A stretch of DNA of 62,747 nucleotides, the filler included, from Folioceros fuciformis (lineage: Eukaryota), in assembly GCA_049999805.1 (NCBI GenBank). It is 8 parts of 8 records of this genome, joined end to end, with 100 filler letters (N's around TTAATTAATTAA, not from the genome) between each part and the next. Parts side by side here need not be neighbours in the genome. Positions count along the whole stretch, not along the records: positions 1 to 14,158 come from JBNGIO010001539.1; 7 more parts are not named here. One strand, written 5' to 3'. The first letter of the stretch is position 1, and every line of letters begins with the position of its first letter. Of this stretch, positions 1 to 62,747 are shown piece after piece. The translations under genes were made by a program, and so were the position numbers. Below the pieces are notes generated by a model, which was given only the letters and a program-made list of their open reading frames with translations, was not told the origin of the DNA and made no database searches.

Positions 1-342
1 AGTCTCCGTCCCTTTGCCCCTGCCCTCCCATGCGCCTGCCCGCGCCCAGTGCCGCCACGCCTCGTAGGTAATTCCTGCTGAAGCTGGACTGCTGGGTCCG
101 ACGCCAGCACCAGCTGCAGCGCCAGCACCATCCGCGCGTCGCATGGGGTAGCAGGACGCGCCTTCTTGCAATTGCTCCAGCCCGGCGGTGCCATGGCCGG
201 CGCGCACGCACTCTAGCGTAGGGCAAGGCTGGCATGGTGCGCATGGACACAGGGGTGCTCGCACGCACCCACGTCCTCGCCGGCTTCACAAGAATGGTGG
301 CAGGCAGGATCGGAGCAACACACGGAAAAAGCCAGGCCGCGG

Positions 343-3300
343 ATGTTGAAGAGCGGGAACCTTGTGCATCGCCTGTTTGCGCGGCAGATCGCCCGCGGTT
401 CTGCTAACAATCAAGTACGCCAGCCCCTGCCGCCGGGCACGAGGTTTTTTCTTGCGGAATTCACGCCCGCCTTTCCCTCTTGCTGCTCATTTCATTGCTC
501 TTGTTTGGGGTGGCAGGGGCTCAGGAATCGGCAGCTCTATGAGAACATCGTGCCTAGCCACACCGTGTATGATGTGGATTGCCCTGACCATGTCTTCCGC
601 AAATTCACCAACGACGGACAGTATCTTGTCTGCTTTAGTCGGAATCTCCAGGATCTTGTTGTCTACCGCCACAACTGGCTCACGCACTGCAGTAAGGGGG
701 CTGATTGCGACGCATCGGATGATCTCCCTCCCAAGTCCAAGAAGTTTGAAAGTTACTTCACGCAGCTCTATGTTGTGTCGCTTGCCTCCGGCAACGAGGT
801 AATCTGCAAGGATTTTTTCCTCACCACGGAGAATAATTTGTATGGCATCTTTGCCACCACGACTGGGCTTGATTATTCCGCCCCTGCCTCCCGAGGTGCC
901 GTGCCGGGGGTTCCCTCGGTTGAGAGGATATGCATTCACCTCGTTAGGTAATGTTTGCTCCTGCCATCACCACCTGCAGGAGCTTCATGGAGGCTTTGAT
1001 CCGTCGCCAGGGTGCCCGTTCTTCCACCATTCCAGTATGAGCATCGTCTGGCTTGATCTTGCAGGTTGTCGGATGGAGTAGTTGTGAACGAGCGCGTCTT
1101 CCATGATGACTACATTCAGCTCTCCCACAACGTCGGGGTGGGGGGAATGGGGGTCTTTTTGTACGATGACTTGCTGGTCGTCCTCTCTATTCGCTTCCAG
1201 TGCATTTACATCCTGCAAGTGCGAGAGGCGGGCTTGCTTGTGGACGTTCGTAGCATTGGCGCTCACTGCAGAGAAGATGATGAGCTGAAGATACACATGC
1301 AGGTTCAGGTATTTAAATATTCACTGGTTCAAGATTTGTGTTGGATTGCCATCTTTCTTTTTCTTTAACCCAGTCTGATTATTTTCGGCGCAACATCCAG
1401 GAGGAAGCATGGTTCCAACAGCAACAGGCAGCAGTTCGCAAGGCCAGGGGTGTGCAGACGGAAACTGATGATGCACAAGCTCATGGCGAACAGCAGCCGA
1501 AGGAAGGTTTGCCTTTCTGCTGGAATGTAAACAGCAGCCTCAAATCAAGAAACCGACAAAACGGTAGAATACATCAGAGGGGGCAGCCTTCTGTTTCCAG
1601 GGCATGTCTCTCACCTGGAGGAAGTCATTCTGTCCAGGAAGGCGCAGCTGAGGCCACTCCTGCTACTCCTGCAGGAATGTACGGTGGCCTTCAGGGTGCT
1701 GACCTCGACCTTCAGTATGACGGTTATTTCAGTGGGTTGTTCACCAGCTTGGACAACGGTCACAGGCACCACTATAGAGCTGCGGCTGGGGCTGGGGCCG
1801 GGGCTTCGGTCGTCCGTACTCGTGACCCCAGTCCCTCTCAGGGTAGCCACTCAAGACAAGGTAATGGCTTTGAAGCCGGTCCTTCGCAGGACAGCCGCGC
1901 AGCCTCAATGCGCCTTAACAGAGCGTTCTCGACGTATGACAATGTTTATGATAACCAGCAAAGGGCTCATCACAATGCACTGGCCTCTACCAGTGGGAGT
2001 GTCAGTGGGGGGCAGCATCTTGGTATGGGGCCGCTTTCATGGCAAAACCGGTCGGTTTCCAGTGCTAGCGGAGAGAGCACTGACCTGCTGACCAGCGAGA
2101 GAACTAGTCAATCTTATCGGGCTTCTAGCACCACCCTCACCAGCACCACATGCAGTGGCAGCGGAAGTGGGAGTGGGAGCAGCAAGAGGGACTGGAGTGT
2201 GACAGGCGGCAGTGCCAGTTACGGAGAGGCTGGGGGAGGTTTAGCGAGTAGGAACACAGCGGAAAATAACCATGAATATGTTGTGAGCAGCAGAACTCAT
2301 CGACCTCGTGCATCAGGGCTGACTGACATGATGGAGGTTGATGAGGTTGGTGCATCTATTGCAAGCGCACATCTGGCTAACGGTGCAGCAGTACGGACTG
2401 CCGTGGCTACGGCGCCTCCTATGCTTTCAGGATCTAGATTTGTAGCTGATGGTGGGGGATTGGTGAGGAGCCTAGATATGCAAAATGGTTCAGTGTCTGC
2501 ACCAGTGCATGAAAGCATCACTAGTGCAGGACCCAGAGTTAGCTTAGCTCCTGAAGGTAGTCGGCGAGCGCCTATCAGTGCTCACCGGTCCAATGCAGTG
2601 CTGAGAAGCAGTGGTCACATGTTAAGGGGAGGGGTTCCCTCAAATCCTTCCTCCTCTAATGGACGACCTGCAAATGGATTGGTTCTAGGTGTGAATGGTA
2701 GTGGAGTTGGTGTGCAAGCAGAACATGGCAACAATACAAGGATTTCGGATGGGGTAGGACAAGGAAATCTCATGTTAGGTGGTTTAAAGCAAAGACTACT
2801 CTCTTTCATTTTCCAGGGTATTCGAAATGATGCCGACCCTGTTCAGGTATTTGGTACCCCCCTGTGTATGCTGCACGTACGCCTCGCTTATCTGCTTTCT
2901 GCTCTGCATGGGTGCTGATAACAAGGCCTGTTGTGATGGTAGGCTGTGGCACGTGCTATGATTGATGCTGTAAATGTTGCGTGATCACAGAGGGCGAACC
3001 GTTTGAAGAGATTTTACTACGTCTTCCAGCAGTACGTAGATTTGGTTATGTGGAAGGTGGGATCATGGAAGCTCTGATTTGGTTTCACTGTCCCTTAAGC
3101 TGTGGTTGATAGACTTGCCGCTCACAACCTATGACGCATGACGAAAAGGAGCGTTGATTTTGTTAAGTGTAACGTATGGACTGCACTTTCCAGGTACAAT
3201 TTCTGGATCGGTATCATCTGCTGATCAAGTTTGGCAGCGTTGAGGGGGTGGTAAGTTGCCCAACCTGTATCAAACACTCGGATTTAGGGGAGTGCTTGTT

Positions 3301-4468
3301 GGTATGTATTAAACCGCTGCTCTCCAACTTAAGAGGCAGCGGGCTCTCAAGATTGCCTTGTTTGCCAGAGGTTCTTCAGTTTCGGTGCTTATACTTGATG
3401 GATTTCTGGCAGCAGGTTCCACGGACCGATGATATTTCCGAGCAGAGTGCTTTTTTCGCTGTGTACAATCTAGAGACAACGGAGATGCTGGGATTTTATC
3501 AGGTTGGCCAGCGATTTCCTTTCCATATAGTTGGTTATGTATGTGACTGTCCAGTTTTCCTGGAGCGATTCCTTGGTGACCGTTTCAGCTGTATCCCTTC
3601 GATTTGTTTTCCCAGCTTCTGTTCTGAAGTGTTGAGTACCAAGATGTGTAAACTACCCTCTGACCTGTGTGGCTGCAGAACTCGTCGGAAGAATTTTTGT
3701 TATCATATGAGCAATATTGTGATCATTTTAGGGTGGTACCTTCTGTTCCCGTTTCTATGAGCTTCATAACTTCTCACTCAAACAATTTGTATGCTCGGGA
3801 GCAATTTCACAAGCAAAAGGCTGCCCTCATCAATAGCAAGATTGCTATGGCCAAGGTTTGTTATGCTGGTGATGTTTTTCTTGTTTTGCTCTGTTCTCTT
3901 TGTTAGTGAGGTTAACCGATATCTTTATTCCTGGATTTGTTGCAGGTGGTGAGGAAAACTCTAGCGCCGTTGCCTTTCACCTCGCAATCACACAGTCCTT
4001 CCCCTTATTTCGATCAAGCTCTGTTCCATTTTGACGAGAAGGTCAGTACAAATCTACTGGTATTATTTTTGCTATTTCGTCTGGGACAGTGGTGGAGTAT
4101 ACTGCGGCTGCTGATAGTGCCTGTGTGTACACTGTTCAGCTTATATCAGCTGTTGACAGGTATAGGCCTTGCATGGAGCATCCTGTCAAATTCATCTCCA
4201 GGCGTCGTCCTAATTCACTGAAATTCAAAGTCAACCCTGGTATCGAAGTCCTCTCACCCGTCGGGTTAAGTGTGGTTGCATCTGACCAATTGCTCTTTTG
4301 TTGAGCAAGTTTTCTTACATTGACTTGGACGCAGGGTTGGAGCTGGGCTCTAATGATAGTCGAGGAAAGCGCGCTTCATTTATTTTTCATCCGATATATC
4401 CATTCGCAATCTCAGTGCAACAGGCACACTTGCAGCCGTCCATTGTCAACTTTCACTTCCGCAACTGA
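343..4468 (+). CDS. DET1: DE-ETIOLATED 1 (CUL4-DDB1/COP10 adaptor, light-signalling repressor), multi-exon
   Basis: Spliced translation gives hallmark DET1 segments: MLKSGNLVHRLFARQI, LYENIVPSHTVYDVDCPDHVFRKFTNDGQYLVCFSRN, ICKDFFL, MGVFLYDDLLVVLSIRFQ, CREDDEL, LGGLKQRLLSFIF, VQFLDRYHLLIKFGS, SPSPYFDQALFHFDEK and the terminal FIFHPIYPFAISVQQAHLQPSIVNFHFRN-TGA (4466-4468). GT-AG introns separate the blocks. Confidence 0.97.
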
Positions 4469-4814
4469 TATAAGTTCGACACGAAATGTGATCCGTTCGC
4501 TCAAAACGTCGGTGGTTGAAGTTCCTCGGCTTGATCAACTCAGTACAATTTTTTTTCCTTGTGCATCAATTTTGCCCAGGAAACGGAAGTACCGCTGCGG
4601 TCGACGGCTTCCATCTTTTCTGGTTATGCAGGTTCTACATTTGTGACCTGCCTGTACACTAGTTACAGAAGTATGATTAACCACGTTATAGAGTCGACAG
4701 TTAAAGCATTGTCCCAAAGCAAAAATGAGTTGCTTCGCACTGGAGATGGCCTTGCCAGATGCTTGACTAGCAAAATATGCCGATGCACAGGCCGTAGCTT
4801 GATTTGCATCAAGT

Positions 4815-6666
4815 CTATTCCTGAGCTATGTAAACCGTGGACTTAGAGAATCTACGAATAGACTCCTCGATTTCCCGCAATTGAGAGTCAAGAGTGGTCT
4901 TCACTTTCACCTGAGAGGGCGTTTCCACGTACAAGGGGAGACAGCTCAATCTGTGTTCAAGCTCCTGTTTATCTGTGTAGCATCGGAAGTGTCCAAACTG
5001 TGTAGGGAAGAAATGGCTAAATCAACAGACAGGCCTTGGGATTTTAAAGGCGGGTGTAGCTAAGGATACTGGATTCCAGAGTCTTGAGTACTTCTTTTCT
5101 CTCATCATCTTTCATTTGAACCACACCGGGCGGAAGCTTTTTAGCCTTCACTTGCAGCAACCTGCCACATCATCTGCTTTGCTGTGAGACTCGGCTTAAG
5201 ACCCTTTCCACTTTACTTCGTTTCCAGAAGGCCCAGGAACCAGGTCACCTTTGTTCGGCATCCTGAGCAAGCTCAATCTTCCGTCGCAACAAACTGCATG
5301 GCCCACCGTCCAGATCACCTCTGTGAGATGCTGGTGACCTCAATACTACCAGCCGATTTCACACATAAGGTTAGTGCTTACTATGCCGGAATTTTGCCAT
5401 AGTTCTCCTTTTGCCTGTCCTCCTTGAGTGGGGCAGGCCTTGGTGGTTGTTTTGTCACCGCATCATACAAGTTCTTGCTCACGAAGTCTATGGTCTTTTT
5501 GGGTTTGAAAGGCACACGAGGCTGAAGCACATGCTTCCTTGTAAGAAGAGGGGAAAGACTCTTGGACGGCCATGGTTGGGCTCAGTAAGCCACGGTTACA
5601 ACAACTTACTTCTGCTTTAATTTTCCGCAGTTTCTGCTTTTCGGATGCTGCGAACTCCTCCGCTACCTTCGTTAGGGTCTGTTTCAAAGTCCACCGAAAC
5701 AGCACTTCAGCACACCTCAACTCTCCCTCAATTCGTTAGAGGGTATGAGCGGCCTTAGATGGATGAATTTGACCTAGTGGCGACGACAACTGTTGTGGTG
5801 AATGGAGACACCCTTCGGTGAGAGAGGATAAAATCCTTCCAGTCACAGGATGTACTATGATACCAGGCATCTCTCTGGGACATGGTGAAAGGGAGCTGCC
5901 AGAAAACCTGAACAGCATAACAGAGCTACCAAACAACACTGCCCATGGACACCATGTCCTCAAAACGGTGTGACGCCTACTATTATGAGAAGCAACGGCA
6001 GTAAACAAGGAGCCAGCTAACTACCTGTTCCTTGGAAACCCGGTTTCGTTCACTCTGTTCCAAAATAGCTGCACGGTTATCCCTAGTATGATCCCGTGGA
6101 GTGATTCCTAGCTCTCGCATCTCCTCTCTGTCAAGAGCACTGATTCACTGTCCTGATTCCGCACAAACAAAACAGAGGACCAAGCGACAACCCAGACCTT
6201 GACCACACCATCCACAGCGCAAACACACCAAGTCAAACCTGATCCCTTTCGGCGGCCTCAGCAGATTATCAACTTGGGAGCTGTCAATGTGACTGGGCAA
6301 AGGGCCCCTCTTGTGCTTATTGATCTTAGGAGCTCCCAGGTCATCGTGATCCTAGACGGGGCAAGAAGAGGTTTAAACAAATGTGTTCTGTCTCCGGCTG
6401 AAGCCGGGGGACTGAATGAAATCCTAAGACAAACCTCGACCATTCAGATGTCTATCTTATATCACGATAACATTGAACACAAAGCAGTTTTAGTGTGCAC
6501 ATGCCGATGGATACAGGAGAGAGCTCTTGTCCCCTCCCTGGACTCCAGGAAGCCGCCCATCTGGAACAAGCTTGTAGATACTCTCATCTTCAATCCCTGA
6601 CACCAGTCGCTTCAAAGCTTGCAAATTCGACTTCTTGCAAGAGTTCTGAAGCACCGTCGGCCCCAT
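4815..6666 (-). CDS. Enkurin-domain protein (enkurin/ENKD1 family; ciliary/centriolar microtubule-associated), multi-exon
   Basis: Manual splicing of short exons gives EDESIYKLVPD, GITPRDHTRDNRAAILEQSERNR, KKTIDFVSKNLYDAV...ENYGKIPAYLLRRKIELAQDAEQR, LPPGVVQMKDDERKEVLKTLES and KQELEHRLSCLPLYVETPSQVKVKTTLDSQLREIEESIRRFSKSTVYIAQE-TAG (4815). This is the enkurin C-terminal domain pattern (YGxxPxYL, PPG..M.ddER.e.L..L, L.eIE..I..FS...VY). The start codon and one middle exon are uncertain. Confidence 0.85.
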
Positions 6667-6916
6667 AGACAGGAGATATCCTGCTGCGGTTGCGCAAACA
6701 AGGCAGACAAGTACGAGAAACCCCAGATACCGCAACGCATCAGCGACATGCAGAGACCGTCACCCGCGAAAGCCACAGGACCACACACAGCAGAATCCGA
6801 GCATGGAACAACACTACATTGGAGCCGGCGACGGTAATGGCAACATACTACACAGGCACATACGATCCCTGCTTACATTCGAGCGTCAAGACTTCCGGAC
6901 AAAACCTAATCGAATC

Positions 6917-6974
6917 TAACGGGGGGCGTTCCCGTCAGGCCGTCAATTAAAGTAGCCGTTACGCAGTTCCGTCA
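6917..6974. promoter_or_regulatory. Cluster of five CCGTYA/TRACGG boxes (MYB/MSA-like) in the bidirectional promoter between the enkurin-domain and CCDC57-like genes
   Basis: TAACGG 6917-6922, CCGTCA 6932-6937, CCGTCA 6940-6945, CCGTTA 6956-6961 and CCGTCA 6969-6974 lie near the middle of the 665-bp divergent intergenic region. The function is inferred. Confidence 0.55.
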
Positions 6975-7331
6975 GGACCTTTCCCGCTCTGGCAACCTTC
7001 TTGAGATCCAAACGTGGCCAGAGCTGTGCGTGTTGGATCGGTGTCGGACGTCGGCCCCACACAGAGGCAGTGCTGCACTCACTCTTGTTATTGCAACCAA
7101 ATCTAAGAGGAACATAATGCCGCGAGTGTGACGTGATTCAACCTTCATTTCATCAAATCTGGCCATGCGCAGGAGAAGGATATGCGCCACCACACATCAA
7201 AATTTTTACACGAGAGACAAGAATGTGCCGTGCCTCAGAGTTCCTCATTCTGTGTTATAGAGAGCGATTAGAACTTAAAAGCTCATGTGAATGACAGCTC
7301 AACTTGGCATAGCATATGGTGGGTTCCCAGC

Positions 7332-10300
7332 ATGGCACCGGACTCTGGGCTGTTTCGAACATTGCTAGAGCAGAAAGAGAAGGAATTGGTCTCACTTTGT
7401 GAACATCAAGTGCACCTCCTCCAGGACCAGGTGTCTAGTCATTGTCTCTTCCTGTTCAAGTCTCTTAGTAATCTCTCTGGAATTAGCCTGTCAAACTGGA
7501 AATTGTCGGTGGCATTGATTACGTAACTCCTCCAGCATCTTCTCTTTCCAGATTGCTGACAAGGGCAAGGAATCGGAAGACTTGGCAGGGCGACTTGCAC
7601 AGCTACAAGATGATTTTCAGGTTTCAATTTCCCGGACTCTGCATCCACACTGGCCTCCTTGTATCAGTTTACTGAATGCTACCGTGTTGTGTCCGTTATG
7701 TGAAGTACAATCTGGGCCTCCTGGACGATAGAGATGCCGAGCTTGCCCAGTACGATTCAGCCATATTATCTTTCCAGGTGACCAATAAAGATCTTCCATG
7801 AAATTGACATTCATGTCCCCAAGTGTTATACGAATTAGAATGGTGTTATGATTATTCCTGAATTGCACATGGGACCTTGATCAATCAGGCTGCAGCAAAG
7901 GAGCAAGAACGCCAACTTCAAGAAGCGAAAGCAAGACTGGTGGAATCCCAGGATGAGAGGGATCAGGTTGGCATCGTTGCATGCATCACAATCATAACAG
8001 ACGTAGCTCCTCGAGAAAAACAGCTGCTCTGATGTGTTGCTGCCCAACCATGTAGGAAAGGATAAGGACCAAGGAACTAGAGAATCACTACCAGAGGAAG
8101 CTCAAGGAAATGCAAGATCAGGTATGCTGTTGCTTTACAGCTGGTATCTGCCAACTTGAACATTGGGTATATACAGAAACTGGATTTCCACAGATGCAAA
8201 ACCTTCGCTTGACGAAAGAGGAGCTGCAAGCAAAGCAAAGGCTAGCTTTTGAGGCCACCCGTGCAGGTACTTGGCATCTCAAGTGCTTTGTTTTTCCCAG
8301 CGCATGTTACCGAAGGCCTCCTGAAGACATGCCCCTTGGAGCAAATTGGGTTCACTTTTGTTGATCTTCTCTGTACAGGTGTCAGGGAAAAGCTTTTTAA
8401 GACATTCCTAGTAACTCGTATACTCTTTTGCTTCAGACCTCATGCGACAGTTGATGGAAAAACAGGAGCAGTTGGACAATCAGAGCAAGGAGCTAGAGGC
8501 AAGATATCTTGACCAGTTGCACAAGCAGGAGCTGCAACACCAGGTTGTAGCAGATTGGGATTACGCAGTTTTTCGTATGGTAAACGACAAACACTACTTA
8601 ACTCAGCAGCTCCTTGACACAGATGCAGATGGATGAAGCTGTGAACAAGATTTTCACTTTGGAGGCACAAGTGAAACACCTAGTACACTCATCACCTGCT
8701 TTCCATATCCCATCAACAGGTGGGCCCAACTGGCGACGTACATTGAGTCGCTCACAATGGTGGACTTGTACTCGGTTCTGTGAATGCAGGAGAGAGAGTT
8801 AGAGGTAGTACGGAGCCGAGAAATCATGCAGCATAAGGAGGTGGGTTGCCTGCAAACCTTTGGTGGAGTGTACCTACTTCACAAATGATCAATCTTCCCT
8901 TGAACAGTAGTCTTTCTCAGCCGTCACGAACTATATCTCGATTCCAGGAACTCGAGCTGCAAGCCTCTCTGGGAAAGAAGGAGCAGCAGCTCCAGGTAAT
9001 TAGTTTCCTTTCTTAGTAGCTACATTGACTCTTGAATTCTTTCGTGTACTTCTGGCACAGAAGACTGCCAAGATAATCAGGCAGAAATTGATACTCCATT
9101 GAATGTTCAGGATATGTCGACGCACGTAAAGCGGTTACAACACGACCAGGATGATCTGAAATTGGAGCACGACAGGGAGATGAAGAGGATGTCTTACAAG
9201 TTGGAAAAGTTAGCCGAATCGCATGCCTCTGCACTCGCACAGAAGGTGCAAAACTGTTACTTCTTCAGGTTTGATGCATGATATACATGCTAAGGCAATA
9301 TATCTCCAGCTCACTAGGCGATAGAACCTAACAGAAATTCAATTGGCACTACTTAGTGGTAATTCAACCCTCCATATGCAACATACAGGAGGCATCGAAC
9401 CGGGCATTAGATTTGCAGTTGAAGGCGCTTGAAACTGAGCTTGCAAGGAACGAGGCAGAAAAGATTGAACAGATCACAAAATTCAAAGAGAGGGTAAGAC
9501 GAAATATGGGGCGTGCAGAACGCTGTTCTTTTGCGTGGGACCCATTATTAAATTCTTCCAAGATGCGCAGGTGAGGCACATGGAAGAGGAACTGGTCTCG
9601 CTAGAGGCTCAAGAAGAGGGGCACATTCGGGAGTTCAAACGCCGGCTAGAGCAGCGTTTACAGGCATGCTTCTCATCTACAACACGTTCCACTGTACCCT
9701 CACAAAGGACATCACATGTCGATCAGGCTGATAGTTTGCAGATGCTTTTCGAGTCACCTGGTAGATGACGTGAATGTGCATTTTTGTGTGACAGCGTTTT
9801 CGTATCCGTAATTCTTCGTGCAGAACTTTAAAACTGAGGCACTGAACTGGAAAGCCGAGCATGAGAGTCTGCTTTCCAAGTACTCTGTTGTACAAAAGGA
9901 GCTGACAGCAGCTCTCACGCGGGAGAAAATGCTGCAAGCAGAGATTTCTGAGAAGACAAAGGAACTTCAGAAGGTAGTCAAGCATACTCTGACCCTCGGT
10001 CTATTAATCTGACCATTGTTCTCAGGATGTCGAGGCTGAAATGCAAGGGGATTATTCTATGCGTTCTGCCAGGTGAATAAGTTGTTTTGATGTTCTCAAC
10101 GTAATTTAGACGCAGCGTATTCCACTGTAAAACCAACATTTCCCCAATTCACCTCAGGAGTGTCAACTGGGATGCACTACTTAGCAGCATGGTTAACTTG
10201 TTGAACTTCCTCAGGTATCAGTGCACTTCTCATATTCCATCCATCATATCTTAGTCCTCGATAGGCAAGAAGGAAAGAGCATTGAGTATTTCTTCTGAGC

Positions 10301-12114
10301 AGGAAGGTTTCATGGCCTTGCCAAAGCAACCACCTTTGGCAAAAATCAGAACAAATGTCAGCAAGAGTGTAAGCAACAGTGTGGTTTCTCTGGATACTGA
10401 CCTGCCTGCTCCATCACCTCTTCGTTCTCCATATTCTAGTCAAGGTACAAGTTGCATTTGCGTAGTAGCCGAGCTTTGACCCACCGTGAATCTAAGTCCA
10501 TTAGAAGGTCGTACGTTGAATTCAGATAGTCGGCGGTATGTGAAGCTGGCTCTTTAAATGGCACCTAAATTGTGACCACAGGAACACAGGATCATGTACC
10601 TGATTTCCAACAAGATCAAGAGTCGTTAGCCCAAGTGCAAGGCCTGCACCTTGAGAACCAGCAGCTGCAGACTACAGTGCAGGATCTGAAGGAACAGAAC
10701 GAGCGACTCAGATCTGTAGTGGGTAAGTTTTGTCCTAGCTGTTCGGCAGAGAGATTGCTGCGAAGATAGCCTAAGGTTTGTTTTCAATATGGGAACTCTT
10801 GATTAGGCATAATGCGGAAGGAGATGGAAGCATTGCAGAAAGTAGCGTTGGAGGAAAGCAGCAAAAACCAATTTACATCAACCATGTCAGAGGTGTGCGA
10901 ATTTTCCGGTCTTCCATCTCCAAGACATTGTTTATTCCAGTGTGTTGGCGTTAACTACGACTTTGTAGGTGACAATGCTCCAAGAGGAGATGCAAAAACT
11001 GACGTCCCAAGCAGTTACAATAGCGTCACAGCTAAAGGTTTTGCAAGAAATCAAAACCGACGGTAATGCAGGGGATGAAGGCATGATCTCGGAGGTTCAG
11101 AGCAAGAGGACTGCAACACAACCGCATCTGTGAGGAGTGTGCCTGTACTTTGAATGTTACCGCCGAGAAGAGGCTGTCTCCCGAATTTTGATGTCCACTG
11201 GGGTAACTGTAATGCATGTGCAGGATAGTTAACAAACCTCCCACTGGAACAGAAACAGCGACAATAATGGCGTTGGAAAGGGAAAAGGCCTCACTTCTGA
11301 GGCAGCTGGAAGTCGGCGGGGCTGACGTAATTCGCATTGCAAAGGAGCGTGATCAGTTGATGGAGCTGAGCAACTCATTACGGGCAGATTTGAACAGGTC
11401 AGTGGCATTCCGCAGCTACAATAATTACTTTGTCGAAAGCGTGGAACCCATCCTCGGTGCCCACTTTGTGGCCGGCTCCGCAATTGTGATGTAAACAGGA
11501 TGGGTTGCACTGACTGACCAGATCTAACTTCGCCTTGCCAGGTTGGCTCCTTTCGAATCTACGCAAGCTGTGTCTACTCAGGGTTTCACGAATCTTGAAA
11601 CGCATGTAAGCCATTGTAGTGGTACTGCAGACTACCCTATCGCCTGCACACCTGGCTCGGTTTATCTAGTCTTTCTGTCAAGTCATGTGAAATATTCACA
11701 CTGGCAACACCCATGTGTACAGGGTAAAGCAAATGAACAATCATACGATCGAGGAAAGAATGTTTTAGTTGCAAATGCATCCCAGAACAGTTCACAGCCA
11801 ACTGTTCACAAAAGCCGGTCAGATCCCTTCCAGAAACTCATGCAATTGCAGGGAACTTCGACTATCACCCATGAAAGACGAGCAGCGTCAGAATATGATC
11901 CCCTGCACAAGGTTAGTAAAGGCCGTGGCACAAAACTTTATGCACGTTGACTGGCATTTTGAAAACATGCCTCGTCATCTCACCAGAGATACAGTAACAT
12001 GCCCCACAGGGAACGGCTAGCCAGCTTTCTTGGTTGAAATCAGCCTCAAAACGTCGAGAGGACGCCGGCAAGGTCAAAGTGCGAAACTACAATATCAAGG
12101 ATGAAGCGCTGTAG
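7332..12114 (+). CDS. CCDC57: CCDC57-like coiled-coil centriolar protein, many short exons
   Basis: Spliced segments match recalled human CCDC57 motifs in the same order: LLEQKEKEL..LQDDFQYNLGLLDDRDAELAQYDS (human LQEDFVYNLQVLEERDLELERYD), EQNERLRSVVGIMRKEMEAL (EQNTSLRNAIAQMRKEMEAL), IAKERDQLMELSNSLRADLNR (LEKEQLIEMGNRLRAELGR) and C-terminal KVRNYNIKDEAL-TAG (KIRNYNIMD). ATG at 7332, stop at 12112-12114. Confidence 0.85.
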
Positions 12115-12631
12115 CGAATCATCCGCAGCCTGTCCTTGAGGTACATTCCTCTCAACCGTAACGGAGTGCATGATACACATTTGAAATTTGAACACATTTG
12201 ACGACTTTGGACCCTTGTTTATGTCAGGTAGAGACGACATCAACAGTTAATATATAGACGCTCGCCTGCGTGAGTCCAACATTATGCATGAGCTTAGATT
12301 TCACAAGACAGAAGGTTTCCTTGGACAACCAGGGCTAACTTGTGTCCGGGGGAACTGACATGCCCAAACCCCAGTCCTACTCGACTCCATATGTATTAGT
12401 TACATATGTATATTATTACTCCTGTTACTGCTGCTGCTGCTGCAAAGGAGCGCAAACACTCGCCAGCATTGGAACCAATGGGAGATACATGGGCCCAAGG
12501 AGAACTTGCGAGAAGAAATGTACGTGTAGACCACAAGGCACACACAGATGGCCCACAGGCGGACCAGTAGTTTGAAAGCCTTCGACTCCCAAGGCAGTTT
12601 TTGACCATAGACCACTATCTCAATTCATCAC

Positions 12632-14158
12632 TTACTGGACAAAAGCCTTTTCTTCAGTCATAACCTCAGGATGGGCTTCCTCGTTTAGTGCGACCTGCTC
12701 GACCTCTTTCTTGGAAGTTGGAGAAAGGAAGTGCCGAAGGTTGAGAAACCTCCCCTTCGACGGGGAACACTTGGCAGCCCGCAAAGCCGGAGCGATGTTG
12801 CATAGTGGCACGTTCAAGACAGGCATCACCCTCACGCTTGCTGCATACGACCCCAGCTTCTCCGGGCTCCGAAAAGCAGGATCCTTTTGCTGCATCAAAA
12901 GGCTCAAGTTCTCCTGCTTTTTGCTGCAGCCCTTCCCTGCGCTGCTCACACATTCCAGGTTCTTGAGCAAAATCTTGGAAGCCCCGGCATTTGGGAGGTC
13001 CACATCTCCCACTTTCACAGCAAGTTTTGTTGGGGAGCTGCTCCCGGGGCTCCTTCCAGATCTCTGCCTCGGCCCAGAGGGGCCCCTGCGTAACCCACAT
13101 GAGAGGATGATCCACCTCGAGTGTTTGGCCCGCCTCGCTGGACTGTGACTTCTACTCACATCCGGCAGTACGTCTAACGACGTCTCATTGCTGTCGCGGT
13201 CTGGAATGAGCTCATCCAGTGATTGTGCAGCAGAGCCGGAAGAGTAACTTCTGAGCGAGGAGCAGACGTCACTTTTGGAATTTCCTGGCCTGCTATCCTC
13301 CGCCGCCCAACACCCACCATCTCCAACCTCCTGTGCATCGGAGGCAGGAGCACCGCCTTCTTCCTGTGCAGGCTCACTGCACGCAACGCCCAAATACTCA
13401 TCTGCATTTTGCTGACCCGCGCTACCCCGTCTGAAAGAGAAGCTCAACCTCCTTGAGAATGACTGTCGTCTGCTCTCTGTCCTGTCGAGTTGGCCATCTT
13501 CTCGCCGGAATTCCTCACTTGGTTCTCCAGTCTTCAACTTCATGAGAGACCCAAAAAACCCCTTCCACCTGAAAGCTTTGGGAGATCTGAAAGAGGGTGA
13601 TGGCAAACACGACCCCACACGCAAAGGGGGAGACTCAGGGGATGGGGTGTAAGACGAAGCATGGGCAGGAATGAAGGGAAAATTTGCAGGGTCTAACGGG
13701 GATGACGGAGGAGGAATAACAGAGCGGGACACAGCTGTCGACTGAGGTCCCGAACTGGGCGACAAGGTCACCAGAGGAGTCTCAAAATTTTGGCCCTCGT
13801 GACCAGCACCACGGTCACCAGCCACTCCGCTACTGCGCACTTCTTCAGCAAAGCGGAGGGCTTCTTCATCCGCCCCGACATAGTCCAGGCGTCCCATCCT
13901 CTGAGACATTTGCAGAGGAAGCAACTTCCCGTTGCAGAAGAGCTCGTCAGCCGTCTGCATAGCGGCGCTGCTCATTGGTGGGTCCCTTCCAATGGCGGAC
14001 ATACAGAACTCGAACTCAGCTGAATAGTCCACGGCGTCGGCGTCCTGCTTCCCCTTGCCCTCCTTCACAAAGAACTCAAAATCCCCGGATCCGCCATCGG
14101 TAAGATACCCCGCAGCAGGGTCCGCGCTCACGTCGAGTCCTTTATCCACAAAATCCAC
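12632..14158 (-). CDS. Membrane-associated kinase regulator (MAKR/BKI1)-like or DUF1645-type protein, intronless; 5' end meets a contig spacer
   Basis: 508-codon ORF with DFEF, EFEFCM...ADELFCNGKLLPLQ and a C-terminal VRVMPVLNVPLC motif typical of this plant family; the rest is Ser/Pro-rich. A minus-strand ATG lies directly on the other side of the spacer (14261-14259). Confidence 0.75.
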   Translation of the reverse strand: MDFVDKGLDVSADPAAGYLTDGGSGDFEFFVKEGKGKQDADAVDYSAEFEFCMSAIGRDPPMSSAAMQTADELFCNGKLLPLQMSQRMGRLDYVGADEEALRFAEEVRSSGVAGDRGAGHEGQNFETPLVTLSPSSGPQSTAVSRSVIPPPSSPLDPANFPFIPAHASSYTPSPESPPLRVGSCLPSPSFRSPKAFRWKGFFGSLMKLKTGEPSEEFRREDGQLDRTESRRQSFSRRLSFSFRRGSAGQQNADEYLGVACSEPAQEEGGAPASDAQEVGDGGCWAAEDSRPGNSKSDVCSSLRSYSSGSAAQSLDELIPDRDSNETSLDVLPDVSRSHSPARRAKHSRWIILSCGLRRGPSGPRQRSGRSPGSSSPTKLAVKVGDVDLPNAGASKILLKNLECVSSAGKGCSKKQENLSLLMQQKDPAFRSPEKLGSYAASVRVMPVLNVPLCNIAPALRAAKCSPSKGRFLNLRHFLSPTSKKEVEQVALNEEAHPEVMTEEKAFVQ

Positions 14159-14258
14159 NNNNNNNNNNNNNNNNNNNNNNNNNNNNNNNNNNNNNNNNNN
14201 NNTTAATTAATTAANNNNNNNNNNNNNNNNNNNNNNNNNNNNNNNNNNNNNNNNNNNN
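14159..14258. other. Artificial contig spacer N44-TTAATTAATTAA-N44
   Basis: Exactly 100 nt, with a core that puts stop codons in all six frames; identical at seven places in the window. Confidence 0.99.
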
Positions 14259-15309
14259 CATCACTCTCTCGTCGTCTTGCTGCACCCGCTGGGCTGCCGC
14301 TGCTGCATCACGTAGCGGTCAGCAGCTGCGAATGCCGGTGGCGGACACCTGTTTCCCGCACTTCTCTCATCACCTGCCGCTGCCGCTGCCCCTGCTGCAC
14401 AATTTGCGTGCAACTTCTGGGTGCTAATTGTCGTCGTTCTCTCATCTGTCTGCTCCCTCCGCCTGCTACCCACTTCTTCGATTCGGGGCCGCGCCCCTGT
14501 GTCTGTGCCTGCTCTGCCGCGCTGCTGCGGCCGCACCTTCTTCCTGGAATCTTTGAGCTTCCGCCCTTCCGCCACGGATTCTTCCTCCCGCTTCCTCTGT
14601 GCTTGCGTCTCGTTCCACGATTCAGGAGCTGGGCTCTTGCCCTGCTCCGCAATTCCTTGCGCCGCTTCTCTCACTCCCCTGCCCTGTTGCTTTCTTTCTC
14701 GTTAGAGTGTCCGGTCGCTCGCCGATTCGGGACTACTTCTTGATTCCTCACCCCGCGCTGCTTTGTCGCCAACGTCAGTCATGCTGGGAGCACCATCTTG
14801 GTGAGGATAGCAAGCGAGGTCCTGGAACTTGTTGGAATGCTTTTCTGCAATTCTCGTGTCGCTCCCCGTCCTGCTACCGTTTTCTCACTCCGTCACTTTC
14901 TCGACGGATGGCAGATTGCTTGTGAATGGTGTCGTTTCTGAGCAAGTGCAGCGAGGTGGTGCCAGGTTGACATTGTCATTGGGCGGACGAATGGAATGCA
15001 CTTGTCCATGTTCAACCTGTGGTAGATAGGTCCAACAACAACTTATGCTTCTCGACTGCCACCTTGTCTTCAACTCACTGATGGCGGCCAAGTCGAGTTT
15101 GCTTCTCAGGTGCAGATGGGTTCATTTGTCTGGAATCCCGTTCCGCAAGAAAGACAGCCCTCTTTCCACCGCAGTTTCTGGACCCTTCATTGGACTTGGC
15201 GATGCCGTTGTTCCTCGCCGTGGATGAGCTCGAGGGTGGAGCGCTTTCATTCACCTGCTACTTGCTCCCACAGACTTGCTCCTTTAATCGGCAACTAGTA
15301 TAGGACTGC

Positions 15310-18300
15310 ATGGGTCTTGAGGGGAGCATGATGGCTAGCGCTGCAGTCCAAAGGAATAGGCACGCCAGCCATTCCCCACGCTTTGGGTTGGGATTGGGAT
15401 TGAGACTGGAAGTGGGAGGCCCGGAACGGGGCGGCGACATGAGAGGTAGGGACTCAGGAATCTCCAGGTTGTTTGCAGTTTCGGTCGAAGAATCCGCGGA
15501 TGACATGCCCTCCAACTTCCTCTGCCCCATCTCATTGGAGCCCATGAAGGACCCTGTTACCCTCTGCACAGGTCAGACTTATGACAGACACAGCATCGAG
15601 AGGTGGCTGGCTGCAGGTAACAGGACGTGTCCCACAACCATGCAGAGGCTGACGGACGGCAACCTTATTCCGAACCACACTCTAAGGCATGTGATTGACG
15701 AGTGGCACAAGAAGCAGACACTCAAGGCTGTTAGAAGGGCCAAGAAGCAGTCTGCCCCTCTCAAGGAAACCACTCCAGCAGAAGTGAGGGCTTTGTTGGA
15801 GGAGATCGTTCTCTGCAAGGGCCTGGAGGACATTATGCTCTCCAAAGGTCAGGGCATCGTCATGAAGGACCTGAATGGCCAGGAGGTGAGGGTGCTGAGC
15901 TCCCCTGAATACTCTGACACCATATGGAAGCAAGCCATCGACTCAAGCCTTCACCAGGAGCTGGTGGATGGACTTCTGCAGATGGACATTAAAGAGGGGA
16001 TTACAGTGGCTGAATTAGGCAGCCACAAAGGTGTCTGGGAGTGTGGGGATGTCCTCAATTCGTCTCGTCGAATGGTTATTCCAAGCCTGCAGGAACTCAC
16101 GTGTGAGAGCCATGCCGCAGTAGAGGCAGAAGGTCAGGAAGTCGACTGGCCCAGATTGAAGGATGATCATCAGCATGCATTGGTAATGGATTCTATTCGA
16201 GGTCATCCAATTGCTGGGAGGTCACCGTCACCGCTCAAAACTACCCCCCAAAGATCTCAGATTTTGGAGCCTGCCAAGTCTGACTCTTCGGGAGCTGCAG
16301 AGTCGCCCAGACTTCTTGCTCTCATCAAAGATAGGCTGCCCGAGAACAGGCTCCAGAAAGTTGAGCCTGCTGATTTTCGCAAGAAAGGATCGAACAGCCC
16401 TGCGAAATGGCGGGATCTTGTGGTGGCGAAGTGGCGTGACATCACAGCTCAGGCTCTGCGAAGGGGTGCTGTCAGAGGCCAGAAAACCAGAAGCCCAGCA
16501 AACAGAGGAGCAGGGAAGCAAGTAGTGCACAATTCTGCGGGGTATTCTGGAGGAAACCAGTTTTCGTCGCAGGTCGCGAAGGATTCTGCTCTTCCTGTGA
16601 AAGTGCAAACGAGTCTTCCTCGGGCTCTCAAAAGTGACAACAGGGATTCACAGAAGGAGGAGACCGTGCCCAAGCCTTCACACCGTCGACATCTGTCGGG
16701 ATCCGGTGCTGATCTAAGTGACAAGATCTGTTCAAACAGGTATGATTTTGCCAGTGAGAGGGTCGCTGTGGATCCTTTCACTTGGGAAGACCTTTTGGAC
16801 ACCAGGAATGTGCAGGAATCGTTAGGTGGTTCGCAACGTAAGGGAGTTCATAACCCCGCACCTTCTACCAGATTACGCAGCAGCCCTTCGGGGAAGAGAC
16901 TGGATGGGCTGTCATCTGGGCCTGAGCAAGTGATGACCCCGTGCAAGTGGCCATTGCAGAAGCTGATTCCCAACGCGAGAGCGAAACAAACCTCTGGCTC
17001 TGACCAAGACGGAAAGCACTCGCAACAGGAGGCTGTGGCCATGGACTGGAGTTATTACCGCAAAGTTCCTCCATCGTCTCCAATGGACCCTGCCGATGCT
17101 GATGGCTACATGCAGGAAATTGGTAGCCTGTCCGACTTCGGCAGGGAAATCTCACTGTACAGTCCCCAGGAGATGCATGTTTCAATGCAAGACTTCGCAT
17201 CCCCCGAGCAGATATCTTTGCTTTCAGGGCCTCTGTCTGGCCCAATCTCTCCCCTTTCTGTTCTTGAGGCTTCAGCTTCTCCTGAGGTTGTGTCCCCCTT
17301 TTCAAGACACGCATCAACTGGAGGTGCATCTCCTCTTTCGGGTTTCACATCACCGTTCTATGGGCAGGCGTCACCGTTGTCAGGTCCATTTTCTGGGCCC
17401 ATCTCTGGTCCCATGTCTGGGCCATTGTCACCTTTCTCTGTGCACAGCTCGTCGCGGTCACAGTCTATGGGATACATTACACCTCCACCGACCGTGCTGG
17501 ATGAGGGCTTTCCATTTGGACAGGACGATTGTTTCCAGAACGGGGAGTTTAGCAAGTGCTCGAAAGGCAATATCAAGGCTTCGTCTATGGCAGAGTATTG
17601 TTATTGTGATGATGGTACAGCTGCCACGTTTCCTATGCTGTTCTCCCAGCATTGTGACAATGGCTCCCCAGGAGTGTACTTTCCATCATCGGGGCACTCA
17701 GGAGAGTTTTGCTCGCCGATGGCTGGACAAGTGGAAACCCAGGCTCTCTCTCTTGGACAGCCAGAAAGCGACGTCTTAGTGAACCCTCCTCCGTCTCCTA
17801 ACAAAAACTTCCCATCTCCTGTGACTGGACCAGCTGAACTCTGTCCTTCTGGGCAGGATGGTTTGCAGGCTATGAGGCTCGAAGCTTTGAAGAAGCTGCA
17901 AAAGCTTGCAGCATCCGAGCAGATTCACCGCCTTGGCATGGTGGATGAGACAATCCCTGTTCTGCTCACTGCACTGGAGCCTCACTCCCTGCAGAGCCAG
18001 AAGAAGGCTGACCGAAAGACTGCAAGAGAGTGTGCTGCCTTGGTTGTGAAAACTCTTGTCTTGTTGATGCCTTTGACAGCTAACACAGCAGCTCAACTCA
18101 CAGATCAGGTGGTCGTAGATGCTCTGATTGCACAGATGGGTGAAGATGCCACTCTGGGTACCAGGATCAGCGTTGTGACATTGCTTGGGCATATTGTTGA
18201 GACCTTGGTTGATGGTATTGGCACTGCAACAGCAGGAGTTCGTCAAACATCGAATTTGGATGTAGATGGGCTGACAGGAGGAAGTGCGGCTGCTCACAGG

Positions 18301-19008
18301 CTTGGACAGGGATGGTCGGGCCGGATTACCTCAGGCATGTTGGACAGTGATCCTCACACGCCACCTTGTGTTGCAAGCCCCCTTGACCATAGGACAGTTG
18401 CTCAAATTATTACGAGAATCGGTAACAATTGCAGCTTGTTGCAAATGCTCGTCCTCCTCCTCCAATGTGGACGACGTCACTACCAGGCAGCAATTGCCTC
18501 TGTCTCTACCATCTACCTTCTATGCACCCATTGCAGCAAGGCTCTCTTCCCTCTGGTAAGTCTTGGTGCCGTCCCTAGTTTGGTGGACCTCATACCCTTG
18601 GGTGCATCACTATCAGAGGACAGGGCCACAGATAGGACAGGGAAAATTCTCCATCTCTTGGAGCTTGTTTGCACCACAGAAGAAGGTCGACTTGCCCTGA
18701 TGCATCATTACAGGTCTTTGATGCCCAGGTTAGTTGCATGCTTGCGACCAAAGAATGAAAGGCGGACAGAGGCAGCGCTGACAGTGCTGTCAAGTGTCAT
18801 TGGATCTCCTGAGTCTGGACGCAGTGACAAGCTCTCTGTGGCTGCAGTGGAAGCCGGTGCTGCAAGCAAGTTGGTGCTGCTAATTCAAAGTGGGTGCAGT
18901 GTGGCTATCAAGGCGAAGTGCACAGAGCTGCTCAAGTTTTTGAGCAACAAGTACTCCGCAACAACCATGTTTCTCTACCACAACGATCTCACTCAGACTC
19001 TGCAGTAG
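15310..19008 (+). CDS. Plant U-box/ARM-repeat E3 ubiquitin ligase (PUB), intronless, with a very long disordered middle
   Basis: 1232-aa ORF. U-box PSNFLCPISLEPMKDPVTLCTGQTYDRHSIERWLAAGNRTCPTTMQRL...LIPNHTLRHVIDEW lies at about 15505-15705. ARM-like helical repeats start near 17870 (LVSLGAVPSLVDLI, LLELVCTTEEGR, AVEAGAASKLVLLIQSGCSVAIKAKCTELLKFL). The true start may be a later ATG. Confidence 0.93.
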   Translation: MGLEGSMMASAAVQRNRHASHSPRFGLGLGLRLEVGGPERGGDMRGRDSGISRLFAVSVEESADDMPSNFLCPISLEPMKDPVTLCTGQTYDRHSIERWLAAGNRTCPTTMQRLTDGNLIPNHTLRHVIDEWHKKQTLKAVRRAKKQSAPLKETTPAEVRALLEEIVLCKGLEDIMLSKGQGIVMKDLNGQEVRVLSSPEYSDTIWKQAIDSSLHQELVDGLLQMDIKEGITVAELGSHKGVWECGDVLNSSRRMVIPSLQELTCESHAAVEAEGQEVDWPRLKDDHQHALVMDSIRGHPIAGRSPSPLKTTPQRSQILEPAKSDSSGAAESPRLLALIKDRLPENRLQKVEPADFRKKGSNSPAKWRDLVVAKWRDITAQALRRGAVRGQKTRSPANRGAGKQVVHNSAGYSGGNQFSSQVAKDSALPVKVQTSLPRALKSDNRDSQKEETVPKPSHRRHLSGSGADLSDKICSNRYDFASERVAVDPFTWEDLLDTRNVQESLGGSQRKGVHNPAPSTRLRSSPSGKRLDGLSSGPEQVMTPCKWPLQKLIPNARAKQTSGSDQDGKHSQQEAVAMDWSYYRKVPPSSPMDPADADGYMQEIGSLSDFGREISLYSPQEMHVSMQDFASPEQISLLSGPLSGPISPLSVLEASASPEVVSPFSRHASTGGASPLSGFTSPFYGQASPLSGPFSGPISGPMSGPLSPFSVHSSSRSQSMGYITPPPTVLDEGFPFGQDDCFQNGEFSKCSKGNIKASSMAEYCYCDDGTAATFPMLFSQHCDNGSPGVYFPSSGHSGEFCSPMAGQVETQALSLGQPESDVLVNPPPSPNKNFPSPVTGPAELCPSGQDGLQAMRLEALKKLQKLAASEQIHRLGMVDETIPVLLTALEPHSLQSQKKADRKTARECAALVVKTLVLLMPLTANTAAQLTDQVVVDALIAQMGEDATLGTRISVVTLLGHIVETLVDGIGTATAGVRQTSNLDVDGLTGGSAAAHRLGQGWSGRITSGMLDSDPHTPPCVASPLDHRTVAQIITRIGNNCSLLQMLVLLLQCGRRHYQAAIASVSTIYLLCTHCSKALFPLVSLGAVPSLVDLIPLGASLSEDRATDRTGKILHLLELVCTTEEGRLALMHHYRSLMPRLVACLRPKNERRTEAALTVLSSVIGSPESGRSDKLSVAAVEAGAASKLVLLIQSGCSVAIKAKCTELLKFLSNKYSATTMFLYHNDLTQTLQ

Positions 19009-20525
19009 TGAGCACAACTTACGAGGTGAGAAAAGAGTGATGTTGCTGCTTTCCCGGGATGTTGGTACCGCAGTTAGGATCTGATGCACAGGTGAACACC
19101 TGTCGAATCAAGTTATGGACCATGCATATTTGTGCGAACTATGACAGCCTCGTGCGCTTGTCAGATGTGCCTTCCATTTTTTCAGCCCCAAGTCGGGCAC
19201 AAGATGTTGTAGTCATACAATAATGATGTAGCCAATTCTTTTATTTTCAGTTAATTTATGGTAATGTGAGTAAATATCTATTGTGGCGTAAAACTATTTT
19301 CTTTTTTTGCGTTCCATGTTTAATTTCAATAACGAATCCAACTTCATCATAAATTATTTATTAATTCAGTAGATTAATCTACACTACCTAGAGGTGATCC
19401 ATGTGGCAGTCGTGTAGGCCATAGGGCCTCATTGTACTTTATATTCTCATATATGCTTGCTTTGAGTGTCCAAATTGTACTTATGTGCTTGCTTTGCAAG
19501 CTTGAATTGTTTAAACCAAACCAACACATGCAAGCACATTGTAAAGGATTTTGGCTTGGCATTCCCATTGGGAGACCAATAATGCTCTAGTGTGACATTT
19601 CAACTTGGCCACCAATATGCTCTAGTGGGCATTGGCCAACAGACTAAGTAGGATGACAACATGCTTAGTAGGAGTATAATACATATGAAATAGAGTTACA
19701 ATTATCATAGGAGTGTTGAAAGGTATTAATGCATCAACATGCATCCAATGCAAATGCACAGATGAATTGATGCCAATTGTATTCTTGCATTACTTACAAG
19801 TTGAGCTTCCATTAGCAGTAGGACAAAAGTTAAATAAACATTCCTGTTCTTATAAACTTGTCCCATAAGCATTTCTCACTTATTGTATATAGTCTACTTA
19901 AACAATCATTTACATATAGGTAAAATGTGCATTATATTGAATGCATCTTGTAGAAGGGAAGAAGCCACAAAGTTGGATGGAGCTAAGAAGCAAGTCATAT
20001 CATTACAGGCAAGAAGATTGATGTAAAGTGCAAACCCTCATATGCATAGATGATTTCAAAGCCAAGTGAAAATACTCTCCTCAAAATAAGAGTTAAGCTT
20101 AACCTTTAGCTGATACCCCAAGCTCTTTTGTGCTTGAGGTTAGAAGGGTCTATCTAGAAGAAGACATGCTTAATGGTTGGAAACATGACCTTGTGCTATG
20201 CTTACATGTTTTTGATAATCTTTGGCACAAGGTTCAAAGAATATGTATATCCAAGTCCATATCGTCATCTCGTGTGCTGCGTATGTTTCCAGAGTGAATG
20301 GAATTAAAATGTGACACACTTATGGTTCATTGTACTTCTAGACTTCTAGATATAGAAGTCTAGAAGAAGATATTGTCCTTGTACTTTTAGACTAGATGCT
20401 ACTCCAGCCATAGTCGCAATTGAATGGCTTGAATGGTCAACAGTGATATCGAAGCAGAGATATTGGCACATTTTAGAAATCATTTGGTCGCCCAATGGAT
20501 AGAGTACATGTCCTGCTTGGTTCAA

Positions 20526-20600
20526 TGGCTCGTATTGAGGGAGTGGCTTGTATTGAGGGAGTGGCTTGTATTGAGGGAGTGGCTCGTATTGAGGGAGTGG
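20526..20600. repeat. 18-bp tandem repeat (TGGCTYGTATTGAGGGAG) x4 within an AT-rich decayed region
   Basis: Four adjacent near-identical units; reads PLPQY(E/K) on the minus strand. Confidence 0.9.
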
Positions 20601-21429
20601 TACAACAAATGATTGAGTACTAGTCACACTTGATTGGGAGATTGGTACAACGTTGATTGATGATTGACTACTAGTCACTTGAGTGATTGGTACAACTCAT
20701 CAAATTGATTGGGTGCTTGGTACAATTCATGCTTGATTGAGAAATGGTGAGTGGTACAACATAGGCTTGATTGAGTGATGGTATACACCTACTTCCCATA
20801 CTTCATGTAAGAGTTTTTGCAAGCTTTGACAAACAAGAGAGTACAAATCATCCTTGATAAAGGACTTGTACGAGAATGTATACTTGTGTACCCAGTCTTT
20901 CCATTGTGCTATGTAGGGGCTTTGGGAGCCATGACAAATGGAAGGAAATTGGGGAGTCATGACAAATGGAGGACATTGTGGTGATAGTGTAATGACAAAG
21001 GACATTGGACATTGTGGATGACAATGAAATGTAATGACCAAGGACATTCTGGTGACCTCCATAAGTATAATGATGTACCTCAAAGTTATCTAAAGGTGGA
21101 GCCACATGTCAAAAAAGACATCCTTCAACTATATCATCTTAAGCGAAATAAAAAAAGCGTTCTTGACTAACAGCACATTAATTTTAATTTTATATAATAA
21201 TATATGATTAATAAAGTTTATATAGTGTTTAATATAATATAATACTTGAAATGAAAGAAATGAGCAATGATTAAATAATTGTTCGGTAGCAAGGTAACTT
21301 TAGCAAGGAGCAAACAATCAGCAGTGCGTCCGGGATCCCTCTGTCTGTTGATGGTTCACTTGCAGGCACACATCTCCAGCACTCTCACCTAGCAATTTTA
21401 ATTGGCATTCTCCTGCGTCCGTGCGCGCC

Positions 21430-21488
21430 CGAGCCGAAAGAAGCCGAGCCGAGCCACGCCGAGCCAAGCCAAGCCGAAAGGAGCCGAG
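21430..21488. repeat. Degenerate pentanucleotide repeat (GAGCC/AAGCC)n
   Basis: gagccgaaagaagccgagccgagccacgccgagccaagccaagccgaaaggagccgagc, immediately 3' of the minus-strand small ORF stop. Confidence 0.7.
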
Positions 21489-21725
21489 CTACCATCGCCG
21501 TTGCTCTTTGTACTTCTTCTCGTATGAACTAAAAGTGTTAATGGCCAGAAGGAGGATTATACCCACAGTGGCAAGGACAAAGAACATGAAGAAATTCTGT
21601 ACTGAGGAAACTGCTTGGCTTGAGGCAGCTTCAAAGTAGCCATCGAGCTCTACGGTGAAGAATGCTTGCTTGATTCCCACAAGAACGAACACAATGATGG
21701 TCAGAATCACAAGATGCTCACTCAT
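21489..21725 (-). CDS. Small two-transmembrane protein (78 aa), or last exon of a gene truncated by the spacer at 22260
   Basis: MSEHLVILTIIVFVLVGIKQAFF...NFFMFFVLATVGIILLLAINTFSSYEKKYKEQRRW has two hydrophobic helices and a basic tail. An in-frame acceptor (tgctgcag) lies upstream near 21771. Confidence 0.55.
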   Translation of the reverse strand: MSEHLVILTIIVFVLVGIKQAFFTVELDGYFEAASSQAVSSVQNFFMFFVLATVGIILLLAINTFSSYEKKYKEQRRW

Positions 21726-22259
21726 GGTGAGGGACGCGATACTCAACAATGCTCGCGCTTCCCAGTGGCACTGCAGCACACCAATGTCACAGGTCAGGGA
21801 AGCAATGAAACCATTGTCAAGGACAAACCGAAATTGGTGAGGACACACACAGAACAGCCATAACAGAAGCCAATATTTCAATTCCAGCAAGGCATAGCTG
21901 ACCTACCCAACCCAAGTTCAACACCCGTAAACGGCAACAGGCGATCCAGCATACTTCACAGTCAGGTTCGCACCTCAACACATCAGCTCAGCAGGCATTG
22001 CTCATCCCGACATCCCCTCACATCTCTAAGCTCCTGTTGCTCCCAACAACACGGCTCGGCCCTGCCCTGCCTCGTTGGCAAGCAGATTCCTGTCCGCGAT
22101 TCCCCCCCCACATCCAGTTCTCTTCTCACAGCTGCTGAAACCAGCCTTCGGCCTGTGTCCCAAACCCGTGACACTCCCAAATCACCACTCGGGAAATTCA
22201 AACCCTGCTAACAGCCTCGGATCCACCTTCAACGGGATTCCCCCCGTACAGCACTACAC

Positions 22260-22359
22260 NNNNNNNNNNNNNNNNNNNNNNNNNNNNNNNNNNNNNNNNN
22301 NNNTTAATTAATTAANNNNNNNNNNNNNNNNNNNNNNNNNNNNNNNNNNNNNNNNNNNN
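22260..22359. other. Artificial contig spacer
   Basis: N44-TTAATTAATTAA-N44. Confidence 0.99.
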
Positions 22360-24238
22360 ATGTATGCCATATATGCATGTGTGCCATGTATGCATGCATA
22401 TGGAGATGAAGGATGACATGTGATGTATGTGGACATGTGGCAGGTGATGTGTCATGGCGCATGCAACCTATATGCATGGTTGTGCATGAAAGGCGCGGTG
22501 CTATGCCGCATATATAGATAGCAGATTTATATTAGAAGATATTAGAAAATACATAAAAATCATAAATCAAGGAAAGTAGGATTATAAAGTGCCCACCATC
22601 GATACGGGTGGACACTTCATCGAGAACTCCTGGGGGTTTTTGCCTATATATGTAGGCACCCAGCCATGGATTCTCGGATTGTTGATGTTTGTCTTGTTCC
22701 AATAGACAGCCATACTTCGTCCCTGCTGTGTCTTTGTCTCCTAGAGGTTCTTGTGGTTCGTTGCATTGCCAGGTTGGGAGAATTTTCCAGCTTGATTTCA
22801 CCTGTTGACGGGTCCCGGGTCTGCCTCTCTTAGGCAAACCTAGTCTCTTTTTGTAGCCTTGCTCTTGGCCATAGGCCAAGGACAAATTAAGGCTAGGATT
22901 GTTGCTCCTGGGCCGAAGGCCAAGGAGATCGCAGGCAGGCGGAAGCTTAGTGACCTAGCTTGGTAGACAGGCTAGGTAGGCATGCAGCTATGCGGCTGCT
23001 GCGCGACAAGCACGTTATCATCAACCCCCTAGTTGGACGGCAAAGGGTTGTGCAAGTGCGAAAGTCCATAAATATTCTTCCTTGCAAGATGGGCATACTT
23101 TCATCCCCGCGCCCTTGCTCTTGAGACTCATGGAGCTATGGGCAAGGACTTTTCAAGGTCTATCAAGGAGTGCACCAAGGTTTATCAGAGCAATAGGAAT
23201 GGTATTCTCCCTCTTTCCTCTGTGGTGGCCTTCTTTCGACAACGTGTATCCATTGCTTTGCAACGACCATTGGCCAATGCAATTTTTAGAACAACAACAA
23301 GCGAAGGTTAAGTAGCTTCTTCAGCATCGGTGGTAGATAGGCCTTTTGTTATTCCACATCATGATATTTTGGGAGTAGTAGGTAGTTTTTGAAAATGATA
23401 TTGGCAGGGGAGAGTACTTTTTTTTTTGCCTTTGGTCCTAATGGGGTTGTTCCTCCAATCTTATCTCTTTTTACCTTTGGCCTTAATGGATTGTTCTTTT
23501 AATCTTTGGAGTAATAGAACTTTCCATCTCGTTTTCAATCATAGGAAAAATACGTCGGTTGAGATTCCAAGAACTGAACAAGGTCATCTCAAAGGACTTA
23601 AATATTTTTCTTCAACTTCTTTTGGTAAAAAATAATATGCAAGGAAGGAAGCGGATATCGTTGTCGGCAGCCGAGATGAGTGCCGTGTGGCTCATCCCAA
23701 ACCAAGTTTGGTCGTCAAACCAGATCTTCGGTTTGCAGGATCCGGTCTGATAACGGGTTGATCCCGTTCCATTCGAGCCTGGATTCTGGCAGGCCCAAGT
23801 CTCGCGCTTTCAATCAATGCGTTGCTGCGCAGTTAGAACACAACAGCTGTCTGAACCCTGCAATATGTGGTGTTAGGGCGGCCAAAACTTTACACGAATG
23901 CCGCCCAGGGCACAGACACCAGACTTGCCAAGTGGCGTAGAAGCCGTGCTAAACGCTCCGCGTTATCGAATAACTTCTTCAGAGGTCTCTGTTTTATTCC
24001 TTCATGTCCAAGGAGGGTCTCTGCAATGAAGAGGCACAGAAAGATGATGTGGCGCACAGAGAGCTTGCTGGATGCCACCGGTGGTAAAACGTTCAATCGA
24101 TCATGTGTTTCTGGGCTACGTGTAGGCTCGGGACACAGGTGATGCGAATTCAATAAGGGTCTTCACGGCAATATGGTGGATGGGAGGGAACCATCCATGT
24201 TCACAGGACGTAATGTGTCCAAGATACAGTGGACATTC

Positions 24239-25920
24239 TTAATGAATGCCAGCCCCATCTGAAAGAACAGGTACTTCGATTACTCCTGCTGATGTCACCA
24301 AGGGCTTGCCGTTAAATCTTGCAATACCCCCTGGGCAAAATGCAGAAACGTTAGTCCTGTGACAAAACGAAGCAGAGCACATCGTACTCACATTGAGGTC
24401 TAGAGGATAGTAGGTTCGATTCCTGTACCTTCAACTTTGAGTAATGAGACTATTTTCTCCCAGATTTTTGAGCTTAACTGCTTGGCAGGACTTGAACTGG
24501 GAACGCCTCCCTGGGAGCGACCAAGCTCGATATTAGGTGGTTAGGAGCTCTCAATGACTGAACTAGATGCTGATGAGGCAATGTAGACACAAACCTCGAT
24601 AAAGACACGGTCTCCGACTGAGGCTTCAGGAGGGGGCTCTAGAACCTTCGCACAGAGACAAGGCAACAGCCATGAGATGGTACTCTAAGTGAAGACAGGA
24701 TTTTTAGGCATTTCCGCTGCTGCCCATATCTTGCGGACCCATACCTTCACGATTTCATCCCCATTCTGTGAACGTCCATCACCTGCAAGGATCATCGCCT
24801 CACTCACTTCACCGGCTAGCTTTGCAGGCTTCAGATTCAGAATTACGCACACTTTCTTTCCAACTAACTCTGAGGATGGTATGAACTTTCGAAGACCTGC
24901 CACTACCTGCAAACAAGACACGACATAAAGAACATAAGTGGCATGGATCTTAGTAATCTGACGCTACGCTGGTCAAACAAACGTAAGACACTTTCCCAGA
25001 AATAAGTAAACAGCAAAGATGTATACACCTTACGAATCTCTCCGTTGGCCACTTTAACCTTGCAGCAATACAGTTTTTCGGAGATTGGATGATTGTCGAC
25101 AGATTGCACCAATCCAACCTGCACCATGCCCAGAAATGAGCAGGGGAGTACATGACAACAAAGACATACTTCTAACACGCTAGATGGAAGCTGGTTGTGT
25201 GCTTCGTCACCTGCAAATGGGCTTTGTCAAAATTGTCTGCATCACCAGAAGGTGCAACGACGGAGGGCTTTGCAGGAAAGGCTCCAGGAGTTTTGACTGC
25301 TCCACACAAGATACAGGAACTTGTCAGTGTCATGTCTTCGCTCACGAGAAGCACAATCAAGGCGGTGGATAGCTCCAGAAAGCTACGACTCCGCTAAACT
25401 TACGAGGTTTCTTCCTTGGCACGTCAAGGACATTTGGCTTGGTCTGCTCCGAAACTTGTACTGGTTCTGTCAGTTCCAAAACAGCGCCAGGTGCTTGTTC
25501 AACTCCCTCGTCCTGGGTCGGGGCAACTGCGTCCGGAGTAGCTCCTCCCTGCCAACCACGATTCCTTAGCCCCCAAACCCTAGCAGCGGGCAAGTCTCCC
25601 GGAAACCAGTGCTCAATAATTGCACATGACAATGCACCAAACCACGGTTGAATCTATCTAAATCGATGCCTTTGCCAGATCTGGCTCCAACAAGGAGAGA
25701 CTGCACTCATGCATTATCCTTCCCCTCAACAATTTAGGTCGTATGTGCCGCAAAGAAGTGAAGAACATACTTTTAACGAAGGCGGAACAGGGGGCGTATC
25801 AACAGTTGCCGGGGCCGCAGCAGAATCAGGCTTGACATCTGGTCCCGACATGTGAGGCTCAAGGCTAGCAATCAAGCCATCCAGTTGCGCGATTGCGTCG
25901 TCGATGGCCTCACTAGCCAT
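24239..25920 (-). CDS. Stand-alone tRNA-binding OB-fold protein (Arc1p/AIMP1-EMAPII/MetRS C-terminal type), multi-exon
   Basis: Spliced C-terminus reads FDKAHLQVGLVQSVDNHPISEKLYCCKVKVANGEIRKVVAGLRKFIPSSELVGKKVCVILNLKPAKLAGEVSEAMILAG...VLEPPPEASVGDRVFIEG...KIWEKI...FNGKPLVTSAG...GAGIH-TAA. The N-terminus MASEAIDDAIAQLDGLIASL is followed by a P/E/A-rich linker. Confidence 0.9.
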
Positions 25921-26815
25921 TCTCGCTAATCAATCAGACGTGACGGCCAAAGCAGCTCAAAACATATAACAAGAATACAGTGCCGGTGGATTGAATTTAG
26001 GGGTCCCTCCCTCCACAGGTTAGGGGTTTGCTTTGCAGACCGTCTTCTGGCTGCATGCAGTTTTCATCACAACAGCCAGTTTGGCGACCTGAAAGTCTCG
26101 TGCCCTGACAATGAAGATCCAAGGGGCGAGTTCCAGAAATGTAAATCACAACAGAAGAAGACTCACTTGCAGTTGAAGACACTTGGTCAGTCAGAAGAAT
26201 TGTAAATTAATTTGGACAAATGCTCCACGTCTGTATGTGCTGACAGCGTGCTCACGGGGTGTGCAAATGTAGCACACGACCCAGTGGCAGTCTAAACTAG
26301 AAGAAATCTACTGAGGTTACACACATTCATCCCCGGCAGCAGACTAGGAGTTTAGCTAACGACGAGGAGAGCAGGCGACCCCCTCCGTCCTGCCCGAAAC
26401 AAGCGGCAACAACAGCAGTGGAGGATATGTGCTTTTCTTCCCAATGACGGGTTTGTTTTTTGGCTTCTTCGTACGACGCCTCCTGGCTTGCATGACCTCG
26501 GAATCTCAATAACGGCTATGAATGAGAACTGTACCTGGTAGAAATAATGGGACATTTGTACCTACATAGAATAGAGCTGCGCTCCTCCCACCTGACCTCC
26601 AGCTTAGAAAAAGGAAACCCGAAGGTGCGCATTCCACGGAAGAAGACAAGCAGCCTGTCCCTTCCAGCCTAAGGCTTCCGAGGTGCATCATAATTCTCAC
26701 TTGTCGTGTGAGAGCTGCAGCATACACCTGAAGCTAAGGGGAGAGCTAATTGTATCGTCTGTACACATTGTACAACCACAGGCGGTCTCTGTGGCCCTGC
26801 GTGTATAATCCCCAT

Positions 26816-28291
26816 TCACAGCTGTACAATAGCGGTGAGATCGTTGGGGTGCACCATGTAGGGCATGTCGGTGACCCACTGCCAATGTGCCATACCGGTG
26901 CGCAAGTCGCAGACGCAGCAGCGGATGCTCATAAGATTAGGGTAGTTCACCTCATAGAGATAAATGAGGCACTGGCCGTCCTTGCCCTCAACAGAACCGA
27001 TATACCACAACCAGGTGCCCTTGTCCAGGGGCGGGATCTTGGCCACCTCCACCCACTCCATCCGGGCCTCCTCCAGGCGCCAAACGCTGATGGAGGTATC
27101 CTCCTTCATGTGCGGCCCGTCCTCCACCTTGAAAAGCTTTCCCCCGCAAGACATGAGGTGGAAATGGTGGTACTTAGGCGGCGCCCCGGGGCTGTGCGTC
27201 ATAGGCAGGCGCGTCCAAACCCCTCGATCCATGTCGTAGGCCGCCACCTCGTTGGTGAGGTTGAGCCTTCTGTTGTACACCAGCAGCTTCCCATTGTGCA
27301 CTGCCCCGTAGCGGACCTCCTTGAAGGGCGGCGGGAGGGAGGTGATGTAGCTCCATCGGTTGGTGGCCGGATCGTAGAGCTCCGCAGAGCAGAGGCTGCG
27401 GCGGGACAAACCCTTTCCCCCCGCCACCAGCAGCCGGCTCCGCCCGTCTTTGTCCTCCAGCACCCCTACGGCCGGCGAGTCGCGCCCGTGGTGCATTGGC
27501 GGCATCTTCCTCCACGCATTGGTTACCGGGTTGTAGGCCAGTGCGGAGGACGAAGAGCCGGCCCCCGTAGCGGAACCAGTTCCGCTCCCGCCGCCGCCTC
27601 CAACGAGATACACCAGACCGCCCCCCGCCACCAAAGAGTAGTGGCTCCTTCCCGCCATAGCCGGCGCGCGGATGAAGTGCGACTTCTCATACACCGGGTC
27701 GTAGGCCAGGATGGCCGCCTCGCTGTTTTGCGACTCCGGCTTGAAGATGAACATCCATGGCTCGTGGAAGCCGGACACCGCGCGCAGCCTGAGAAAGGGT
27801 CGGGAAAGAAGTAAAGCTCGCCACCGCTTGCACACGAGCCGCATACGCACGAGGCAGCGCCACGGCAATCGCACGAGGCAGAGCTCCAGGACGTCGTCCG
27901 GTAGCGCCTGCTCCATGGCACTCTCCTCGCAGGCCTGGGCCTGCCACTTCTCCTCCTCCTGCTTCCGCTTCTGCTGCTCCTGCAGCTTCCGCGACTGCAG
28001 CCGCGTCCTAGCCCCCGCCCCGGAGCTTCCCCCGGCCCCCAGCGCGCTCAGGTCCCGGGAGAAGGATCTAGAACGCGGCCTCCCGGAATTCCGCCGCGAC
28101 AGGCACGGAGACGACGCGCTCCGAGGCAGCGGCCTGAAAGTGTCCGCGTCCGCCAACGGCATCGCCAGCAGCCGCAGCTGCTGTTGTTGCTGCAGCAGCA
28201 ACTGCTGTTGATGCTGCTGCTGCCAGAAGAGTGCATCCGGACACAGCATCTGGAGGCGCCGCTGCTGCTCCTCCCTCCAGGTCGGGTCCAT
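26816..28291 (-). CDS. F-box/Kelch-repeat protein, intronless, with N-terminal polyQ
   Basis: F-box LPDDVLELCLVRLPWRCLVRMRLVCKRWRALL; Kelch repeats (VYLVGG..AYNPVTNAWRKMPPM, LLVAGG..SAELYDPATNRW). First ATG at 28291 (MDPTWREEQQRR). Confidence 0.93.
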   Translation of the reverse strand: MDPTWREEQQRRLQMLCPDALFWQQQHQQQLLLQQQQQLRLLAMPLADADTFRPLPRSASSPCLSRRNSGRPRSRSFSRDLSALGAGGSSGAGARTRLQSRKLQEQQKRKQEEEKWQAQACEESAMEQALPDDVLELCLVRLPWRCLVRMRLVCKRWRALLLSRPFLRLRAVSGFHEPWMFIFKPESQNSEAAILAYDPVYEKSHFIRAPAMAGRSHYSLVAGGGLVYLVGGGGGSGTGSATGAGSSSSALAYNPVTNAWRKMPPMHHGRDSPAVGVLEDKDGRSRLLVAGGKGLSRRSLCSAELYDPATNRWSYITSLPPPFKEVRYGAVHNGKLLVYNRRLNLTNEVAAYDMDRGVWTRLPMTHSPGAPPKYHHFHLMSCGGKLFKVEDGPHMKEDTSISVWRLEEARMEWVEVAKIPPLDKGTWLWYIGSVEGKDGQCLIYLYEVNYPNLMSIRCCVCDLRTGMAHWQWVTDMPYMVHPNDLTAIVQL

Positions 28292-29429
28292 GATTCCTTC
28301 CCAGACCCCCAGCCAATGCCGCGCCTTGTTCGGGGAGCGCTTCACATCAGATGCCGACACAGCGGGATGGCAAAATGCCGTCCCCGGCCTCGACACCAGG
28401 CGAGCTCCAATTTGCTCTCGGCCTCCCCCTCGTCTCCACCTCTCCCTTCCTCCTGAACGTGGCGCCCACAGAAAATGGAGAATGAGGCCCCCTCCTCCAC
28501 GTTTTCTATCCCAACATGCAGGTTACGCGGCATTTCGTGCTACGACGCCTGCCCTCGGTACATACATAGACAAGGTAGTCTACTTCCGTGCAGGCGCACT
28601 CGGGTCAGGATGAAAGGCCCCGCCTGGCCGCAAAAGGGCAGCGGCAGCACACTCTCATAAGCATAGAAAAAAGGACCTGTCTTTCCTTATCCATATCTGG
28701 GACCTATCCGCATTGCCGACAACAATAAAATGAAAAAGGCCAATTGCGTCGGCCAATAAAATCAGACACGTGGAATCGGCCATTCTCCTTCCTTCCTGCC
28801 TGCGATGTACAGTATAGTACGCACAGCAGGTCTGTAGGGGGCCAGGATAAGGATGCGGCACTGTGAGAATGGGCCCCCGGAAGATAGATACCTGTCACGA
28901 TTGGATCAAGTTGCAACCTGGAGCGGCCTGGGGCCAGCCCGTCTCTTGACGCACATCTGGTCTTGTCGTGTGCAGCAGCTTCGCTCCCTCCCGGATGCTA
29001 GTGGATCTCGACGTCACCTGCCAGGCCGACTCGTCTGCAAGACCAGAATGGACGAGTCTTGGCTGGTCACGCAGATATTTGGGAGTGGCAACAATGGCTG
29101 GCTGACCGCCACAGCCGAGAATATGCCAACACACAGCACAATGCGGTAACCGTAATGTCCAAGTCTATGCAAAAATATGAAGGTAGGTGCTCCCTCTCCT
29201 AGTCTAGAAATATCTCTTGGCTCCATTTACAGATCATACGTGTATACTCACGACCCTGCATTGCTCTAGGCGAAAATGGAAGGACACACGTACGCACAGT
29301 AAAGCGTTCAATCAAGGCCTAACATATTACAAAGAGGTACACGCGGCACGAAAAAAGGAATTCCGCAGGGAAGGCAAGGTGTGGCCTACCAAGAGCTGGA
29401 CAATGTAGGCAGTGGGGAAAAAGAAAATT

Positions 29430-32400
29430 TCAGTTGTGTGATCCGTTGGACGTTGAATCTGCATCGGAGAATCTCCTGGAACCTCTGCTTCTTCCCGAGT
29501 CCCCGACTGCTCTGGGAGAGGACTCTCCCAAACTGCTCCTCAAAGCCGGGACTCTGACGGCAAGCGTCTTGTAGAGGCGCGCGAAGCGGGCACGCGTTCC
29601 GTCGGCCGTCTTCGCAAGGGCTAGCTGCAGGAAGGCGTCCGGGAGGTTTGCCAGGCTGTGTTTGATTTCGTCCAGGGTGAGGCCGCCCAAGGACGAAGGA
29701 GGTGGGACCACGCACACCACCTCTTTATCCACTCCTTTAGCGTGAGCCTTGATTACCAGCTCCAGGGAGGGGGTGGCACCGCACTTGATCACGAACGGCG
29801 TGGATGACCCGTTGTTGAACTGGAGGACGCTCCATTGCACGATATCGCCGTCCACAGTGCTGCCAGCCTCTCCCCAATCGCCGGAGGTGGCCGACAGGTC
29901 CCCAAGACCCTCCAGGGATTTCTCCCCCCTCGAATGGTGCGCTCCCTCTTTCTGCTCCGGTACAGACTGCGAACGTGAAGATTCGAATCATGAGTCGGGC
30001 GAGGTTAAGACCGTGCAGAAACTGTGGGGGGTAACGGACCGTGTGATCGTCGTCATCCTACCTCCACTGTCCGTTGCGCCTCTGCTATGTATTTCTGTGC
30101 ACACGGATGGTCGATGGGGAGAAGAGTCGGCATGCGCTCCGTGAGGGAATTCAATCGGTTGGTCATGGTCCGTTTCTTAGAAGAATGGACAGCTTTATAC
30201 GGCGCCTCTCTCCGGACCTCCTGCAACGTTACACGTTCGTTCATTTCCCTGCAAACCCACAAACATTCGCTCATGACCTCACACGGCCCCCAATAACACA
30301 TACCTCAGCTTGCTTCAGGATGTCCTCCAAGGAGATGAGGGAGGCTACTCGGGCATCTTCACTGGCAGTAGAAGGATTCCGCAATGGAGAACCGCCCTCT
30401 TCCTTGGTCAGCAGCGCCACATCTGCCCGCATTTGTTGCAACACCTGTGATAGATACACAACAACTAAAGACCTTCAGCGAGGACCTGCCTCAGTCACAG
30501 TGCAGAAAATTACGCGATAGCAACCTCAAAAGTAGTACCTTGCGTCGTTTGTGTTCCACTGATTCAAGAGCGGATCTCAACTTGGAAATTTGAGAGGAAT
30601 CTTCAGCTTCCTCTGTAGCCAACGTGGCTGCGACATCCTGAGGCAGATAAAAGACCAAGTGAGAACTGCGCCCCTCCCTTGAACAGGTGGAGACGAAAAG
30701 ACACCAATTTCGAATCCGATTGAGGACCTTGAGATGTTGTAGCTGTGATGTGTAGACTCTCTTGGTGTAGTCGGAAAGAAGTTGGCCAAGAGCATCTGTG
30801 CTAGGCCTATGGGGAACACCCAAACCAGCCATCCACCCATCCATAATAGCTGTTGCAAGGGCCTCCAATTGTCCCCCGTCTGTACCCGATTCCCCACCAG
30901 CCAATGACAGAAAATCGAAATTCTCGGCCAGCCAGCCCCTAATTTGCCGCTGCAGCTCCCCAGCAGGACTGTGAACAAAAAGAGCCGCCAGGTGCTTGTT
31001 TCCCATGGCGTAACCCCGAGCCTCCTCACTCATTTCCCTTAATTTCGCAGCCGTCATATGTTGCCTCCAGGCTTCCTGTTCCGAACAGTGATAAATGGTC
31101 TCAGCCTACGACGAAAGCTAGTTGACCAAAAACTTCCAGCCACTTCAACGATCAGATCTACAAACCTGATCAATACCCCTCAATTTTAAGACCATTGAAG
31201 AGAATTTGTTCTTCTTCTCTTGCTTCAAATTAACACGGAAAGCATGGATCTGATCATCCAGCAAGTCCCTTCTTGATCCGGTAGAGCCGAGATCCCCACT
31301 GACAGGAGACCTGGCAGGACTGACTCCACGGCCAGAACGACCTGCTCGGCTGAGATGATGTCCGGGTTTCTCTAAAAACCTGTCCACTGGAGGAATCTGC
31401 CACATGTATATAACTGCAATGCATTAGTTGCAAGGCTCTTCACGCTGGCTCCCATCCCAGACAACACTGGCATGCTGCTTCAATCACTATCAGAAGTTGG
31501 AATTCAGGGCTTACTTTGATGGTCTGCAGCTCAGGTGAGCGAGACAGAAGAGAGCGGATATAAAGTATTCTGACTCTGGATACGAGCATCGTATCCATCA
31601 CCCGTCTAGGTTCCATCTTCCGGATGAAAGCAAACACAGCATTACGAATCTCTGCAAGCATGTCATGCTCCCTTGTTGCACCGGCCTTAATCACAGCAGC
31701 CAGGACCTACAATGAAGGTCAAGCAAAAAATAAGCACAAGACAAACCTGGTGGCAACGATGTTCCTCACCCTCCGTCCGGCATGAACACCAGCAAGAACA
31801 AGGGCATACCAGCATCAATAATTTGTTTGCAGCATCAGCAACTGCCTCTGAGCCTTCAAACTGATCGGGATTGAATTCCATCAACGCAGCTGTCAAATAC
31901 TCCCCTGCCGGAGTTGTTTTACTGTTCTCAGATGCTGTCAAAGCTATTGTTCCTGGAGAAGAACCTGCGCTAGCTTTTGCATCATGAGAGGCCAGCACAG
32001 GAGACCGTTTACTCGACGGAGATGGAGGTCGTGCTGCCCTGTGATGGCAAATTGGGATATTGGAGTGAGGCAGGAGCCGCTGGCTGCAAGCTATTGTCAT
32101 GACTAGAAATTTTACTAAGAGTTCTGACCCATATCAAACACCAAGAGTCGCACCTGAATGACCCATCAAGGCTGAAGTCGTCCACTCGTCCGGAGTCCAA
32201 CCTTGGAACCTGATAACTCCCTCAAACACATTACTGACTGACAATTCTCTGTTTCAGTAGTGGTATGACAGATGTAGAGCAAAACACACCTTGGGTGACA
32301 ACGCGGAAGTCTTAGGAGAGCTCAAGTTGGCAACAGTCTTCTCAGTTAACCGCTCAAATAGTTTCTCATTCTCCTGGTGCAGACGCTGATGAGGGAGCCC

Positions 32401-35400
32401 CAATTATTCAACAGATATTAGTGAAACATTGTTATCTCTGCAAGGATTGGCATAGATGCGAAGCCACGTGATGGTCGAGCAGCTAACCTCAATCAGCTCA
32501 TCTCGTTTCAGAAGCTCCTCCTCTAGCTTCTTGTTTGTGGACAAGGCAGTTTCTTTCTCTTCAATGGCCCTCCGCAGTTCTGCTTTGTCAGAGGCAGACT
32601 TCAATGCAGGAGCAGATGCAGCCGCAATCTCTGCCAGCTTCGCAGTAGATTGAGCATCTAGCAGCTGCTGCTCCAAGTCTTTTAACTTAAACTACGCAAC
32701 ATCAGTAGAACTTCAGTCAGCACAAGGTCAGGACTGGCAAAGTAAGAGATGGAAACTCATCAATATCAAACAATTGACTTACTTCCAACTGTTCAATCTT
32801 GGCTGTACTTTCTGATAGCTGGATTTTTTGGTCTCGCTCTGTCTTCAAGAGCTGTGATATTTGCTTCATGAAGTGATCGTTTTGATCCCTCTCGTGTTTT
32901 TTCTTTTCCGTAAGATCAGCTATCTCAATCTGAAGAGACAGACCAGACAGCCCAAAGTTAGAAACATACAGCAAGCTCAGATATCCTCAAAACGCGTAGT
33001 CTCTCAGGCAAGAAAGGCGACAAAAATTGACCTTGAATTGGTTGAAGAGAGATTCATGTGTGCTGATGTCAGCTTGTAGCGTCGAAGACACCTTCCATGC
33101 TTTTTGGACTTCATTAAACAAAAGGAGGCACTGACTATCAGCCTCTGATGCAGCCTTCCTGAGTTTCTCAATCTCTAGCTGCAGACTGGCAATTTCAGCA
33201 TCTTTCTCTGAGACGTCCTTCCGAGCATCATTGGCCTGTCATGGACAAGATCACAAAGCTGCTCTCACAAGGTCTGTCACAGAACATTAGGATGGAAGCA
33301 TCATGGTTGAAGCTTCAACATCGGAGTGAATGAGGCAGAAAATACCAGATCCTTCCACTTCTTCACTGTTTCTCTAGTGCCAAGGCTGATTTCCACATTT
33401 TTTGCCCGAGCTGAGAAACTCAAAGAGGCAAAAGTCTCCTGCACATCTGCAAAGCTTGGACTAATGTTCACAACAACGATTGTCTTTGAATCGCCTCCTG
33501 CAAAGAGCAAGAGATCCAAATCCAGCTTCAACAAAGCATCCCTGCAAAAGTCAGGACCCTCAAGCTACACATCCATACTGGGAACCATGGCTAGAACCCA
33601 GTCTGCTTTCCCCCATACCGGATGCAATTGCAAAAGAACATCACTCTACAGAGCCCTGTCTGCCCCGATTCTCACTGTCGTGCATCCTCAAGTCCAGCCC
33701 AAGACCTACCAAGAGTATCAGCCAGGATCTGAGTCAGCTTTGAGTTTCCATAAGGCACATGATCCTTCCTTGCTGTGAGCGCATTTAGGACATCACCCAA
33801 ACTGCACAAGAAAATACAATGATAAGGGCAGAATCCAACACTGATTGTTGCTGAAGATATAGCAGGTAAACGATACTTACGCAGACAGGGACTTGTTCAC
33901 ATGCAACGATTCTGTGAGACGGTTCCCACTTGACTCTGCTTTGGGAAGACGCTCACTGCCTGCCATGTCCACCAAAGCGACCTTGCTGTCCTGCTTCTCA
34001 CCATTTAGACTATTAGAGTACCGGATATGTACAGTTAGAACCCTGAAAGACACACACGACCTCTTAGGAACTATCCAAAAACAGCAGAGTTCATCACTTA
34101 CAGAGTGAAGCATTGAAAAGGACAAAAATTATAGCTCCTAAGAAAACGACTGGACACTTGAAACCAACATGTGTGATCTGTTGTAACGCTGAGTCTTAGT
34201 AGCATCAACTGCTCTATTCTGCGAGCCAGTCTTGAAGGTCTGTGCAAAATGTGAAGGATTGTCTACTGGCACTTCAACGAGCTCATCACCCTTCAACTCC
34301 TCATCGGGCGTCTTTGATAACAGATCTCGGACCTACGGTTAGAATTCAACTATCATCAGGTACGCGGGAAACTGAAATGCGTTCAGCTCACAGGATCAGA
34401 CCAGTCGAATCATCACTAACCTCAGAAAGAACTGCGGTACACAGCATACCTGCTCGTTATATAACTCAATCATCGAGATGTGAAACGTAAATCTTGCAGT
34501 AGGAGTTGTGTCAGCTTGGGACAAATAAAAAAGCTCATCAAACAACCTGAAATATAGTCCTCTGTCGTGACTCAGCCCTTCCTGGTGCACAGTACACAAC
34601 CCAGGTGAAGCAACGAAACAAGGCATCTGTCAACAATGCAAACCAATAGAAGTGACGGGATCTTCCCATATTACCATAGTGTAAGTCTTTCCCGCACCAG
34701 TCTGCCCATAAGCAAAGATGGAGACGTTGTAGCCATCCATAGCAGACTGCGCCAGGGGTCGAATATCATGGAAGATATCGGCTGCAACACAAAACAGTTT
34801 GAGCTCAAACGTACTCAAATCGGATGAACTGCCGAGCCTGGACGGAAGACAGGCAGGTGTTTACCTTGACCAACATGAGGCCCGTAAACACGATCGAATT
34901 CACACTCCTTCTTGGGAGTAGGTGTTCCAGCGAAACCAGGAGGGGAAGGGTTGACTCGAAGGGTATAGTTATCGGGAAACGCAGTTGCCGAGGGTCCTTC
35001 ATCCTCGAACTGTGGACGCACTCGACAGAATACCCTAATGTTGCCTGGACAGGTCTCCTCGAGCACTACTCAGTCAAACGTCCCGACCCGAGCCGACAGG
35101 CACAGCATACGGTATGCATTCCAAACAATCTCACCCCACGGGCAGAGTACCTTTGGCAGTGATAAGATCGTTGAAGAGCCTCTTCCTCTCTTGCTTCACC
35201 GGGGTGAGCCGCTCCTCGAAATTCAACACAGCTTGATCTACAGAGACAGCGCCCACCCGAAGTTCAAACAATGCGCAATGCACACAAGAACACAAAACTC
35301 CGAAACCTAGTACAGGACGTGCAGAGCGGGACGTGGGACTGCTCACCCAGTTTCCGAGCTTTGTCCGCCAGAACACCAAGATAGCGCGTCAACCGACTGA

Positions 35401-35823
35401 TTTTGGCATTGGAATACTCCTGCAAGTCGCTGGCCTCCTGCCTCAGCTCCAACACTTCGTCTCTGGTGGTCTGAAGCCACGACGAATTAGTCCCTCGGCC
35501 TAGTGGCAGACCCCGCTGCAGCAGCCCAGTCCAATTCACAGTCCCCCACTCACCGCAACGCGCTCCTTGAGCTTGACCATCTTGGAGACCAACGGTGGGG
35601 CGTGCCTGGGCCTGCCCTCGAGCGCGAACCCGGCGGGAAGCGAGAACCTCCTGGAGTCATCGGCGGGGCCGGGGCCATGGTCGTCCTCCTCCTCGGAATC
35701 ACTCATGCCCGCGTACCTACTGGACTCGGAGAAAGTGGGCATCTCCCAGCCCCAGGAGGCGGACACTCCCCGGGCCCCCTCGGCAGCCGAATTCCTGGCC
35801 GCCGCTGCACCATCGCCTATCAT
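29430..35823 (-). CDS. KCA: Kinesin-14 KCA/KAC (kinesin-like protein for actin-based chloroplast movement), multi-exon
   Basis: N-terminal [64 protein letters not shown]-loop [19 protein letters not shown]-specific [92 protein letters not shown]; stop at 29430. Confidence 0.96.
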
Positions 35824-36274
35824 CGGGAAGCTCGTGCGAGCGCGGATCTGCTCCGCATCAAGCCGGGCGCGCTGCCTCCTGCCTCCCGCGCTACCCAGGC
35901 GCAATCGCGCTCAAAACCTGCTGCTTTCGAGCGGATTCTGCCTACGCCTTCCTCACGTCACTGCTGCGGCCGACTCCTTCTGTGGCAGACCGTGGCCCGG
36001 CCCGAGCCTCCCCAGGTTCGGTGTGGTTCGGTTCCGGCGGCAGGCCCTGTTTCGGTTTCGGAGTCGGACCCCCCAACCTGAACAGTCGTGGGTCGTCCTG
36101 ATGACTCGTGACCGGCCGTTGGCCCTCCTGGGACATTATTACGCCGATTAATTGCGACCTCGGTAGCGCGAGCTTCGGGCGTCAGCTGCCTGCGCCTCTG
36201 TCCTCGCGGCGTTCACAGCCACCCGGCCCGCCCGACGACCAGTTGTGATCCGTCGTCTCGATTCGCGTACTGCC

Positions 36275-36636
36275 ATGACGTGCTCCAACAAAGTGGAGAA
36301 GGCGGTGTTGATTGCGGCGTCGCTTGCTACCCTCGGAGGTGGGAGATGGAGCTCATTGCTGTGCCTTCTCTTCTTCCTCGGCTGTCTCGGTGTGTGCTGC
36401 TGTGGGGTGTGTTCCGTATTAGGGCTCGGGATTAGGTAGATGGAAGCGGTATGGAAGTTAGTGTATATGTATTTTTGCACTACTTATAACGGGATTGCAT
36501 GGACACTGTGCGTGGGGCAGGTATACTCGCGGCATCGGCAGATAAGAAGGCTCGGAAGTTGGAGGAGGGGCCGCAGACGCTGGATGAGAAGCTGAAACAG
36601 ATCGATCAGCCGGCTCGGGCAGAGCAAGAATTGTAG
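36275..36636 (+). CDS. Putative spliced upstream ORF/microprotein (59 aa, one N-terminal hydrophobic helix) directly ahead of MED19
   Basis: Exon 36275-36338, GT-AG intron 36339-36520 and exon 36521-36636 give MTCSNKVEKAVLIAASLATLGGILAASADKKARKLEEGPQTLDEKLKQIDQPARAEQEL-TAG. The start context is GCCATG. The splice is predicted only. Confidence 0.5.
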
Positions 36637-36664
36637 CTGGCGCGGGTTGTTGTTGCTGTCCAGG

Positions 36665-37844
36665 ATGACGGCTGAGTCGTCAAGCGGCCCGTTCAGGCTT
36701 CTCAATTCGGCTATTCGGACCCCGGATTTCTGCACCGGGGCCGTGGACCTGTTGAGCTTCTACGGCTTGAACAGCGCGTATGAGGCTCTGTGCACGAAGC
36801 CTATTCCGCGGGTGATTGACCCCGCGAGGTACTTTAAGTTTGTTGTAGGGGACATAGCGCTGTGGAGAGGGGACGGGATGGAGCTGATGCAGCTGGTAGA
36901 GAGGCCGGCGCTCGCCACGGATTCTGATCCCATCCTGCCCCTTGATTTGGAAAGTTTGCGGAAGGCGTTTACGTTTCGGGAGGTTGCGCCGGTGGTTTTG
37001 CCGGAGGCGGAAAAGGGGGTGCCGACTGAGTGCGTAGGTAGGAAGACCGATGACAGGGAGAAGGATGGGAAGAAGCACAAAAGGAAGCATAAGAAGCATA
37101 AGGATAAGGACAAGGACAAGGAGCACAAGCACCGTCACAGAGACAAGGATAAGGGCAAGGATAAGGATGGGAAAGGTGATGCCGGCGGTAAGGATCCTGC
37201 GGGAGATGCTCCCGACAAGAAACATCACAAGAAGAAGAGGAAACACGAGAGTGACGGTGCGGCTAGGAAGTAAGAAAACTGCTAAGTTCGACTCGTGCCT
37301 TGATGCAACAGGAAGGGTTGGCGATGAACGCCACTCTGCCTGTCAGAGGGCTTTTTGGACATGCGCAGAAGCCTAGGTTATTCATGATCTTGAGGAAATG
37401 GGGCGTACAGCATGCTGAACTCGCAAGTACACGGCTCAATGCCGGGTGCCCTGCAGTCTGCGTCTGCTGTGGTGACAAGTCCTGTGCATCCATCGTGACT
37501 TGGCTGTGGACTGACTGTTTGCGTTGGTTGATCTTCGGTGAAAGGATGCTTAACGAGATTTTTTTAATTTCCTGCCCTGAGCAGGGAGCCTGGCATGCTT
37601 CTGCTGGTGGTGTTACTTTTGCCATGCTTGCATGTTCAACTGTTTCTTTCATGTGTGAACGTGTGTGTGGAGCTTAAGATGATGCCATTGCTGAAAATTG
37701 AAGCTTGAGTTTATGTCCAGTGAAAAGAAGAGCAAACACCGCCATAAGGACAAAGACGTCAAGGACAAAGAGAAGGAAAAGCGCAAGGAGAATGATGTTA
37801 AGGCTGTTGGGGAGCAGGATGTCCTCCTGGCCCCGAGAAAGTAA
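36665..37844 (+). CDS. MED19: Mediator subunit 19
   Basis: TGAVDLLSFYGL..YEALCTKPIP, VVGDIALWRGDGMELMQLV, ILPLDLESLRKAFTFREVAPVVLPEAEKGVPT and a K/H/D-rich tail. The unspliced form stops at 37273. A phase-2 intron 37270-37720 (AA|GTAAGA...ccag|T) adds EKKSKHRHKDKDVKDKEKEKRK...APRK-TAA (37844). Confidence 0.92.
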
Positions 37845-38285
37845 CAAAATTATTCTTGGGCTTGGGTGTGACACGGAGTTGGATGTGGCTGCCCTGGCCT
37901 GCCTATAATTATTTCAGAATGAAGGAGAGAAATCATTGCTTAGAGTGCCCCGCAGTATGTGAAAAGAGAGTCCAGCGTCCATGCAGCAAAGTGCAGCTCC
38001 CACGTCTGACAAATGTGGAAGCTTGAACTCTGTAGAGGCCCGCTGTTGAGAATACTATGGCGGGGTGCCCATGGTTCTCAGATCGGAACTCCGCATTAAA
38101 TGAAGTAACTCGTGGACGGAAGGATTAATGTGTCATGTTACTGAAAGATTAACGAGTTGAATTTTTGAATCGTCCTTAGTATCAAGAATCTTAATCCCAC
38201 TATCTTCGGGTGCTTTGAAGCGGAGGTAAACTTCGCAGCAGTAACACCCCCTTCAACGGGGTGGGGCAGAACCATGCAGTTAGAA

Positions 38286-38491
38286 GCCAAAGCAAGGGGC
38301 CGGACACACTAGGCCTCCAAGTAGCCCACCCTCCTAGGGCCAAAGCAAGGGGCCGGACACACTAGGCCTCCAAGTAGCCCACCCTCCTAGGGCCAAAGCA
38401 AGGGGCCGGACACACTAGGCCTCCAAGTAGCCCACCCTCCTAGGGCCAAAGCAAGGGGCCGGACACACTAGGCCTCCAAGTAGCCCACCCT
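38286..38491. repeat. 53-bp perfect tandem repeat (minisatellite), about 3.9 copies, running into a contig end
   Basis: Unit CCAAAGCAAGGGGCCGGACACACTAGGCCTCCAAGTAGCCCACCCTCCTAGGG repeated identically. Confidence 0.97.
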
Positions 38492-38591
38492 NNNNNNNNN
38501 NNNNNNNNNNNNNNNNNNNNNNNNNNNNNNNNNNNTTAATTAATTAANNNNNNNNNNNNNNNNNNNNNNNNNNNNNNNNNNNNNNNNNNNN
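38492..38591. other. Artificial contig spacer
   Basis: N44-TTAATTAATTAA-N44. Confidence 0.99.
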
Positions 38592-38681
38592 TTTTTTGTC
38601 TGTCGAGTTCCCGATGCACATTACAGGGCCTCGCGAGTTCGGGATCTCGAGGTGATGAAATCTTTGTTTGGTGTTGAGCAG

Positions 38682-40353
38682 TCCCCAGGCGATTTTCAAG
38701 GATCCCTTCAGGGGCGGAGACAACATTCTTGTAAATTTCGCTTTTCCCAGATTTGATGACAGTGGTATTTCTTGCGATCATCACTTTTGGTTGTCTAACA
38801 CATCTGCGTTGTATCCCAGGTCATCTGCGATGCCTACACCCCCCAGGGGGAGCCGATCCCAACTAACAAAAGGGCAGCAGCTGCCAAAATCTTCAGCAAC
38901 CCCGACGTGGCCAAGGAGGTTCCTTGGTAAGGCTGTCTAACTCTTTGGACCGCAGGTGAATTGGGTTGTTTTGGGTTTCCGTGATGTGACGGCATCTTCT
39001 GTCCCGTTTCCTGTGCAGGTTTGGAATTGAGCAGGAATACACTCTGCTTCAGAAGGATGTGAAATGGCCCTTGGGCTGGCCCGTGAATGGGTATCCTGGA
39101 GCGCAGGTGCGCATGTCGTGAACTTCGCTGGAAGGACCATTGATGTGAGACCTGGCTGACTTTTTAGGGCCTGCTCTTATGTTTCATCGTGCTTTCAGGG
39201 GCCGTACTATTGCGGTACTGGAGCCGATAAGGCCTGGGGCCGGGACATCGTGAATGCCCACTACAAAGCGTGTATACACGCTGGCATCAACATCTCTGGT
39301 ATCAACGGTGAGGTTATGCCTGGCCAGTGGGAGTACCAGGTTGGACCCTGCGAAGGCATCTCGTCTGGTGACCAGTTGTGGGCATCCCGTTATATTCTGG
39401 AGGTTTGAATTAACTTCTGCACACCTTGCGACACCTTTGCGACATAAATGCGTGAATTGTTAGCACAATTGTGCGATGCCCCTGGTTCCCACCGTTTTGG
39501 TTCTCACCGTTTTGGTTGCAGAGGGTGACCGAGATTGCCGGAGTGGTCTTGTCCTTGGACCCCAAACCCATCGAGGGCGACTGGAATGGTGCTGGTTGTC
39601 ATACCAACTACAGGCACTACGTCTTTCCCACCTTCCTGTTGAGGTTGTCTGTCTGGAATGCCTACCCGGCAGCGACATGCGAGTGTTGACTCTCTTGGTT
39701 CCGGTTGACGCAGCACGAAGCCTATGCGCGAGGAGGGGGGCTTCGAAGTGATAAAAAAGGCCGTGGAGAAGCTCGGCCTTCGTCACAAGGAGCACATTAG
39801 TGCCTATGGTGAAGGGAACGAACGTAGGCTGACTGGAAGACATGAGACCGCCGATATCCACACCTTCTCCTGGGTAAGCTTCCTCGCGTCCAGCTCTGCT
39901 GTAGCACTTTCTTGCATACCAAGCTGGTGGTTCCTGCTTCTCATTACCTCCTACTGATGGTGGAATGCCTTATGTGATACTCCAGGGTGTCGCCAACAGG
40001 GGGGCTTCCATCCGTGTGGGACGAGACACCGAGAAGGAGGGCAAGGGTGAGTCACCTCAACAAGCTTGCACTCTCGATCATCTATGTTGAAAGCTCGCAA
40101 TATGAAACGTGAGATTCTCTCCCTCTGCAGGTTATTTCGAGGACAGACGCCCTGCCTCCAACATGGACCCCTACGTGGTGACGTCACTGATTGCCGAGAC
40201 CACCATCCTGTACAAGCCCTGGTAAGGATCCTCCTTTTAGACTTTGTCACCTGTTCTAATGCTTCCTTCGCCCTCTCCTGTAATGCATCCTTCGCCCTCT
40301 CCTGTAATGCTTCCTTCGCCCTCTCCTGTAACACTCAGCTTTGGTTCCACAGA
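38682..40353 (+). CDS. GLN1: Glutamine synthetase type II, cytosolic GS1-like; 5' exons lost at the contig edge
   Basis: [125 protein letters not shown] and [29 protein letters not shown]. There is no GS2-type C-terminal extension. Confidence 0.97.
40257..40331. repeat. 24-bp tandem repeat x3 in the last GS intron
   Basis: TAATGCWTCCTTCGCCCTCTCCTG x3. Confidence 0.9.
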
Positions 40354-41769
40354 AAGGTGTGCAGGGCTACGACCGGTCACATGAGAGAAGAACGCTGATC
40401 TACGGTATGACCGAGTACGTGACTCTGGTGAAATCCTGCAGTCGTATGGACGACTACTGTCCTCAAACTTTTCCTCTGAAGATGTAATTTATGCAATTCC
40501 TAGGCTTAGTGCAGAGCCTTTGGAGTGGAGCGACCATTGTTGCCTCGTGGCCTTTGCCCTCAGACTTCGATAGGACTTCTCGACTTACGAGATCTTGTAT
40601 GTTAACTGAATCGCGGAAGTCTTAAATTAACGTATTGGAAAAGACTGTTGTACTGTGTGTCCATAGTATGGTGATGGAATCGTCATATCTGCACTTGTAT
40701 GATGAACGTACGAAGTGAGGAGAGGCTGGTGAATGTTTACCTCAGACTGGAGGTACCTTCATGTAGCACCACACTTTGGGTCATCTTGGATCCTTTGTGC
40801 AGGACCCGTTGCAGTCATGCTCTTCCCTGAAACTTTTCCATCAATAATGGCAACGAGCGGTGGGCGAGAATCAGACATATCAACTATGCACCCAAACCGC
40901 TATGAATCTGCTTGCGTGCTTCCCGCCGAGGGATCACTCGCCACAGGTCCTCATACCTCAATGACCATTCTCTAGGCGCTGTCCTAGAGTCAAGCTGGCA
41001 CGGCCTCGGCCACAACCCACCCTTTGTGACACGGAGAGTAACGATAGGGAGTCCGGATAACTGCAGTGGGCCTTCGGTGGAGCCAATTGTGGCCAGGGAC
41101 TTCCGAGCCAATTGTGGCCAGGGACTTCCGAGTGATGCCATGTCTGTAATTCCCATTTTCTCCAGGCCCCGGACATTCCTCCCCGAATTTGCTGACACCA
41201 TCGATCCTTCACTTTGCAAGCTTCTCCCGTTAGTATTGTGAATTCGCTCAATCCGTGGATCACAAGCACCGTCATTTGCGGCTGGAAGGGAAGCCGGAAG
41301 CGTAAAGGTGCCTTTGCTGGCGTGACGGCTACGGTGACCCTCACATCGGTTCTTGTGAGATTAAATGCTTTGCACGGAGCAGGATTGGCGGGTGTTTCCC
41401 TTTTATCATCTACCCGTTGATTTACTTCCACCAGACTTTCCCAGTATCATCTAGCCATTGATTTACTTCCACCAGACTTTCGCAGTGCGCGCATTGCGCA
41501 TGCTCAGGCTGTGTGCAGAATATATCGAGATCTGAGCTCACGCGTGTGTGTGATATGGGAGGAGGACTTGAATATGTGCTCCAGCATTTCTGATATGGGA
41601 TGAAGACTTGAATATGTGCTCCAGCATTTCTTGGAATTCGCCTCTATCAGGTAGTCGAATCATCATTGGACAACAAGGTATACTTGCTAGACCTCTTTGG
41701 GCCGCAAGGAGAGTTCTAGTCCATGAATTCAGGCCTTCAGGGCTCTCATCCAATTTCAACACTCTAGTT

Positions 41770-42525
41770 TCATCCGACTTCAATTTTAATTTGGTAAGTT
41801 CCGAAGAACTCTTCCCAAAAAGTAGGGTATGCCGCTCTTCGTGTCCCGCGCACGGTATTCTTTAGTAAAAGGCGAAAGAATAGTTCGCTATGCGTTGAAC
41901 ACGCGACTCAACGTGCCATCAGAGGCTTCCCGTATATATTGCTTTGGACCTGGTACGCATACACGGGCGGAAATATGGGGTAACAATATTTCCGAACAGT
42001 TCCTCTTGGCCGTTGGAGTGCAGTCTAGTTTGCATTTGGTGTTGCCGTTCATTGAGACGTCAGGCACCTGAGGATATGGGTAAACAATTACCTCTCGGAG
42101 CGTGTTGCCATGACCTCATAACTAAGTACAGAGCGGGCCTCGGATTCCAGTGCGATGAAAAGTTTCCGGTGGTTTCTATCTGGGGCTGGGGGGTTAGGAT
42201 TGAACGCATTTTAAAAGTTGTCAAACCATGACGTAACTAATCACAACGTGCTGTGAAAGCAAAGCTGGGAAATTCCGCCACCCCTGAAATCATGTGTTAC
42301 GGTGACAACAAGTATGGAATTGCATCGTGGACCGGCTGCACTGTCTGTCCTTAGAGGTTCTGAGAATCAAGAAATCGTTCATGAAGCGCCGAGGTACGAG
42401 AATTGCAGACAAACCAGGTGCCTCCACCTTACAAACACAAAATCAATGCTGTCTTCCAGGAGCATTGATCTTGTGTGTGGATAACCTGCTCCTACTTTGA
42501 AGCAGCTGATCAAGGAAGTTGCAGG
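41770..42525 (+). pseudogene. Degenerate coding-like segment, copy 1 of a local duplication (unknown family)
   Basis: Colinear similarity to 44165-44725 (shared CGGTATTCTTTAGTAAAAGGCGAAAGAATA, GAAATCGTTC, CAAGGAAGTTGCA). The frame IRLQ..RTLPKK.MPL..RYSLVKGERIVR.ALNT is interrupted by stops and frameshifts. The strand is uncertain. Confidence 0.5.
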
Positions 42526-44164
42526 TGGCCGAGTTTCAGGGCCTTGGTGGTTTCGCGGAACCAGGCCTCTTGACTGGGGCAAAGCTTCCACTCGCAACGA
42601 GGAATCTCGCACCAATTCTGCACGTAGTTCAACATTATCTGCGAGGTAGCGGTAGTATGAAGGAGAGCAGGAGGTAATGCAAGAGACTACCTATTGACCA
42701 GGAAAAGCAAGTACCGCTGTTCAGAGTTGTTCACCATTTAGGATAACCCATGAAAAATATTGAGTGTCCTATGCATACAACCCGAGACAATGAATGGCTT
42801 GAAGTCTTCGCAAGTAGTTTAAGAAAGTAGTTACTTAAGCTTTGGTGAACTGATCAATGGTGCTTAATAAGAAAGGATAGAAGGGAGAAGTTATCCGGTT
42901 TTTATCCTAATAAGGATTATGGCCTCCTTGATCCATGGCTCTCCAGTCAGTTTTCTCTGATTCACCATCAGCTCCCGTCTACTAAGTACTTCTTACCCTG
43001 CATTGTGCAAGTGGACATCTTTGATCATTATGAACGCAAATGGCCAGAATTCGTACAAGGTTGTGATAGAATGATGTATTATCAGTTGGCTGCCTGGAAA
43101 GAGCATGAAACCTGCAGAGGTACATTTTGACAGTGTTATCAATCGATTCTCCTTGGGAACTGGTGGTGTCGAAATGGCCGTTCGAAATGTTTTTGCACCA
43201 CGGCAACCCTGACATCGAGGATCTTTCCTCCACACGGATGGAGCCCAGGATCGAGATTCTAGACTCGGATTCAGGCTCCACTCCTGGAATCGACAGCCAG
43301 CAATCCGTCACATCATGCCGTAAGGCCAACCTGTATGTCACGGACCTTAGGCTCAGTGGAACAAAAGACTTTATTGGTTGCCAGGTACTACAGTGGTACA
43401 GGTACAGTAAAGCCTAGGGCACCAGACATTATGACTGGCGGACATCCAGATTGTGGCATCCAAACTCTCAACGGTGGTTGAGGTTCTCACCAAGGTAGCT
43501 CCATGTGTCAGCCCTGAATTGACAACTGCGACTGACAGGGATACGCAAGACAAGAGTACAGCGCTCGTATGGGTTTCTCTTTCACTTTCAGGACTCAATA
43601 TTGCTGTTCAAGGTGTAAGAGAGTGCCCGTGTGCATGTTGCAAGAGCATTGGGGAGGAAGCTGCTTCGATCGATGCAAACCTCCAACGCTTCCGGATGTA
43701 CACAACCAGGATACGAGAGCTGGAATGACGCATTGCTACGTTAGTGCTCAACATAGCCTGAGAAGCCCTCGTCACCATTTTGGCTGCCAGCCAAAGGACG
43801 AAAATACCCAGCGGGCATCTTCTCGGCTGCCACATGTTGCCACAATCACCGAGGACAACATTTGCTGGAAGCCTTTTCCACGAACCTGATAGTCCTCAGC
43901 TCCAAGTCCATCGCGCTGAGCTCCAATTCCTCACGGGGTTTGAGGAGGCAAGCAACTGCCACATGGTGGCTAGGAGCTGTGCTGATGATGCACGAAAAGA
44001 GTCCATCCACGATCGCACCTACCAGCTGTTGTCAGGATCAGTCAACTAACATAGCTGACAGGGCCTTGGACTCACGGGCGTCCGAGCCTGGGACTCACGG
44101 GCATTTCTGGTCATCAATTTGTCATCAAGGACACGAAGTTGTCATCACGGAATCCTGACAATGA

Positions 44165-44725
44165 CATCCGACTTCAAATATCATTTTGCGAGCTCAGTCG
44201 AACTCTGCCCAAAAAGTGGGATATGCCGCTTTCAGTATCCGACGAACGGTATTCTTTAGTAAAAGGCGAAAGAATAATTCGCAATGCGTTGAACACGCAG
44301 CAGTACTTGATTCATAGGAGCTTCCCAGTTTATATTGCACTGAAGATGGTAAGCACACACCAGCAGCAATATGGGTTAGTAATATTTCCAACATCTGGTC
44401 GTGGATGTCAGAGTGCAGGCCAGTTTGCATCCGTTATTGGATTTCATAAAATATGACCACAAAATGCTGGGAAGCAGGGTTGGGGAATGCCGACACCATT
44501 GGAATGATTGATACCGGTGAAAACAAAGACGGAAGCCTCTAGGAGGCTCTATATATCACGAAATCGTTCCTGAACTGCCAGAGCATGAGGATCACATACC
44601 CGCAGTATTGCCCGTCAGAATCAACGTCCGCATCCTCTCCCATGGCTCTGCAGGATCTCCCAGCAGGTTGGACAAGAGCGGGATTTTGTCTTGAGCTAGA
44701 ACTGCGCTTGGTCAAGGAAGTTGCA
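44165..44725 (+). pseudogene. Degenerate coding-like segment, copy 2 of a local duplication
   Basis: DIRLQISFCELSRTLPKKWDMPLSVSDERYSLVKGERIIRNALNT, then after a frameshift YCTEDGKHTPAAIWVSNIS; homologous to 41770-42525. Confidence 0.5.
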
Positions 44726-46682
44726 CTTGTGGTTGCTACTCAAGGCTTTTGTGATGAGACGGGTTTAGGGTCAAGTAATGGGCTGAAGTGTCTTCGAGCG
44801 CTCCCGTTGATGGCATCTATCCAGAAAAAAAAATGCGCACCATGATTGCGGGAGCACGAAAGTGTTCGTAGGCGGCATCCTGTGCTTATTGATGTGCTTG
44901 GAAGCCTTTGGACAAAAACCAGGCTTATGGGTTCGTAAGGAGTCCGATAATGTGCTTCGCCAGTCCAATCCATTCCAATTGGCGTGGAATCACCAACCTA
45001 TTGGTGATCCCACGCCGAAGACCTCGCTCTAGAGATTCAGATACTGTGCTCCAAAGACCTCGGTCTAGTGAGTCCGATACTATGCTTCGGCAGTTCGTTC
45101 AGCGAAAAGACGAAATTCTTATACAAGTTGAAACTGGTCTCTGTGCTTGCTCTGACAGATCTGATGCGCTTCCTACGCTGATTCCCTGGCTTGCGCATCA
45201 GCGTGTACGTATGTGGGGTTGTACCACCGGATATCCACTAGGACCAGTAACTGTGGTTGGGTATTGTACGCCGGCAGGGAAGACTTTCAAAAGGAATTGG
45301 TGCTGGTAGTGGTACTGTGGTTGTGGTGCCTTAGCTAATACGAGAGTGTCACCTGGAATGGACGGCGCTGCTGTCTGACACACAGATGGTTGCCCACATG
45401 CTTGCGGTCCTCAGTGCTAGTGCCTGAAAACAAATCCAGTTTTGTTTGGACATTGTGAGCCCTTTGTGGGAAGGACACACGCTCCTGACACACATCCATC
45501 CCAGGAACTGACGTCCCTGGCTTCTGCCCGTGCAACACTCTCCTGTCGTGTGCTAGGCTCCTACAGTTGCATCCATGTAACAGCTTTTTAGGTTTCCTCC
45601 TGGACACGGAAGGTTCCTTGAGTCTTACAGTCCTGTCAGATACGACAAGGGAAACAAACAGTGCTGGAATGCAATCAATTACATTCACTGTGCTCGGAAG
45701 TGGGCGGTTCTGACAAATATTTCTGTGGACACGTTTGCATTGTGAATGGACGATGATGCTCTGGATACATGTATCTCCATGTTAGCGAGATTCCAAATCA
45801 CGTCCGTCCCGCTATTTCCAATTTCCTCTCTTCATGCCGCCGAAGGATACAGTCGTCTAGCTATACTGCTTCACGTATTCCAAGGACGTGGAACAGAGAT
45901 GTAACGTTTTGAGGACACTACCCTTCGACTTCGAGCTCGGTGGAAGCTGGAAACATGGGACATTCAGCTTTATTCTTTGCATCATTGAGTACAAAGCCAA
46001 ATTGGCAAGGTTTAGGCTCGGAACAAGGAATGCCCACGGAATCACATAGCTGAAGCGTAACTTAAAAAATAGCGGAGTGCGAAGGACTGGCTGGTGGCCA
46101 TGCCTAAAGGAGAGACGACCTGCTGACCAGACCCAGCAGCAAGTGCAGCAGCTCAGAGTCTCTGTTATTGCTACAGCATTGCAGATGCTTCGGCTCTCTT
46201 CTCTTACGCGACTTAGTTAGCCACCAGTGGAGTGATGGGCCTGCACTACTTACTTACAACTAGCTACGACTGGAATGCAACTGCTGCAATATCTCACAGA
46301 CCCGCTGAATTTCTCGCAATCTGCAAGGATATGCAAAGGCACTCGTTAAGCACCAGGACGAACATCGAAATCCACTGAATCAGTTGATAGCATTCAAACA
46401 CACAGAAGCAGACTGCACTAACTCGTAACCAGAACGCGATCTGCGGATATGGCATGGACATTGCTCAGCTCGACACACTTACTTCAGCAATTTATTGAGC
46501 TAGGGCCATCCAAGCTCAGTAAGTCTTGGGAGGAGGAGCAGCTCCATGGCCAGACTTCCAGGGCTTCGGTGCCGGAGTCCACGGCTTTGGTGAGGGACTG
46601 TGCTCATGGTGGGGAGGAGACTTGTGCTCATGATGAGGAGGAGGCTTGTGCTCATAGTAAGGAGGAGGTGGCGATGTGTAGT

Positions 46683-46782
46683 NNNNNNNNNNNNNNNNNN
46701 NNNNNNNNNNNNNNNNNNNNNNNNNNTTAATTAATTAANNNNNNNNNNNNNNNNNNNNNNNNNNNNNNNNNNNNNNNNNNNN
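46683..46782. other. Artificial contig spacer
   Basis: N44-TTAATTAATTAA-N44. Confidence 0.99.
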
Positions 46783-47011
46783 TACCGAACCTAAACCTTC
46801 CCAGGTCTGGGACCAAACCTATACCCACTATTATAACCAAACCAACTATTTCCTGGTCAATTAACCTAATTAGCACAAAGAAAAATAGGAAAAATGACCA
46901 AAAAATCAAGGAAAATTAGGGAAAATAATTTGAAAAAGAAAACCAAACCATACCACTATTAACCCTTTTTCAACCAAAACAAACTACTACCCCAAACTTT
47001 GGAGGTTCACA
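46783..47011 (-). mobile_element. Terminus of a dispersed repeat family (LTR-like, begins TGTGAACCTCC), copy A
   Basis: Near-identical to 56470-56821 and 56922-57273. Similarity stops sharply at ...GGAGGTTCACA, with a different flank in each copy. Confidence 0.8.
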
Positions 47012-48225
47012 ATTGCTGAGAGATTGTGAAAGATTGCTGCCGATTGGAGATGACTTCTAGAAGATTTCTGAGACATTTCTGGGCGTTTGTGGAAGATTGT
47101 TGGAGATTGGGGGAGATTGTGGAGGATTGCTGAGGGATTGCTAGAGATTTGAGAACATTGCTGGAAGATTGGAGACATTTGGAATTAGGCTTGTGAGAAA
47201 CAAGTGTGAACTAGAACTCTTGTGTGTTTTGCATATATGGAGTCTTGCATATATGTGTGAAGGAGGGTGGTTGATTCACAAGGACTTGTTTCCCTAGAAT
47301 TAGCATTTGCATGTGTGGAGAGCATTCAAGAAGACCAGATTTGTGAGACTGGAAGCCTCTGGGCAGAAACCCATGGTGGAAACCCGCGGCAGCGCGTGCA
47401 CTAGGAAAATATTAGTTAGGGTTTCAGGGGGGAACCCACCATAGTCGTGGAAACAACTACGGGTCGCAGAAACAGCGATCGCGGTCATGGAATGGGAACC
47501 AGAGTCGTAGAGTAGGGTCCGCGGTAGCTAGGCTGACCGGGGTTAGTAGTAGTTGAGCTAGTAGGTAGTAGGGGCGGTACTAGGTGAGTCCTAACTTAGG
47601 TAAGAGTTAGTAGTAATAGAAGTTAGTGTTCCTTGGCACAAATCGTTCCCTTGGGAGCAAATTATACGACTACAATGATATAGAGGGTGAATGTGGACCT
47701 CACAGTGTCTCCAGACACAAGATTTCACTCCACACTATATTGTTAGTTGTGAAATGTTTTAGGGAAAGCCTTGAAAAAGCATTGACTTGTTAGAGTAGGA
47801 GGTTTGTGTGCAATCACACCTAAAAAAATGCTTTTGGTAGGGGGAGAGAGATGTGGAGGGCATGGCCTTCATATTCAAATAAGAGGCCATTGTCCAAGTT
47901 CTCCAATTCCCGTCAACAAGTCCTCCCATCAAGCATTGAGATAGTAAAGGCAAAATCTATCAAACAATTACCTTAATAGGCGTGTTCTGATTGTGCATAA
48001 ACTATGGGAAGGGGATTTTTGAACACCATATTGAAGTATCAAAGCCTCCAACATGGGCAAAGCAAGCCATTGCTTTGTTCAGCATGCAAATGTACGAATG
48101 CACAGACACCGACGGATTTGGCTTCTAGTAGATGCATTTTCTATCATCCATGAATGAATTTGCCTAGTACATTTTATTGCTTTGGTATCTAGTGGCTCCA
48201 CCCTTGTCTATCATTGCATTTAACC

Positions 48226-48325
48226 NNNNNNNNNNNNNNNNNNNNNNNNNNNNNNNNNNNNNNNNNNNNTTAATTAATTAANNNNNNNNNNNNNNNNNNN
48301 NNNNNNNNNNNNNNNNNNNNNNNNN
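48226..48325. other. Artificial contig spacer
   Basis: N44-TTAATTAATTAA-N44. Confidence 0.99.
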
Positions 48326-48992
48326 GTGCACAAGCACCACAGAATACATGCTGAATGATGACGACGAGAAGTGTGAACAATACGATAAAAAAACATTATT
48401 AAAATATGACATGATAAACGATGTGTCACACTTATAAGATGGACAAAAATACTTAGACTGACCAATATATTTATCTTTTGAAAGTGTGAAACTGTAAACT
48501 AGATGTCAGAGCTAGAGTAAAGTCCTAACTAACTGTGGGAGGTTCACCTTCCAGGTGCACTCGGACTACCCGACAAGGAAGGTTTTGCTACCAGCTACAG
48601 TGAAACCAAGAATCTAAGACCTAGGGGACGCAATGCACAGAGCATCCAATATCTGACATGACCTAGATTGTCCTTCATATCCGAAGTCCTCAGTTGGGTT
48701 CATCCTATAGAGTTCGAACAACTCTAAACTTCTGACCCATCAAAATAGGAAGTGGGGGAATCATTTACAGAAAGCCACTACGCATCTTCCAAACGATTGG
48801 GGCGCATCGTCCCAAGCATCATGCGAAGTAGCCAGAACATCGACTTTTGCATATGCTCTTCGTCCTCGTCACAGGTGCCGTTTGTTGTCTCTGCAGATCG
48901 AGTTCTTCCACCAGGCTTCTCGTGCAAAGACACAGGCCACAAAATGTGCCAACGCGTCCAGGTATGCGATAGTCGTGCAGCTGGTTTCAGGA

Positions 48993-51900
48993 TCACCTGA
49001 ATTTACCTCTCTTAGGAGGAGGGCCTCTTGAGTCCCGTGGATCAGGAGCTCGAGCTTTACCAGCTGCCTTCGCTTTCTTTCTTCTCCTGTCATCATCACT
49101 ATCAGACTCCTCACCTTTTTCTCTGTCTTCCCTGGTTGCTTGGGCTTCCAGTTCATCCCAAGTCATCCCTTCCTCCTCGTCCTCTTCTTCCTCCTCATCT
49201 TCCTCAGATTCAACCACAGACTCATCATCAGAGTCATCATCCTCCGACTCAGATGCTGCATCCACATCCGAAGGTTCATATGCGTCAGACTCCGCCGATT
49301 TGTCGGACTCAGAGTCGCTGACCTCCAAGTTCAGAAACTCCCAGCCTCCATCTTCGATAAATTTATCTGGATCGTCGAGAATGGTCTTCAGTATAGGACG
49401 CCAATTTAAGTTCAATCTACTCTCATAGTACTTGATGTTCATTGAGTTTAACCATTCCTTCATGCCGTCCAATGACGTGGAGGGAATAGCATCTATCCTG
49501 AGCACGTCACGCTTGAAATCCTTAAAGACTATCGCCATATCAAAAGCCTTCTGGCCAAGTCCAACCCTTTCCAAATTGACTATCTCAATGTCATTAAGGG
49601 TAACTACCAGAAAAGGAATCTCTATGAGCTCCACCAGACAGTTCACAGTTGGAACAATGAATGCTGACGATTTGCTGGGAACACCATGAAATCCAAGCTC
49701 TCGGAACGGTATATCAAACTCAAGGTCCAACTCTCTCCAGGGCGATTGTTCCCAGACCTCCCCCATCTTCTTGACAAAGTTCTGAAACTCTTGATTGATC
49801 CTATTCCTCCTGTCTCTTTCCTTTTGCTCCTCTTCAATCTCATCAGGATCATGGTACGTTGAGCGCCGTCCACCACCCAACGTCTGCACAGACTCCATAA
49901 CTTCTACATAAAATTGCACATCCTTGGCCTTTTTAGTACCTACCATAATAGGATTATGTAAGTGAAAATGAACAAGAGTAATCATCTCCTTTTCGGCTGG
50001 CTGAAAGAAAGCATGTTTGATATTCCTGTACATAATATCCACCCGCTCATCGTGCTTCATAGTGGCATAACGGAAACCGTTGGAATGAGCCTCCAAAGTT
50101 CCGCTCATCTTACGACCCCTGCCTCCAAATGGAGGTCGAATCCACAGGTCAGCCAGCCTAATCGGCCTCTTCAAACCTCCAGGTGTCAGCTTTTCCTGAG
50201 TGACCAAAGTTGCTCTCTCAGCTTTTTCGGATTCTCTTTGGGCAATCTGTCGACGCAACGTTTTAATCAGTTGAACCACTTGGTTGGCATGCCGAGTATC
50301 ACTTGACCTGAAGGATATCTCTTTCATATAGATGGACCGCGGGAACTTTTGAAAGGGTAAATCCGTTGTGGAAAATCCGGCTCCAGGGACATTGAAAATG
50401 ATGCGGATATAACAGTGGCCACCATCTTGTTGGCTTGAGACGCTTTTCACTGTGTAGATGTGAAAGGGGACCATTAAACCATAGATTGGCAACAATATAG
50501 CTTCATTTTTCTGATCCACCTGCAACCATGGCACAGCGAATTGATCACAAGAGGAAGCCACTGCCAACAAGAGCACTACAATCAAAAGATGCAGCTGGGA
50601 ATGGGGGCACATAAACGTAAGCGCATGCAGACCTGAATCATAAGCTCTCGCACTGTGGGGATATCATCAACATTCCGATATGCAACAATGTCACCAATGA
50701 CTTTGGAAGATCCTTGGGTGTCAGCTTGACCAAGACCTCCAGCAGCCAACCTCCTGGCAGTTTCTTCATTCTTCTGCCTCGCCAGTTCTTGCTGGTGCTG
50801 CCTCCTCTGCTCCTCCTTTGTCATCTCTTGAGTATCAGACCTAAGTGCTGTCTTGTAACCGGAAGACTCAGCGCCATTTGCATCAGGCTTTGGCCGGGTC
50901 TTCCTTTCTTGCCGTTCCTCGGGCTCATCCTCCTCCTCATCTTTGAAAGAATAAGCAATATCACTGAACGACTTAGAGCAGGCACTGGTGAGCACCTCCT
51001 GACCCTTTGATGCACTCACCACAACGGTGTCTGCAAGCAAGAGAGAAAACTTGGACGTCGCTGGATCCTTCTCCTGCTCAGTGGCCAGATTCTGAAAGCC
51101 GATGCTTATGTTAAAGGCCATGCCTGGCTTGATGACGTGGTCATTCTTTGCATTGAGCGTGGTACCCATCTCTCGAAACTCTATCCCTATACTAGTTCCT
51201 GCACTCTTGGTCAAGTTGGCCAAAAATTCTGGTGCATCCTTCTGCACCACGCTGTAGGCTGCTTGATAAGGCGCAGACATCTGACTGTCCGGCTTGAGAG
51301 CATTAATGGCAGCCTCATGCGCTTTAAGGAGAACTTTGTAAGCCTTCTCCTGCACCTTATCAGCATCGATGAGGTAAGTCCTGGCCACATTGGAACAATA
51401 AGAAGCATACCTTGCACCGAGCGCGCAGATGATGACTCCTGTGGCGTCGTAGTAGAGCGGGTCATCAGTGCTGACTGCACTTGGCCTGAGATCAAACTCA
51501 CCCCCGGATTGAAACACCGGCGGGAAGCAAATATCCACGTTATCGGGCTTGTAATTCACCTTCACCTTGGAGGGCTCAAGGATAGCTTCCTCCGTCTTCT
51601 CCATGAGCTCGGCATGAGTAATTTTCTCTTCCTCATCGATAGCCACCTCGAGCTTGGGTACCACAAACAACTTCATGACGGAGGCGCTCAGGAAGGAGGC
51701 CCTTTTAATGTGCGCGATCTCCTTCTCATCCTTGACGAGAAAGAGCTCGCCGATGGCAGGCGCCACGTCCACCTTGGCGAGCCCCGAGTCGCCTAAAACC
51801 TCCTCCCACTTCTCCATGAGGGTTCCCTCCGCCGCCTCCTTGGCCAGCACCCCGACCACAGGGCTTTCCTTCTTGGACTCCTGCTTGACGGCCTCCAAGA

Positions 51901-52146
51901 TGGTCTCCATCTCCGCGCCCCCTGCCTCGTTCCTGGCCCTAACGTGGATCACCAGCTCGACCTGCGCCTGCTGCCGCATGGGCTTGCGCAGCGCCTCCAG
52001 CATACCAGCCTTCTTCTGCGAGCACACCATGTGCAGCTTGCGACTCTGCAAAAACACCATGACAGTCTCCGGAAACTCATACCCTAGCAGCCACACATGC
52101 AATGCGGTGGACTTGAGGTAGCGCAAATCCTCGGACGTCTTCGGGG
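48993..52146 (-). CDS. SPT16: FACT complex subunit SPT16; 5' end truncated by spacer; one intron at 50520-50632
   Basis: LRYLKSTALHVWLLGYEFPETVMVF, CFPPVFQSGGEFDLRPSA, ICALGARYASYCSNVART, RRQHQQELARQKNEETARRL, VDQKNEAILLPIYGLMVPFH, GTLEAHSNGFRY, IKHAFFQPAEKEMITLVHFHL, FDIPFRELGFHGVP, LNWRPILKTI, acidic tail. Confidence 0.98.
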
Positions 52147-52246
52147 NNNNNNNNNNNNNNNNNNNNNNNNNNNNNNNNNNNNNNNNNNNNTTAATTAATT
52201 AANNNNNNNNNNNNNNNNNNNNNNNNNNNNNNNNNNNNNNNNNNNN
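52147..52246. other. Artificial contig spacer
   Basis: N44-TTAATTAATTAA-N44. Confidence 0.99.
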
Positions 52247-52417
52247 CTCATTTCATAATTTGCAGCGGAATAATATAAATTACACTAGGGAAATTATAGA
52301 AATACATCTAATTTAGATGTGATGTTTTCTGAAAATTCTCCTTAGTATAGTCAATGTATTTGATAAATCAGTAGTAGCAAGTTATTGACGTCATAATGTA
52401 TACACCACTATAAACCT

Positions 52418-52636
52418 GCTCTGATACCATGTTAGAGTTTTGTAGAGCGGAGAGCTTGAGAAAATCAGAACAATGGTAGGCAAAAGAATAATACATTACA
52501 ATTAACAAAAATGTTTAAATACGTAAATGAAATGTCTCTTCATATTAGGGCTAATTAATCAAGGCTAATTATGGTAAATATATTATCAACCCTAATCTAA
52601 TGACATGGTTACCAAGACCTGGTAGGTCTCTTAACA
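52418..52636 (-). mobile_element. Ty1/Copia-type 5' LTR (about 207 bp, 52430-52636) plus tRNA-Met primer-binding site
   Basis: The minus strand reads TGTTAAGAG...CTCTAACA immediately followed by TGGTATCAGAGC (52418-52429), the canonical tRNAi-Met PBS. Confidence 0.85.
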
Positions 52637-52830
52637 ACTACTTGGAGTGTTACAAATAGTATGAGCTTGAGGGGGAGTGTTAGAAATCAAGCTCTAACTG
52701 AATTGTTATTAAGAGCATACAACACTTAGGATAGTGTAGATTATCCCATATTGAACTCGTAGTTATCTATCACCTAAGTGTTATCAGGATATACTAGGAT
52801 ATTGCACCCTCGAGACTAAGGCTTACCTTA
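52637..52830 (+). mobile_element. 3' end of a second Copia element: polypurine tract and start of 3' LTR
   Basis: ATGAGCTTGAGGGGGAG|TGTTAGAA is the classic Copia PPT-LTR junction, with the LTR starting at 52678. The downstream end is not defined. Confidence 0.7.
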
Positions 52831-53579
52831 TCGAGGTTTGCCCTGCCTGAAGGCTATATATGTAGCATCTTGTGCACCATAAGTAAGGAACTGTGGAGTC
52901 CTTCTAGGCCTGTGGCCTATTTCAACAATGTCTTGTATCAGTCCTTGGCCTTTGATATTTGTTTTGTCTAGGACCTCCTTAGCATTTGATGAACTACCTT
53001 TGAACGTGTTGTGCAATGTGCTCCTCATTGTGGGAACAACGTGGGGAGCCCTGTGATGCACTTTGATTTTAGGGTGACCTCTCTGCCCTTGGCATCGCAA
53101 TTTGAATGTGTTCATAGGGAGGTCTTGGGCAACGTATCTCACGAGTACTCCCTAGCCCTAGAATTCCTGTGCACTATCGAACTCTGCGAAATGGAAGAAA
53201 TTGGTTGGAATGCTAGGCTGCCGGTGTCTATAGCAGTCAACGTGATCGTGAAAGTGACACGATATGTCATCGTGAAACGAGTTTGGTTTTATGGCTGCTC
53301 ACACGCAACTTTCATGTTATCCGTCATTAACATAATGATCATCGATCCTTGGTGTTTGATTTCCCAAGCTGTTCCTGGAAGTTAAAAATAACAAGTAAAA
53401 AATAAGTATTTGGGGTCCCATCATATCTAAGTCCATGTGGAATAGTGAAACCACCCAACCCAAATCATGCAAGGCAGAAATGTGCATTGCTGCTCCACGA
53501 GTGGGTACAACAATCTCCACCACCACAGTTTCTTCAGCTGCAGGCCTCCAAAGCGACTTAGCTGCTTTCAGTGCCGTGA

Positions 53580-53958
53580 CACCATAACACATGACCCAGC
53601 AAAGGTTGGGTTCACAAACCCCACAGCAAAGCTCAGTCTGCAAAACCCACCAAATGTTCGCAGGTGCCAACTACATGGGCAACGGAGTGGCCCCCCAAAG
53701 GTGATTAACCTGGACACTAGCAAAAGGACCCTAAGAACCATGCAAGCTGACCTAGTGCAGCTGATCTACACCCATAATATAGTGCACCATAACACATGAC
53801 CCAGCAGAGGTTGGGTTCACAAACCCCACAGCAGAACTCAGTCTGTAGAACCCACCAAAGGTTTGCAGGTGTCAACGACAAGGGCAATAGAGTGTCACCC
53901 CAGAGGCGATTGACTTGGATGCCAGCAAAAGGACCCTAAGAACCATGCAAGCTGACCT
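53580..53958. repeat. Direct duplication of about 173 bp (53580-53752 and 53786-53958), diverged
   Basis: Both copies run from CACCATAACACATGACCCAGCA to GGACCCTAAGAACCATGCAAGCTGACCT with scattered substitutions. Confidence 0.9.
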
Positions 53959-54037
53959 CAAAACATAATGAGCATAGGGCGTAGACTTTTGAAAAGCGCG
54001 CATGTGGATGAAGTACCTACATAGCCAACTCTCCCGG

Positions 54038-56454
54038 TCAAAGTGCGTCGACGGCCATCTGCTCTAGATACTTCCGATAATCAGGAGCCAGCCAGTATAG
54101 TTGGACAATGTTCTTTGGCTCCTTCACCTGTTTGGCCATCGGATCTAGCGGGATCTTGCTAGCAAATACCATGTCCCATTGCATCATGGTTGGGACACCA
54201 CAGTCACCCCTATCCAAGAGTTGGAACACCGAGTGTTCCCCTGGCATTACTTCAAAGTACAAATCACAGACCACTATGGTGCCCGTTTCAAATACCTCTC
54301 CACCCCACGCCCAGTCAACATAATCTTCCTACAGAACTTCAAGAGGAGATAATGCCTTCAACAGATACAATTTGACTTTCTCAACATTGCTCGGCGGAGC
54401 CAGCACCATGAACGTGTCACCAGCTTCTATATTTTCTCCACCCTCCTCGACTTCATTGGGGCACACCACCTGCTCCGCCGGGACACGAACTTTCCTCGGG
54501 CGGCCCTGTTCTCGAGATCTGCCGCCTTTACATTTAAGGGGTCCAAGCTTTGGCTCCTGATGACCTTGTGGTCTGTGCCTGGTTTGTCTTTGGCGGCCTA
54601 CACCCTCTTCCTCTTCCATGGGTACACCGGTCACCTTGGTGATATGGCAATGGCCTCTGCTTATGGGCATTTCATCCCCCATTGCTTGGCCATCTTCTAC
54701 GATAGAGTATTTGTGCACATCTGTGGCCAATTCACCATCCTTGTCCAATTCACCACCCCCGACACTGTCTATCACCAGAATGCCATCTACCTGGTCAGTT
54801 GTCCCTTCGGTCCCATTGAGCATTTGACCATCAGCTACAACATGTATCTCGTAGCCACTTCACCGATGACTGCCAAATCTCCATGTCGGGCAACATCTCC
54901 TTTAGCAGGTGGCCCTTCTAGTGTGTTGTCCACTACATCACAACTTGCCAATTCACATTGGTTTGCCACATTGCCGCTCGATGCCACTTCATCGTCCAAT
55001 GCCACATCTCAGCCCAATGCCACATCACCGTCCAATGCCACACCGCCACCTGATTCCACATCACTGCCCATTGCCACATCGCCGCCCAATGCCACATCGC
55101 CATCAGACGGCACTTTTTTTGCAGTGGGCACTATGTCACTATCGCCTGTAGTGGCAATAGGGTCAGCTGCCACACCAGGCGCTTTCAGAGATCTATGGGT
55201 TGCCCATGGCCAACCCGCCACCAACAGCTTGAATCTCATCCGGGTTTAGTGCCACTGTCCTGAAAGCGGGCTCCTTCTCCACGACCGGTGCACTTGCATT
55301 AGTTGATGCTTGAGAGGGAAATGCCCTTGACAGCCACTCGTCCACAGGAGGGAGCTCGGTTGGCATCTCCAACACTATCTCCAACACAATTCGGGCTCCC
55401 TTTTTCACTTTTACCTGCACCTGCATGCTGTTGGGGGTCAACACTAAGTACCTAGTCACACTTTTTCATGTTGTGCAAACATTGTCCTGACAGAAAGGGA
55501 CTGGTTCTGTCCTTGGAACAACAATGTCGGGTGTGTTCAGCACATAATTTTGCATCCTCCAGCAATTTTGCGTTTGTGGCCTGACGTGATGAGTAAGGGC
55601 TGTTCTTGGAGGAGTGATCTCCACATGGGTTGGTCCAAGAGTGTGGCCTGGCGGTGACAAGGGTGGAAGGCATCTGTACGTGCATTCAGATAAGCCAAGG
55701 ACACACCAATCAGAGCATATGACAACAACTCCCCCAGTTTCATAAACGACAGACACACGACACATGTCACTCACCTGGAGAGTCACTTAGCAACTTCCTC
55801 AACAGCTGGCGTGCACGGGCTCGATTTTGGGCACTTTAATACATAGCCCCTCCCGTTAAGCGATCCTCCTGCTATTTGAAGTCCCGCAGCAGCTCATGGT
55901 ACTTCCCTGTCCACTCCAGCTCCTGGTCCAGTTGCTAGTGTTCCAGCTGTACAACGCTTATGAATGGCCACCCCTTGGCTTTCAGCCACTGTGGGGGCAC
56001 TTACAACCAACAATCAACCCTTGGACAGCTCACAGCAAGCTGGAATGCTTGGTACAGACAAGCATTGTGGTAGCTATGCCCACAGGGTAGGAAAACAAAG
56101 TCGTTGCACGAAAACCACCTACAGTCACAAGACAAAGCCAGTAGTGAGCAAATGCACAAAACAAGCATGAGCGTGGAACACCAAATCCAGCGTTACCTTC
56201 CACACACTGAGCAAATAGTTATTTGGGGAAGACTGTTTGGCTTGCTATGAGAAGGCACAGGCACCCATTGTGGCACGAGCTGCTTTTTCAACGTCAAGCC
56301 ATACAATCGATAGAGGTTTTCATAGTACTCGTGCACCACAAGGCACCTATGGTCCAACTCTTCGTGTTTCTTCTACAATGCTTAGAGGGCACTTTCTGCT
56401 TCTACTACACGTTGTACTTGGTGTTGCACTCAAGCCACAACAACTTCCTCAACC
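54038..56454 (-). pseudogene. Intron-containing RING-H2 pseudogene with an AT-hook-like motif (probably transposon-associated)
   Basis: Splicing across the GT-AG intron 56196-56119 gives ITICSVCGRWFSCNDFVFLPCGHSYHNACLYQAFQLAVSCPRVDC. In-frame TAA/TAG/TGA stops occur where Gln/Arg codons fit. Downstream are GDVALG 18-bp repeats (about 54985-55102), GRPRK and IEAGDTFMVLAP. Confidence 0.7.
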
Positions 56455-56469
56455 TGCATCAAACCACCG

Positions 56470-56821
56470 TGTGAACCTCCAAAGTTTGGGGTAGTAGTTT
56501 GTTTTGGTTGAAAAAGGGTTAATAGTGGTATGGTTTGGTTTTGTTTTTCAACTTATTTTCCCTAATTTTCCTTGATTTTCTGGTCATTTTTCCTATTTTT
56601 CTTTGTGCTAATTAGGTTAATTGACCAGGAAATAGTTGGTTTGGTTATAAGAGTGGGTATAGGTTCGGTCCCAGACCTGGGAAGGTTTAGGTTCGGTACC
56701 AGGCCATAGGGTTGGGTGATTAGTTTAATATTAATTAAAGATATATAATATTAAATAATTAAATAATAATATAATAATATTAAATAATAAAAATAATATA
56801 ATAATGGTTTGAACATAGGAA
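56470..56821 (+). mobile_element. Terminus of dispersed LTR-like repeat family, copy B
   Basis: Starts TGTGAACCTCCAAAGTTTGGGG; reverse complement of copies A and C; runs into the spacer. Confidence 0.8.
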
Positions 56822-56921
56822 NNNNNNNNNNNNNNNNNNNNNNNNNNNNNNNNNNNNNNNNNNNNTTAATTAATTAANNNNNNNNNNNNNNNNNNNNNNN
56901 NNNNNNNNNNNNNNNNNNNNN
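56822..56921. other. Artificial contig spacer
   Basis: N44-TTAATTAATTAA-N44. Confidence 0.99.
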
Positions 56922-57273
56922 TGACCCCTGACACTGACACACCCAGATACCCCTTCCTATGTTCAAACCATTATATATTATTATATTATTATATTTTTAT
57001 ATTTTTAAATAATATTAAACTAATCACCCAACCCTATGGCCCGGTACCGAACCTAAACCTTCCCAGCTCTGGGACCAAACCTATACCCACTCTTATAACC
57101 AAACCAACTATTTCTTGGTCAATTAACCCAATTAGCACAAAGAAAAATAGGAAAAATGACCAAAAAATCAAGGAAAATTAGGGAAAATAAGTTGAAAAAG
57201 AAAACCAAACCATACCACTATTAACCCTTTTTCAACCAAAACAAACTACTACCCCAAACTTTGGAGGTTCACA
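56922..57273 (-). mobile_element. Terminus of dispersed LTR-like repeat family, copy C
   Basis: Same sequence as copy A, ending ...GGAGGTTCACA at 57273. Confidence 0.8.
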
Positions 57274-58489
57274 CTGTGCTACAGCTACAGCATACAACCT
57301 TGTGCTTGACTGGGAGGATGCAGCCTCCTGATTTAGTTCAAGTGGGTCAACTGAAAAAGGATTCAGGTCGGGGTTTGCACCCCTTCCAATACCACAACCT
57401 CTATGTCTGCCTCTTGGGTTTCTGGTACCCCTACCACGGTTGCTATGGGACATGAGCTAGATTTAGGGAGATGCCTGGTCATGGGACGCACGAGATAAGG
57501 ATTCTTGCTCCCATGACTCAAAGCTCACTGGCTGTGCTTGATTCATCTCCAGGTTTAACCAGGTCTGGTCAGGTTGCTTTGCAATTTTGTGAAAAACAGG
57601 AAGCCTGGACAGCAACTCTATTTGACGTGTGAGGATCACAATTTGTCTCTGGGAATTGATGACCCTATTAATCAGGTCACACACCTGCTGTCTATGTCTC
57701 TCTGATTCAGACCTTACGAGGTTGTAAATTTCCCGGAGGAATGGCTCAGGTTTAGGGGGATACGTGCTTGTGCAAATCTTGCAAGTGGAAATCTCACTTG
57801 CCTTCTGTGCATTAATTGCAAGTGAGTGACTAATTTCCTTGCGAGTTTGATTCCTAAGACTTGCTAAGGGGCCTACCTGGACAGGCTTCTGAAATGGATT
57901 GTTGTAACCACGTGATGTAGGCCTGGGACACGAATTGAAGAATTTTTGGAAACTTCTGTGCTATGCTTCTACACTTAGACTAGGGCTGCAGGCAAACGGG
58001 TCTACAGGTAATTTCCCCTTTCCACGTGCTCTCGGCATCCCGCCTTTCTATGAATAGTAGTGAAAGACAGTTTCTGCAAGAACCTTGTGCGCCATGTCTC
58101 CAGTCCTAACCAGCGCTAATTGCTTTGCAGAGATTACCATGCGGAAGTGCTCATGCGACAAATTTTTGATGCATTCTACACTTCTGTAGGTTTCGCAATG
58201 CTTAGGTAGGAACAATGGTGCATCCATGGCTTTGATACCATGGAAAATTACAGACTAGGATCGGTAGATTGCACGATTGCAGAAAAGAATTGATTAGATT
58301 GTTCGTGGCTGGGATAGGCCTTAAGCCAAGAAGTGTGTGCTGGTTCACGGTGTCGTGACCGGTGGTGACTGTTAGTTAGGTTACGACCTTCTATCAGGTC
58401 GTGACTCCCATGAAACGCCAGAGCGTTTCATATCCCGGCGTTTTGCCCTAATGCATAAATAAATAAATACTTAAATGCTACCTATATAT

Positions 58490-60490
58490 ATACATTTTTC
58501 CTACCACTACGGGTGCATACTGCCATAGCTGCAGGCTCCCCATAGTAACCCCCCATTGTGGTGTCCAGGCCTTCTAATCCCTTAAGCACCTTGGCCTTAG
58601 CCTCCTCCCAAACAGCCATGAGGGCGTCCTCCACGTGCATGGCTGTTGCAGCCCCTTGAGGTGCTGCTTGCTGCACCCCCGTCACCACTGGCTGGGCGAT
58701 CCTCACATTCTTTCTAGGGTTCTGGCAAAGCACGCTGCCTGCCACGTGCCCCTGTTGTTTGCAAGCATGGCACAACCTATCATAATCCCCATTGGCTTGC
58801 CTGGTTACTGAGGGGCAACTGTTGGCATAATGTCCAAAGCCCTGGCAAATTGTAGCATTGGACCACCCCCGCTGTTTGATTAGCAACCCTCCCCATTTGG
58901 TTGCTGCGACCACCCATGCCCATGGGATTTTGTAGAATGGAAGGGTGGGCCGTCTTGGGCTATTGCTGCCCTTGGGAAAACTCCTGAATTTGGTAGGAGT
59001 CCTCCACTGACCACTCCTCTTCCTCCCCCTCATAGGTCAACAAGTGCACCTTGGCCCCTTGACAATGGGTCTTGGTGTGGCCTTGCTCACCACAAGTGGA
59101 GCAAAATAGGTTAGCCCTACCACTAGTTGCAGCCCTCCTCCTCTCATGTTCCTTGACAGCATGGAGATGAAACTTCTCAAACTTGCTCATCATCTCCTCC
59201 ATCTTGGACTCTTGCTGCTCCACCTTCTTGGCTGCAGCCTTAGCCTCTTTCTTGACCTTCTCCACCTCCCTCTTGGCACTAGCCACCTCTCGTTTGGCCT
59301 TGGCCAGATCTTTGGCCTTCTTTGCCTCCTTCCTCCTAACCCCCCCCCTGCTCCTTCTTCTTCCGTCTTTTCTTGGCCGCCTCATCCTGCGAGGACTCCT
59401 CCTCCCCGTTGTCCTCCACTGAAGATGAAGAGGTCCCCGCTGTTGATTCTTCTAAAAAATCGCTCTCCTCGGAGGGATCTTCATCCGAGGAGGATGACTC
59501 CCTCTTCTTCTTCCCCTTCCTAGGCCTGTTCTTCTTCTTATCCTTCTCCCTCACTCTCTCCTTCTCATTGGATTTCCCCTTGCCCCAAGGATGAGACTCC
59601 TCGTAGTCGAGGGCTACCTTGATAACCCTATCCACATCCTTCTCTGCAAACAATTTCACGTGGCCCCCCATCCTAGATCCTAGGCCTCCAGTAAACCACC
59701 GAATGGCCTGCAAGTCCGAATGAGGGCCACAATGATCTCGCAAGCTATGGAACCTCTCCACATAGGCCTGTAAAGTCTCCTTCCTTCTCCTTCTCAAGGC
59801 CTCCAGCTTGGACAACACGTAGCCCTCTACGTCTATCCCCCTGAACCGCTCGCAAAAGGCCCTTTTCAGCACATCAAAAGTTGCTGAAAAGGTGCTGGCT
59901 TTGAGGTACTCCCTCCTATACCACTTGGCAGGCCCCCCACGCAGCACATGTGCTGTGCATCCGCTGATTCTTGGTTAGCAAGGGTTAGCTGTTCAAACCT
60001 CTCCACAAATTCATCCGGATCCTCATACCCCTTCTTCTCCCCATACAAGGGGTACAGCTGCTTGGTGGACATTGCAACAGCTGGGGCCGCCATGGTGCCC
60101 GCACTCACCACTGCAGTTGCGGATCCAACAGCTCCAACAACTGGAGTTGGGCTGATGTTGCTGAATCCTTCAGCCCATGCACTCCTAAGCACCTGCACAA
60201 GCCTGGGTTGAGGACCAAGGAGCAGACTTGGGTTAGGTTGCCCTAGATAAGGCTCCCCTCCCGCAGCTGAAAGTTGGGGGTCTTGCTCCAACGTGATTGA
60301 TTCCCCCAAGATCGGCTGGTTGCTTGCCCCTCTCCTCCTCCACGCTGGTGTGTGCCCTGGTTGTGCCCTCCTCAGCTCCCTTTCCACTGCTCTTTGCCTA
60401 CGCTCCAACGGTTGTTGCTGCCTCCTTGCTTGAGCTTGAGCTCCCCCTTCACAACTGGAGTTGAAATCTTCAGCTCCTATGCGGGGCATC
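58490..60490 (-). pseudogene. Frameshifted Ty3/gypsy gag with CCHC zinc knuckles; pol missing
   Basis: EDPDEFVERFEQL, LRGGPAKWY..FDVLKRAFCERF, LRRRRKETLQAYVERF, IRWFTGGL, and knuckles CSTCGEQGHTKTHC, ICQGFGHYANSC and CHACKQQGHVAGSVLC, spread over four reading frames. Confidence 0.9.
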
Positions 60491-60570
60491 CATCAGCCCT
60501 GCCACATTCCCTTATACAGGTCCCTATCCAAGTCAATTCCCTCTAAACCTTGATAACAATGTCACGCCCT

Positions 60571-61658
60571 GGCAACGGCGCCAAAATGTGGAGTGGAACT
60601 TGCACCCAAGAACCACTAAGAGCCACACTTCCCCTTTATTATCGTCGTAGTACTGGGATTCGCTACCAAGGGAGTGAACTAGTGTCAAGGTCCCCCACAA
60701 TCTCGCCCACACTGCCTAGATCTAATCCTATCTATCAGCCGGCTCCTAGACCTAACCACCCTACAGCAAAAAGACCAGAACCTTGTCTTCAACACCAACC
60801 ACAACCCTGGTTGAATGAGGACTCAACATCATCTTCACCTCCCACTTCTAGCTCCGGGTTTCAGCCGCCTCAGCAGCTAGGAGGAGGCCCTAGCCCTGGC
60901 CTCGACCTCCACTCTCAGCCCTTAGTGCCAGCCACCTCGGCAGCTAATTGAGAACTTCAACACCTAAGCTCCTCACCTCAGCGCAACCACTCCAAACTCC
61001 AACACCTCAAGTCTCTACTACAGCACTTCAAGTCTCTACTCCAACACTTCAACTCTTTAGCCCTTCACCCTCATGTCTCACTCCTGGATCTTTGGAACAC
61101 AACAGCCCCTCACTTGCAGTCCTTGAGGCAGGGATGTGCAGACCCAGGCTGGATAGCCTCCTCGGCTCACAGCCCTGCAGTCCGTTGCCTTGGAAACCCC
61201 TTAGGGACGTCAAGGTACCCCAACCACCCAACCAGCATGCAAGAGAGGTCAGCCCTTGCGGATCTAGCCACCCAGATCTCAGCAATTTTGGGAGCCGCCA
61301 CGTTCCCCTAGTGGCATGGGGAATCAAGGTCGAGGTGCATCGGCACATTGGATTAACCCTTTAACCCAGCAGCCTGCAACACAGGGTCAAGGGAACTCTT
61401 CACCAAAAAAAACCTCCCCCCTTAATGACAAGCCTGGCCTCTTATACTCCCTTGGCAAGGAACCCCCTGCCACTGCCTAACCAGGTTAGCACGCCTCAAA
61501 CAGAACCCTCCATTCGTCAAAACCCTAAACCTAACTCAGCCACAAATGGCAGCAAATGAAAACAATGTCTGGCACGCTCCTATTGAGCGTGTAAACAATA
61601 ATAGAAGGCAGGTAAATCAAAATCAAAATAGGCATAATCTTGTGGAGTAAATCCATCA
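60571..61658 (-). mobile_element. Athila-like 5' LTR (about 60587-61658) with tRNA-Asp primer-binding site
   Basis: The minus strand reads TGATGG...CTCCACA, then TTT TGGCGCCGTTGCC (60571-60583), the PBS typical of Athila/errantivirus-like gypsy elements, upstream of gag. The outer LTR end is inferred from a TG dinucleotide. Confidence 0.8.
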
Positions 61659-61722
61659 GCACACCACGTCATGGACGGCACGCAACCACGATTCGCCTGA
61701 TCTCTGTAGAGAACTACAGGAG

Positions 61723-62747
61723 TGTGGAGCGATTCTTGCAACTAAGAACCACTAAAAAGGCCGCATTAACCCTTATTGTCGTTGCAGTCCTAAGATCCAC
61801 TCCCAAGGGAGTGAACTAGTGTTCAGGCAGTCTACTATGCTTCCCTAATGCACTAACGTGGTCCTATCTATTCGCACTCATCTAACCCTAATAGGGCTAC
61901 ATCGTTTAGGTCAGACCCCATAGCTTTATTCCTAATGCTAGCCACCTCTACAACTGAAAAGAAACTCTAGCATCATCTCCGGCCTCCACGCTCAACTCCA
62001 AGTACCAACCAGCTCAGCAGCCAAAAGGAGACTCCAGCCCAGGCCCGGCCTCCAACTCTCACCTCCATATCCTAGCCATCTCAGCATCTGAAAGGAGGCT
62101 TCAGCACCAAGTTCAGTCTCCACTCTCAACCCCAAGCACCGACCACCTCTGCAGCTGAAGGGAGACTCCAACACCACCCGGCCTCCAACTCTCAACCCCA
62201 AGTACCAGCCACCTCAGCAGTTGAACGAGAACCTCAACCTCAACTCCAGCCTCTCACCTCAACTTCAGCACCTCCAGCTCCAGCACTCCAGCTCCTCACT
62301 TCAGCTTCAGCACCTCATTCCAGCTCTTCAGCCCCTCACTTCAACTTGAAGTCCCAAAATCTGCAGCTCAACCCTTCACTCCTGGAATTTGGGACACAAC
62401 CTCCCCTCTTGCAGCCTTGAAGGCAGAGGTGTGAGGACTAGTGCTGGATAGCCGCCTTGGCTCACAGCCCTGCAACCTCACCTCAGCCAGCATGCAAAAA
62501 AGGTCAGCCACTGTGGATGCAGCCATACGGATCTCGGTAGTCTAGGGATCCACCACGTTCCCCTAGTGGCAAGGGGGATCAAGCCCCTGGTTCAATCTCA
62601 CATTGGATCAGCACTCTAACCTGGCAGCCTGCACACAAGGGATAAGGGGAATCACACCGTAAGACTACCCCCTCCTTAATGACAGGCCTGGCCTCGTATA
62701 CTACCTTGGCCCAGAACCCCCCTATACTACCTTGGCCCAGAACCCCC
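61723..62747 (-). mobile_element. Second, diverged LTR of the same gypsy family (solo or 3' LTR), running off the window
   Basis: Colinear similarity to 60587-61470 (TGTGGAG...AAGAACCACTAA, GGGAGTGAACTAGTG, CCACGTTCCCCTAGTGGCA, CTTAATGACA.GCCTGGCCTC); no adjacent PBS. Confidence 0.85.

Follow-up and report, generated by a model that had tools for sequence, protein, structure and literature searches.

Two divergently transcribed, intron-rich genes of the kind that builds sperm flagella lie head to head in the genome of Folioceros fuciformis, between positions 4815 and 12114 of the window, by which we mean the whole stretch of 62,747 nucleotides that was analysed. The pair is confirmed as real and is ordinary as annotation: an enkurin-domain gene on the minus strand faces a long coiled-coil gene on the plus strand. 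On balance we favour reading it as a pair of cilium-type genes in a bryophyte-grade plant genome that would share a promoter and be expressed jointly in spermatogenous cells.

Structure and splicing of the divergent pair

Both genes lie within one contig stretch, as the first N run of the window begins at 14159 and the region 4815–12114 is free of N. The head-to-head arrangement described in the first-pass annotation holds, with the minus-strand ATG at 6666, the plus-strand ATG at 7332 and 665 bp between them. It was also right that the genes are nearly invisible in the ORF track, where the longest stop-to-stop frame across the region reaches at most 140 codons, and that both are split into short exons, which measure 45–162 nt in the enkurin gene and 48–189 nt in the plus-strand gene, the introns of both having 72–346 nt. 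The further claim that both genes reconstruct cleanly stands for the enkurin gene (882 nt in frame, with 7/7 introns seen as contig joints) and, in the plus-strand gene, for exons 1–14, which give 1194 in-frame nt, and for the seven final exons; it fails for the link from 9973 to 10444, where enumeration yields 7843 stop-free splice paths. The present yield is mainly a corrected annotation: the enkurin gene is now defined exactly, with its 8 exons, and the model of the long coiled-coil gene is almost complete. Automatic prediction tends to break up genes of the latter kind. The coordinates are collected in Table 1.

Splicing was read from the contigs of three sequencing runs (X1, X2 and X3), which were labelled "RNA?" by guess and used as contigs only. 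We treated them as transcript-derived because introns are missing from them exactly at GT/GC-AG sites. X1 comes from the same species (100% identical), and X2 and X3 come from a relative that is about 90–95% identical. All seven enkurin introns are removed in contigs, one joint being found in X1 and the others in X2 or X3. At least eight introns of the plus-strand gene are removed among the joints listed (8995/9111, 10444/10582, 10722/10807, 10892/10969, about 11129/11224, 11397/11542, 11605/11723 and 11911/12010), and its remaining junctions were predicted from GT/GC-AG sites and the reading frame. X2 and X3 contigs run unspliced through parts of 9974–10444. One X2 contig joins exon 1 straight to exon 4 and retains intron 4, which leaves the isoform structure provisional. 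Chance is far from explaining the two genes: a single exon gives a Pfam match at E 4.1e-8, and in other organisms the matching exons follow one another as they do here.

No cilium-related family is present among the neighbour genes on either side, so that we regard the two genes as a pair and not as part of a larger cluster. The gene at 15304–19005 combines a U-box with ARM_PUB and is of the plant U-box type, in keeping with a plant genome. The left neighbour, taken by eye for DET1, has a 244-aa frame without a Pfam match at E <= 0.001 and was left unnamed.

Table 1. Features of the divergent gene pair (positions in the window; sequence strings are predicted translations)
Feature	Position	Strand	Description
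Enkurin-domain gene	4815..6666	-	8 exons, 882 nt, 293 aa, stop 4815-4817; in-frame assembly by coordinates
Enkurin exons 1-4	6666-6505, 6351-6239, 6127-6025, 5678-5610	-	162, 113, 103, 69 nt
Enkurin exons 5-8	5521-5382, 5293-5249, 5161-5070, 4972-4815 (stop included)	-	140, 45, 92, 158 nt
Enkurin intron 3	5679..6024	-	346 nt; joint 5677->6024 in X3 contig
Last enkurin exon	4815..4972	-	C-terminal half of Enkurin domain, Pfam PF13864
Inter-ATG stretch	6667..7331	.	665 bp; both 5' untranslated regions and presumed shared promoter
Coiled-coil gene	7332..12114	+	at least 22 exons, ~735-775 aa, stop 12112-12114; in-frame assemblies
Plus-strand exons 1-7	7332-7430, 7552-7620, 7706-7777, 7889-7966, 8056-8121, 8194-8266, 8437-8543	+	
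Plus-strand exons 8-14	8623-8670, 8790-8840, 8948-8995, 9111-9245, 9389-9493, 9571-9663, 9824-9973	+	
Plus-strand gene, last 7 exons	10582-10722, 10807-10892, 10969-11129, 11224-11397, 11542-11605, 11723-11911, 12010-12114	+	
Part without unique model	9974..10444	+	low-complexity linker, possible small exon 10026-10072, exon ending 10444
Conserved N-terminal block, exons 2-3	7552..7777	+	...LQDDFQ/YNLGLLDDRDAELAQYD...
Conserved central block, exons 17-18	10582..10892	+	...LENQQLQTTVQDLKEQNERLRSVVG/IMRKEMEAL...
Conserved block, exon 20	11224..11397	+	...ERDQLMELSNSLRADLN
Last exon, conserved C-terminal tail	12010..12114	+	...KVKVRNYNIKDEAL, then stop

The enkurin-domain gene

Judged from its sequence, the minus-strand gene is certainly an enkurin-domain gene. 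This identity, already proposed in the first-pass annotation, was borne out by the last exon alone (51 aa), which matches PF13864 at E 4.1e-8, scores 34 bits where the cutoff is 23.6, and covers profile positions 49–91 of 92. Only the second half of the domain scored, because the first half sits on two short exons; with the 30-aa exon 5161–5070 as a single query, Pfam found nothing at E <= 10. Ahead of this exon the spliced protein has the string ...NYGKIPAYLLRRKIELAQ..., which we take to be typical of the family. The splice dinucleotides are AG/GT, the exception being a GC donor in intron 1. An open frame at 5739–6020 was rejected as an exon, as it lies inside intron 3 and is skipped by the X3 contig.

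The product would belong to the family of the doublet inner junction, to which it is similar in its size of 293 aa, in an Enkurin domain that scores above threshold at the very end of the chain and in a host organism that must build flagella. It differs in its N-terminal part: exons 1, 5 and 7 found no PDB match to a solved ENKUR/FAP106 chain at E <= 10, although short single exons have little power in such a search. ENKD1, which is centrosome and microtubule associated in mammals, resembles the plant protein in the Enkurin domain at the C-terminus of the latter. That the minus-strand protein is of this ENKD1 type, and not an axonemal inner-junction protein, seems unlikely to us but deserves weighing, since only the C-terminal domain resembles known enkurins and the sole PDB match, obtained with the last exon (9e2g_2G, E 0.098), is labelled merely "Enkurin domain-containing protein". 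A length of 293 aa with a very C-terminal domain presumably fits ENKUR-type proteins. PMC12041511 points the same way in counting the inner-junction proteins among the most widely conserved doublet proteins. It describes Enkurin/FAP106 as a microtubule inner protein that lies within the B-tubule, where it stabilises the inner junction of the axonemal doublet microtubules.

The coiled-coil gene and its possible relation to CCDC57

The plus-strand gene encodes a protein that is of coiled-coil type by composition: it is rich in Glu, Gln and Leu, and in exons 1–14 the residues E/Q/K/R/L/A make up 67% and P+G 2%. Sequence comparison has shown it to be a conserved coding gene of bryophyte-type plants, with four blocks in constant order. 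Two groups of metagenome contigs and a liverwort protein show the exons in this order as well. The only named database relative is P0008, which comes from the liverwort Calypogeia fissa, is entered as an "unnamed protein product" and aligns solely with the C-terminal exons 17–23. From 22 exon queries, ten match the locus L005 in order at E <= 0.1 and five match P0008 in order.

Within the N-terminal block, exon 3 shows 71% identity to L005 over 24/24 residues (E 4.5e-8) and exon 2 shows 48% (E 5.4e-4), both among the exons found in order. In the central block, exon 17 is 42% identical to residues 15–58 of P0008 (E 2.2e-7) and 62% identical to L005, while exon 18 is 50% identical to residues 61–76 of P0008 (E 3.5e-4). 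Exon 20 reaches 57% identity to P0008 (E 8.8e-13). The last exon shows 46% identity to the P0008 C-terminus (residues 326–364, E 9.2e-8) and 50% to the locus L002 (E 2.4e-6). An exhaustive HMMER search with exon 20 among 1.84 billion representatives gave four relatives with 52–58% identity, one from Calypogeia fissa and three without an organism; none was attributable to a seed plant, for which a 57-aa probe is weak. Their alignment has 19 invariant columns.

Human CCDC57 presumably has blocks like these at its N-terminus, in its centre and at its C-terminus, arranged in the same order, and from this presumed likeness we regard the plus-strand gene as probably the plant counterpart of animal CCDC57. 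Its product would then be a coiled-coil protein of the basal body. The two proteins would be alike in being long and of coiled-coil type, the plant one with about 735–775 aa and human isoform 1 with 915 aa. The latter length is given in PMC12839037, which also prints two 9-residue strings of the human protein.

It is possible, if rather unlikely, that the plus-strand gene encodes instead a coiled-coil protein of the plant lineage that has no kinship with CCDC57. Such a protein might be part of the spline or multilayered structure, or might not be ciliary at all, and the likeness would consist of coiled-coil composition and a few short motifs. In favour of this, none of the searches returned a named family or an animal CCDC57, and the only relatives were of bryophyte type. 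With the plus-strand exons and P0008, Pfam gave sub-threshold coiled-coil or chance matches only. The word-index search retrieved 27 candidates among longer proteins for exon 14 (none at E <= 0.01), 3965 candidates sharing words with P0008 among longer proteins (none at E <= 0.001) and 126 for a profile of the central block, of which only P0008 itself matched. In the Atlas, whole P0008 found generic coiled-coil clusters only, at 0.93 with 132–151 shared features, and its tail scored at most 0.82; the PDB held nothing relevant for the exon-3 frame (7676–7798) or for P0008. Our literature searches found no paper joining CCDC57 with Physcomitr* or with Marchantia, and none in which three motifs from the window occur together with CCDC57. 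Judged by titles and the beginnings of abstracts, none of 13 papers that contain both CCDC57 and Chlamydomonas deals with an orthologue; one of them names Chlamydomonas a single time, for Lrrcc1. Against an unrelated protein stands the conservation itself, which is confined to discrete N-terminal, central and extreme C-terminal blocks, unlike that of a generic coiled coil, and whose block order is presumably that of the human protein as well.

The published range also has to be considered here. Bryophyte sperm carry two staggered, asymmetrically anchored flagella. If the plant gene is a true CCDC57, the link between the asymmetry of basal bodies and the direction of the beat could be studied in a second system very distant from the animal one, and the family would be far older than animal ciliated epithelia, having survived in plants with flagellate sperm. 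In PMC11599927, CCDC57 is located at the distal end of the basal body, where it couples basal-foot polarity to axonemal orientation, and Ccdc57 is reported only in animals with epithelial motile cilia, being absent from flies, nematodes, Trypanosoma and Tetrahymena. This metazoan range favours an unrelated protein, a plant member would fall outside it, and a plant CCDC57 would correct the published tie to animal ciliated epithelia (PMC11599927). A requirement of CCDC57 for cilia and left-right patterning is stated in PMC12969765.

Intergenic stretch, expression and origin of the adjacency

Spliced contigs on the enkurin side reach 6843 (X1) and 6838 (X2), and a contig of the plus-strand gene extends back to 7111 (X2), so that no more than 267 bp separate the contigs of one gene from those of the other, although contigs cannot fix true 5' ends. 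By the ATGs as well as by the reach of the contigs, the divergent starts lie less than 1 kb apart, as in bidirectional-promoter gene pairs. Because the transcription units come so close, both genes are most likely served by a single bidirectional promoter region that is short and TATA-less, and the geometry allows the co-regulated sperm module with a shared promoter that had been proposed in the first-pass annotation. Human PACRG/PRKN is arranged similarly, one short promoter there serving both an inner-junction gene and the gene next to it. The present pair resembles such bidirectional pairs in its divergent orientation and spacing and differs in that both partners would be cilium genes. The wider proposal, that the plus-strand gene is a land-plant CCDC57 orthologue older than animal ciliated epithelia and wired to enkurin through a bidirectional promoter of at most 267 bp, is one that we put forward tentatively and at slightly less than even chances.

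Expression of both genes would most likely begin jointly in spermatogenous cells, at the stage when these form their flagella and basal bodies. Seed-free plants build these structures from nothing in a single cell type and thus provide a clean system for asking how a whole cilium programme is switched on. If the promoter is truly common to both genes, it would serve as a convenient minimal element in the search for sperm-specific control sequences. Of three papers found on enkurin and spermatozoids, none concerns plants.

As to the adjacency itself, we think that it more probably arose by accident in this lineage, whose genome is compact, than that it represents an old module kept by selection. 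An enkurin gene and a CCDC57 orthologue kept together by selection as a sperm-motility module, with a bidirectional promoter shared across seed-free plants, appears improbable to us. It would agree with the head-to-head contigs at most 267 bp apart, with two families of cilium or basal-body type (presumably so for CCDC57) and with the expression and splicing of both genes in the related species of X2 and X3. By a rough, uncomputed estimate, however, one or two head-to-head cilium pairs would be expected by chance in a compact genome whose cilium genes number several hundred. Comparison with relatives argues weakly in the same direction. L001, L005 and L006 represent the only other lineage covering the start of the orthologous gene, and no enkurin exon was found upstream of it, the flank searched in L005 being 3.3 kb and perhaps too short: the gene there is about 1.55 times longer, and the last enkurin exon, scaled accordingly, would be expected at about 3.7–3.9 kb, just past the flank. 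A tblastn search with enkurin gave no hit at E <= 0.01 in 6/6 loci and, when relaxed, only hits with E >= 1.7, and 0/24 minus-strand frames of L005:1-3306, upstream of the orthologue, match PF13864. Two weak minus-strand tblastn hits in L005 (E 21 and E 40), whose order is the one that a head-to-head gene would give, were set aside as noise. Frames upstream in L005 that looked like reverse transcriptase by eye have no Pfam match and were not called a transposon.

Equally improbable is a broad expression of both genes with roles outside flagella, to which their spliced contigs in 3/4 runs from two studies might point, but enkurin-domain genes occur in organisms that build cilia, and the only land-plant cells known to build them are sperm.

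The motif RRCSGTT, which we assume to be the consensus of DUO1-type MYB sites, occurs once between the genes, at 6954–6960, and is rarer in the window than in shuffles, with 24 occurrences where 37 would be expected. The segment 6844–7110 is without X1 cover, to which we gave no weight. The repeats between the two ATGs are short and unremarkable.

A head-to-head pair assembled from short exons

In this eukaryotic window only short open frames are present on both strands between 4815 and 12114, and the two genes were recovered by splicing, in agreement with the first-pass annotation, which had described a divergent pair nearly invisible as open reading frames with starts about 665 bp apart. According to the gene models the two ATGs are indeed separated by 665 bp. 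For these models reading frames and GT/GC–AG sites were assembled by coordinates and then compared with contigs of public sequencing runs over 4700–12200. All 19 contigs of run X1 match the window at 99% or better, X2 and X3, with 16 and 12 contigs, represent a relative, most of these contigs being 90–99% alike to the window, and no contig of run X6 matched this interval. The RNA label of the runs is a guess only and unspliced contigs are present too; as many contigs lack the introns exactly, and this in two species, we take the X1–X3 contigs to be transcript-derived. The gene pair is confirmed.

Joining the eight exons of the minus-strand gene gives 882 nt in frame encoding 293 aa, and all seven introns are seen as joints in run contigs. 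The contig output (columns "both" and "letters between") explains the slight offsets from the exon edges. Intron 1 (6352–6504, minus strand) is a GC–AG intron with a GC donor, and its joint is present in X2 and X3 contigs. The last exon alone matches the Pfam profile Enkurin PF13864 (E 4.1e-8, 34 bits with a cutoff of 23.6, profile positions 49–91 of 92) and its best solved relative is 9e2g_2G, an "Enkurin domain-containing protein" (E 0.098), so that the proposed enkurin-domain gene is confirmed. Exons 1, 5 and 7 matched no solved chain in exon-by-exon structure searches. Passages of PMC12041511 describe Enkurin/FAP106 as conserved and located at the inner junction of doublet microtubules, where it links protofilaments B9/B10 with A12/A13 and is important for the assembly and stability of the doublet. 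The plant protein may be of this type or of the ENKD1 type.

A 282-nt open frame at 5739–6020 was rejected as an exon, as it sits within the 346-nt third intron of the enkurin gene. An X1 contig of 3997 nt (depth 61) is unbroken over 4700–5055, continues leftwards and includes the last enkurin exon and part of the last intron. Possibly it represents the 3' end of a transcript from the left neighbour in a tail-to-tail overlap with the enkurin gene; contigs carry no strand information.

Coordinates of exons, contig joints and other features in the window
Feature	Position	Strand	Basis
Enkurin exon 1	6666-6505	-	in-frame assembly
Enkurin exon 2	6351-6239	-	in-frame assembly
Enkurin exon 3	6127-6025	-	in-frame assembly
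Enkurin exon 4	5678-5610	-	in-frame assembly
Enkurin exon 5	5521-5382	-	in-frame assembly
Enkurin exon 6	5293-5249	-	in-frame assembly
Enkurin exon 7	5161-5070	-	in-frame assembly
Enkurin exon 8 (last)	4972-4815	-	in-frame assembly
Enkurin joints	4970/5070, 5159/5247, 5289/5382, 5521/5610, 5677/6024, 6127/6239, 6350/6504	-	contigs
Plus-gene joints (at least 8 seen)	8995/9111, 10444/10582, 10722/10807, 10892/10969, ~11129/11224, 11397/11542, 11605/11723, 11911/12010	+	contigs
U-box/ARM_PUB gene	15304-19005	+	
U5 spliceosomal RNA genes	41794-41908, 44188-44302	-	
44-N run pairs	14159-14258, 22260-22359, 38492-38591, 46683-46782, 48226-48325, 52147-52246, 56822-56921		

The plus-strand gene, its relatives and CCDC57

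The coiled-coil gene on the plus strand begins with the ATG at 7332 and ends with the stop at 12112–12114. Exons 1–14 (7332–9973) give 1194 nt in frame, corresponding to 398 aa with 67% E/Q/K/R/L/A and 2% P plus G, and the last seven exons (10582–12114) give 305 aa. Junctions beyond the eight joints listed are predictions, with a GC donor possible at 9664 and an AAG acceptor preceding 7706. As 7843 stop-free splice paths exist from 9973 to 10444 and the relative's contigs pass unspliced through parts of this stretch, the protein length can only be given as about 735–775 aa. In a 694-nt X2 contig (window 7426–7886) exon 1 is followed straight by exon 4 and intron 4 is retained; dropping exons 2 and 3 (141 nt) preserves the frame and removes the best conserved N-terminal block. 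This contig may represent an isoform, a transcript not yet fully processed or an error of the assembly. Exons 2 and 3 are real despite the skip because they are conserved elsewhere.

When 1.84 billion representatives were searched exhaustively by HMMER with exon 20 (57 aa) as query, seven matches at E ≤ 0.001 were obtained. Four are real relatives with 52–58% identity, namely P0008, an "unnamed protein product" of 367 aa from the liverwort Calypogeia fissa, and three short ORF fragments without organism label. The other three (P0004, P0005 and P0006) are long proteins (1038–3223 aa), and P0005, the one examined, was rejected because it consists of tandem repeats and is built quite differently. 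The similarity of P0008 covers window exons 17, 18, 19, 20 and 23 with the order kept (E 2.2e-7, 3.5e-4, 0.031, 8.8e-13 and 9.2e-8) and extends up to the very C-terminal tail. With the exon-20 alignment six metagenome loci forming two groups were found. One locus, L005, is matched in order by 10 of the 22 window exon queries at E ≤ 0.1 (exons 1, 2, 3, 5, 6, 8, 12, 17, 20 and 23), exon 3 being 71% identical. Given these ordered matches in P0008 and L005, the gene is a member of a family conserved in bryophyte-type plants, its conservation being concentrated in an N-terminal, a central, an exon-20 and a C-terminal tail block. The loci of the other group (L002, L003 and L004) are visibly A+T-richer, as judged by eye from the printed frames, and carry exons 17–20 and 23, the C-terminal tail being a variant one (...KVRNWNIKDD...); the 8.9 kb upstream showed no N-terminal exons.

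Neither plus-gene exons nor P0008 matched a Pfam family, structure searches with the exon-3 frame and with P0008 showed no solved relative, the Atlas neighbours of P0008 were uninformative, and word-index protein searches with the family revealed nothing beyond P0008. Human CCDC57 presumably contains blocks similar to those of the plus-gene protein in the same order, in line with the earlier name "CCDC57-like". For isoform 1 of human CCDC57 a length of 915 aa is printed in PMC12839037, as are two 9-residue strings of the protein. The presumed resemblance is a lead, and CCDC57 orthology is plausible, with a chance about even or somewhat better. According to Pan et al. 2024 (PMC11599927), Ccdc57 occurs in animals with epithelial motile cilia, and nematodes, flies, Trypanosoma and Tetrahymena lack it. 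Given this reported animal-only range a plant CCDC57 would, if true, be of some note; in the literature searched, CCDC57 was not found together with Physcomitr* or Marchantia.

Spacer and linkage of the pair

Contigs spliced at enkurin introns extend to 6843 (X1) and 6838 (X2) and a contig spliced inside the plus gene extends back to 7111 (X2), so that the contig-covered parts of the two transcription units are no more than 267 bp apart; contigs cannot fix the true 5' ends. Because of this short distance a shared bidirectional promoter is geometrically likely, and for the co-regulated sperm module that had been proposed the support is geometric only. No TATAAA was seen by eye between the transcription units, and the repeats between the two ATGs are trivial ones only. 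A single RRCSGTT site, a DUO1-type MYB site by its consensus, is located between the genes at 6954–6960; it was given no weight because the window holds fewer copies of the motif than shuffled sequence does (24 observed, 37 expected).

Linkage was examined in one other lineage (L001, L005 and L006), where the first exon of the plus-gene orthologue is located 1.3–3.3 kb from the locus edge. A tblastn search with the spliced enkurin protein gave no match at E ≤ 0.01 in any of the six loci and, when relaxed to E ≤ 50, only matches with E ≥ 1.7, and none of the 24 minus-strand frames of L005:1–3306 matches PF13864. As the orthologue in this lineage is about 1.55 times longer, the scaled last enkurin exon would be located about 3.7–3.9 kb upstream, just outside the locus. 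We therefore lean towards a linkage that is not tightly conserved, with a 3.3-kb flank that is possibly too short. By a rough estimate, a compact genome with several hundred cilium genes among some tens of thousands in all would contain one or two head-to-head cilium pairs by chance. The interest of the pair is modest unless both the orthology to CCDC57 and a conserved linkage prove to hold. Upstream of the orthologue, L005 1–3300 shows repeated frame fragments and frames that appear reverse-transcriptase-like by eye; as none has a Pfam match, they are not called a transposon.

Surroundings

The pair is outside any larger cilium cluster. On its left is a multi-exon gene whose longest frame has no Pfam match, and on its right a Ser/Pro-rich single-exon frame, also without Pfam match, is followed by a plant U-box/ARM_PUB gene with an uninterrupted frame of 1234 codons (U-box E 3.7e-20, plant-type ARM_PUB E 1.8e-25), the presence of which supports the plant origin of the window. 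This gene is intron-less amid intron-rich neighbours. Seven masked-looking pairs of 44-N runs, with 12 bases between the pair members, are found in the window and none touches the gene pair. Also present are two U5 spliceosomal RNA genes, both full-length and separated by 2.4 kb, which score 88.1 and 78.3 bits against a gathering score of 40.
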